From the human T2T-CHM13v2.0 reference genome, Homo sapiens, in the NCBI RefSeq assembly GCF_009914755.1, contig NC_060925.1: DNA of 64,000 nt; one strand, 5' to 3'. Every line of letters starts with the position of its first letter. Position 1 is the stretch's first letter. A model generated the notes under the pieces. That model saw only the letters and a program-made list of their open reading frames with translations, had not been told where the DNA came from and did no database searches. The position numbers and the translations under genes are program-made. Of the stretch, positions 1-64,000 are shown in pieces.

Positions 1-64
1 CTCGAGGCCGCGTCCAACCTCCCCCGCGGCGCCGGCCCACATGGTTCCGCCCGCCGCGGGCCGC

Positions 65-78
65 GTTACCTAGGAGAC
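65..78. promoter_or_regulatory. RFX X-box motif GTTACCTAGGAGAC
   Basis: Close match to the palindromic RFX consensus GTTGCCATGGCAAC; NPHP4 is a ciliary transition-zone gene. Confidence 0.65.
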
Positions 79-260
79 CGACCCGCCGCGGCCGCGCCGG
101 AGGCCACGGAGCCCACGCTTTTCAGAGAGTCTCCACTCGACGGACCCAGAGGCCCGGCGGCCGGTGCTCAACGGAGCCACAAGCCTGAGGACCGAGGACT
201 GGCCGAGGGGCGCGCCCCGTCCGCTGCCACCCGCGGGAGGAGCCTCGGAAGGCGGCGCAC
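70..260 (-). other. NPHP4: NPHP4 non-coding exon 1 (5' boundary approximate)
   Basis: Minus-strand donor CCTAG|GTAACG (exon ends at 70, GT at 69-68) inside a CpG island. NPHP4 is known to lie head-to-head with KCNAB2, whose exons are identified by peptide sequence below. No NPHP4 coding sequence is in the window. Confidence 0.75.
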
Positions 261-499
261 CGCGCCGCACACTCAGTCCAAGAACCCGCCTCGCGTCACT
301 GTCGCCGTCAGGGCCGCGGAGCCAATCAGAGCCCAAGTCGAGGGCTGCGCTTTGCGAGCGCCAGCCAATCGGTGCGGCGGCGGGCCCATCCTGATTTGCA
401 TGTCCGACGACCCCTCAACCAATGGTAATGTGACTGGCGTGAACAATAGCCAATCAGAAGCTGGAAGAGGCGTGGCCCCGGGCGTCCCACGAGGTGAAG

Positions 500-614
500 A
501 TGCTGCTGGCGGAACCTGCAGGAGCTAGCGGGATTCGGGGGCGCTAAAGTCGCAGGGGCAGGGCGGGAAGGAAGATCCGGCGCGGGGCACAGGATCCGGA
601 GCTGGAGCCCCCAG
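500..614 (+). other. KCNAB2: KCNAB2 distal non-coding first exon (TSS approximate)
   Basis: Consensus donor CAG|GTGAGT at 614/615, just downstream of the CCAAT cluster. Confidence 0.75.
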
Positions 615-3600
615 GTGAGTACCGGGGAGACCCCGGCGGGGCGCGCTTTCCACCAAGCTGCTCCGGGACGGCGGCGGCGGGTATCCGCGAGGCCCGCGCT
701 GCGGCAGGCGCCGCGGTCCCGTCTCCATCTCTTCTTCCCCGGCCCTGCGTCCCTGCCTCCGCCGCTGTCTCACCTCCTCTCCAGCCTCCTCACCTCCTTC
801 TCCATCGTCTCCCTTCCCCCATCCCTTTCTGTCTTTCCTTCCCTGTCCTCCCGCCCGCCCGACCCTTCAGCTCGCATCCCTGACCCCTGCCCCTGCCGCC
901 GTCCCTCTTCCCGGTGCACCTCTTCCCCATCTCTGCCCGCTCCGGTCCTAGCAGCCTCGCCCTCCCCTTTCCTCCATCCTCCTCTCATCCCCTCTCCCGG
1001 CCTCTGCGCAGCCCCACCGGGGCGCTGCTGTTCCCGGTCCTCCCCATCTCTCCTCCTGATCGCTTCTCAAGGCTCATCCGTCGTTCTCGCTGCCTGTCCC
1101 TGTGTCGCTCCGGTCCCTTTCCCCACCCTCCCATTCTGCCCCCAGCCCCTCCGACCTCTCCCCGCGGGCACGCTCTCACCACCTTACCCTGCTCCCCAAG
1201 ACTGTGACCCTGCTTCCTGCACCAGTTCCTCGGGCTGTTTACAGCACACACACCGCCACTTCTGACCCTGAGCCCCTACTCCTATCTTAAGCTTCTCCCT
1301 CCTGCCAGGCCTTGGCACAAAGCACTTCCGCACCTCCCTACCTGCTGCTGCTCCCAGGATGCAAAGACCCCACTGCTGCACCGCGTCCTGCGGCATTAGC
1401 AGCAGCCGGGGTACCTGCCCACCTTCCCACCCCGCCAACCAGCCGCATCCTGGTGTCCCTCCTCCTGGCATTTGTCCTGGGGGCTCTTACAGGGACTGTG
1501 CTTTGCCCGCAGCATCCCGGGGTGCTCCAGGTGGAAAGCCCCTTAGCACCTTTCCTCCCTGGCCACCGTCTCCTTCCCTCCCCACCCCCACTTTCCTGCT
1601 CAGCCTCACTTTGTGATTCAGCATTTTTGGGGTTGGTAACTTTCTTGCTTCCTGTCGTGATAGGGACCTGGCTACGGAGCTGAAGGCAGGGGTCTTGACC
1701 CTGCGGTTAGCAGGGCCACCTTAGGAACCAGACCTGAGCTGCCTGGTTGGGAGGGGGCTGAGGAGCTGGGGACCGCCACTGGGGGTTGTCTTTTCCTCCC
1801 TTTCATTTGTCTGCCCTGTGTTGAACTGTGTCCAAGGGGAGATGACATAAGTAATAGCTCTTGGGGAAGTGGGCTATTAGCATTTATGGAAATTAATACA
1901 TCCACATCCGAGGAGCAAGAACACCAAGTTCAGGCCACAGCTGTCCCACTGTCTGTCGTTTCAGGATTTTTTCTTTCTCTGCAACTTCTCCTCCCCGACA
2001 AAAACCCCAGCCTCACCCCTCCCCTTTCCCCCAGTGCCAAGAGTAAGCTCCTGCTCTGCTAAGGAAGCCGCATTCAGGCCCCGCGTTGCAGGTTGCAGGG
2101 TTTGGGGACCTACGTGTGGAGAGTCACATCTGCCCACCTGATTCTCGCCTGGCGGCCGTGTCTGCTGCAGAGCCCTGTGCAGCTCCTGGCCCTGTGCTCT
2201 CGCAGTGTGGGGCCCTAAGAGTGCACTTGGTCCTCCAGGTCCTGTCATTGTCTCCACGGCCACACTCGGCCTCAGTGGCACTGACAGTGTTCGGGCCGCA
2301 GCACATCCCTCGAGAGCAGCATGGTAGGGGCTTCCCTGTTGACACCCAGGGCCATTTTTTTTTTCCCTGCGCCAGTCAGCAAATGCTTTGTAGGTGCTAG
2401 TCAACACCTGGGGGCTGAGCCAGGCACTGGAGTTGGGGGGTGTCGTGAAAAAGTGTGAAACCCTTTTCGTGTGTTTCTTGGTTGAGAACCGTCTTGGGTC
2501 TGGATTTGGAGCCTGGATGGGAAGCAGTGTGCACAGAAGCCATTGCACCCGGGAGGTGGGACGTGGGCCATGGCGCTAGAGAGCTGGAAAGGCCGAGGGT
2601 GCCATGGGCTGGCCAGCTAGAGAAGGCTTCCTCGCTTTCATTTTTCAGTCATCTTCTAAGACCCAAATGGTTCAGGAGGAAGCGAGTGCCACACAGTTTT
2701 GATTTGGCAGTTTCCGGCCTGGGCTTGGAGGGAGGGGCCTCCCCTAGACCTTCCTGTGTGTTGGTGCTCTGCCGTGGTAACTGGGAACACATCATCTGTG
2801 TGGAAGGAGAGCCTGCTCCCTCGCGAGAACCAGGGGACCGTGCTTCTGTTTCCAGGGACTCTGGCCAGGTGCGGTATGTGTCTGGTCCTCGGCTAAGTTC
2901 TCAGTGATATTCACGCCGCCAGAGGTCCCAGAGTGAATGTTTTCCTGGCGTCCCTGAATAAGGAGGCAGGACAGTGGGCAGCTCGGGGCGGCAATTCGAG
3001 AAGGATTGATGCCAGAGGTGTCTAGGGCCATAGACCCCATGTTCCCGCCAGTCCCCCTCCCACCACCAGGAGGACTTGGGTCTTGGCACCCAGCAGCCGG
3101 TCATCCTTGCTCTCAGAGGACTAAACGGAAGGACAGGCTTCTCCAGGGTCAACAGAGGCAGTGACGGAGCTGGGTTGGACCCCCTACTTCCTACTTATTT
3201 GAGCCCAGTTCATGCCTTGGCTGTCCGAGCTGGGGGAAGCCAGCACCCCGAGGACATGACCGGCTGTCCCTTCAGAAGGCCACTTGGAGGCATTGCTGAC
3301 ATTCATGGGCGCAGCCAGTGCCCTTGGGTGTGTCCAGGTCACTGGAGGGGCTTTTGGGACTGGGAGGTGCCACTACCATGGAGATTTCTCAGCGACTCAG
3401 TCCTGCCTGGCATGCAGGCCCTGGTGCAAGGGTACTGTTGTTCGTGGCCTTCAAAGAGATGGCCCCATAGTTAGAGAAGAGTGAGGGCACCAGGTCCGTG
3501 GTGGGATGAAGGAAAGGAGGGACCCTCCCCACACTGGAACTACACTCATGACCTCAGTTCGCCTCCGGCACTTGTAAACAACCCTGTGAGGGAGGCTGGA

Positions 3601-6600
3601 TAGGGAAACTGAGGCACAGAGCAGCAGTGAAACTGATCCTGGCCTCCCAGCTAGTGAGGAAACCTTGATTCTGTTCCTGCCCTGCCAGAACTCTGTGAGA
3701 GGTGCCCCCTCCGCCATCACCTGAGCTCCATCGAATGCCTGAAATCCTCACCTCTGCAGGAGTGAGTCTCCCAAGAGGCCCTGGAGGCCCAGGCCCAGAC
3801 CCTGGGGGATATGGAAGCACTCCTTTGTCGTGGCGTGGGAAGCCCCACACTGCTCTTTCCTTGGTGACGGGTGACCCGCCATGTTCAGGCCCCTCCTGGT
3901 CTATCTTCGGGTGAGTCTATTAAGGGATACACCATCTCCGCTCAGCCAGTCCCGAGGAGGCAAAGGGAACAGGACCCTCTTCCCCAGGAGAGAGCACACT
4001 GGGGGAGATGGGGTGGCACACCTGGGCTTCGTCCTGTCACTGCCCACTGGCTCGAGGCTTTCCTGCCTGCCTGGGCTTGGCAGATGCGTGAGACTCCCTG
4101 TCTCATGGGCCTGAGCAGATGCTGGGCCCTCTTGTCCTCTGCCACATCCTGGGGAACTCAGATGAAGGCCAGCCTCCCTCTTCCTGCACACCCACCATGG
4201 GATGAGCCCTGGGCTCAGGCCCCTCCCTGCCTGAGGGTGCCCTGCCACTGCCACACCCAGGTTTCCACTCAGACCCCTGCTGGCCAGCGTCTCAGGAGGC
4301 TACTCCCTGCTCTGCGCAGTGACCACATGGTTAGCCCCAGAGACCCAGGTTCTGCGTGTCTTCAGTGACAGAGCAACCCCATGCCCACCCTGCCGGCTTC
4401 CCCGGCACCTGTCTCCTTGCAGGCAGCCTCCTCCACTTCTCCAGCACACAGGTACCCACAGAGCTAACTGCTTTGACGCCATGCTGGTTGTAGACAAAAC
4501 AGGATTGGGAAAAGGGGAAAAGTGGAGAAATGGTGGGGACCACCTTCCTGGCCGTCCGCCTTTACCTGGACCCAGTGAGAAGGCTTTCCTGGCTGTGATC
4601 TTGAGCCCTGACTGCCGAGCAGCCGAGATCTATCATCCAACTCCATGGCTGGGAGCTGGGCACAGGTTTCTTCTCAGACCCCGCACCAGATTCAACCCAT
4701 TCCACGTGGGCCAGTTTTCTGGAGCAACTTCCTGGGTCCTGTAGACCCCTGAGGTCTGGTCCGCAGGGGTCCTGAGTCACCAGCCTGGGCTGTTTCCCTG
4801 CCAGAGACTTAGCTCTCTGAGTCTCTGGCTCTCTGGCCTGCTAAGCCACACGGATCATTCGTGTCTCCCTCTATCTGAATGGGTGAACTGGTGCCTCAAT
4901 GGTAGGAGCCTGGGGCTTCCCTGGCACACAGTGGGTGCTGGATAACTGTCAGTTCCCCCTCTTCCAGTCGGACGAGGCGCCCCAGCCACCATCCTGCCTG
5001 GAGCTCAGGTGGTTCCTGGGCAGCCCAACGGAGCCCCCAGGAAAACCGGAGCAGAGGAACCTGGCTTTCCTTCTGCGTGGTTTCCTGGGACCTCTTGGCA
5101 GTCTCTCAGCTGGAGAGCCCTGCTGAGTGATTTCACAGTGGAGAAGGATGGAGGGAAGGAAGGGGAAGAGAGGGCAGGAGGGGAGAGCCCGTTGCCCTGG
5201 TCTGCAGGGAATAGCCTCCCTCTGAGGGAGGGACACTCCTTGCCCTATTCTCCCTGACCTTGGGCCTCGTGGAGGGCCTGCAAGCCTGCCAGACCCCCAC
5301 TGCACACCTGCCCACCTGTCTGTCTGATTCCAGCAGCCCCTGGGCACCGAGTGGGTTGCAGAGCCATGCTCTGAGCATGCTCCCCCTCCTTCACCATGAA
5401 TGTGTTTTCATTTTCCACCCCCGGGCAGCTTCATGATCTTTCATTGCAATCTCAGGCCCTGGTATCCACAGGCTCTCAATGCAGCCTAGGACAGAAGACT
5501 CTAGAATTCTGCCTCGGAGCCCTGTGATCCCAAACACTCAGCCGTGGCAGGGGCTCTCTGAAAGTGATATTCTTGCCACCCCTCCCAGATGCAGGAGGGT
5601 AAGGAATAACTAGAATGCATGGGCAAGGAGATTCAGCTCGATCTATTCATTATAAAACAAATTTAAATTTAAAACATTGCTTAAAACCTATACATGCCAG
5701 TGAAGGGCGAAGGTCTTAGCAGCAGACATTTGAAGGACCAAGAATGAGCAAGACCCACCTCCCTCCTCTAGGGCTGAGACCCAGGAAAGGGATGCAGTGA
5801 CCACATGCCTGGAATGGTCAGAGAAAACCCTGCTGATAGGGAAGGAGAGACGGGGGCAGTGGGGACATTTGACCTGGACCTTGAAAGACAGGCAGGTTGT
5901 GATAGGCAGAGCTAGGAAAGGATGGTCTGGAAAAGGGCTCTGCATGGGCAAGGTCACAGAGGGAGGACCAGGCAGGCTGGATGATGGCCAGAGGCCCAGT
6001 GCGGTCACAGGCTAGGGCATGAATATGGGTGAATAGGATAACTAGGGGAGGGCATCAGGGCCAAGGCCACCATGGGCTGGACAGTGATGGGGAGGGAGGG
6101 AAGAGGAGAGCCCTGGAGCCCCCCAAGCTTTTCTGGCTGGGTCCACCTGGGCTGCACAGACTGAAAGAGGCAGAGCCAGAATCGGGGCCTCTGGATGGGG
6201 AGGACTGGGCTCGGTTGACCTTGGGTTTCGAGGTCTGTGTCTTGGACAGCAGTGCCCACTGACATTGAGAAGGTAGGGCTGGGGTTCACAGGAGAGGTGG
6301 GACCTGGAGGTGACTGCCACCTACCTACTGGTCACAGCCCTGACAGTGTCACCTGGGGGTAGTGCCAAGGGTCGCCAAGGGTACGGGTTTGAGAGGGAAG
6401 ATGAAGGTCAAGACAGACAGTAGGGAACCCTGGATTCTTCCAGAGCCCGGGGAGGAGAGGAAAATAGAGGATGAGGCAGGTATCTGCTGCATCCGGTGGG
6501 CCAGCTGCTGCCAAGGAGGCAGCCTCTGTTGAGAGGGGAAGCAGAGCTGGGCTCCCAGGAGCAGCGAGGGGGCGCAGGACCCCAGATTCAGCACCACCAG

Positions 6601-7589
6601 CTTCCAAGCACTCGCCAACCAACTTATACCCATCTGACTGAGGCAGAAACACTGAAAGTCAAAGTGGCTTCCCTAAGGCCTCCAAGCTACTAGGCGCAGG
6701 AGCCAGGACCCCAAGCCAGAGTCCCACCCTGGTGACCTTTGGACTTTGCCGCCAATGGCTCTGGAGAGATTTGACCGTGAAAGGAGGAAAAGGAAGGTGA
6801 GGGCACAGGGTGGCTCCGGGGCTGGCGGGCGTAGACGAAGCCGCTTTGCTGCTTAACCGCAACTGCCAGCAGCACCCTCTTTCGTCCGCCCCTTTAGAAA
6901 CGATTTCAACGGCGCATTCTTCCATTTCCTGCCTTAATGGGGGGCATTTCTGGGGACACCCGTGAACTGCGGGCTGGGGCTTAGCCTTGTTGGTTGCCCT
7001 GCATAGGTTGGCTGCGTAGTGCTTTACGTTCTGTGTAAGAATTGTGGAGTCTTGGGGCCTGGGTGGGCCGAGGGTCCTGAGATATCGATGTGCCCAGCAG
7101 GCTTGTAGGGTGTGGCACCTGCCCAGCCCTCAGGGGTCCTGGTGCAGCTTAGCAAGCTCCTTGGCCACCAGTCCCTGGTGACTCAGATCAGGGGTTCCAA
7201 GAACATGCTTTGAGAAACACTCCCTAGCCCTAGCCGTTTCAGTCTGTCAGTGAACCTGCCCACCTCTACTTCTTAAGGAAGCACACGAGGAAGCTGTTTG
7301 TGATGGTTGAAAGCTCCGGCGAGAAGGGCTTTGCGGGGGTTTCTGTAATTCTTGGGAACATGTGAAGCCCACATTCTACTGGAATGACCTGCTGCACTTT
7401 TGTGAGCTTCAAATCTGAGATGTGCTTTCATCCTCCCGTGTGTGGCAGGGCGCCTTGTTAGTGTCCAGGCCTCTTGGAATGTGGTTTGGTTCAGGGGTAC
7501 TGATGGCCCGAGTGCTTGCCCACGGCAGAGGAGGCCAGGGGTCAGTACAGGAGCCAGTCCTCGCCACCCTGTTCCTGACCATACAGAGT

Positions 7590-7960
7590 CTGTCACCTGC
7601 CTGTGCCCTGATTGTACCCCATCTGCACCGTGTCTGCACCCTGCCTGCGCCCTGTCTGTACCCCATGTGCGCCCCATCCGTACCCTGCCTGCGCCATCTG
7701 CGCCCTCTCCGCACCCTGTCTGTGTCGTCTGTGCCCTGTCTGTGCCCCGTCCGCATCCCGCCTGCGCCCTGTCTGTGCCCCGTCCGCACCCTGCCTGCAC
7801 CCCATCCATATCCTGCTCTGCTGTCTGCACCCTCTCTGCACCCTGTCTGCGCCGTCCGTGCCCCGTCTGCACCTTGTCTGTGCCCCGTCCACACCCTGCC
7901 TGCACTCTGTCTGTGCCCCATCTGGGCCCTCTGCACGCCCTACCTGTGCCCTGTCTGTCT
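7590..7960. repeat. Degenerate 11-bp tandem repeat (e.g. TGCCCTGTCTG / CACCCTGCCTG) with ~33-bp higher-order period
   Basis: Visible periodicity; it also explains the overlapping low-complexity ORFs in several frames. Confidence 0.8.
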
Positions 7961-9122
7961 AGATAGATCCTGCAGCGCCTCCCGCCTCTGCTCAGCCAGC
8001 CCCTCGCACCCCCTAGAGGGTATTGCCTTTCCATGGAAATGAGTAGCAGGTATTTTTAGTCACCCAGACCAGGAGGTATTCAGGTGTCACAGACACAAGG
8101 CCCGGAGCCATGTTGTCCCTTTGCTCCTACAAAGGAAACAGGATGCCCAAAACAGGACTTGTAAATCCCAACTCAAAACCTCCCCGTTCCGCAGGGACAC
8201 AGGGTGCTTTGCTCCTTGAAGGAGTAGTGGATGCCTCCTTATTTACATCCTTCGTGCTTACAAGGCAGTGGGGGTGTCCAGGGGACATCAGCCACCCTGT
8301 GCTGGGGCACTTCAGAGGCTCCGGGGAGCTGCCATGCTCTCTCTCCATCCCAAAAGATGGGTCTGGGGAGGCCACTGGGGCAGGCGAGCCCGCTCCTGTG
8401 AGGAGTGAACCCCACCCCCCGCCGCTCTGCTGGTGTGAGTGACAGTTATCAACAGACCCTGAATGGGGGCTTCCCAGAAAAGAAAAAAAAAAAAAAAGAA
8501 AACAGTGATATCCCTGGGAGAAAGGGGCCTGTTTACATGAAGCCTATAGGCCGTTGGAATCTGAAGTAGCACCTGGGGGTCCTGGTGACGCCAGCACAGA
8601 CAGCCCTCTCCAGGGCAGTGCTACAGTGAGACCAGGGTCTGGGGAATGTCACTTGCTCCTCATTAACTCATGAATCGGGAGCCAGGATAAGGTCGCTGCC
8701 CTCAGGGCCAACATCAGAGCGGGAGGAGGTGTATGGTCCAGGGCACCAAGGCGTCACTCAGGCCACCACCAAAGCATCACACCAAAGCATTGACAGCGTC
8801 CATCTCACATCGTCAGGAAAGGGGGAAGCACTGGATGGCTGTGGCCTCACAGGCAGGGAGAGTGGGGTCCAAAGGCGCAGAGACAGCATGGGGTGTCAGG
8901 GCACTGCAGGGAGAGGGACAAGGGCAGGTAAGGAGGGACCTTGGAGGCCGGAACATCTTTCACGGAGGCCTCCTGCTTCCTCTGTGCTGCTGAGCTGGGC
9001 CATTCATCTGGCCTGGGTGGAGGGAAGCTGAACAGGGTCCCTCTGCGACCTGGAGGCCCCAGGCCCTACCCTGAGCCCTTGGTGCTCTTGGAGCCCTGAG
9101 CTGCTCCAGCTGCATGTGATCA

Positions 9123-9123
<1 letters not shown>

Positions 9124-9157
<34 letters not shown>

Positions 9158-9180
9158 CCCAACACACACACAGACACACA
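9124..9180. repeat. (CA)n microsatellite, interrupted
   Basis: Direct sequence. Confidence 0.95.
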
Positions 9181-12050
9181 GAGCCTGTGCCACCAGCCCT
9201 CATTCTCTGCCTCACCCAGGGCCGGAAGGTTCTGGCTAAGCCTCCGGGGGTGCCACTGGGAGGGATGCCTAGGAGAGGGTCTCCCCAACCCTCTAGCAAC
9301 CTGATAATCATGATCACCGGTTGTTGGAGTGGCCTGGCCACCTGCTGGGCTGTATGGGTGCTGAGGGCCTGGCTGAGCCCCGTGATACACCCATGGGGGT
9401 GGGTCTCTGAGGAGCAGTCTGTGTGAGCAGCAGGAGAGGTGGCACCTCAGGTCAGGGGACGCTTCCCCCCAGGCTCTGGAGGGGACAGGATAACACCTGT
9501 CCCCAGGCTTGGCGGAATTCCTGGTCTCTAACGCAGCCCGGAACACACAGAGAAATGATCCAGTGTGGGGCAGTGTTGCTCACATGGTGGTAGGACTGGG
9601 TCCTAGGCTCCTGGAGCCAGCGGCCTCAGAAAGCCCCTCTAGGTTCTCTGAGTCTTTGACACTGTGCAGCCCAGACTCCTCATTTTATAGACAGGGAAAC
9701 TGAGGCCAGATGACTCATCCTTGACAGAGCCGGGATCATGGTGCAGCTCTCTGACTGAGCCCCCTCGATGTCCTGTAGTCTCTCCAAGCATGCCCTGCAG
9801 TGGTCATGACTGCTGACATCTGTCCCTGCCTAGACTGTGGGCCTCGTGAGGACAGAACATGCCTGCTGTCCCCATCACCTCTGTCCCCCAGCTCAGCCTG
9901 ACTGGTAATGCCCCGGCCATGTCATGAGGCCTTGGAACCAAGCCTAAGCTTCCTACAGGCCAGCAAACATCGTCCCCAGCACTGGCTCCCTGATTTCATC
10001 TCCCCTGGCCGTGGCAGGCAGAGAGAAGCCTTCAGAACCAGGGAGGACCAGAGGGCTCCTGGCCCAACGGAGGCCAACTGTGACACCAAGGGATCCTCCC
10101 CAAGGGGTCTTCCCCGCCAGATACAATCCTGCTCTGAGCACCCTGAACAACAGGCAGTGCCCAAGGGAGGCCAGAGACAGCCGTGGCCTCTGGGGCCTGG
10201 CACTCAGCCAGAGCTGGCAGGAGGCGGGGATGCACCTCCTGCAGCTGAGGTTGAGACAAAGCCAGGTGCCTGCCACGGCAGCTGTGGCCTGAGCTGGCAT
10301 CGGTGGCTGATGGCCACAGACTCCCTGATGCCTGTCATCTGTACTGAGGGCTCTGTCCCAGCCCCTGAACCGTACGTGATGCCCACACCACCGATGAGGA
10401 CACAGCTTGTGTTTTTACAAACGAGGCACTTAATTATGTGGAGGTAAATCCTTTGAACTGCAGAAACCATCCCAGCACGTCCCCATCAGGTGTTCCCAGG
10501 TGGCAGGCAGAGAAGGCCAAGGTCCCTTGAGTGGATTTCCAGGGGAGCTGAAGGGCTACAGCCCTGCCAGGACTGGGAGGTACTGGGAGGGGCTGGACAG
10601 CTGAGAGCGGCTGCCCCCCTGCAGGAAGAGGAGGCAGGCGCTTCACCCGACTCTGGACGACGCTGACAGCAGTGTCAAGGACTCTGCCGTCACTGTTGTC
10701 CTTTGAGTTGGCAGCTGCCCTGTGTTGCAGATTTGCTCTGGCTCTGGCCCCCTGCTTCGTCCCCTCCACACATTTGTTCTTAGTCCTCAGCTCCTCCCGT
10801 CTCTGTGTCCCGGGTGAGAACAGGTCCTAGACCTTGTCTCAGGTCACACAGCTACCAGAGGACAGAGCTAGAACATGACCGCAGCAGACGCCTGATCCTG
10901 CGCCCCAGGCGACCCGTTCACGGGGCGGGCGCTCGCCCTTGGCCTCGCTCCTGAGCCACAGTCACCAGGGTGCCAGGTAAAGGGAAACCACATGGGGGCG
11001 AGGCCAGCGCACAGCCCCAGCAGCCTGGCCCCTGCTGGCTGCAGGGGCTCCAGAGCCTGTGCTACAAGCCCGGGTGGCCGGAGCCTCCTGCGGGATTCCC
11101 CATCCCACCCCTGGAACTTGCTTTCCCTGCTTCCCACACACAGATCCTCCCCACCAGAGCAGGGTCATGGGGTCAGAGGCAGGGTCCGTGTGGTGTGGAG
11201 CAGGGGTTCCTCCCCACTCGCTCGCTCGGCTGCCTTCAGCCCCTGCAGACACGCAGGCACCGTCCACCTTCTCCACTCTTAGCGCGAGCCCTGCCCCAGC
11301 CAGGAGCACTCACTGAGTGGCCACATTATACCCTCCCGTTTGTCTATAGTTCACTTAAACATTATTTCCTGGGAGATCCGGCAGCTCTTCACTCTTCCGA
11401 ATCAGGCTGTGGGAAACGTTTGTGTGCATCTCGCTTTATTTCCTCTCTTGAACTATTAGGATAAAGTCACAGAGGTAGGATTCCTGGACCCCAAGCTCTG
11501 GACCTCTACTACCCAATTTCAAAAAGGTCGTAGTATATAGCTCATGTCCCAGAACCAGCCACGTCTCCTCGTCGTCGTTTCACCGCAACCTCGCCAGCAA
11601 TGAGTATTTTCATTTAAAAATGTTTTTGTCTGCTGGCTATGTGATTGCAGAGGCATGGCTGGCCCCAGCTTGCAGCGGTCGCTTCTGCATCTCTTTTTAT
11701 TCAGCGGGGCCTTTAATGGATGTGGTGGAGTAAAGCTGCCTTTCAAATTGCTGCCGCAGCGCTGCCTGGCAAGATGTTAATCGTTCATGCCCTGTCACGT
11801 GGTCATGGGACGGTAATCCTCTTTGAAGCCATTTGTTATTTATTCTTACAGTCCCCCGGAGAGCAGGGAGGAGCCCCCAGTGCCTGGATCACAAACGCAA
11901 ATACAGAGAGGGCTGCAGACATTTCAGCCTCGAGGTTGGAGCAGAAGCAGGGCTGGGGCCCACCAGGGTCCAGACCCCTAGTAAAGAGGTCACTTCCCAC
12001 AAAAGAAGGTTGTTTGTCTGCTTCTCATAGAACCTGCTCTGGTTAGAGGG

Positions 12051-12185
12051 TTTTTTTTTTTTTTTAAGAGACACGATCTTGCTGTGTTACCGAGTCTGGT
12101 CTGAAACTCCTGGGCTCAAGTGATCCTCCCGCCTTGGCCTCCCAAGTAGCTGGGACTGCAGATGGGCATTGCTGCACCCAGCTTG
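12051..12185 (-). mobile_element. Alu monomer (FLAM-like/partial)
   Basis: Poly-T followed by Alu reverse-complement sequence (CTCCTGGGCTCAAGTGATCCTCCCGCC). Confidence 0.85.
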
Positions 12186-12209
12186 GTTAGAGGGTTTTTA
12201 AGCCTAGGG

Positions 12210-12636
12210 GGTGCATTTGTTTCCTAGTACCACAAGCAGGGTGGCTTGAAACAGCATTATTTATTCTCTCATGGATCAGGAAGCCAGAAGGCAAGGTGTG
12301 GGCAGGGTTGGTTCCCTCTGGAGACCGAGGTAGCATGTGTTCCAGGCCTCGCTCCTGGTTCCTGGTGGCTGCCCGTAGTGTTCCTTGGCTTGTAGAAACA
12401 CCCCCCCGAGATTCTGCCCCCATCGCCACATGGCCTTTTCTGTGTCTGTCTCCTCTTTTTATATGGACACTTGTCATTGGATTTAGGGCCCATCCTAATC
12501 CAGGATGGCCTCATCGCAGGATTTCCACCTTAATTACATCTGCAAAAACCCTTTTGCCAAATAATTCCACATCGACAGGTAACTGGGATTATGACTTGGG
12601 TGGATCTTTCAGGGAACACAGTCCACCCCACACAAT
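12210..12636 (-). mobile_element. MLT1-type (ERVL-MaLR) solo LTR
   Basis: MaLR hallmarks such as GGATTTAGGGCCCA...CCTTAATTACATCTGCAAA; subfamily uncertain. Confidence 0.75.
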
Positions 12637-12748
12637 AGGTTTCTACCCCCGAGTCCCACCTCCAGCCCCGTCTCCCTCCAGAGTCTGGCTGCTTCTTCCT
12701 CATCAGACAGTTCCTTCCCTCTGTAGGGATTGCATACAAGTGTTGCTG

Positions 12749-13754
12749 GCTGAGGGGTGAGGGTGGAGTGGGGGGATGTGGGAGCTGAGCTGAGGGATGA
12801 GGGTGCAGGCAGAGATCTGGGAGCTGAGCTAAGGGGTGAGGGTGGAGTAGGGGGACGCGGGGGCTGAGCTGAGGGGTGAGGGTGGAGTGGGGTGACGTGG
12901 AAGCTGAGCTGAGGGGTGGGGGTGGAGTGGGGTGACGTGGGAGCTGAGCTGAGGGGTGGGGGTGGAGTGGGGTGACGTGGAAGCTGAGCTGAGGGGTGGG
13001 GGTGGAGTGGGGTGACGTGTGAGCTGAGCTGAGGGGTGAGGGTGGAGTGGGGGGATGTGTGAGCTGAGCTGAGGGGTGGGGGTGGAGTGGGGGGTTGTGG
13101 AAGCTGAGCTGAGGGGTGGGGGTGGAGTGGGGGGACGTGTGAGCTGAGCTGAGGGGTGAGGGTGGAGTGGGGTGACGTGGAAGCTGAGCTGAGGGGTGGG
13201 GGTGGAGTGGGGTGACGTGGAAGCTGAGCTGAGGGGTGGGGGTGGAGTGGGGTGACGTGGGAGCTGAGCTGAGGGGTGGGGGTGGAGTGGGGTGACGTGG
13301 AAGCTGAGCTGAGGGGTGGGGGTGGAGTGGGGTGACGTGGGAGCTGAGCTGAGGGGTGAGGGTGGAGTGGGGGGTTGTGGGAGCTGAGCTGAGGGGTGAG
13401 GGTGGAGTGGGGTGACGTGGAAGCTGAGCTGAGGGGTGGGGGTGGAGTGGGGTGACGTGGAAGCTGAGCTGAGGGGTGGGGGTGGAGTGGGGTGACGTGG
13501 GAGCTGAGCTGAGGGGTGGGGGTGGAGTGGGGTGACGTGGAAGCTGAGCTGAGGGGTGGGGGTGGAGTGGGGTGACGTGGGAGCTGAGCTGAGGGGTGAG
13601 GGTGGAGTGGGGGGTTGTGGGAGCTGAGCTGAGGGGTGGGGGTGGAGTGGGGGGTTGTGGGAGCTGAGCTGAGGGGTGAGGGTGGAGTGGGGTGACGTGG
13701 AAGCTGAGCTGAGGGGTGAGGGTGGAGGCGGGGACGTGGCAGCCCAGCTGAGGG
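12749..13754 (+). repeat. 40-bp G-rich minisatellite (GAGCTGAGCTGAGGGGTGGGGGTGGAGTGGGGTGACGTGG), ~25 copies
   Basis: Direct sequence; exact 40-bp period across most of the array. Confidence 0.97.
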
Positions 13755-14151
13755 CCTTGGAGCACACCTGGTAGGAAGCCAGCCTGTGGACCTGGAGCCG
13801 ACTGAGGGTCCCCCCTACCCCCCATGAGTAGGAGTGGGATCCAACCTGGGTCCCCTCTCTCCCCTCCTGCTGGTGTATTTGTAGTTGGAAGGCAGCACAC
13901 CCTCCTGGCTCAGAGAGATGGGTTTAGTGGCCCGGGGAGGCACGGAAGCCCAGGTCTGTCTTTTCCCAGCGGTCACTGTGAGGATGCAGGGCCCCCACGT
14001 GGGGAGACAGGGCACAGCCTCCCATTGGGGCAGATGGGGGTCTCCCTGCCCAGGATGCCGGCCGGAGTTTCCCCTGGCAGGGACCACGGGTGCTGTGACT
14101 GGAGGGAGGTCCCAGGGCTGGCACCCTGGGGCTCTGTTCTGATGTTCTGAT

Positions 14152-14647
14152 CCATTCCACCCTCATCCCTCAGCTCAGCTCCCACATCCCCCCACTCCAC
14201 CCTCACCCCTCAATTCAGCTCCTACATTTCCCACTCCACCCTCACCCCTCAATTCAGCTCCTACATTTCCCACTCCACCCTCACCCCTCAATTCAGCTCC
14301 CACATTTCCCACTCCACCCTCACCCCTCAGCTCAGCTCCCACGTCCCCCCACTCCACCCCCACCCCTCAGCTCAGCTCCCACGTCCCCCCACTCCACCCT
14401 CACCCCTCAGCTCAGCTCCCACATCCCCCACTTCACCCCCACCCCTCAGCTCAGCTCCCACATTCCCCACTCCACCCTCACCCCTCAGCTCAGCTCCCAC
14501 ATCCCCCCACTCCACCCCCACCCCTCAGCTCAGCTCACACGTCCCCCACTTCACCCTCCACCCCTCAGCTCAGCTCCCACGTCCCCCACTTCACCCTCAC
14601 TCCTCAGCTCAGCTCCCACATTCCCCTACTCCACCCTCACCCCTCAG
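14152..14647 (-). repeat. Inverted copy of the same 39-40-bp minisatellite, ~12 copies
   Basis: CCCCTCAGCTCAGCTCCCAC...CCCCACTCCACCCTCA is the reverse complement of the left-array unit. Confidence 0.95.
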
Positions 14648-16233
14648 TGCTCTGTCAGAAGCGCTACCTGACCACATCCCTCCTCTGGGCTCTGAGTTCC
14701 CCTGTGCAAGTGGAACCAATCTTTCCCCTCAACTTCTTCCAAGGGCCGTGATTGAAACCCACCTAAAATACAATGATAAGAGCTGTTGTCGAGGGATCAG
14801 ACAGCAGCCTGTGTAAGATGAGCACTGGGTTCTGGGGAAGGACGGTAAACAGTTCGCCTTATTCTGTGCTGGGCACTGTGCTTAAGCCCAGCAGCGGGCC
14901 CTGGCTGGACTCAGTGTCCAGAGTGTCTCTGCTCAGGGCTGGCCGAGAGTCAGCGCTTTCTGTCCCTGTGGCGGACAGTCCGACCTCTCCGAGGCTGCCA
15001 TAGAGACTCATATCAGCCAGGCGAGCTGGGAGCGCCACCACTCCCCAGATAGTTACTGCCCGGGCCTCCCTGCCCAGTCACTGCATGGGGGGGGCTCAGC
15101 TCCTGGGTGTGAGTTTGTGCCAGGCTCCAGAGAGGTGGGGACCCCAGCCACACCCAGGGACAGGGCCAAGTGGCCAAGAGACCACTTAAATGCCAGCGTG
15201 GCCACCCCATGTAAAGCAATGATCTCTCTGAAATTGCTCATCTGGTATACACCAGGACACTGGCCTCTTCTTCCTTCTCCCATCCTGGGATTTAAGAAGT
15301 TAAAACCCACCCCCTCTGCCCAGGAAGCCGAGGCAGCAGCTTGGAGCCAGAGCCGGAGGCAGAGCGGCTCCATCCGTGGGGAGCCGCGCCACCTCTGCGC
15401 CTCCTCCGCGCCTCCTCCGCGCCTCCTCTGCGCCCCGCGCCGTGCTGAGTCAGGCTCTGAAACGCAGTCATCATCGGGAAGTGGTTCTTGCTGTGGCCCC
15501 ATCCCCCTGTGTGATTTTCCTACCTTGGCTCACTTAAAATTTCAATCTGGCTCTGAGAGGAGACTCAGCATTTCCTTTATCTCCTTTTACTGTGGATGCT
15601 TGGAAAGGAGTGGGAGAAGCTGGGCGCCGCAGTGTGTGCGCGTCACTGTTGCCCTTACCCCCGAAGGAGGGGATGGCCAAGAGAACCTGGAACCTCCCCT
15701 CCCGTCCCTGTGCCCGCCGCTTCCCTTGGCCCTCACTGATGAGCCCAACAGATGCAGAGGCTCCTTCTCTCCCTGGCACTGCAGCCAGGTAGAGGCAGCT
15801 GCAGCCGCAGCCCTGAGAGGGGCTGGAGACGCTGAGGCAGGGGCAGTGGTGGGGTCTGGCTCCCCTCAGTTCAAAGTGGCCTGCAGATGCTGCCTGGAGC
15901 TGTCTGGTTTGACATGGCTCCCTCTGAGGGAGCTGATGAGTGAGGGCCAGGAGCACTACTTCATCAGGCATCCCCTCACCTGCACCAATGGGGAGGCGAA
16001 CCTGGAGCTGGGCCATTAAGACCCACAGATTGTTTTCTCCATGTTGCGAAGGGCAGGGCTTGGATTTCACGAGGCAGATGGTGAGCCAAGTCCGGTTCCG
16101 CTGCGCTGGGTCCCCCATGGCAGAAAGGACCCGCCCCCCCATCACCCTGACAGTGGCTTGCATGCCCAAGAGCAGCCAGCACCCAGGACAGGCTTCCCTC
16201 GTTCCTCTGTTCATCCTCTTTAAGAATCACTCA

Positions 16234-16578
<345 letters not shown>

Positions 16579-17735
16579 TCAACAGAACTGCAGCAGATGA
16601 TGAAAACAAGGCTGTGATCAGGGAAGTGGCTGAGGGAGTGAGGCCCCCGAACCACCACCCCAGAGCTCTGTCCCAGGCCCCTGGGGTCTCATGCTGTGAC
16701 CTCCTGCGCCACATGGGGAGAGGTCACCTGGGGGACTTGTTTCCATGGGAACCTCAGGCCTTGGGCCTGAGTGAGGAGATGTCTGAAGCCTCTGGCCTGG
16801 GCCGAGAGTGAGACCCCAGAGCAGCCCTGCCCATTCCTCTGGGAGCAGCCTCAGTGAAAGCTGTAAAGCAGGGAAATTGGACACGTCCAGGCCAGAAAGA
16901 GCAAAGCAAAAGTGCCCCTGGGTGCACTGCACCCCACAGTCCAACCCTTCTCCCCCAGGAGCTGCAGGCCACGCTCTGAGCCTCTGTTTGAAGTGGTCCC
17001 TGACTGGACATTCTCATCTCGGGACATGAGCTAGGGTCACCCAGCACCACTATGCAGCTCTCCAAGTCCCCCTGGCCACCCCGCCCTCTGTAGGGGTGCT
17101 GGGCCTTGCTCTGCACCTATCCCTTGGAGTATCTGCTTTCCAGAGCGGCAGGAGGCCCGCCTGGTATGCCCATGGGGGCATCCACCTGTGCAGAGTGTGG
17201 CCTCTCCCCAGCAGATCGCTGGGTACATGAGCAGGCAGCAGACCATAAGCAGGCTGGCTAACGGGTGGAGGGGGCCCGGTGGTGTCCGTGTGCGTGTATG
17301 TGTGCACACGTGTGCATATGTGTATGCACACACCTGCACACACACCTTCAGATGCACGTCCCCTGTCTAGACCCCATCAAAGCCTCTTGCCAGGACTGGC
17401 CTGGAACACACTGTCCAGCCTGATTCTGTTCTCTCCCTGGCTTCTCTTGATCAACTTCCTGTAATGGGAGGAACTCTGACACACTTCACAAAAGGGTGTC
17501 AAATTAGTTTTAAAGGGAAAAAGAACTGCAGCATGATCTGGAATTCGCTTTCTGCCCTGCGGTTCCACTGTGAAGGCAACACGCCTTCGAGGAGTTGGGG
17601 GATGAGGCAGTGGGGCCCTGTGAGGCCCTGCGGTTTCTATCGGAGTGCTCTCTGACCCCCGGTGTTCCCTCTCTGTCTCTCTATGTCTTTAGCAGGTGTT
17701 TCCCACACTTTAGTCATTGGCCTTTCATCTCATGA

Positions 17736-18110
<375 letters not shown>

Positions 18111-18208
18111 TAGTTAAACTTATTTCTTAAATAAGCTTATTTTAAACTGAAACTTGATGTCCCTGCAATAAAGAACCAGCATTACTTGTCATCAATAAAA
18201 GGTAACTG

Positions 18209-18340
18209 GAGGCAGGCATGGTGGCTCACACCTGTAGTCCCATCTGCTTTCGAGGCTGAGGCAGGAGGATCTCTTGAACCCGAGAGTTCAAGTTCAACCT
18301 GGGCAACATAGCAAGACCTCCGGCCCTTAAAAAAATAAAA
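18209..18340 (+). mobile_element. FLAM/Alu left monomer
   Basis: GGCAGGCATGGTGGCTCACACCTGTA...; flanking repeat GTAACTGGA. Confidence 0.85.
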
Positions 18341-19114
18341 AGTAACTGGAAAAATAAGTGGATCAATATTAACTTCAAGGCCTGTCTCAAGTGTGGCCAA
18401 GGCTGTCTCAAGGCAGCACAGGCCTTGCTCTGAACAGCCCTGGATGAGCCACAGCTGTGTCTGGGGATTGAAGAGAGTGCCCCTGGCCCCTCCCTGCTCC
18501 GGTCACCCCCAGTTCCTTTAGTTCACAGCCCTCCATGTTGTCAAGGGCTGAGGAGTCCCTCCTCGTCCCTGCTCAGGTGAACACAGGAAATGGGGAAGCC
18601 CAGGGTGGGGTGGGCCGCCCCATCTTCCCCTTAGCTGATGGGCAGGCTGGATGGGCAGGGAGGGTCTTTCCTGGGAAGGTAGTGGCCCGGGAGCTGGGCT
18701 GGCCCTCGAGTGTTGAAGATTTAACTTGAAAGCCATGAGGGCGCTCTTCCCCAGAAATCATCGTGGAAGCGGCGAATGAGTGGCAGGAGGTGCATGGAGA
18801 GTCCTGGCTCTGCAGGCGAGCAGCCTGCCCCAGCTCTTTCCTCCTTAAAATTGTGTGACTTTAGCCACATCATTTAGAAGACACAGATGATAGAGGTGGT
18901 AGAAATGGAAAGTGCAACTCTCTACCTGCTGTTGCCCACCACCAGGACGACCACTGCAAATAGTGTGGGTGACCCGTTCAGACCTGGGACTCAGCCACAC
19001 ATTGGCCCCTGAGGCAGATGAAGTCCCCAGCAGATGGGGAGATGCAGCATTGCTCTGAGGGAGCAGCAGGAGTGAGGACAGGAGCTGCCACGTGCACAGG
19101 AGCAGGAGGGAAAC

Positions 19115-19410
19115 AGGCAGGCAGCTGTGCCCAGGGCCAAGTGTGCAGGAGGCGAGGCAGGCAGCTGTGCCCAGGGCCAGGTGTGCGGGAGACAGGCAGG
19201 CGGCTGTGCCCAGGGCCAAGTGTGCGGGAGACAGGCAGGCGGCTGTGCCCAGGGCCAGGTGTGCGGGAGGCGAGGCAGGCAGCTGTGCCCAGGGCCAGGT
19301 GTGCGGGAGGCGAGGCAGGCAGCTGTGCCCAGGGCCAGGTGTGTGGGAGAGAGGCAGGCACGTGTGCCCAGGGCCAGGTGTGCAGGAGGAGAGGCAGGCA
19401 GATGTGCAGG
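19115..19410. repeat. 39-40-bp minisatellite (AGGCAGGCAGCTGTGCCCAGGGCCAGGTGTGCGGGAGGCG), ~7.5 copies
   Basis: Direct sequence. Confidence 0.93.
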
Positions 19411-19854
19411 GGCAGAGGGGGTTGAAGGATGGAAAGGTAGACAGGAGAGGCTGTGAATGGCTCTGGATGCCGAGCTGAGGCACTTGGACGTCATGCTGAC
19501 AGCCCTGGACCTCCACGAAGGGCTTTTGAGAAAAGCATGGCATGAAAAGATCTGCTGTTGAGAAATAGAAACGGGGCTCTGGTGGCAGGTTGACAACCAT
19601 GGTCCAGGCAGGAGCTTCCAAGGCAAGTGGTGGAGGTGGGCGAGAGGGAGAGTTCCAGGGATATCCGCGTGGATGGAGCCAACACCTGGAGCCCAGGGCA
19701 GGGGGGTGGGCTGAAGGGGCACCTGTGGGGCCCTTGCCTGTGGAGGTGAGAACTGCAGCTTGGAGAGCAGCAGAATTGCCCCCCGGAAGGTTGCTAGGGG
19801 AAGATTCCCAGAGAAGCTGAAAGCAGTAGTGCTCAGAGGACAATGAGCTGGCCT

Positions 19855-20480
19855 AGGATGGTGGAGGTGGAGGTGATGAAGGCAGAGGGGGCAGAGGCCA
19901 TGGTGGTGGTAGAGGTGGAGGTGATGGAGGTGAAGGTGGAGGTGGTGGGTGGAGGTGATGAAGGTGGAGGTGATGAAGGTGGAGGTGATGAAAGTAGAGA
20001 TGATGGGTGGAGGTGATGAAGGTGGAGGTGACGGGTGGACGTGGAGGTGATGAAGGTGGAGGTGGTGGGTGGAGGTGGAGATGGAGGTAATGGTGGAGGT
20101 GATGAAGGCGGAGGTGATGGGTGGAGGTGGAGGTGATGAAGGCGGAGGTGGTGGGTGGAGGTGGAGATGGAGGCAGTGGTGGAGGTGATGAAGGCGGAGG
20201 TGGTGGGTGGAGGTGGAGATGGAGGTAGTGGTGGAGGTGATGAAGGCGGAGGTGGAGGTGATGAAGGCGGAGGTGGTGGGTGGAGGTGGAGATGGAGGTT
20301 GTGGTGGAGGTGATGAAGGTGGAGGTGGAGATGGAGGTAGTGGTGGAGGTGATGAAGGTGGAGAGGGTAGAGGTCATGGTGGAGGTGATGGGGGAGGAGG
20401 AGGTGATGGTGACAGAGATAGAGATGATTGAGATGGAGGGGCAGAGATCATGGTAGAGGTGGAGGTGACAGCAGTGGTGG
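19855..20480. repeat. GGT/GGA/GAT triplet-based low-complexity repeat (GGTGGAGGTGATGAA units)
   Basis: Direct sequence. Confidence 0.92.
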
Positions 20481-22500
20481 TCGTGAGCTGTGTGTGTGTT
20501 TCTGTGCAGGTGCTCACCCATGCACGCATGCCCATGAGATGCCTGGCTCTCCACACACGCCCTGTGAGCCAGGCATCCTCTCGGTCAGGGATATAAGCCT
20601 GGGCCTGTGCAGGCTGCCCTCTCCCACTGTGGATCCCCTTGGAGGAGACTGCTGCAGCTGCAGGGCACCCTCTGTCGCCCTAAGAGGAGCAGCAGAACAT
20701 GACCTCCCATCGCTCCACTTCCCACTGCTCTGCTTGGCTTCAGCCTCATGCTGGCATCTGTGTTATCTATAAGCAGAAAGCTGCTTGTTCAGAGCGGGCT
20801 GAGACACCTTCGTGCGTTCATCAAAAGCGTGCTGGGCACCAATGAGGTGTCAGTTCCTGTTCCGGGCATGAGGGATTCAGCAGGAAACGAGACAGACCCA
20901 CCCCCTGCCCTCAGTGTCCCGCTGGGGCCAGTCAGGTGAACAGTCACACAGGCTGGGGTAGGCGCTTGGCAGAAGACACACTTGTGACGCTCAGAGCTCT
21001 CTGGAGCAGCCTCTCCGAAGAGATGAAATTTGAGCAGGAACCCCAAGGAACAGCATCCCAGGTAGAGGGATCTGAGTCTGCAAAGGCCCTGGGCACAAAA
21101 GAAACAACCACCCAATCCAGGGCTGGGGAAGAGCCCTGTCAGAGGACAGCACCAGCCTCCCCACGTGGATGCCCGACCAGCATCTGAGGCCAGACACAGC
21201 CGCCACTGGCTCCAGGGCTCCCCCACACCACTGCACCCACAACTCCCCTGTTTCAGAAACTGACCACTCACCTCTGGAAACCCAGGAGCCACCTGCACCC
21301 CTGTCTTCCCCCTACACCCCGCATCTGTCCGAAGACCCTGCGGTCTCAGCCTCTTGGATTGCCAGCCACTGGTCACCTCTGTCTCCCCGCCCTTGCCCAG
21401 GTGGCCCCAGCTCACACCTGCATTGCCTCGGAGACTCCTGACGACACCCACCCCCTGCTGCTGCCCGGGCCCCCCCAGCAGTCGGTTCTCAGTGATCTTG
21501 AGAAGCACCACTCAGCTCACCCTACGAGGAGGCCTTTGGCTGTTCCCGTATTTGTCTCTGGACTTCTCTGCTGGCCATAGAACAAGACTGTGCTTTAGAG
21601 GGTGGACTCCCAGAACTGCCACTCACCAGGTGACCAAGGCAGGCCAGCTTTACCTCTCCAAGCCTCAGTTTTCTCAGCTGTCATTTGTGCCTAAAACATA
21701 GTACTAACCTCATAGGATTATGGGGCAAAAATTACGCTGAATGAACGCACGGGAAAGCCCTTATCCCGAGGCCTCATTCAGACTGCACTGGGTCGCCAGC
21801 AGCTCTGACATCGCTGCCCACACATTAATACAGCCCAGGGCTGCTGCTCAGATGGGTGTCCTTCTCCTGCACCCACTGTACTGGGAGGGCACTTCCTGGA
21901 TGTCCCTGGACCCCCGCCATCCAATGTCCAGCTTCAGCGTAGGACTTGGTGTCCGCAAGAATGAGGCCCACATCCAGGAGCAGGCCAGTTTCACGTGAAG
22001 CCCAGGGCTGAAGCCAGAGGCCACGCAGCACCACGTCGGACAGTGTTTATCTGTGCTAATCATGAAGTAACACAAGTGAGGTTTAAAAATACTACGCTTA
22101 TTTCATTTCAGTGCAGGAGGGAGAAAGAACACACAGTCTGTATGAGCAACTCAAATCAAAAATAAATGAGGCAAAAGAGTCACCAAAAATAGTGTGGCAT
22201 TAGAGACAGCAGCCTGCGTGGCTCGGCCAGCTGTCCTCGGCTCTCTGCCGGCAAGCAGCACCACAGAGAGGGCTGCGAGGATGCCTTGATGGTGTTTACT
22301 CCAGAGAAGATGAACCTGATGCCTGCGATCTGATGAGAAGTCACAGTTACCAGCAGGGAAGGTAGCACTGAGGGGACACACAGGGCACCCAAAGGTCTCT
22401 GGCATCCTCTCCTCCTCCCGTCACCCTCGCCAGGCAGTGAGGTCAGAGGCTAGGCTCGCAGGCAGCATGGGAACCACTTGGCCAGAAGTTTCCTCTTTGA

Positions 22501-22983
<483 letters not shown>

Positions 22984-23005
22984 TCACCTTCCTTTTTTAA
23001 TGTGT

Positions 23006-23215
23006 CAGAGGTCTGCAAATTATGGCCCAGGGGCCAGATCAGGCCCACCGTTTGTTTTTGTAAATAAGGTTTTATTGGAACACAGCCACGCCCTTCATTT
23101 ACATATTTGCTGCTTTTGCACTCAGAGTTGAGTAATCGTAATCGAGATGGACTGGCCCGAAATGCCTAAAATATTTACTGTCTGTCCCATTGCTGCAAAA
23201 GTTTGCCCTTCCCTG
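23006..23215 (-). mobile_element. MER58A-like hAT-Charlie DNA transposon
   Basis: TTTTTGTAAATAAGGTTTTATTGGAACACAGCCAC signature and CAG...CCTG termini. Confidence 0.75.
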
Positions 23216-23329
23216 CCATAGCTGCGTAAGCACCCTGGGGAAGCGTCCTGTCCGCTGAAGACAGCTCCAGTGTCGATGGGGCTTGGGTCAGTGTTGGGTT
23301 TGCTATGCTAATATTGATTTGGAGCTTTA

Positions 23330-23655
23330 GAGATTTTTGGTTGATTGGTTGGTTGGTTGGTTTTTGGGGGTTTTTTGAGACAGGATCTCGATCTGTCACC
23401 CAGGTTGGAGTGCAGTGTCGCAGTCATGGCCCAGTGCAGCCTCCACCTCCCCGGGCTCAAGTGATCCTCCCACTCAGCCTCCCAAGTAGCTGGGACCACA
23501 GGCATGCGCCACCACACCTGGCTAATTTTTGTATTTTTTTGTAGAGACGGGGTTTTACCATGTTGCCCAGACTGGTCTGGAACTCCTGGGCTCAATCTGC
23601 CCACCTCGGCCTCCCAAAGTGTTAGGATTACAGGTGTGAGCCATCACACCCAGCC
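23330..23655 (-). mobile_element. AluJ
   Basis: Reverse-complement Alu with J-type GGGCTCAAGTGATCCTCCCA. Confidence 0.9.
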
Positions 23656-24915
23656 CCTAGAGATGTTTTTATTTAAAAAAGAAAGGAGATTCTGCAATAA
23701 TGAGGTTTCTCTGATGCAAGGAACATCTTTTGTCCAGAGACATTTAGTCACTCGATGGGCCTCAAACCCCACCGTAAAGGAAGCACTACATTCCAGCCAC
23801 CAGCACCCACCTGCTGCCTGCTGCCTGCTGACAGCTTCAGCTTTCAGAGCGAAGGAGGCTTCCCACGGACTCCCAGGGGCCAAGCAGGGTCCCCCAGACC
23901 ACCCTGCTGGGCCACCCTCCAACATCTCCGAGTGAGGGGTGGGTGGGACTCCACAGGCCAGGGCTCAGGGAGGACCTCGCTCCTGGCGGGTCCTTTCCTG
24001 GGATGCACTGACGTCCCTTGGCTCTTCCCCAGCTTCCATGAGTCACAATGGAGCTATTTAAACCTGGGGCTGTGAGAACATGTCAATGTGTCCACCCCCT
24101 TGAGACCACAGGGCTTTCAAGACAGAGCATCCTTTCAATAGACCGTGGAGCCAAGTACTGAATTTGATGAGGCGTTTTCACGAGGCCTGTGTGAAACACT
24201 TAAAAATTGTGCATAACATGTGACTGGACAGGCGTCTACCAGAAAACAGTGCAAGGAGCTTTTAAGCCATGAGGTTTGCATCTGTAGGAAGGCTTTGGGG
24301 TGCTGCTCACACGCGGTGTGACTCGGGCGGGGCAGGCAGTAGACGGCAGCGGTGACACTGCAGTGACGCTATGGAGCATGGACACTAATACGTCCCACTG
24401 GACTTCTGCGTGAGCCCCAGACAGGAGCTTGACCAGCGTCAACTGGACCTGCTGCATCTGATCCTCTCCCAGAGTGAGGTTTTGAACAGAGATGGGCAGA
24501 ACACCACTAATCACACCGCTGCTGAAATAGGTCTGCCTTCTGGGTACCGGTTATGAAAGCGGATTTGTGTGTCACATCCCCAGGAGAGGAGGTTATGGTC
24601 TCACAAGAGGAAAACCCAGCAGAATCCCAGAGTTGGCTGGAAAGTCAACAAACCGCCTAAAACTCACCCACAAAATACCGTGACCAGGAGTATGCATGGA
24701 GACAGTGCCGAGCTCCGTACAGGCCGTCTGACTTCAGTGAGACCCCCTCCCCACCAAGACAGAGGAAAAGTCCTAGACTCAGGCCCACAAGGATGGGCAA
24801 ATAGGGCTGGGGACGCAGGGTGCGTAGAGCAGAGGTGTAGATTCTGCAAGGGTGTGTGCAAAGCAGATAGGGGAGCACAGGTGTCTGCAGGGGAAGCATG
24901 GCCTTCTTATTGAGC

Positions 24916-25505
<590 letters not shown>

Positions 25506-25552
25506 GGCGTGGCCTAAAAGGCTGTGTTCCTGGAGGAGATGTTGTCCTGGAA

Positions 25553-27045
<1,493 letters not shown>

Positions 27046-28309
27046 TCCTACAGCAAGGAGGGAAGCCGTCACACTGCACTCTCTGCTGGCCAGCCGGTGT
27101 GCAGTGTTGCTCAGGTTCTGGGTGCCTCTGTCATTTAGGAAGGAATCAGCACCATTAAAAGAGAGTGGCAGGGTGCTGATGTTCCAGAGAGAAACTGTGC
27201 CGAATGATGGCTAATTAAGGCTCTGGAGTTGGGCACTGGAGCACCGGACTCCCTGCTCTCCAAAGCCCAGCTTGCCAGCCTCGACCTGAGCGTCTTCACT
27301 GATACAGCACCAACCCGAGGCTGGCCTGTAAGGTTTGGCGAGGGTCCAGTGTCACAGCCCACGTGCAGCACGTGCTGCACAGTGTCGGCCAAAATTATAT
27401 TCATGGCTTAAGTCAGAAACCTTGTGTGGAAGGAGGGAAAGAAGCAAGGTTTGCTCTCAAGAACAAAGGGCCCGGTTGTAGATGGGGTGAGCTATGGCAG
27501 GTGTCCTCAGATGCTCCAGGGATTGTCCTAGACAGAGGGACTCACTTCGTTGTCAATCTCCGGAGGGCGGAGCAGGCCCAGCAGGTGAAAGTTATGAGGA
27601 AGCTGGTTTCCAATCAGCATGCAAAGGACCATGTTGTCATTTCAGTTGTCCCCAGTGGGATGATCTGCCTAGAGTTTCCCACAGGTGGAGGTCTTGCGGA
27701 GGGGGGTCATGCATCCCCCGGAGCCCTGTACCTGGGGTCCCGTCTCTGCATGCTCGGAGGCTTCACGACATGTAAACCTAGTTATCTTGGTAACACTTGG
27801 GGGATGTGCCCCCTCCCCACAGTCCTGGCCCAGAGGAATGAAGTTACATCAAAGCAAATTGATTCGGTCGTTGATCCTTATGTTGTAGAAATAGCTAGAA
27901 GCTATAAGGAGAACCACTGTGAGGTCCCCATTAAAGGAGAAGAATTTTGGTGGTCCCCAGACAGGGCTGGCTCGGGATCTCGTTCTGTGGTCAGGACCAC
28001 CTGCTGCAGTACAGCCTCCCACCTCAGCCTCTCAGACTGCCACCTTCTGCCCCCAATCCAGCCTGAGATGCCCCCAGCACCACCCCTGCTGAAAACAGAA
28101 GCAGAACCTGATACTCAGCCTCTTCCATGACAAGAACACACCAGGATCGCGTCCCTTTCCAAGCAGAATTTTCCCGAAGCCCCACCCTCCTGGACTCGGG
28201 TTATGGACCGCCACAGGCCACCCCAGCTGGAAGAAAATTCAGGAAATATAGGGGTCATGGGTGACAGGTGGGCCAGCCAGCAACCGTATCTACCACATTT
28301 TTAAAATTT

Positions 28310-28984
<675 letters not shown>

Positions 28985-29049
28985 TAAACACATACACCCA
29001 AATGTGGAGCTGCTGTTGACTCCATGATGCAGAAGTTTCTTTTTCTTTT

Positions 29050-32032
<2,983 letters not shown>

Positions 32033-33109
32033 GTAGTGTCTTTTAAATGAAGTATCTCTAATTTTGCCACTCAGCATTTACCAGTCACCTGCCTTCCTGG
32101 TCCAAAGAAACTTTTTAAAAAAAGAGTTGGCAAATATCTGAAAATACAATTTATTTTTAAGAGCCAGGAATGAAGCTGAGGTTTGAGGGCTGGTTCAGTG
32201 TGTCTGAAACTGCGAAGCAGCCAGTGAGGTTACTTTCGCATCCCCTAGCTTTTACCTCTGCTCGTGAGATTCAGCATCTGCAGCTGTGGTCTGTGATAGC
32301 CGTGAATACAGTCTGTGTTTGGAGACCCACAGAGTCAGGGCAACATCTCCGTGCTGGGGGCCAAGAGGATAACGGCTGTTCTCTGGCTCTGGGAGGCAGC
32401 AGAGGTCACCTGTCCAGAGCCAGAGTTCCATGGGGGGCTCCAGGGCAGGAGGTCAAGGTATGTGTGAGGAAAGAACCCCAATTTCGAGCTGGACACACCT
32501 AGGCTCTGGTTCCAGCTTTGCCACTAATTTCACCAAGCGACCTTGGATGTTATTTAATATTCTTGGGCCTCAATTTCCCCATCTGTAAAAAGCATGTCAT
32601 AGTCAGGGTTGGGAGCAAGGCCCAGAGCTGGCTCAACATGGGTTGCTGTCCCCCAGCTCTCCGTCATGGCGCCTCGCTCTTTCTTTTTCATTTTCCCATT
32701 CGTTCGCCTTCCTCCTTCTCCCTTCTCCCTCCTGTTTGTCTCTCGACACCTCTACTTTCCTAGTGAGCACCCAGACTATTTTATTTTCCCTTCCTTTTCC
32801 TCTTTCTACCTCCCCTAACCACTGTCTTTATCTTTATCCTGCCGGGAACACACAGCAGCACCCCTGGTGTAGGCTTCAGAGCTGTGTACCTATGCCAGGA
32901 GAGGGGGTGCCAGCCTCCCTCCTGGAATCACACACACGGGGGTGGCCTGGGACCAGGGACTCAACACGGTGCAGGTGGCCGGCACCATGGGAGATGGAAT
33001 GTTCCACCCGAGTCCTCCCTTTGCCTGGTACCCCAAAGAGCTTGGGCTGTGCCCAGAGTGAGTCACCAGAGAGCCTGGCCCCAGGCTCAGCAGCTGGCGT
33101 AGGAGGGAG

Positions 33110-33155
33110 GAGGGGCCTCCCCAAGAAGGAATGAGGGGCCTCCCCAAGAAGGAAT
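33110..33155. repeat. Exact 23-bp tandem duplication GAGGGGCCTCCCCAAGAAGGAAT x2
   Basis: Direct sequence. Confidence 0.9.
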
Positions 33156-33489
33156 GGCAGAGCAGGGAGAGGCCGCGGGGAGGGAGAAAAACCCCGCAGA
33201 GGGTGCTCTTACCTCTGGCCCGTCCTCCCCAGGGCCACCTGTCCCCTCAAGGCGGCTGCCCCCTCTGTGTCCTGGCACAAAGTTGGGAGATGGAGTGGCA
33301 GAGCCTGCCCTGGGCTTCTCAGCAGTGCACAGCTCAGAGCACACTTTAGAGTCAGCCAGCCCTGAGTCCAGGGCTCTCTGACCCTTCGTGTTGTCACCTG
33401 TAGCATGGGGGGGCAGCAGTACCCCTTCCCAGGGCAGCAGGGAAGATAAGATGAGGGAGCGCAGGTAAAAGGTGGGCAGCCCACCCCAG

Positions 33490-33664
33490 CACACAGCCGA
33501 TCCCGGCACACAGCCGATCCCGGCACACAGCCGATCCCGGCACACAGCCGATCCCGGCACACAGCCGATCCCGGCACACAGCCGATCCCGGCACACAGCC
33601 GATCCCGGCACACAGCCGATCCCGGCACACAGCCGATCCCGGCACACAGCCGATCCCGGCACAC
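33490..33664. repeat. Perfect 17-bp tandem repeat CACACAGCCGATCCCGG x10.3
   Basis: Direct sequence; no mismatches between units. Confidence 0.97.
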
Positions 33665-33899
33665 TGCTGGCAGCAGTGAGGGGAGCTCTTCAACATCACC
33701 AGAACCCTCTGCCCTGAGAAAGGGGCTCCTGGGCCGACAGGGAAGGTCTGCCTCCTACTCTGGAGGGGCCGCTTGGGGACAGGCCCGGGCTGTCTCCTCA
33801 CAGCCACCTGCTTCCTGTCCTCTGCCTGTCTCCTGCCCCATCTGGCCGCTGCTCATCCAGGAAGGTCGGAGATGTCGGGCCCTCCCACCTGGGTCACGC

Positions 33900-34127
33900 G
33901 CTAGGCATGCCTGAGAGCAAAGGCCACGCCCCGACACCCCACGGGGCCCTGGCGCGCCAGGCTTCTCAGCCCTGCGGCGGCAGTGCATAGCTCTGGCACG
34001 CGCTGCACCAACTTCCTGTTGGGTGCTGTGGTCCCAAGGCGCGTGCTTTGCAGCAGATGTGTGACCTGGCGTTCCCCTGAGTGCTCGGAAAATGGCCTTG
34101 TCTCCGGTCGTTCCCGTTCAGGAGCAG
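33900..34127 (+). other. KCNAB2: Probable internal KCNAB2 promoter / alternative non-coding first exon
   Basis: Local CpG enrichment at 33860-34160 and donor CAG|GTACCT at 34127/34128 (weak). Consistent with recalled multiple KCNAB2 first exons. Confidence 0.5.
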
Positions 34128-34899
34128 GTACCTGGGGTGCTCCGGGGATCCCGTTGTCTAGGATGGGTTTTCTGTCTGACGGGTGGGCAGCCTCAGCTCC
34201 CTGAGCAGGGCTTAGGTCCCCCGTAATGTCCAGGGTTAATTGTGCCAGCCTGAACCCCTGAGCCCCGCATGCCCGCCTAGGGATTGGCCTCAGCCTGGGG
34301 TGAGCTGACCCCAAAGACACCCTGCCCAACGCAGCCCGGCCCTTCACTGCTTCCTGTTGCTGCTGCTGGACAGAGTGGGCCTGGCACCCAGCAGAGATGT
34401 CTGACGGCCGCACATTCTCCCCTGGCTTCTGCCTTCATCCCTGGGATGATGTTGAGGGAGACGCCGGAAGATGGAGAGCCATGTGGGGCCACCTCTGTCC
34501 CTCTGCAGGGGGCAGGGCTGGCAGCTCCTGGGGAGAGCCCTGCCCATCTTGTCTGCTGTCTCTCGGGAGGCCCTGGCCTGGGGATTCCCATCTCTGAGTG
34601 GAAGGCGCGAAGGCCCCTGCCTTGAACATGGATGGCGTGGGTCCCCAGTCCCTCCTCTCTCCCCTCCCCCTTGGGGCTGAGCACAGGGCAGTGGTGGGGG
34701 ATAAAGACCCCTCAGAACACTTCCCCACCCTGCAACCCCTTGCACAGCCCTGAGTCACTGTCCCAGAGGGGAGGGCAAGGGGCTCCCTGGTGATGGCTTC
34801 CTGCGTCCCCTCTCACTTGCCTCCTCCATTTCCCCTGGGCAGGATATGGGTGCAGGGTGTGGTCTTGGAGGGAGGAGGCTGTAAGCCTCCTGGGGGACA

Positions 34900-34901
<2 letters not shown>

Positions 34902-34940
<39 letters not shown>
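34902..34940. repeat. (TG)n microsatellite
   Basis: Direct sequence. Confidence 0.95.
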
Positions 34941-34941
<1 letters not shown>

Positions 34942-36699
34942 ACGGCTGAAGGGAGGAGGCCGGGGGCCTGGGTGTGCGGCTATGGGGACTGAACTGTCGA
35001 GGGCTCCTGCTGCCTCCGCAGGGGACAGGCCCTGCCAGCTACTGAGTGAGCAGCCTGCGGCAGCCCTGACTCACTGCGGGTCGTGCCGTCTGTGCAGCAC
35101 TGGGGTACCCACCACCCAGTGCCAGGTGAGCGGCCCTGCACGGCACCGTAGTTTCCACCTGTGGTCACTGAGAGGCAGGATGGAGCTAGGGCAGGCATGG
35201 GAATTTTTTGGCTGTGGTCTATTTTTTGTTCATTGCAGCATTGATTACATGTGAATGTGGACTGTTCTTGCAAAAGTCTAGACCTGTCGTATTTGTAATC
35301 AGGGAACAGGCATTGAACGTTGCTTTGAAGAGATTGAAATTTCTAGCTTGTGATCTTCTTGAAAATTGTTAATGAGGCGTTGATGTGATGTACCATCAAA
35401 TGCTCCGTTCGGCAGTCATGACCTTGGGCACCGTGGTTAGGTCCCAATGCTTCTGCTGTTGACTGAACCATGTGACATCTGTCGCCGTGCCACTGGTCCC
35501 CTCGGCTCAGGCCTCAGGAGATTGGAGGAGAGACTGAGGTTTCTCTGTGACAAACACAGGGAATCCTGACTGGGATCTCCAATCTCTAGTAAGGTTTGCA
35601 CAGTTCTTCTCCTCGCATTTCTTTGGCTGCATCTGAGCCAAAGTCTGGATGGAGCTGTCGGGGAACTGGGTTATGTTGACCTCCCAACCCCTGCCCACCC
35701 TCTGGGGTGTCCTTCTGACAAATGGGCCTTTCTTCCAGATCCCCATCATGACCCACCAGGCCAACGGCCCCCTAGGGTCTTGACCCCAGTGCACTCAGAG
35801 TCAGCACCTGCCTTCGTTGCAGCATTGACCCTCTGCCATCAGATCCCACCCAGGGAAGGAATGGGCTCCTGTGTGGGCGCCTGGCTTCTGGGTGAGAGGG
35901 GAAGTGTGTGTTGTGTAAGTGCCCTTCTGTGTCATGCGGTTTTGAGCAGTTATACCTCTTCCTGTCTCCGCTGGAAGCACAGTCACTGCCATGGCTCCTC
36001 TAGGCTCTGGCACGCAGAACAAGCAGACCATGGTTTTGTGTTATACAGTAGTCACGGCAGATACTTCGGGGGCTTGGCAGGGGGGACCTCCGGGGTTCCA
36101 GAAGCAACATGCAAAATAACATCAGTTCAACAAGCAGGTGCTGGAGTCCTCGCCCCGAGGCCTTCCGGAAGACACCCAGGACGTCACACCTAGCCCAGAA
36201 CAGCCCCCCTCTCTCCATCCCTTCTGCGATGTTCACTAGGCATTACCACATGCTGGTGGCCGCTCTGGGTGCGGGGTTACATCCGTGAAGGAAAGAGATG
36301 AAGCTCCCTGCCCAGAGGAGCTGACCTCCCAGCAGTCTTACAGGATATGGTTACAGAGGTGAATCTGGGGGAGAGTCCATCGTTGGTGTTGCTCCACTGA
36401 CCTCCAGGATGGCCTCCAGGGACCCCGCCTCCTGGTGGCCACTGTCCCCATCGTATTAGAGTTGGCCTTTTGAAAGCTGTGAGTCCAAGTTGCCTGGCAA
36501 ATAGATAAGGAATACAAGGTGATCATTCTTAAGACCTCGGGGATCTGCAAACCAGCCTTCTGGAACCTTTGAGCTTCCAGGATGATTCGGAATTTGGATG
36601 CAGCCACAGAAAGCCTAAGCGCCACAAGTCCCGCCATGACGCCCTGAGGCGTGGGTTCACACTTGGGTGTGGCTGGTCACGTCTATAAAAATGAGCCTT

Positions 36700-36968
<269 letters not shown>

Positions 36969-38115
36969 ATGAGCCTTTTCTGGGAAAGTGGAAAAGACAG
37001 AGAAGCCTCCTGACAGCCAAGGAGACCAGCAGCCAGTAGAGCAGGTGTTGTAACAAGGCCGAGGACCCTCAGACACCAATTTTGCTGGTAAGACCGCTGC
37101 CCAGGATGCACCGTACAAGAGCAGCTTCACCTGCCTTCATGCAGATGGCACAGATGTCCAGGAAGCAGCTGTGGTCAGTGACTCCCCAGGAGTCACACCC
37201 AGACCTGGGGCCAGAGCCATCCCTGCACCTCTGCCTGATGTGACACCAGGGCGGGGCACAGGCTAGTCCCAGCTCCTGCAGCCCCCGCTGCACACCCCTA
37301 CCTGTTAGCACACTGAGTCCTCCCTCATTATCATCCCATTTTACAGATGGAGAAACTGACACAGGGAAGGCTGAGAGAATTGCCCAAGGTCATAGACCAG
37401 CACATGGCAGAGCCAGTGCCAACTCCAAAGCCCAGATCCGAACCACTGAGTGGGCCTAACCTCCTTCCCAGGAACCCAGACTGATCACCTCAGGTCACCC
37501 AAAGGGGATGGAATAGTGTCATCAACCAGCTCCCAAAGAAGATCAGAGCATGTGCAGTCAGCACTGGCAAGATTTCAGCTTAGAGAGAGATCCTCTCCAG
37601 CCTCAAAGTACCGACTTTGGATCAAGACTTCTCACTAAAGGAAGGTTCCGGCCAGCTCAAATTTTTTGTACTCCAGAATCTGCAATAAAGAGACAGATAA
37701 TGTCTTTTGCAGAAACTGGAAGTAGGTTTCCAGGTACCCACTGGACTTATAATTCAATGTTTATAAGTATGACCCTGGAGATTAAATCAAAGCAGAACTT
37801 GCTCCCTGGAGCCCTGGGGTTAAGCGCTAAGATGAATTCTGTATAATGATGCTGCTGGTAGCTACAGCGAGCATTTATTTATCATGCACTCATGGAGCAG
37901 CTGGTTCCATGTCACAGAGAAGCTGGGGTTGCCTGGTCCAGGTGGGGTGGCTCTTGCATATGTAGCAGGGTGGACTGGGGCGTGCCTGTCCCATGATCAT
38001 GGCAGAGGTTCAGGGGCAAGTCTCCTGTGACTGAGACATCTGATCACCTTCCGGTGGCCAAAGCAAGTCACATGGTTGCACAGGAGCGCAAGGCTAGGAA
38101 TTCACCCCTCCAACG

Positions 38116-38622
38116 TGTGTGTGTGTGTGTGTGTGTATGTGCATATGTACGTGTGTCTGTGCATTGTGTATATGTGTTATGTATGTATGTGTGTATGTGT
38201 GTGTGTGTACATATGTGTGTATGTGTGTATGTCTATGTGTGTATGTGTGTAGGTATGTTTGTATGTGTATGTATCTGTATGTGTGTAGGTATGTGTGTAT
38301 GTGTGTGTAGGTATGTGTATATGTATGTACGTGTATAGGGGTGTGTGTATGTGTGTTTGTGTGTATGTGTGTGTGTATGTGTGTAGGTATGTGTATGTTT
38401 ATGTGTGTTTATGTGTGTATATGTGTGTATGTGTACGTGTGTGTAGATATGTGTGTGTATGTGTGTAGGTGTGTAGGTGTGTGTGTATATGTGTGTATGT
38501 GTAAGTATATGTGTGTAGGTATGTGTGTGTATGTATGTGTAGGTGTGTGTATGTATGTGTAGGTGTGTGTATGTGAATAGGTATGTTTGTATGTGTAGGG
38601 GTGTGTGTGTGTGTGTGTGTGT
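38116..38622. repeat. TG/TATG-rich alternating purine-pyrimidine tract
   Basis: Direct sequence. Confidence 0.95.
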
Positions 38623-39279
38623 TGGGAGAGGCAGCAAAGTCACACAGCAAAGGACATGGATGCTGGGAGAAGTGAGGCATTGGGTGTCAGTAACTCCACC
38701 TCCCATACCCTTATGCCCTCCCTATGCAAATCAGGTGCCAGCTCCATCAACCAGAACATGTGGGTAACCATAACAGGTTGTCCCCACACCAGGTCAAATC
38801 AGAAAGTGTCTTCTATTATTTTGTGTCTCTGTCCTTGACTCCTGGGCTCAGTCCTGACCTTTCCTTGTGGTTTCTTGGCTTAAGCCATTCATTTATTTCC
38901 TTCTCTCACCTGGGTGCACTGACTTCTTCCCATCTCATGCAAGCAGCTCAGGTGGCTCCGACAGGGTACAGATTCCCTTTGATGCTGAGGTTGAAGGAAT
39001 CAGAGACAGTGCCCCCAAAGCTCCTACTCAGACCTCCCAGGGCACATTTGCGCCCAATATAATAGTCATTTACCATTAACTCCAACAGAGAAATTGTGGT
39101 CCCAGGCCCCCCATTCTGCAGATGAGAAAACTGAGGCTCCAAGAGAGGCCCTCGCCTTGGTTGGCTGTGCCCCCGGGAGTTTTGCTCCATTTATCCATTT
39201 AGTCTGGGGCTGCTCTTCCTTGTGTGTCCTTGCCTAGAATTATGTATGGGTCCACCTTTTCCAAAAATCTGCCAGCCCT

Positions 39280-39580
39280 GGCCGGGTGCAGTGGCTCACG
39301 CCTGTAATCCCAACCCTTTGGGAGACTGAGGCAGGAGGATGGCTTGAGCCCAGGAGTTTGAGACCAGCCTGGGCTGCAGAGTAAGGCCTCATCTCTATTA
39401 AAAAAAAAAAAAAATAGCCAGGCTGGGTGGCACACATCTCTGATCCCAGCTAATTGGGAGGCTGAGGTGGAAGGATCCCTTGAGCCCCATAGGTCAGGGC
39501 TGCAGTGAGCCGTGATCATGCCACTGCACTCCAGCCTGGGGAACAAAGCAAGACCCTGTCTCAAAAAAAGAAAGAAAGAG
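39280..39580 (+). mobile_element. AluJ
   Basis: Full dimer with A-rich tail. Confidence 0.92.
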
Positions 39581-39972
39581 AGAGGGGCATGGGGCAGCGT
39601 GGAGAGGAAACTGCCAGCCCTAAATCTCATGACTTAGGCTTGCCCCAGGAGCCAGAGTCCCATAAAGGGGCACTATGGGCCTTCCATCAGTCCCTGAAAG
39701 AGTCTCACCAGCAATGCCTTCCTGGGGCTATGGCTTTGATGACAGTTCAAGACCCCCAGGATCCCTTTCTGTGTTTAAACAAACTTGGCTTCCTGTCCTC
39801 TCACCAACTCTTGCATTCAGAGCTCAAACTGGCAACATACTTGGCCTTTCTAGAAAAACTGCAGTTGAGAAAACACCTCCACTGAGGGGTCATAGGGGAA
39901 CCGAATATTCACACAGCCTTCAAGAACCTCCCCTGTGATTCCTGGTTAATCATGAAAAAAAGAAAGAGCAGT

Positions 39973-40471
<499 letters not shown>

Positions 40472-40856
40472 CTAAATTGAATCCTGAAGCTACAATCAGA
40501 CAAATCCAAAGCAAGGGACTGTCAGCAGGACAGATGACCTAAACGTTTCAAAAAAGGTCAATGTCATAAAAAACAAAAATGAAAAATATGGGGGGTTGCT
40601 TCTAGATTGAGAGAGATGAGAGAGAAATAACCAATGCCATTTGTGAGCCTTGAATGGATCCCAGATTTTTGTAAAGCTGTAGGAGTTATTTTTGGAATAA
40701 TTGGGAACACCTAATAGAGGATCAGGCGATATTGAACTAAGTATCTTAGGTACAATGCTGGTGCTGTGGTTAAGACAAAATTCTCAGATGAGTGCTGAGG
40801 TATTGAGGGGTGGAGCTCAGGGGATTGCTACGCACTTTCAAACAGTTCAGAGAAAA

Positions 40857-41190
40857 GTGTGTGTGTGCATGTGCGTGTGTGTGCATGTGGGTGTGTGCGC
40901 ATGTGTGCATGTGGGTGTGCGTGTATGTGTGTGTGTGCCTGTGTGCATGTGCGTGTGTGGGCATGTGGGTGTGCATATGTGTGTGTGCATTGCATGTGTG
41001 CCTGTATTGTGCATGTGTGTGTGTGCGTGTGGGTGTGTGTGCATATGTGTGCGTGTATGTGTGCATTGCATGTGTGCCTGTATGTGTGCATGTCTGTGCA
41101 TGTGGATGTGGTGTGCGTGTGTGTGCCTGTGCATATGTAGGTGTGTGCCTGTGCATGTATGCATGTGTATGTGTGTACATATGTGTGTGG
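40857..41190. repeat. TG/TGCA-rich simple repeat, probably inside an old L1 fragment
   Basis: Direct sequence; flanks are A-rich and L1ME-like. Confidence 0.9.
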
Positions 41191-41999
41191 AGAGAGGAAA
41201 AGGGGAAGAGAGGAGCGGGAATGCATACAAGTGAGACAAGAGGTAAACAATTGGTGTATGATTGCGATCAAGAGTATATGGGTATTTATTGCTATTCTAA
41301 TTATTTCCACTTTTATGAGGTTTGAAAGTTTTCAAAGTAGTGAGTTGGTAGGAAGAAAGAAAATGCCCAAAGAGGGAGCCTACCGACCTTCCTGGGTCCC
41401 CTGTCCTTGTCAGCCAACCACGTAAAGGGAAAGAGCTAGGATTTAATGACCGGATTCCTTCCTGGGCTCCAAGCATTTTCACATCTTGCTTCTCATTGCT
41501 CCGTGAGAAGTTGGGCAGGCCTTTCTAAATGCTCCATGCTTCAGTTTCTCCAAATCTAAATCCGGAAGATTTGCTCCAGGTCACACGCAGACCAAGTGGA
41601 AGTGGAGCTGATGGGAGGGACCTAGCCTGTGGGCTCCCTGCTTGGACCCTGGGCCCTGCACCCCGTCAGCTGCTAGGCTCCCCTCTTGGGTCTGGTGTGT
41701 TGGTTTCTGAAGCCTGTTCTCCCAAGTCCCGGAGGTGTCAGGGATCCCGGGGCCACCCAGCTTAGCTGTGCCTGCCTCCCTCTGCGCTAAAGGAGCCACT
41801 GTGCCAGCCTGGAACTCACGGCATCCCCTTTAGGATGTTGGCTCCACAGGGATTGGCTCCTTGGCAGATGCAGTCGCTCCTGATTGGACAGTGGTGTCTG
41901 CAGCTCGACAAGGTGGACTCTGGGCCAGTCGGCTCTGCCTGTGTGTCTTGCGTCCTGAAATGCAAAGCAGGGGCTGTGGGGAAATCTCACCAACCCCTC

Positions 42000-42467
42000 C
42001 TCCCCTGGGAGGTGGCAAAGGTGGTGGACTGGGCTGCTGGGACCCTGGGGAGGAATGAAACAGAGCTGTGTTGATGGCCTGCAGTTCCTTGTAATGTGGT
42101 CATCAAACGGTGTACAGTTCCCGTCTGTGGCTGCAGGCTGGAGAGCTGACTGCTGGCACAGATACAGCCTGACCTCGGGTCAACACTTCTCGGAGTCCAG
42201 AGGGGTGGGGAGTGGGACAGGTGGCCTCCCAGGGACGCCTCCCTGAGTGGCCAGTGGTGCCGCTTGTCCCTGCACCTGTAGCTGCCCTGAGCACCCCCAC
42301 TGGACACAGTGGGCATTGCACCCTCCGGAGAAAGCTGCCCTTGTTCCACGTGCGAGCCCTGTCCCCAGCGCCATGGGCTGTGCTACCTGCAGTAACGCAG
42401 ACTGCGAGCCCCGGCTGCCTCTCCAGTGCTCTCTCTCCTCTGGCCTTCAGCAGGCTGGGTCACAGAG
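42000..42467 (+). other. KCNAB2: Possible further alternative non-coding first exon of KCNAB2 (start uncertain)
   Basis: Donor-like GAG|GTATCC at 42467/42468. Support is mostly recall of KCNAB2 transcript structure. Confidence 0.3.
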
Positions 42468-42473
42468 GTATCC

Positions 42474-43870
42474 ATCCACTCATTCATTCACTCAACAAAT
42501 ATCTGTTCCATGTCTACTAGGTGCCAGGCACAGCTGGGAACCAGCAGACAAAACTCCCTGCTTTCCCGGAGCCGGCATCTTGGTGGGCAGACAGCATAAG
42601 CGAGACGAGTAGGTGGAGGAGAAGGCGTGTGAGCAGGTGACAGGCGCTGGGGAGAAACAGCCCAGGGGAGGGACCAGGGAGTGTGGGGGAGACGGGGACT
42701 GCGATGAAAGGGAGGCGTCCAGGGAAGACCTCCATGAGAAGGTGACCTTGGCATAAAGAGGCAAACGTGGGAGCATGCTCAGGCAGACCACGGTGGTCAG
42801 AAGTTGAATTCAGGCCGGAGGAGGAGGAGTGCATGAAGCCCTGAGGTGGGAGTGAGTCTGTCTGCTGGGTTCACAGACCCCCCAGGGAGCCAGTGTGGCA
42901 GGGGCCAGTGTGTGAGGGGCTCAGCGGGGGATGTGGCTAGAAAGGTTGTGGACCCACTGTTGAGATTGGACTTTGGCTCTGAATGGAATGGAAGCCATTG
43001 GAAGGTTTGGAGTGAAGCAGTGACATAATCTGACTTATGTTCTGGGAGGATCACCCTGGCCGCGTAGAGTCTGCCGGCGGGGGTGGAGGTGGGCGCAGGG
43101 AATGCTGTGAGGAGCAGCATGAGAGCCGGTGGCAGCTGGGCAGGAGAGGAGACAGGGAGAGGCACGGGGCCCCTGGCCCAGGGATGGATTGGATGTGGGA
43201 GGCGGGACGTGGGAGGAAGGGAGGAGTCGGGGTGACTCCCGGGAGTGGGACTGACACCTGGGAGGGTGGGGAGCTCGTTACTCATCTGGGGCCACCCTGG
43301 GAAGAACTGGGCTGGGGGTGAGGGCAGTCGGGAGCTCAGTGTCTGACCCAGGAATCCGAGGCACACGTTCCCCACCCTCATAGCTGAGCCACACAGGCAG
43401 GAAATAAACAGCTCTGGGGTTCAGGGGAGTGGTAGAGGGGGTGGGGTCTGCAGCATGGGGACGGGGTTCAGAGCCACGAGATGGGTGGAAATCTGAGGGG
43501 CTTTGTGGGGATGGAAAAGAATATATTCAAGAGCTGAGCAAGGGCAGCCACTGGAGGACAGCGATGAGCAGGAAGAAGCCCAGGAGACTGAGAAGGAGTG
43601 GCTGGAGGGATGAGAGGGGAGCGTGGAGTCCTGGGAGCTGGGGAAGCCGCAGGCAGCACCTCTGTCACCCCGATACGATGGGCACCGCTGGACCTAGCAA
43701 CGAAGAGGTCACCGCAACCTTGGCAAGTGCAGTTTCCACGGAGTGGTGAGGGCAGAGGCTGATTGGAGTTGGTTTATAAGCCGGAAGAAGAAGAGGAATC
43801 GCAGATAAGTGAAGGAAAACTTTTTGAGGAATTTTCTCAAATGGAAGGCGAGAAACAGTGGAGAAGAAAG
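42474..43870 (-). mobile_element. L2 LINE remnant
   Basis: CATTCATTCACTCAACAAATAT...GTGCCAGGCAC L2 3'-end signature, followed by purine-rich L2-like body. Confidence 0.7.
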
Positions 43871-43878
43871 TGGGTCTA

Positions 43879-44440
<562 letters not shown>

Positions 44441-44536
44441 TCAGGGGTCTGGGAAGCAGCAGTGGCAGCTGAGGGTGGGGTGGGAAGGGAGGAGCAGCGA
44501 GGTGTCCCCTGAACCTGGGAGAGAGGATGCCGTAGA

Positions 44537-44765
44537 GCAGGTGCCCATAGACTCTTTCTGTAAAGGACCAGATAGTAAATAATTTAGGCTTTGCCAGCCA
44601 GCCAGTCTCTGTTGCAGCTCCTCAGCCCTGCCCTTGGAGCCCAGAAGCAGCCTGAGAGGATTCGTAAACAGGCATGGAGGTGTTCTAATGAAACTTTATT
44701 TACAAAAATAGGCAGCAGGCTGGCTCTGGCCTGCTTAGACTCCTGGCCCTCAACCTCGCCTCTAG
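44537..44765 (+). mobile_element. MER58A-like element (followed by a MER5A-like fragment to ~44900)
   Basis: TTTCTGTAAAGGACCAGATAGTAAATA...AAACTTTATTTACAAAAATAGGCAGCAGGCTGG. Confidence 0.75.
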
Positions 44766-45537
44766 GCCAGGGGTCTTCAAAGCATGGTCCCTGGGCCTGC
44801 AGCATCAGCGTTACCTGGAACTTGTGGGAAATGCAGATTCTTGGACCCCCACCCTATGTTCATGGAACCAGTGACTCAGTCCCTGCACTGTTTTCCAACC
44901 CAAGTTGAGTTTGTGATTCCGGAATTCTGGAAGTTAGCTCAGCACCTAGACCCAAGAGAGAGTGAAGTGTGGGGTGGGCTACATGCCCTGTTAAAGGCAC
45001 AGGCATCCCAGCCCCCATCCCCTTCTGCAAGGCTGTGTGAGGACATCCTGCCTCCCGTGGGCCATGTTTGCTTATGCAGCATCCATGGGAGGGCTCCCTG
45101 GGGACGGGCTGTGGTGATGACTCTGCTCTCAGCAGAACCCTCCACTCTGAAGCCCTGGTTTCCTGTCCACGTCCCTCAGCTACTCAGGGGAGCCTGGGGG
45201 CAGGAACTCCATTGCTTGTAGGGGAGCCTCCCACAGCAGCAGGGCTCAGCCAGTGTTCCATGCAAGAAGAAATGCACTGTCCTCCGATCGAAAGCACAGC
45301 ATCTTTAGGAGTTTAACGACAGTTTTTTAACGACTTTAGTGAGATGATTTGATTTCCTGCCTCTGAGTCATCTAAGAGCAAAATGCGTGAGCTGCTAATG
45401 GGCTCAAAGAGAGGCTGCCTTTGAGGCCCCTCCAGCCCCCCAGTGCTGCAGGGATTCAATCACCCCAAAGCCAGGTAACCAGCCTTGGCCTCCCAAAGTT
45501 CTGGGATTACAGGCATGATCCATCGTGCCTGGCCTGA

Positions 45538-45850
<313 letters not shown>

Positions 45851-45954
45851 CAAATGAGGGTCTTTAAGAATAAAACTCCAGGGGATCGTCACCAAGCCCC
45901 ACCACTTCCTCTGAGGTTAGCATAGTGCTGGATCTTCTCTGCATCTTCTGTCCT

Positions 45955-46265
<311 letters not shown>

Positions 46266-47189
46266 GGCTGGTCCCATTTTACCAGCAGGTCTACACATGT
46301 GCTCACATCGCTCACTCAGAGGAGACCTCCGTTATTAGGGGGACCTAGACCTGTGCTGCCTTGACCCCAGGGACAGAGGTTGTTTGGGAATCCCCTCCCT
46401 TACTTTGATTTCTTCCGAGGAAGCCGGCTTCCTGGTGACGGGAGGTCACTGTTCTGGGGAAAAAGAGTGGGAAAAACAAAGCCAATCAGCCACTTGGCTA
46501 AGTGTCAGGTTTCCCAACAACTTCATGGGTTGCTGTGGATGGGCGGGGCTGTTTTGAGCCCAGACCATCCCTTTGCCTGTGGGTGTGGGACCACGTGATT
46601 TTGGATCAGGGGTCATTTGTCCTTCCAGAAGCCAAGCCCTGTTCCAGGCATGGGGGTGCAGCAGTGAGTGAGACCCACAGAACCACTGCCCTCCTGGAAC
46701 ACACCCCCCCCAGAGAGGGAACTGGGGCACCACAGACCCGTGTGCAGGCAGCAAGGGCGTGGTGTCGGCCGGGGAGCAGCAGGGACCCCTGAGCCCCACA
46801 GTCGGGGCTCATGGCGCTGAGAAGCACTGCAGCAAGGGCGCAGCCAGTAGGAGAGGAGCCGCAAGCGCAAGCATCCGCAGACAGTGTGAGCTCAGCGTGC
46901 TGGGAAGGCGGGGGCCTGGGTCAAGGGCCAGGCGGCAGAGCATAGGGGCCTGGGGGGGCAGTGCCTAGGAGTGGGAGGAAAGAGCATGGGACCAGATTCA
47001 CTTTGGAAATAGAAGCCCCCAACCAGCAGCCAGCCAGGTGGAGGAAGGCGTGCAGAGCTGAGAGGGTTCAGGAGGCGGTGGGGGGAGCCACTGGGAGGGG
47101 ACCCAGGGGTTCAGGTGAAAGACAGCAGTGGCTCAGCCCAAGGGTGGCAGCCAGAGATGTGGGTGGACGGCTGGATATTGGCAGCCATA

Positions 47190-47705
47190 CTCATTATCAA
47201 TGCTGCTGTAACAGCTCATCACAAACCCTGCAGCTTCCAACTGCCCAGAGTGAGATCTCCTGGTTCTTGTGGGTCAGGCATTGGGGCAGAGCAGGGCTGG
47301 GTCTGCTGTTTTGGGACCCCTGAGCTGCAGTCGAGGTTCTTGCCGGGACTGGGCTCACCTTGGAAACCTCTGGTAGGAAAGGATCCACTTCCAGGCTCCC
47401 TCGTTCGTTTGAAGGACTCCTTTCTTTGGGCTGTTGGGCTGAGGGCTCAGCTTCTCGCCAGCTGTCGGCCCGAGGCTGCCCTCAGTTCCTGCCCCAAGGG
47501 CCTCTCCAACACCACAGCTTGCTTCATCAGAGCCAGGAGGGACAGTCTCTAGCAAGACAGAAGTGACAGTCTTGCCATTACCTTTGCCGTGTTCTGCTGG
47601 TTAGAAGCGACTTGCTAGGTGCAGCCCACACTCCAGGACAGGGGCTGCCCAAGGGCAGGAATCCCAGGAGCTGCGGACATCAGTGGCATCTGAGAAGCTG
47701 CCTGA
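47190..47705 (-). mobile_element. Old MLT1-type LTR
   Basis: TGCTGCTGTAACA...GGGTCAGG...TTCTGCTGGTTAGAAGC pattern typical of reverse-strand MLT1. Confidence 0.6.
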
Positions 47706-48242
47706 CTTAGGAGCTCAATGGCAGCACCAGGAAGCTGCACTGGGCTGGAGTCAGGGCAAGGGACAGTGTCAGCGATGACCCTGGGGGACAGCAGTGCAGT
47801 CAGGAGCTCAGAAAGTACACAGATGCCCCCTGGGCGGTCTCTTCTGCACCATGTGGGCAGCAGAAACTACACCTACGGTTTCAGAACAACAGTTGGGGTG
47901 GTGTGGAAGGACCTCCACGACATATAGGGTGGGAGTGTGGAGTGATGGAGTGTGGAAACCCTTCTCACAGTTGTCACCTGCTCTCCAGCCCCTCCTGAGC
48001 CCGTGGACCTGCCTGCCTGCCGTGTGTCTGTCTGTCGTCTGTCTGTCTGTCTCTCTGCTGAGGGGCTCCCCGATGCCCTGAACCCAGACAGCCTCCTCAG
48101 CCTTTGTGATCCCAGAGTCTCCCGGCCAAACCTGGTTGATCTTTTTTAACCACCACCCTCTTCCCCTCCCTTATTTTGCTTTTCTTCCAGAATTTTCCCA
48201 CTGTAAAAAACCGAGCAAGTCTGGATAAGTGAGGCTGGCTCC

Positions 48243-48319
48243 ATGTATCCAGAATCAACGACGGGCTCCCCGGCTCGGCTCTCGCTGCGGCAGACGGGCT
48301 CCCCCGGGATGATCTACAG
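48243..48319 (+). CDS. KCNAB2: KCNAB2 first coding exon, canonical N-terminus [25 protein letters not shown] (exon 48191-48319 including 52 nt of 5'UTR)
   Basis: Polypyrimidine tract and TTCCAG acceptor at 48190; in-frame upstream TAA at 48204; donor CAG|GTGACC; translation equals the known Kvbeta2 N-terminus. Confidence 0.97.
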
Positions 48320-49298
48320 GTGACCCCCTGCCCCCTCACCCAGGCCCCCTCCCAGGGTCAGTCCTGCTTCGAGGACGGGTTCCCAAGGCCACTGTCCTCC
48401 CCTCTGGAGGTGGAAGGGCCCAAGCAGGGCCCACAGGCTTCTGCCTTCCACGGGGTTTTGAGGTGCACGCTGGTGAGCGTTTTCTCCAAGAAAGGAGCAG
48501 GGGCTTTAAAAACCCAAGTGGGAAAGAAAAACCAAAACTTTTCCAGGGCGTTTGAGCCAGAGTAGACTCCTTTCTTGTCCCTGACCCTTCCGAAATATCT
48601 CGTTTGAGGTTAACAGAGCGGCCGGACAGTGAGTGCACGGCCAACCCCGGCATCCTGTTCCTCCCACTTTATACATCGCAGCCCCTGTGGCCCTGCCAGT
48701 TTCTCCTGAGCGAGGATGACGACCTTGCAGGCCTTTGGGGAACCACGTCTGCCGGTTTCCCAACACTGGAGGGAGTGGGGGCGGCCAAATGCTCCTGGGG
48801 CATCCTGACCCCCTCCTTGTGGAACTCACTTCCGCTTGCAGCCCTGGGTGTTTCTGTCTGCACCATAAACAGCGCTGAACATCAGCGACAGCTGCGGAGG
48901 GCGTTCAGTGAGAGCTGAGCCTCTGGGGACAGAGCATAGAACCCACGAAAGACGCAGGCACAGGCAGTACCCCAGCAGCCCATCAGTCTTGGGAAGCCAG
49001 ACCTTTCCGGATAATCACTGGGGCCTGAGCCAGAGCCCGTGTCTGTGACAGCCACAGGGAAAGGCAGTGTCTGTCCTAAGAAGAGCCAGGCGGGCAGGTG
49101 CGGGTTTGCCAGCACGCGGGTGCTCTGCACGTCTGGGTTGGAGGGTTTTCAGCCATTGCCCACAAGCATATTGCAAAGCAAGTCCTGAAGCACATTCAAT
49201 CCAAACCAACCCTCACTCGGAGGTTCACCACGGAAAACAGGGCCTGGCATGGAAGGAGCCCTTGGTGTCCAGGAAACTGGCTCCGGGTCTCTGCCCCG

Positions 49299-49317
49299 TG
49301 GCCACCGGGTGGCGCTG
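49299..49317 (+). promoter_or_regulatory. CTCF-like motif TGGCCACCGGGTGGCGCTG
   Basis: Matches TGGCCACCAG(G/A)(G/T)GGCGCT with one core mismatch (A>G). Confidence 0.55.
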
Positions 49318-49504
49318 CTGCAGAGCACTTGGCACCGGCTGCGCTTCCTCAGAGACTGCCCTGAGCAGGCGACTGGTGGGGGCCTGGGGGCATGGGACAT
49401 TGGTGGTTCTTTCTGACCTGCACCTGCTGGGGTTGATGCCAACTGTGGACTCTCTCTCTTCTCTCCCTTTCTCCTTTTTCTCTTTTCTCCATTGCTGTCC
49501 GAAG

Positions 49505-49546
49505 TACTCGGTATGGGAGTCCCAAAAGACAGCTCCAGTTTTACAG
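49505..49546 (+). CDS. KCNAB2: KCNAB2 42-nt cassette exon, (S)TRYGSPKRQLQFY(R)
   Basis: Long pyrimidine tract, AG at 49503-49504, donor CAG|GTAATG. Frame-preserving (phase 2-2); matches the 14-aa segment that distinguishes the known Kvbeta2 splice forms. Confidence 0.96.
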
Positions 49547-51479
49547 GTAATGAGTCTTCATTCTCCCTAAAACCCAGCGAGCCGAAGGCCAGGGAGCGGG
49601 TGGGAGGACTGCACCCTTGCCGAGCAGGGTGTGCTGGTGTATTCTCTGAAGCCAAAGCCCCCGAGACCCCCAGGCTCTGCTCATCACCCTCTGTGCCTAC
49701 CCACAGGATGCTGTGCAATGTCCTGATGGAAAATGTGAAGTCAGGTTAATTGTATGTGTTGGTCTGCCAGAAGTTTGCTTTGATTTGAGCAAATGGGCTT
49801 TTGATGACTGCCAAGCTCTCAGCCAAATCTACCGTTAAAGCTTCACTCATCAGGCAGTGAGGGAGATGTCTTCCTGTGGTCACCAGCTTGCCCTGCTTCC
49901 ATTATCAGAGTACAGGACGTGGCGAGCCCATCCGTTCCCCCTTTGCCTGTGGGTTTGACCTGATCTGGAACTCACAGAGCTCCTCAGGCTCATTGAAGGT
50001 TAATGCCTGCTTGGGGGTGTGCAGTACTGATACGACGTGGATCAGTGACATCTTTCTGATATGTTTTTCTGTTGGTGAATTAACAAACCGGGCACCTGGC
50101 GAGAGACTGTGCCCCAGCAGGATGTGACATCAAGATGCCAGGCTTAGGGCCCTGCAGGGTGCTCTTGGGGAGACCCGTTCCTCTCTCTGGGCTGCCTCTC
50201 CCTCACCTGTAAGGCAGGGGATGCATGTTCTTGGTGCAGCCTCCAACCCTAGGAAGTAAAATGTCAGGGCTGCCTGGAGCCCATGGGCAGCAGCCTCCCC
50301 ATGCCTTGGGACTGTTTGGGGAATTGGCACGGCTTCTGGCAGCAGGTCCCTGGTATGCATTGCTGCATCTTGGCGGTCAGGCCGGGAGGTCTCTCTATTC
50401 GGACCCGGACATCTGGTAACAGTGCTTTGGGGATCGTTGCCAATGTGCCAGGCAGTGGTCATGGAGGTGGCAATGTATTTCCATGTAGCTTTTCTCTCCC
50501 CGCGCCCCCACTCCCCACCCCCCCCCCCCCCCGTTTGCCAGCCATAGCACCTCTGATGGGGACCGTGGACCTAGATGCTCAGAGTGATCTGTGCCACGCC
50601 TTCAGTGCCTCCTCGGAGGTCCTGCTCCTTACAGGGAGCTCTGAAGACATGGCCAACTCTTAGATCCTACTGAAATTTTGGTAGATAAGATTTTGCTTAA
50701 GATAGTTAAATCTGAACTCCGGCTTGCAAATGCTTTCCCTGGATGAAATGTTTGTATTGTGATGTATGTACACATGGTATAACAGATCCTAACAAACATA
50801 TGCCGCTCATCCCAGGGGATTTCATCAGTGAAACAAAACATGTACCTGAACTGCATCCTCAGAGAGCCGGGAGCAGCCTCAGTCCTCAGAAGGGAAGGGG
50901 TGAGGTCTGATGAGCAGGCAGGAAAATCCCAGGTGCAGACCTGCCAGCTCAAAAGGGCTGCCCACAGGTACAGACCATCCAGCTCCAAGGGCCTGCCCCT
51001 AGGAGGGGCCAAGTAAATTATCCAGTGACCAAGTGAGAGCCTTCCAGCCCACTCAAGGCCCTCAAAACCCCACAGGCTCAACATGTTGTCCCCCCCGCCG
51101 GGATCCCTGTGCTTAAGAACCTTCATTTCCAGGTGGCCTTCCTGGCCCCAAGGGAAGCTCTGAAGCTTACCCTCTAGGCTCTCAGCCCCAATTCTGGTGC
51201 CCACAGGCTCTGGCCATCCTACCCGTTGGATCTCCAGGGGTTCACTTGGGTGTCTCTTGTGGGGGCTCTGGAGATGACCTCTAAGGGCTAGGGTCTTTGT
51301 TTGTTAACAGGCTGGGGGCCACTCCTAGTAGGGCACCCTCATCACACCAAGCATACCACTAAACATGGCTATTGGATGGTTCTTTCAGTTACTTAGGCCT
51401 GGCCCTCTCACAGGGCAGAGGCGTTCAAGGCATGTGCCCTGCCCCCATGCAGCTCCCAGGCAAGGAATTGGCATAGGAC

Positions 51480-51930
51480 ACTGTGCCAATCAGCTGTCCA
51501 CCAAGTGCTGCATAACAAACAACTCCAAAACTCAGTGCCACGCAGCAATCAGCATCTCTTCCTTGCTCCCGTGTCTGCGGGTTGACCAGGCAGCTCGTCT
51601 AAGCTGGCTTGGCTGGGTTTGTCTCCAAGCTGCAAGTTGGATCCCCATGTCCTCCATCTTCCCATGCTTAACTGGGGCCTACCCCAGGCATGTCCTTCCC
51701 ATGGCAAAAGTACCAGAGGAAAAGCAGAAACATGCAGGGTCTCTTACGGCCTATGGTTGGGGTCAGAGCGCTGTCACCTCTGCTCACGTGCTTTTGGCCA
51801 AAGTAAGTCTCAGGAACCAGCCCACAGTCAAGGGGCTGGAAATATATTGCCCCCACCAGTGGGAGGAGCTATAAAGTCACATGGCAAAGGGCATGGGTAC
51901 AGAGAGGGGTGAAGGATTGGGAGCAATACT
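51480..51930 (-). mobile_element. Old MLT1-type LTR
   Basis: TGCTGCATAACAAACAACTCCAAAACTCAGTG...TTGGCCAAAGTAAGTC pattern. Confidence 0.6.
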
Positions 51931-53559
51931 TCCATGTACCCCAGGTCTCAAATAGCCCTGATGATCTCCAGAAGGCAGAGCACGTCACAGGAGAAGCCCA
52001 AAGAGCATTTGGGGTCCAAGGAAGGAGGGGCCACAGCCAGCTGAGAGCCAAGAAGACTTCACGGAGAAGGCAGCAGGGGCTTGGATCTGGTCCTTGAAGG
52101 CTGGGCAGGATTCAACGCAGAGGCTGGGAAGCATATTCCAGTAGATACAACAGCCTGAGCCACAGCTCAGAGGTGTGCACAGAGAACAGGAAGTGACAGT
52201 TACCCAGCCTGGGCCATCAGGGACATGATGGAGAATAAAGAGAGGCTGGCTGTAGAGGTGGATGTTGGTGGGGGGCCTCGAATGCCTAGCGATGGGGCAC
52301 AGATGCACTCAGAGGGCACTGGGGAGCCATCTATGGTGTTTGAGCAGGGCAGGGGTCAGAGATCTGCTCTAGGAAGGAAGCCTGGTAGCAGGGAGTAAGA
52401 CAGGGAAGAGAGAGGCTAATGCAAGGAGACCAGACAGTGCCCAGGAAAGGTGCAGGACGGCTGAGCTCCAGGAACTGCACAGAGAGAGAATGAAGGGGTG
52501 CAGGGCCTGAAAAAAGGACGTCAGAAGCCACGTCCACAGGGCTTGGCCACTGATGGGCAGGTGCTGAGACAGAAAGGGACAGAGAGGAGCAGTGGACCCA
52601 GGGAAGGAGAGGGCCTCATTCGGAGCATGTTAGGCTGCAGCTACCACCCAGTAGTGAGGCGCAGGCCCCCCGACCAGGGCGACATGTGGGGATCTGACAG
52701 AGTGGGCTTGGGCCTTTGGGGACAAACCATTTCAATTGCCAAGGCCTTCGCAGCTAGTCACCCGCAGCCAGGCACCTCCAGACTCTACGTGCTCTCCCAG
52801 CCTCCCACTTCATTTACCTTCCACACTGCGACTGGGGCACTGATTTCCTGTCCCCCACCTTCCCCCATGGCAGCTACCACTGTTTGCTCATTCATCATGG
52901 GGGGACGGTTCTGCCTCCATTCAAAATCCCACATTCACTGGCGCGCTTTCTCAGCCGGAAGATGATGTCACGCTGGGACTTTGCTGGCATCCTGTGACAC
53001 GCAGTGACCCTGGGGGTCATGACCCTGGGGTTGGGGCTCAGCACTTAGCCTCATCCCAGAGCTCAGCCTTGTTTGGCCTAGTCTCAAAGCATTTCCCAAA
53101 CCCCAGGTCAGGACATGTGCCGTGGAGAAGGGCTCCTGTGTCCCTGCCTGGAGTGAGTGGCAGTGTGGAGTCCAAATAGCAGGTTCTGGGGCCTTCCTGC
53201 CATTTATAGCTACCGGTAGTATCAGATATACCCATCTCGGGTGTATCCCCAGAGGACAGGAGGAGCATGCGCGTGTGCTGAGCAGAGGCCTCTCCAGACC
53301 CCCTTGGCTGTGGGTGGTGGCCCCATACGACGGGGCCCCCAGCTCCCCTGCTGCAGACACAGTTCAGAGTTGAGTGGTATGCGGAAGCCACAGGCTCTGT
53401 GTCCCGCACTCAGATACCAAAGAGCAAGGCCTGCCCCTTTCGACCTGTGGGTCCAAAGGTTTGTGTTTCTGGCACGCGGGGATGGTGGAGGCAGCAAGGG
53501 TAGGCCTGAGGGACGGGCAGGACCTCCCCCTCACCTTGGGCTGCACCCCAACCCCACGC

Positions 53560-53861
53560 ACCGGGAGTCAGCCTTGCCAGGTTGCAGCACGGAACTGCAC
53601 TTCCCGAGCTTTTAGGGGAAGAGGCACTCGTGAATAATTCAGCCTCTTTCACTGAGATGAAAACGCCCTAATAGAACTAATGGACTCGCTGCCTCAAAAC
53701 TCGACTCTGGTGGGACTCATCTCATTCACCAATTGCTTCTGACGTCCTGCAGTGACACTCCCTAATGAAAAAGCCGCTGTGCCAGATCCTTAGAGTGTCT
53801 GGTGATCCCTAATAAACCAGACTGTGGCCTTTTTAACGAGCAGACGCCCCCACGAAGGCAG
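53560..53861 (+). other. KCNAB2: KCNAB2 downstream alternative first exon (non-coding leader of the long-N-terminus isoform; TSS approximate)
   Basis: Consensus donor CAG|GTGAGT at 53861/53862, modest CpG enrichment, non-repetitive. Lies between the canonical N-terminal exons and the ATG-containing exon at 59189, which needs its own leader. Confidence 0.7.
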
Positions 53862-55179
53862 GTGAGTCCTCCCTTCAGCCGCTACCTTCCTAGTGGAGAT
53901 GCCGCTTGGGGGCACGCATCCGCGGGAATGAAAAATAACAGAGGAGACCATATTTTGGGGTGGTTTTGTCTGATCCGGAATTAGACCCTCCGTGTTTTTG
54001 CAAAGCAGAAGACCTTAAAAAAGAGCCAGCCTGAGGTAAACTTGGAATGACCGTGATGGATGGGGTGGTGGGCGGCAGGTTTCAGCCGGGCAGCACCTCT
54101 CGCTTGAGTCTGCTCACAGCCCAGACCTGCCCAAGGCTGACTGTTTTCCCATCTGCCGGAGACACGGGCGTCTAGCTCGTACCTCGCTGTGTTCACCATT
54201 GATTAAGATTCAGCATTTTCCAGTTTTGCCCAGAGCGCTGTCAGGGAGGTTTGGTCTTGTCTGAAATGTCTGTGCAGGAAGCACGTGCTGAGGGAGCCAG
54301 GGGCTGCTTGTTTGGGCCTCAGTTTGCTGATTGTCCTTGAGCGAAAATCATTCTGTGTTTGCACTGAAGCAATGCCGTGTCTTGTAGAGCCGCACCCCGG
54401 AATGGTAGCAGCTCCCCTTCCATTTCCGCTTTGGAGAACTCTGGCTGGGCTCTCTGCTCTCTGGACAGGTGTCACCATTCAGAAGAGATGCTCAGGGTTC
54501 CTTCTCAATCTCAGGTTGTATGCTTTGTTGGCTTTCAGTAAACAGAACAATTCAGAAATTCCAGGTAGAGGAGTCTGGGGTGAGGTAGTGATTCCTACTG
54601 ACTTAATGAGGTTAACATCTTCCTTGCATTTTTCCATGTCACGGTGTTAATTCACGTGAATTCCCCTGGGCCCCTGATCTACAGGAATAGATTTGCACCA
54701 GGCAGGCCCAGCCCAGGAAAGAACTTGTGGGTTCCACGTAATTAGCAATGGCTATTGAGGAGGGGCTCGTTTTTCTTGGTACCAGGGTGGTGAGGGAGTG
54801 TCAGGGCTCAGAGACCCTCACTCTGGAAAGCGGCCGGGATTTGGGATATTTTGAATTGGAAGTCAGGGGTCACTGTGCTCTTGAGCACAGGAGAAGTGGG
54901 GACCCTGAGGCAGGAGCCCGGCAGTGGGGCCACTCTCTCCTCCCTGCAGTGTCTTACCGGGGGGCCCTTCGTCCAAGGACCTGACGCTGCTAGAGTCTCG
55001 GCAAAAGCCCAGAATAGAGCCCCAGTGTGAGGGAGTCCAGAGGTGTCCTCTGTCCCCAGGCACCGCTGGTAACGGGCAGAGCCTCTTTGCCTTCTGCCTG
55101 TACCTATCCTTCTTCCCCTGGGGCAGCCCTCCCAGAGTCATGAGCCTTCAGGACCACAGGGAGCCCCCGCTGTACAGAG

Positions 55180-55462
55180 TCCTGGCATGGGAGTCCCCCC
55201 CACACAAGAGAGGGTGACCTGCAAAGAGCTGCTGGGTCTGAGGTAGGAAGCCAGCCCCGCCCCCACCAACAGCTGCCTGGCACTGCCAGGAAATGCCCAG
55301 GTATAGCCCTGGTTGGCCTTTTGGAGCCTGGGCCTTGGTTACTGTTCTACAAATATCTGAGCCCCTCCTCTGTGCACGGGACACTCCCGTGGGCACTGGT
55401 CAGGGGGCAGTGGCAGCAGGCAGAAGAGTCCTTGCCCTCCTGGACCCAACCTTCAGGGGAGT
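55180..55462. repeat. Copy 1 of ~285-bp dispersed direct duplication
   Basis: Aligns with 56758-57045. Confidence 0.93.
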
Positions 55463-56757
55463 CCAGCGGCCATGGGCTCCTCATGGCACCAGCCCTGCTC
55501 CTCACCCCACCACCCCATGCCAAAGGCTGCCATTTCTGTGCCCGCAAGTTCCCTGGCCCAAGCCCTGCCCTGGCACCATGGGGACAAGCTCGTAGCAAGA
55601 GGCTCTGGGCTCCCTCCGTGCCGCAGGGCTCCCACCTGCAGGTCTGCTCCCAGGGCTGCAACATGAGCTCTAAGGAAAGATTGCAAGCGGGCCCCCACAG
55701 GGAGGGACGCCCTCTAAATCCTGGCCACAAAACCCATTCTGTCCTGCCCTCTCTCCCCTCTCCCACTCACATCCCCAAACTCGGCCTTCCACCATCTTGT
55801 TGTGAAGGGGGCGATTATTCACATCTGTGTTCTCTTCCCTTAAGCATTTTCTAGGGAGATTTGGTGTCTGTGTGGCTCACTCCTCTCACTCAAACCTGTG
55901 GTCACAAGTTCCTTCCCGCCCTGCCTGCTGGCCCCTGGTGGTGGATTTTTCTTTCCACAGCATTTATCATAATTGGTGTCTTATCCCACGCCCCCCAACA
56001 GACTGTCTTCTGGCTGCGTCACCAACTCCCACCCAGTTGTCCAAAGCCTCATCTCATGCAGCCCACAGCAGCCTGGTACAACAGGCCTCTGCCCAGCCTA
56101 CCTCACAGATGTGGAGGCTGAGGCCGGGAGCGGTCAAGGTGCCTGCCTGGGCCACACCATGAGCAGGTGACAAGCAGAGCTGCCCCTGTCCAGAAGCTGG
56201 GCACTCAGCCACCCCGTCCTCCAGCCCCGGGGCCTTGGCTATATTTCTAGAGCCAAACCAGACCCGGATTGCTTTTTGTGAGTAATGTCTTGAAAGCTAA
56301 TGGCTATTGATCTCAGCCTGGTCGGGCCAGGCAGGGAACTTGCGTGTCTGAGGCTGGTCCTGCCTTTCAGAAAGAGCCCTGGGGCTACAGCCTGCCCAGC
56401 TGGCCTTCTTTCTAAACACAGACCTCAGGGAAGTGAGGGTTGGCCCCCATTTGCCCCACACCGGACTGGCAGCTAGCCACATGGCCACCTCAGAAGCAGC
56501 TGCCTGCCACGCGCATGGAGGGAAGGGAGTGGCCGGCCAGTAGGCAGGGAAGGGAAGCTGGTGCTGCTGTCTGTGGGTGCCAAGGGCCTCATTTCCTAAG
56601 GTGAACCTCTCCTGGAGTCCGGGCCTCTCTGCCCTCCAGAGCGATTCTCCTGGAAGGCAGACGGCTTTCCATGCCAGGGTACCCGCCTGCTTTAGCGTCC
56701 AGAGGTCCAGCAGCCACCACCCCTCCCAGCATAGAAATGAGCAGTGGTGAATGCAAC

Positions 56758-57045
56758 TCCTGGCATGGGAACCCCCCAGCAAGAGAGGACGACCTGCAAA
56801 GAGCCACTGGGCCTGAGGCAGGAAGCCAGCCCCGCCCCCACCAACAGCTGCCTGGCACTGCCAGGAAATGCCCAGGTATAGCCCTGGTTGGCCTTTTGGA
56901 GCCTGGGCCTTGGTTGCTGTTCTACAAGTATCTGAGTCCCTCCTCTGTACACGAGGGGCACTCCCATGGGCACTGAGCAGGGGGCAGTGGCAGTGGCAGG
57001 AGGCAGAAGGGTCCCTGCCCTCCTGGACTCAACCTTCAGGGGAGT
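56758..57045. repeat. Copy 2 of ~285-bp dispersed direct duplication
   Basis: Aligns with 55180-55462; 56820-56915 is identical to 55245-55340. Confidence 0.93.
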
Positions 57046-59214
57046 GAATTCAGCACACAGGACAGCTAGAAAGGAATCAGCAAGGTGGATGATGGCGAGC
57101 GCCATGGAGACAGATCACAGCAGGAAAGAGGCACATGGTGTGGTTTGTGTGGGACAGAGGGTAGGATGGGAAACGCAGCCCCCCCACCCCCGGGAGCCAT
57201 GCCCATCAGACAGAGGTGCAGAGGTGCAGACAGCACAGCAGGCTCCCCAAGGACGACTGGTTGCTCGCCTTTAGGGAGGGGGCCATCCAGCCCTGACCAG
57301 GGTGGTGGGGCCAAGGCCTGTGTGGACACTGCTACCCAGCTCCCTGTAGGGGCTCCTCGGGGGCTCCTTGCCTGCTGGTCTCTCTTTAGCTCTTCTCTGA
57401 GCCCACCTTCCCTACCTCAATTGCATGTTCATGCAACAGGCATTTGTAGGCTCTGCTCTGAGCTAGGCCTCATGCTGGGCACAACAGGGCAGACATGAAT
57501 GAAGGTCCCTGCAAATAAGATACAGACGAATACTTGCAGGGAAACCCCCATGAAAGAGGCAGCTGTGGGGCTCCTGGAGGTGGCCCCCCTCTCTGGGTGC
57601 ACATATAGGCAGAGCAGTGAAAGGTCAGCAGGCTGGTCACCCATTCTGGAAGGACCCCAGCACATGGGGCTCATCACAAACTCCTGCCCCTTGTGGGTCT
57701 TTCCTTTGGCCCCTGGAGCTCACCCCAGGAAAGGCCCAGCCTGGGGCAACTCCAGGACATCTCAACCCCCTTCAAGGACCGTGCTAAAGCCTCTGTAGCT
57801 GCCTCAGCTCCCAGGATAGCCCTCCCAGCTCCTTCCCAGGGATAATCGAACTTTTCCTCTCTTGGGGCAGAAGGTGGGGACAGTGCTGGTTCCTTTCCAG
57901 CTCCCAGGCCAGGTTCCAGGATCCCACTGTGCAGCTGACCCAGCTGAAATGGTGACTTCCCCTCTGCACCTTCTCTCTCTGGTGATGATGCAGAGCTGCA
58001 GTGCAGGCCACCTGGGCCATGGCCGAGGCTGCAGTCAGGTGGGGTGAGGGTCACTGGACTGGGGACCTCCTTTGTGTTGAGCCTGCCTCCATGTCCTCAT
58101 TGCGCTGTCACAGACTCTGCAGGGTGAGGACTCAGCCCCGAGGCTGCCCTCACTGGTCCACTCACTGTTGTGCACATGAATTAACACCAGTGGTTGCGTT
58201 CTGGACACACGCTTTCTCCCTTGGCCTTTTAATTGTCCACTATCTCTCAGGGCTCACTCACTCACTATGTTGAGATGCCTCATTCTTGACAGCAGCACAA
58301 ATTCCCACTATGTGGATGGACTGTCACTTAGGTAACCAGTTTCCCTACTGATGGACATTTACATTGCTTTTAGTTTCCAAGAATGTGCATTCATCATTTC
58401 AGCTATATTTCAGTGGTTCTTCACATAGAAACTTTGAAACTCCCCTGTCCCAACTAAGCCTATTTCCCCAGGCCACTCTCCTCCGCAACCTGCTTAAATG
58501 CATTCTGCTCAGTTTTTCTTTTGCAAAAAGCATGAAGCCCAAAGATCTCTGCGGTGCAATGATGCGTTCAACAAGCAGGGAATGTGTTGTATAGATAGCA
58601 TTTCCCTTTACAAGGCTAAGAGCAAATAGGACCTTCCCATGTTGGGGCCACCTGGCATGCGGGGGTGAGGTGCCTCCCTGGCATAATTACAGGAGAGTTT
58701 ACTTCAGCAACAGGTGTGCCCTGCGCTGCTTTCCCAGGGACAGCTTTTGACCCAGTTTTACCCTGGGAACCACCTCAAGAGACCACCATGACATGGTACC
58801 GCAGTCACCACGGAACAGCAACCCTGGTCTTCAGCATTTGGGGGGCTCAGGCTCTGCATGCTCTCTGTGCTCCCGTTTTCATTTGGACACTTGGGGTGCA
58901 GCTGTCCTGCCTGGAATGCAGCTTTGCCTGTGCTTGTCTCACAGATGCAGGGGACAGAAAAGGGCAGCTTAGCCAGAGTTCCTGGCAAGCACTGCTTTGC
59001 GGACTGAGAATCTCATGCCAAGAGGTGTTTACATCCAGGGGCCGGGTCCCACTCCTAGACACCAAGACCTGGTGGTGGCACTAGTTAAAGGATGTTTCGC
59101 TGCAGCTGCCCCCTGCCCCAGGGCCAGCCATCCAGCCTGGGGCACGTGGGGCATTGGCACACTGTCTAACTCATCACCGTCTGGACAGTGGCAGCTCCCA
59201 AGCCAGGCGGCACC

Positions 59215-59432
59215 ATGCTGTCCATGACGTACAGCGAGAGTCTGCGGAGCGTGAGCAGCAGGTGCCACTCTGAATGGGCCCTGCACCCCGTCCGCCAGAC
59301 GGACACGCTGGAACTGCAGCGGCTGCGGGAGGTGCGGGCGGCTGCCCAGGCCAGGAACATGGAGAGCTTCCTCCGCATGCACGGCCTTTCCCTGGACGGC
59401 TGCACCGCCCAGCGCACAGGCATGAAGTATCG
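59215..59432 (+). CDS. KCNAB2: KCNAB2 alternative first coding exon, 72-aa N-terminus MLSMTYSESLRS...CTAQRTGMKY(R) (exon 59189-59432)
   Basis: Branch point CTAAC 59166-59170, acceptor CAG at 59188, good Kozak GGCACCATGC, CpG-rich coding-like composition, donor CG|GTAAGG in phase 2. TGMKYR is the Kvbeta motif that precedes NLGKSGLRVS. Confidence 0.93.
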
Positions 59433-59477
59433 GTAAGGGCCGGGCAGGGGGGCGGTGGGGTGGGAAGTCTGATTTCA

Positions 59478-60120
<643 letters not shown>

Positions 60121-60283
60121 GTTTAGTAAATTCTCCATGGGGTAAAAATGTGTGGGTGTGTTTCTCCATGGGGAAAAATGTGTTTCTGGGTGTTGGAGAC
60201 CCCTGCTCTTAATGATAGGCACGTAGGTCTGAATTTTCTTGGAACCTCCAAAGGACATTCTTTTTAGTGCGCTTGTCTTTGAA

Positions 60284-60304
60284 TTCAGCACCTCGGACAG
60301 CGCT
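60284..60304 (+). promoter_or_regulatory. RE1/NRSE (REST site) TTCAGCACCTCGGACAGCGCT
   Basis: 19/21 match to TTCAGCACCACGGACAGCGCC; mismatches fall in the spacer and the last base. Confidence 0.85.
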
Positions 60305-60438
60305 CTGCTAGCCACCGTTCTCTGGCTGGTGTAAATCCCTCTCAATTGCAAATTGACAGCTTTATCTTCTGTGCCTCTCAGGAACATGCCCTTGTGAGAG
60401 CCATTCAGCCAAAGAGGACCCTCCCCACCCAGTCCTTG

Positions 60439-60598
60439 TAGAGTTGCCAGTTAAATTTGAAGTTCAGATAAACGCGTAACTTTTTAGCATAAATACGTTC
60501 CATGCAATATTTGGGTCATACTTATACTAAAAAGTTCCTCATTGTTTATCTGAACTTCAAATTTAACTGGGCGTCCTGTGTTTTATCTGGCAACACTA
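60439..60598. mobile_element. MER53 palindromic hAT MITE
   Basis: TIR-like TAGAGTTGCCAG...CTGGCAACACTA; perfect 27-bp internal inverted repeat 60447-60473/60544-60570. Confidence 0.85.
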
Positions 60599-61414
60599 AA
60601 TATCTGGCTTCCGTCTGAGACAGACCCTAGGGATCATCTGCGTGCTCTGTGCAGAGTGGAGTGCAGGCCAGGACCGCTCCTTTAACGTTTTCTCCTGTGG
60701 ACGGCGTGTTTGGTCCTTCAGCCCATTGTTTGAATATGTGGTTGTAATTTAGAAACAAAACACTTCTCCTGTGAGTCCATTAGATGGCAGTGTTTTTCAG
60801 GCTTTGTATCCTAAATCCAGCTGTAAAGGAAGGACAAAGGGTCCGCTAGTTTGGCCACAGCTGACCTCCTTGTTCTGCTGGAAATTTCTCAAGAAGGAGA
60901 CGCTGGGCATTCATGAGGGGCTGGTCATTGATTCCTTTTGTTTATTCAGTAAATGTTTATTGAGAGTCTGCTTGGCACCAGGCGCTGAGCCAGATCCTGG
61001 AGCTGCTGCATGAACAAGAGCAACCAGGTCCCCAACCTCACGGCAGCCATGGCCTGGGGGTGTGGGGGGCAGAGAAGCAGCGAGCTTGCACGGAGACAAG
61101 TTCCAACAGCGACCACTGGCCGAGGCAGCAAAGCAGGACAATGCAATGAAGAAAGACCAGGGAGGCCGAGGGGGAACCCTCTGAGAGAGGGATCATCTGA
61201 AGATGTGGAGAACATTCCAGCCCAAGAGGAGAGGGGTCTGGAATGGATGCCTCTCTCAGCTGGAGGAGCGAAGAGAAGGCCCAGGCGGCTAGGCTGGAGG
61301 GAGGAAGGTGGAGGACACAAGGCGATGATGCAGGAGGGGCCAGACCCCATCCTCCAAACTCAGGGAAACCTCAGCTCTCTCCTATGTGGACAGGATTTGT
61401 GATGGAGGATAGTT

Positions 61415-63347
<1,933 letters not shown>

Positions 63348-63690
63348 TAGCAGTTGATGGGCCAGAGGTTGTTGTTACACCCAGGTCAGGGTGAAGGTGG
63401 GGCGGGGAGGGTGGTGGCCTCACTCTATCTGGTGAATTTCATTTTGCTGCACCAGGGTTGACGGGGTGGGTGGGATGCTCCGTGACTCAGACCACCAGTT
63501 ATTAAAGATCCCAGATAAATTTATTCTGTGCTTACCTCTTCTCCGTCAGCGACTGGGCTGGGTCACCATTAAACTTGGTCTTAAATATGAATATAGAAAA
63601 GATGATACCTGGGGATAGGCACTGCCCGGTGCCGCAAGAAACCAGCTGTGCCCCTGGCCTGGGCATTTCATCAGCTGAACTGAGCTGTAG

Positions 63691-64000
<310 letters not shown>

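What the first reader, a model, noticed from the sequence alone, without database searches (positions are those of the whole stretch)
59189..59432. Kvbeta2 alternative N-terminus looks like a paralog of the Kvbeta1.1/Kvbeta3 inactivation-ball exon
Seen: a spliced exon with a good Kozak ATG encoding 72 aa ending TGMKY(R), phase 2. Known: Kvbeta1.1 and Kvbeta3 confer N-type inactivation through an N-terminal ball peptide, and Kvbeta2 is normally described as lacking one. Against Kvbeta1.1 as I recall it (MQVSIACTEHNLKS...IARSLGTFTPQHHISLKESTAKQTGMKYR), this exon has nearly the same length. It aligns without gaps over its C-terminal third (QARNMESFLRMHGLSLDGCTAQRTGMKYR: AR, F, H, SL, TA and TGMKYR shared) and loosely at the tip (MLSMTYSESLRS), with Tyr at the position of the redox-sensitive Cys7. 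Inference: KCNAB2 kept an ancestral ball exon under its own promoter, so promoter choice could switch Kvbeta2 between non-inactivating and inactivating (possibly redox-insensitive) forms. The isoform is probably annotated; its function is the open question.
Basis: partly seen in the sequence, partly recalled or inferred. Interest (0 to 1): 0.85.

Follow-up and report, generated by a model that had tools for sequence, protein, structure and literature searches.

The report
Conserved long N-terminus of Kvβ2
This exon starts a little-studied long form of the potassium-channel helper protein Kvβ2; it is conserved from newts to humans and part of it is related to the inactivation arm of the sister protein Kvβ1, so it may let Kvβ2 shut channels.

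Summary
The exon is real and annotated. It is exon 2 of NM_001199862.2 (tagged 'select', 415 aa) and XM_054339293.1 (400 aa). Its CDS is 59215-59432, 72 codons plus 2 nt. It lies behind a non-coding first exon at 53566-53861.

The peptide is kept open and 68-99% identical to human in 9 other tetrapods, from newt to marmoset. Hedgehog and ibis gene models join it to the Kvβ2 aldo-keto-reductase core.

Its last 32-43 residues are homologous to the KCNAB1 N-terminal exons:
- Kvβ1.2-type: hhalign probability 96.7%, E 3.7e-10.
- Kvβ1.1-type: 94.5%, E 7.4e-8, ungapped and in register.
- The signal survives removal of TGMKYR.

The first 30 residues resemble no known ball (20 of 20 tests p>0.09). Even so, residues 1-16 are among the best-kept parts.

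Two chain arginines that couple Kvβ1.1 inactivation to the core have counterparts here, R36 and R47.

No functional paper was found. Reviews say Kvβ2 lacks a ball. Inactivation is plausible but untested.

The parts
53566..53861 (+). Non-coding first exon (alternative transcription start) of the three transcripts that begin here; two of them carry the exon under study
   Evidence: NM_001199862.2, XM_054339293.1 and NM_001199863.2 all start at 53566. GC 0.51, CpG o/e 0.59 (not a CpG island); the GTGAGT donor follows base 53861; the 322-nt 5' leader holds three short upstream ORFs of 4, 20 and 15 codons; no masked repeat overlaps.
59189..59432 (+). The exon of the finding (26 nt leader plus 218 nt coding)
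   Evidence: AG acceptor at 59187-59188, GTAAGG donor from 59433. No overlap with masked repeats; the nearest, 59478-60030, reads as an Alu.
59215..59262 (+). Codons 1-16: conserved N-terminal tip (MLSMTYSESLRSVSSR), the candidate 'ball' or regulatory peptide
   Evidence: identity to human is 94-100% in 4 mammals, 94% in ibis, 75-88% in 3 squamates and 62% in newt. Mean pairwise identity among human plus 5 non-mammals is 0.76; no significant similarity to any Kvβ ball. AlphaFold2 pLDDT below 50 for residues 1-6 (disordered or uncertain).
59263..59304 (+). Codons 17-30: variable spacer
   Evidence: 1 of 14 columns invariant; ibis is 29% identical to human here; mean pairwise identity 0.50.
59305..59382 (+). 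Codons 31-56: predicted long helix, homologous to the 'chain' of Kvβ1.1 and, from residue 42 on, to Kvβ1.2
   Evidence: helix 28-55 with pLDDT 88-90; hhalign 31-72 against Kvβ1.1 32-73; fixed register 31-55 gives p 5.5e-4; 13 of 26 columns invariant.
59383..59432 (+). Codons 57-72 plus 2 nt of codon 73: linker (GLSL..CTA..TGMKYR) to the core; phase-2 junction to the common exon that starts NLGKSG
   Evidence: 11 of 17 columns invariant; shared with Kvβ1.1, β1.2 and β3; the spliced protein reads ...TGMKYRNLGKSG.
48243..48319 (+). Canonical Kvβ2 start exon (mutually exclusive alternative), followed by the 14-codon exon 49505-49546
   Evidence: the 367- and 353-aa isoforms; no significant similarity to the exon under study (p 0.28-0.83).

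Best explanation
SHOWN:
- The exon encodes the first 72 residues, plus two bases of codon 73, of an annotated long isoform of Kvβ2.
- It replaces the short canonical N-terminus and is read from an alternative start site 5.6 kb upstream.
- It has been kept as an open, spliceable coding exon across tetrapods.
- Its last 32-43 residues (helix plus linker) descend from the same ancestral N-terminal exon as the Kvβ1.1- and Kvβ1.2-type exons of KCNAB1.
- Its first 16 residues are a separately conserved sequence with no detectable relative.

INFERRED:
- It works as a Kvβ1-style tethered N-terminal arm. The core docks under the Kv1 channel. The roughly 55-residue spacer, helix and linker have the same length as the Kvβ1.1 chain (73 against 74 residues). 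They present the conserved tip to the channel, where it blocks or modulates the open pore (N-type inactivation, possibly partial or limited to some Kv1 subunits).
- The basic residues R36 and R47 sit at the positions of Kvβ1.1 R37 and R48, and the core keeps the acidic partners. The arm could therefore be restrained by the cofactor state of the core, as in Kvβ1.1.
- The invariant Ser-rich LRS.xS[RK] stretch suggests control by phosphorylation.

My odds: a conserved functional arm homologous to the Kvβ1 chain, about 0.9. That it produces measurable inactivation of some Kv1 channel, about 0.4.
For: Anatomy and annotation.

Conservation:
- Orthologous peptides were found in hamster, skink, gecko, newt, cobra, marmoset, tree shrew, hedgehog and ibis.
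- 38 of 73 columns are invariant among 8 species.
- Mean pairwise identity by segment: tip 0.76, spacer 0.50, helix 0.72, linker 0.79.
- The only length change is one codon in newt.

Link to the Kvβ2 core:
- Hedgehog P0009 carries Pfam PF00248 (E 2.7e-47).
- Its core is identical to the human Kvβ2 core at 227 of 228 aligned residues.
- Ibis P0011 also joins the exon to the core.

Homology:
- The best non-self hit of the peptide in the whole human genome is the KCNAB1 Kvβ1.2-type exon (E 0.43 genome-wide).
- Pairwise Smith-Waterman gives 82 (z 14.4). Without the last 6 residues it gives 57 (z 8.6, p<=0.0005).
- hhalign: 96.7% for β1.2 and 94.5% for β1.1.

Mechanistic hints:
- Passages of PMC4614385 report that the Kvβ1.1 chain F40-I59 binds Ca2+/calmodulin through R37, R41, R48, F40 and F53. 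They also report that R37 and R48 dock on core E265 and E349 after NADPH oxidation.
- On the register, 3 of these 5 residues (R37, R48, F53) are R36, R47 and F52 here. Position 36 is R or K and position 47 is R or K in 10 of 10 species.
- Residues 264 and 348 of the 400-aa isoform are both Glu.
- Tip hydropathy and charge (mean Kyte-Doolittle 0.35; charge -1 in residues 1-10 and 0 in 1-20) match Kvβ1.1 (0.32; -1; 0) and Kvβ3 (0.29; -1; 0). They do not match the canonical Kvβ2 tip (-0.95).
- Kvβ1.1, β1.2, β1.3 and β3.1 have dissimilar tips yet all induce N-type inactivation (passages).
Against: - No electrophysiology exists for this isoform in anything I could search.
- The tip has no significant similarity to any known ball: 20 of 20 tests p>0.09. 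Against the Kv3.4 ball, p ranges from 0.06 to 0.99.
- Two of the five Kvβ1.1 chain residues (F40, R41) are E39 and V40 here.
- The helix is not amphipathic by hydrophobic moment: 0.18 against 1.03 for the Kvβ1.1 segment. Calmodulin binding is therefore doubtful.
- Net charge of residues 1-20 is 0. That is no better than Kvβ1.1 and much lower than Kv3.4 (+4).
- Reviews and primary papers state that Kvβ2 lacks an inactivation peptide (passages). They consider only Kvβ2.1 and Kvβ2.2.
- No expression or protein-level evidence was accessible; supplements are closed.
- No fish or shark sequence was seen. The length window of the protein search (at most 322 aa) excluded full-length isoforms, so the exon's age beyond tetrapods is unknown.
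- I did not see the KCNAB1 counterpart of E265, because that piece of the gene was not fetched.
Confidence: 0.5

Rival explanations
1. The long N-terminus is functional but does not block the pore. It would be a regulatory or targeting arm, for example a phospho-regulated binding site for a cytoskeletal or scaffold partner, or an arm that folds back on the reductase core and tunes cofactor binding or channel trafficking.
For: - The conservation of tip and helix shows function but not which function.
- The tip matches no known ball.
- The Ser-rich basic motif is invariant.
- PMC9317154 says N-terminal serine phosphorylation of Kvβ proteins matters for cytoskeletal interaction and trafficking.
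- R36 and R47, with E264 and E348, would allow arm-to-core docking.
Against: - The arm has the same length, register and homologous chain as in Kvβ1.1.
- The tip hydropathy and charge match Kvβ1.1 and β3.
- All four characterised long Kvβ N-termini induce N-type inactivation (passages).
Confidence: 0.35
2. One reading: the exon is the KCNAB2 copy of the Kvβ1.1/Kvβ3 ball exon. The tip would be a diverged but homologous ball, with Tyr replacing the redox-sensing Cys7.
For: - It is the N-terminal exon nearest to the common core exon, as the Kvβ1.1-type exon is in KCNAB1. The order there is β1.3, β1.2, β1.1, then the core.
- The lengths are nearly identical: 73 against 74 residues, and 74 in newt.
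- The homology is ungapped and in register over residues 31-73.
- Gecko and newt read VVE where Kvβ1.1 reads VVN.
Against: - The tip similarity is at chance level. The fixed-register score for newt against Kvβ1.1 gives p 0.39-0.72 for residues 2-14, 2-20 and 2-30.
- Kvβ1.2 scores higher than Kvβ1.1 in 10 of 10 species.
- Kvβ3 shares only 14 residues.
Confidence: 0.1
3. The isoform is transcriptional noise or an annotation curiosity with no function of its own. The similarity to Kvβ1 would be only the splice-junction motif TGMKYR.
For: - No published function was found.
- The promoter exon is not a CpG island, and the leader carries three upstream ORFs.
- The same start site also gives an exon-skipping transcript.
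Against: - The reading frame is open and 68-99% identical to human in 9 other tetrapods.
- Human and hamster differ at 1 of 73 residues.
- The similarity to Kvβ1.2 and β1.1 survives removal of TGMKYR.
- RefSeq marks the transcript 'select'.
Confidence: 0.03
4. The Ser/Arg-rich start (MLS...) is an organelle-targeting presequence, for example mitochondrial, that sends a Kvβ2 reductase away from the channel.
For: Composition only: 8 Ser or Thr in the first 20 residues, two Arg, and a weakly predicted helix 7-20.
Against: - Net charge of residues 1-20 is 0, with Glu8 and Glu/Asp20. From general knowledge, presequences are net positive and poor in acidic residues.
- No targeting predictor was available, so this was not tested.
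Confidence: 0.02

Closest known systems
Kvβ1.2-type N-terminal exon of KCNAB1 (chr3:158917815-158918057; L005:5815-6057)
   Same: - Alternative coding exon spliced in phase 2 onto the common exon that starts NLGKSG.
- The last 32 residues are 50% identical (hhalign probability 96.7%, E 3.7e-10).
- It is the best non-self hit in the whole genome.
- It scores higher than Kvβ1.1 in 10 of 10 species.
- Kvβ1.2 induces N-type inactivation (passages).
   Different: - It is 81 residues long against 73.
- The first 40-50 residues are unrelated.
- Kvβ1.2 has the His2...Cys8 and 28CxxH31 motifs, which this exon lacks. Here Cys17-His18 occurs only in mammals and the skink.
Kvβ1.1-type exon of KCNAB1 (L033:143-363) and exon 1 of KCNAB3 (L027:8121-8363, minus strand)
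   Same: - Same phase and nearly the same length: 74 against 73 residues.
- Ungapped homology in register over residues 31-73.
- Nearest position to the core exon.
- Chain residues R37, R48 and F53 have counterparts R36, R47 and F52.
   Different: - The MQVSIAC ball with Cys7 and His10 has no counterpart.
- F40 and R41 are not kept.
- The helix is not amphipathic.
- KCNAB3 shares only the last 14 residues.
Canonical Kvβ2.1 and Kvβ2.2 N-termini (48243-48319, with or without 49505-49546)
   Same: Same gene and same core. The junction to the common exon is likewise in phase 2, and the ending is similar (…GMIY against …GMKY).
   Different: - 39 or 25 residues instead of 72.
- Hydrophilic tip: mean Kyte-Doolittle -0.95 against 0.35.
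- No significant similarity (p 0.28-0.83).
- Described as lacking an inactivation peptide.
Kvβ1.3-type exon of KCNAB1 (L004:3238-3513; label by elimination and recall)
   Same: Same exon class and phase. It has a weak, gapped resemblance (LREV...TGM..R; Smith-Waterman 41, p 0.009).
   Different: hhalign probability is only 17.7%. Nothing remains once the last 6 residues are removed (p 0.59).

Membership tests
Kvβ alternative N-terminal exon class (KCNAB1 β1.1/β1.2/β1.3, KCNAB3 exon 1) | A coding exon with its own ATG, spliced in phase 2 onto the common exon beginning NLGKSG and ending T-G-M-x-[YH]-R | tested here: met
   72 codons plus 2 nt...TGMKY|R, joined to NLGKSGLRVS. The same pattern was found for the three KCNAB1 exons and for KCNAB3 exon 1.
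Kvβ alternative N-terminal exon class (KCNAB1 β1.1/β1.2/β1.3, KCNAB3 exon 1) | Sequence homology of the chain and linker beyond the junction motif | tested here: met
   met for β1.2 (p<=0.0005 without the last 6 residues) and for β1.1 (p 0.0135; fixed register p 5e-5). Not met for β1.3 and β3 (p 0.59 and 0.25).
Kvβ (AKR6) subunit, Kvβ2 orthologue | The N-terminal exon is attached to an aldo-keto-reductase core identical to Kvβ2 | tested here: met
   PF00248, E 2.7e-47 in hedgehog P0009; 227 of 228 core residues are identical to human Kvβ2; the human transcripts.
Kvβ1.1/Kvβ3 inactivation ball (MQVSIAC type) | Sequence similarity of the first ~20-30 residues | tested here: not met
   against β1.1, p 0.34-0.87 in 5 of 5 species; against β3, p 0.09-0.46.
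Kvβ1.1/Kvβ3 inactivation ball (MQVSIAC type) | Redox- and heme-sensing Cys7 (7CxxH10) | tested here: not met
   positions 6-7 are Tyr-Ser in 10 of 10 species. Cys17 is present only in 5 mammals and the skink.
N-type ('ball-and-chain') inactivation particles in general | Confers fast inactivation on a non-inactivating Kv1 channel; the effect is lost on N-terminal deletion and restored by free peptide | not testable with these tools
   This needs electrophysiology. No report was found.
N-type ('ball-and-chain') inactivation particles in general | An uncharged or hydrophobic extreme N-terminus followed by basic residues on a flexible tether | tested here: inconclusive
   the first 7 residues are uncharged, and hydropathy and charge equal those of Kvβ1.1 and β3, but net charge of residues 1-20 is 0; the tip is of low confidence or disordered, followed by a long helix.
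Kvβ1.1-type chain regulated by NADPH state and Ca2+/calmodulin | Chain residues R37, R41, R48, F40 and F53, with core E265 and E349 | tested here: inconclusive
   3 of 5 chain residues are kept (R36, R47, F52) and both core Glu are present. However, F40 and R41 are lost and the hydrophobic moment is 0.18 against 1.03.

The most novel reading that the evidence does not exclude
KCNAB2 is the β-subunit gene that the field treats as ball-less. Through an alternative start site, it encodes a further class of Kvβ inactivation particle. This would be a tetrapod-conserved, Ser-rich, probably phosphorylation-gated tip of new sequence. It sits on a chain inherited from the common ancestor of the Kvβ1.1 and β1.2 exons, and the chain still carries the two arginines that couple the arm to the redox state of the reductase core. 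Choice of start site in KCNAB2 would then switch Kv1 channels between sustained and A-type behaviour.
Probability: 0.3. Interest if true: 0.8.

Novelty: new member of a known kind. Interest (0 to 1): 0.6.

Why it matters
From recall, Kvβ2 is the most abundant Kv1 helper subunit in brain.

- **What the field assumes.** Reviews and primary papers I read in passages state that β2 variants lack the inactivation peptide. They list only Kvβ2.1 and Kvβ2.2.
- **What the annotation says.** The transcript RefSeq tags 'select' carries a 72-residue N-terminus. That N-terminus is conserved from amphibians to humans and is homologous to the Kvβ1 chain.
- **If the arm blocks or tunes Kv1 pores.** Part of the variation in native A-type currents could come from KCNAB2 start-site choice. 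So could some of the KCNAB2 knockout and deletion phenotypes. Expression constructs that use only the 367-aa form would miss this.
- **Clinical naming.** One paper already names a KCNAB2 variant on this transcript. Variants in this exon will therefore be reported without any functional knowledge.
- **Testability.** One round of co-expression recordings would settle the question.

Tried and rejected
1. **Tip against known balls.** Smith-Waterman with shuffles for residues 2-30 of five species against Kvβ1.1, β3, β1.2 and β1.3 gave p>0.09 in 20 of 20 tests.
2. **Kv3.4 ball.** This was a lead recalled from memory. I checked it on KCNC4 codons 1-40 cut from the genome. Fixed register gave p 0.06 and local alignment gave p 0.25-0.99, so I rejected it.
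3. **Pfam.** There were 0 families for the exon peptide and for the β1.2, β1.3 and β3 exon peptides. The β1.1 peptide gave one sub-threshold chance hit (12.6 bits against a cut-off of 29.6).
4. **Atlas look-alikes.** The best score was 0.80, which is chance level by the tool's own calibration.
5. **Literature.**
   - Peptide strings: 0 papers.
   - Accession-like terms, typed from recall: 0 papers.
   - NM_001199862: 1 paper, which names a core variant outside this exon.
   - 'KCNAB2' with 'alternative promoter': 7 papers, 6 listed. I read passages of two. The L2a-driven promoter concerns the canonical protein isoform. The mouse long-read paper names Kcnab2 only in a list.
   - The skate preprint found only the 353- and 367-aa forms (section 11 read).
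   - (606 papers, 15 listed) gave nothing on this isoform.
   - PMC3078402 is not held. What I say about it comes from passages of PMC4614385.
6. **Exon derived from a repeat.** No masked repeat of 100 bases or more overlaps any KCNAB2 exon in the window.
7. **Calmodulin-type amphipathic helix.** The hydrophobic moment is 0.18 against 1.03 in Kvβ1.1, so this is not supported.
8. **Deciding β1.1 against β1.2 as the true counterpart.** Identical columns tie at 5 and 5. There are too few characters for a tree, so I left it open.
9. **Fish and sharks.** These were out of reach. The three protein searches could see proteins of at most 154, 227 and 322 aa. They also left out 26, 15 and 13 candidates of unnamed source. 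A blank here says nothing.
10. **A faulty script.** One search had the Kvβ1.1 exon one base out of frame and lacked the last residue of the query. Its numbers are discarded, and one search replaces it.
11. **First hand-in.** This call repeats the same report with the field in place.

**Rows dropped.**
- P0005 was left out of A1 and out. It has the same exon peptide as P0003 with one extra leading Met.
- P0010 was left out. It is a chimeric mole-rat model that joins canonical exons to residues 7-73.
- A1 therefore used 8 of the 9 exon peptides then in hand (human plus 8 stored proteins). One search used 10 of 12.

**Supplements.** They are closed. Isoform tables of PMC8415367 and PMC13589356, and proteomics tables anywhere, may bear on expression.


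Full report
**What is there**

Window 59189-59432 is an exon bounded by an AG acceptor (59187-59188) and a GTAAGG donor. An ATG at 59215 has A at -3 and C at +4. It opens 72 codons plus two bases, ending ...TGMKY with a split Arg codon.

RefSeq places it as exon 2 of NM_001199862.2 (tagged 'select', 415 aa) and of XM_054339293.1 (400 aa). In both it follows a non-coding first exon at 53566-53861 and is spliced to the common exon that reads NLGKSGLRVS. So it is not a first exon. Its start site lies 5.6 kb upstream, downstream of the canonical coding exons 48243-48319 and 49505-49546. A third transcript from the same start (NM_001199863.2) skips the exon and encodes a 300-aa N-truncated protein.

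The start exon is not a CpG island. The 322-nt leader has three short upstream ORFs. No masked repeat overlaps the exon. An Alu-like repeat begins 46 bases after it.

**Is it a real coding exon?**

Three word-based protein searches each saw only short proteins: at most 154, 227 and 322 aa. They left out 26, 15 and 13 candidates of unnamed source.

- The first search returned 4 of 4 scored candidates.
- The second and third each returned 8 of 8 scored candidates.
- Every hit was a copy of this peptide.

The species are Chinese hamster, marmoset, tree shrew, hedgehog, Damaraland mole-rat, crested ibis, a gecko (two records), a skink, king cobra and a newt.

Among 8 species, 38 of 73 columns are invariant, and identity to human runs from 68% to 99%. 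The only length change is one extra codon in newt.

Hedgehog P0009 and ibis P0011 are gene models that join the peptide to an aldo-keto-reductase core (PF00248, E 2.7e-47). The hedgehog core matches the human Kvβ2 core at 227 of 228 aligned residues. The ibis model is partly mis-modelled and matches at 218 of 243.

An open frame kept for the time since amphibians and amniotes split (about 350 million years, recalled) shows coding constraint.

Conservation is uneven (10 species). The figure is mean pairwise identity among human and five non-mammals.

| Segment | Residues | Mean pairwise identity |
|---|---|---|
| Tip | 1-16 | 0.76 |
| Spacer | 17-30 | 0.50 |
| Helix | 31-56 | 0.72 |
| Linker | 57-73 | 0.79 |

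In ibis the spacer is 29% identical to human while the tip is 94% identical.

**What is it related to?**

A six-frame search of the whole human genome with the peptide gave three matches. One was the exon itself. One was a KCNAB1 exon at chr3:158917896 (E 0.43, weak at genome scale). One was a chance-level hit on chr8.

The KCNAB1 exon begins MHLYKPAC and ends TGMAYR. It carries His2, Cys8 and 28CxxH31, which PMC7239824 gives for Kvβ1.2 (passages).

I then located the other N-terminal exons:

- a second KCNAB1 exon (L004), which I call β1.3-type by elimination and recall;
- KCNAB3 exon 1 (L027);
- the Kvβ1.1-type exon (L033), found through the KCNAB3 exon. Its Cys7, His10, R37, F40, R41, R48 and F53 match the numbering in PMC4614385 and PMC7239824.

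Smith-Waterman scores with 2000 shuffles:

| Compared with | Full peptides | Last 6 residues removed from both |
|---|---|---|
| β1.2 | 82 (z 14.4) | 57 (z 8.6, p<=0.0005) |
| β1.1 | 70 (z 10.9) | 37 (p 0.0135) |
| β3 | 37 | 21 (p 0.25) |
| β1.3 | 41 | 23 (p 0.59) |
| Canonical Kvβ2 N-terminus | 17-20 (p 0.28-0.83) | 17 (p 0.46-0.62) |

Profile comparisons of the 8-species alignment against each exon:

| Exon | hhalign probability | Columns aligned |
|---|---|---|
| β1.2 | 96.7% (E 3.7e-10) | 32 |
| β1.1 | 94.5% (E 7.4e-8) | 42, ungapped, residues 31-72 on 32-73 |
| β3 | 72.3% | 14 |
| β1.3 | 17.7% | 44 |

In a fixed register, newt against Kvβ1.1 gives p 5e-5 for residues 31-68 and p 5.5e-4 for residues 31-55.

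By score, however, β1.2 is closer in 10 of 10 species. By identical columns over the last 43 residues the two tie: 11 shared with both, 5 with β1.1 only, and 5 with β1.2 only.

Position in the gene and length favour β1.1. This exon is the one nearest to the core, and it is 73 residues against 74. I leave the one-to-one assignment open.

**The tip**

Residues 2-30 from five species were compared with the tips of β1.1, β3, β1.2 and β1.3. All 20 comparisons gave p>0.09. A recalled resemblance to the Kv3.4 ball did not hold either (p 0.06-0.99).

Lack of similarity is weak evidence against function, because the four characterised Kvβ tips differ from one another yet all induce N-type inactivation (passages).

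In bulk properties the tip matches Kvβ1.1 and β3 and differs from the canonical Kvβ2 start:

| N-terminus | Mean Kyte-Doolittle, residues 1-10 | Charge, 1-10 | Charge, 1-20 |
|---|---|---|---|
| This exon | 0.35 | -1 | 0 |
| Kvβ1.1 | 0.32 | -1 | 0 |
| Kvβ3 | 0.29 | -1 | 0 |
| Canonical Kvβ2 | -0.95 | -1 | +1 |

The stretch YS.S[LM]RS..S[RK] is almost invariant and holds basophilic-kinase-type serines (my inference).

**Shape**

AlphaFold2 on the 8-species alignment gives a confident helix at residues 28-55 (pLDDT 88-90). It also gives a short helix at 60-68 and a low-confidence tip. Mean pLDDT is 72.9.

**A link to mechanism**

Passages of PMC4614385 say three things about Kvβ1.1:

- The ball extends to residue 34.
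- The chain F40-I59 binds Ca2+/calmodulin through R37, R41, R48, F40 and F53.
- Citing Pan et al. 2011, R37 and R48 dock onto core E265 and E349 when NADPH is oxidised, which restrains the ball.

On the hhalign register:

- R37, R48 and F53 correspond to R36, R47 and F52 here.
- Positions 36 and 47 are Arg or Lys in 10 of 10 species, and F52 is invariant.
- F40 and R41 correspond to E39 and V40.
- Residues 264 and 348 of the 400-aa isoform are both Glu. I did not see the KCNAB1 counterpart of E265.
- The helix is not amphipathic: moment 0.18 against 1.03.

Cofactor-linked docking is therefore plausible and calmodulin binding is doubtful.

**What is known**

- A 2026 review lists Kvβ1.1-1.3, Kvβ2.1-2.2 and Kvβ3.1 (passages).
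- PMC7239824 says Kvβ2.1 lacks the inactivation peptide (passages).
- Searches for the exon's peptides, for accession-like terms and for the transcript number found no study of this isoform.
- One paper uses NM_001199862.2 to name a missense change in the core. Residue 294 of the 415-aa protein is Leu, as the paper states.

The searchable library lacks most subscription journals, and supplements are closed. 'Not in print' therefore means not found in those searches.

**Verdict**

KCNAB2 has kept an exon of the Kvβ1 N-terminal class, homologous in chain and linker and conserved in tetrapods. It is read from its own start site. Its tip is a new sequence, and its nearest relative by score is the β1.2-type exon rather than β1.1/β3.

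I rate a conserved functional arm at about 0.9. I rate measurable N-type inactivation at about 0.4. A non-blocking regulatory or targeting arm is the main rival.

The isoform is annotated, but its function is open and easy to test.

Noticed in passing
L031:4946-4990 (chr1:5616946-5616990; outside the window, window-style numbering 98946-98990): The 'select' transcript NM_001199862.2 alone carries an extra 45-nt exon. It inserts 15 residues (GDPFSSSKSRTFIIE) into the reductase core just after ...NTPME, a few residues past the FANR motif. XM_054339293.1 has the same N-terminus without it (400 aa). The hedgehog model has no such insert. The ibis model is mis-modelled at that place.
   Followed up: partly
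window 53566-53861 joined to 80435 (outside the window): NM_001199863.2 uses the same start exon but skips the exon of the finding. Its CDS then starts far downstream and gives a 300-aa protein without the N-terminus and the first core exons. Inclusion of the exon is therefore a splicing choice as well as a promoter choice.
   Followed up: no
window 46263-59477: No masked repeat of 100 bases or more lies in these roughly 13 kb. The stretch holds the canonical coding exons, the alternative start exon and the exon of the finding, and it ends at an Alu-like repeat at 59478-60030. It may reflect regulatory constraint.
   Followed up: no
G000 chr3:158895238-159196271 (L004, L005, L033, L019): The order of the KCNAB1 N-terminal exons along the gene is β1.3-type, then β1.2-type (about 22.6 kb on), then β1.1-type (about 149 kb on), then the common exon (about 130 kb further on). 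Only half of this interval was fetched.
   Followed up: partly
P0006 (king cobra), P0010 (mole-rat), P0003 and P0005 (gecko): - The cobra fragment is labelled 'subunit beta-1, partial', although it is a copy of this Kvβ2 exon.
- The mole-rat model fuses the canonical Kvβ2 start exons to residues 7-73 of this exon, which is probably a prediction artefact.
- The gecko has two records with the same exon peptide, both flagged UNVERIFIED_CONTAM.
   Followed up: no
window 59263-59286 (codons 17-24): Mammals and the skink have Cys17-His18. His18 and Trp21 are kept in 9 of 10 species, and His24 in 7 of 10. Kvβ1.2 has a heme-regulatory 28CxxH31 with a Trp in its chain. I did not test whether this cluster binds heme or senses redox, and the resemblance is not significant in alignment.
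   Followed up: partly
window, KCNAB2 upstream first exons (502-614, 26285-26485, 34015-34127, 42361-42467, 42706-42845): A paper reports a neuronal, postnatal L2a-driven KCNAB2 promoter that gives the canonical protein (PMC8415367, passages). None of the annotated exons in the window overlaps a masked repeat of 100 bases or more, so I could not place that start site.
   Followed up: partly
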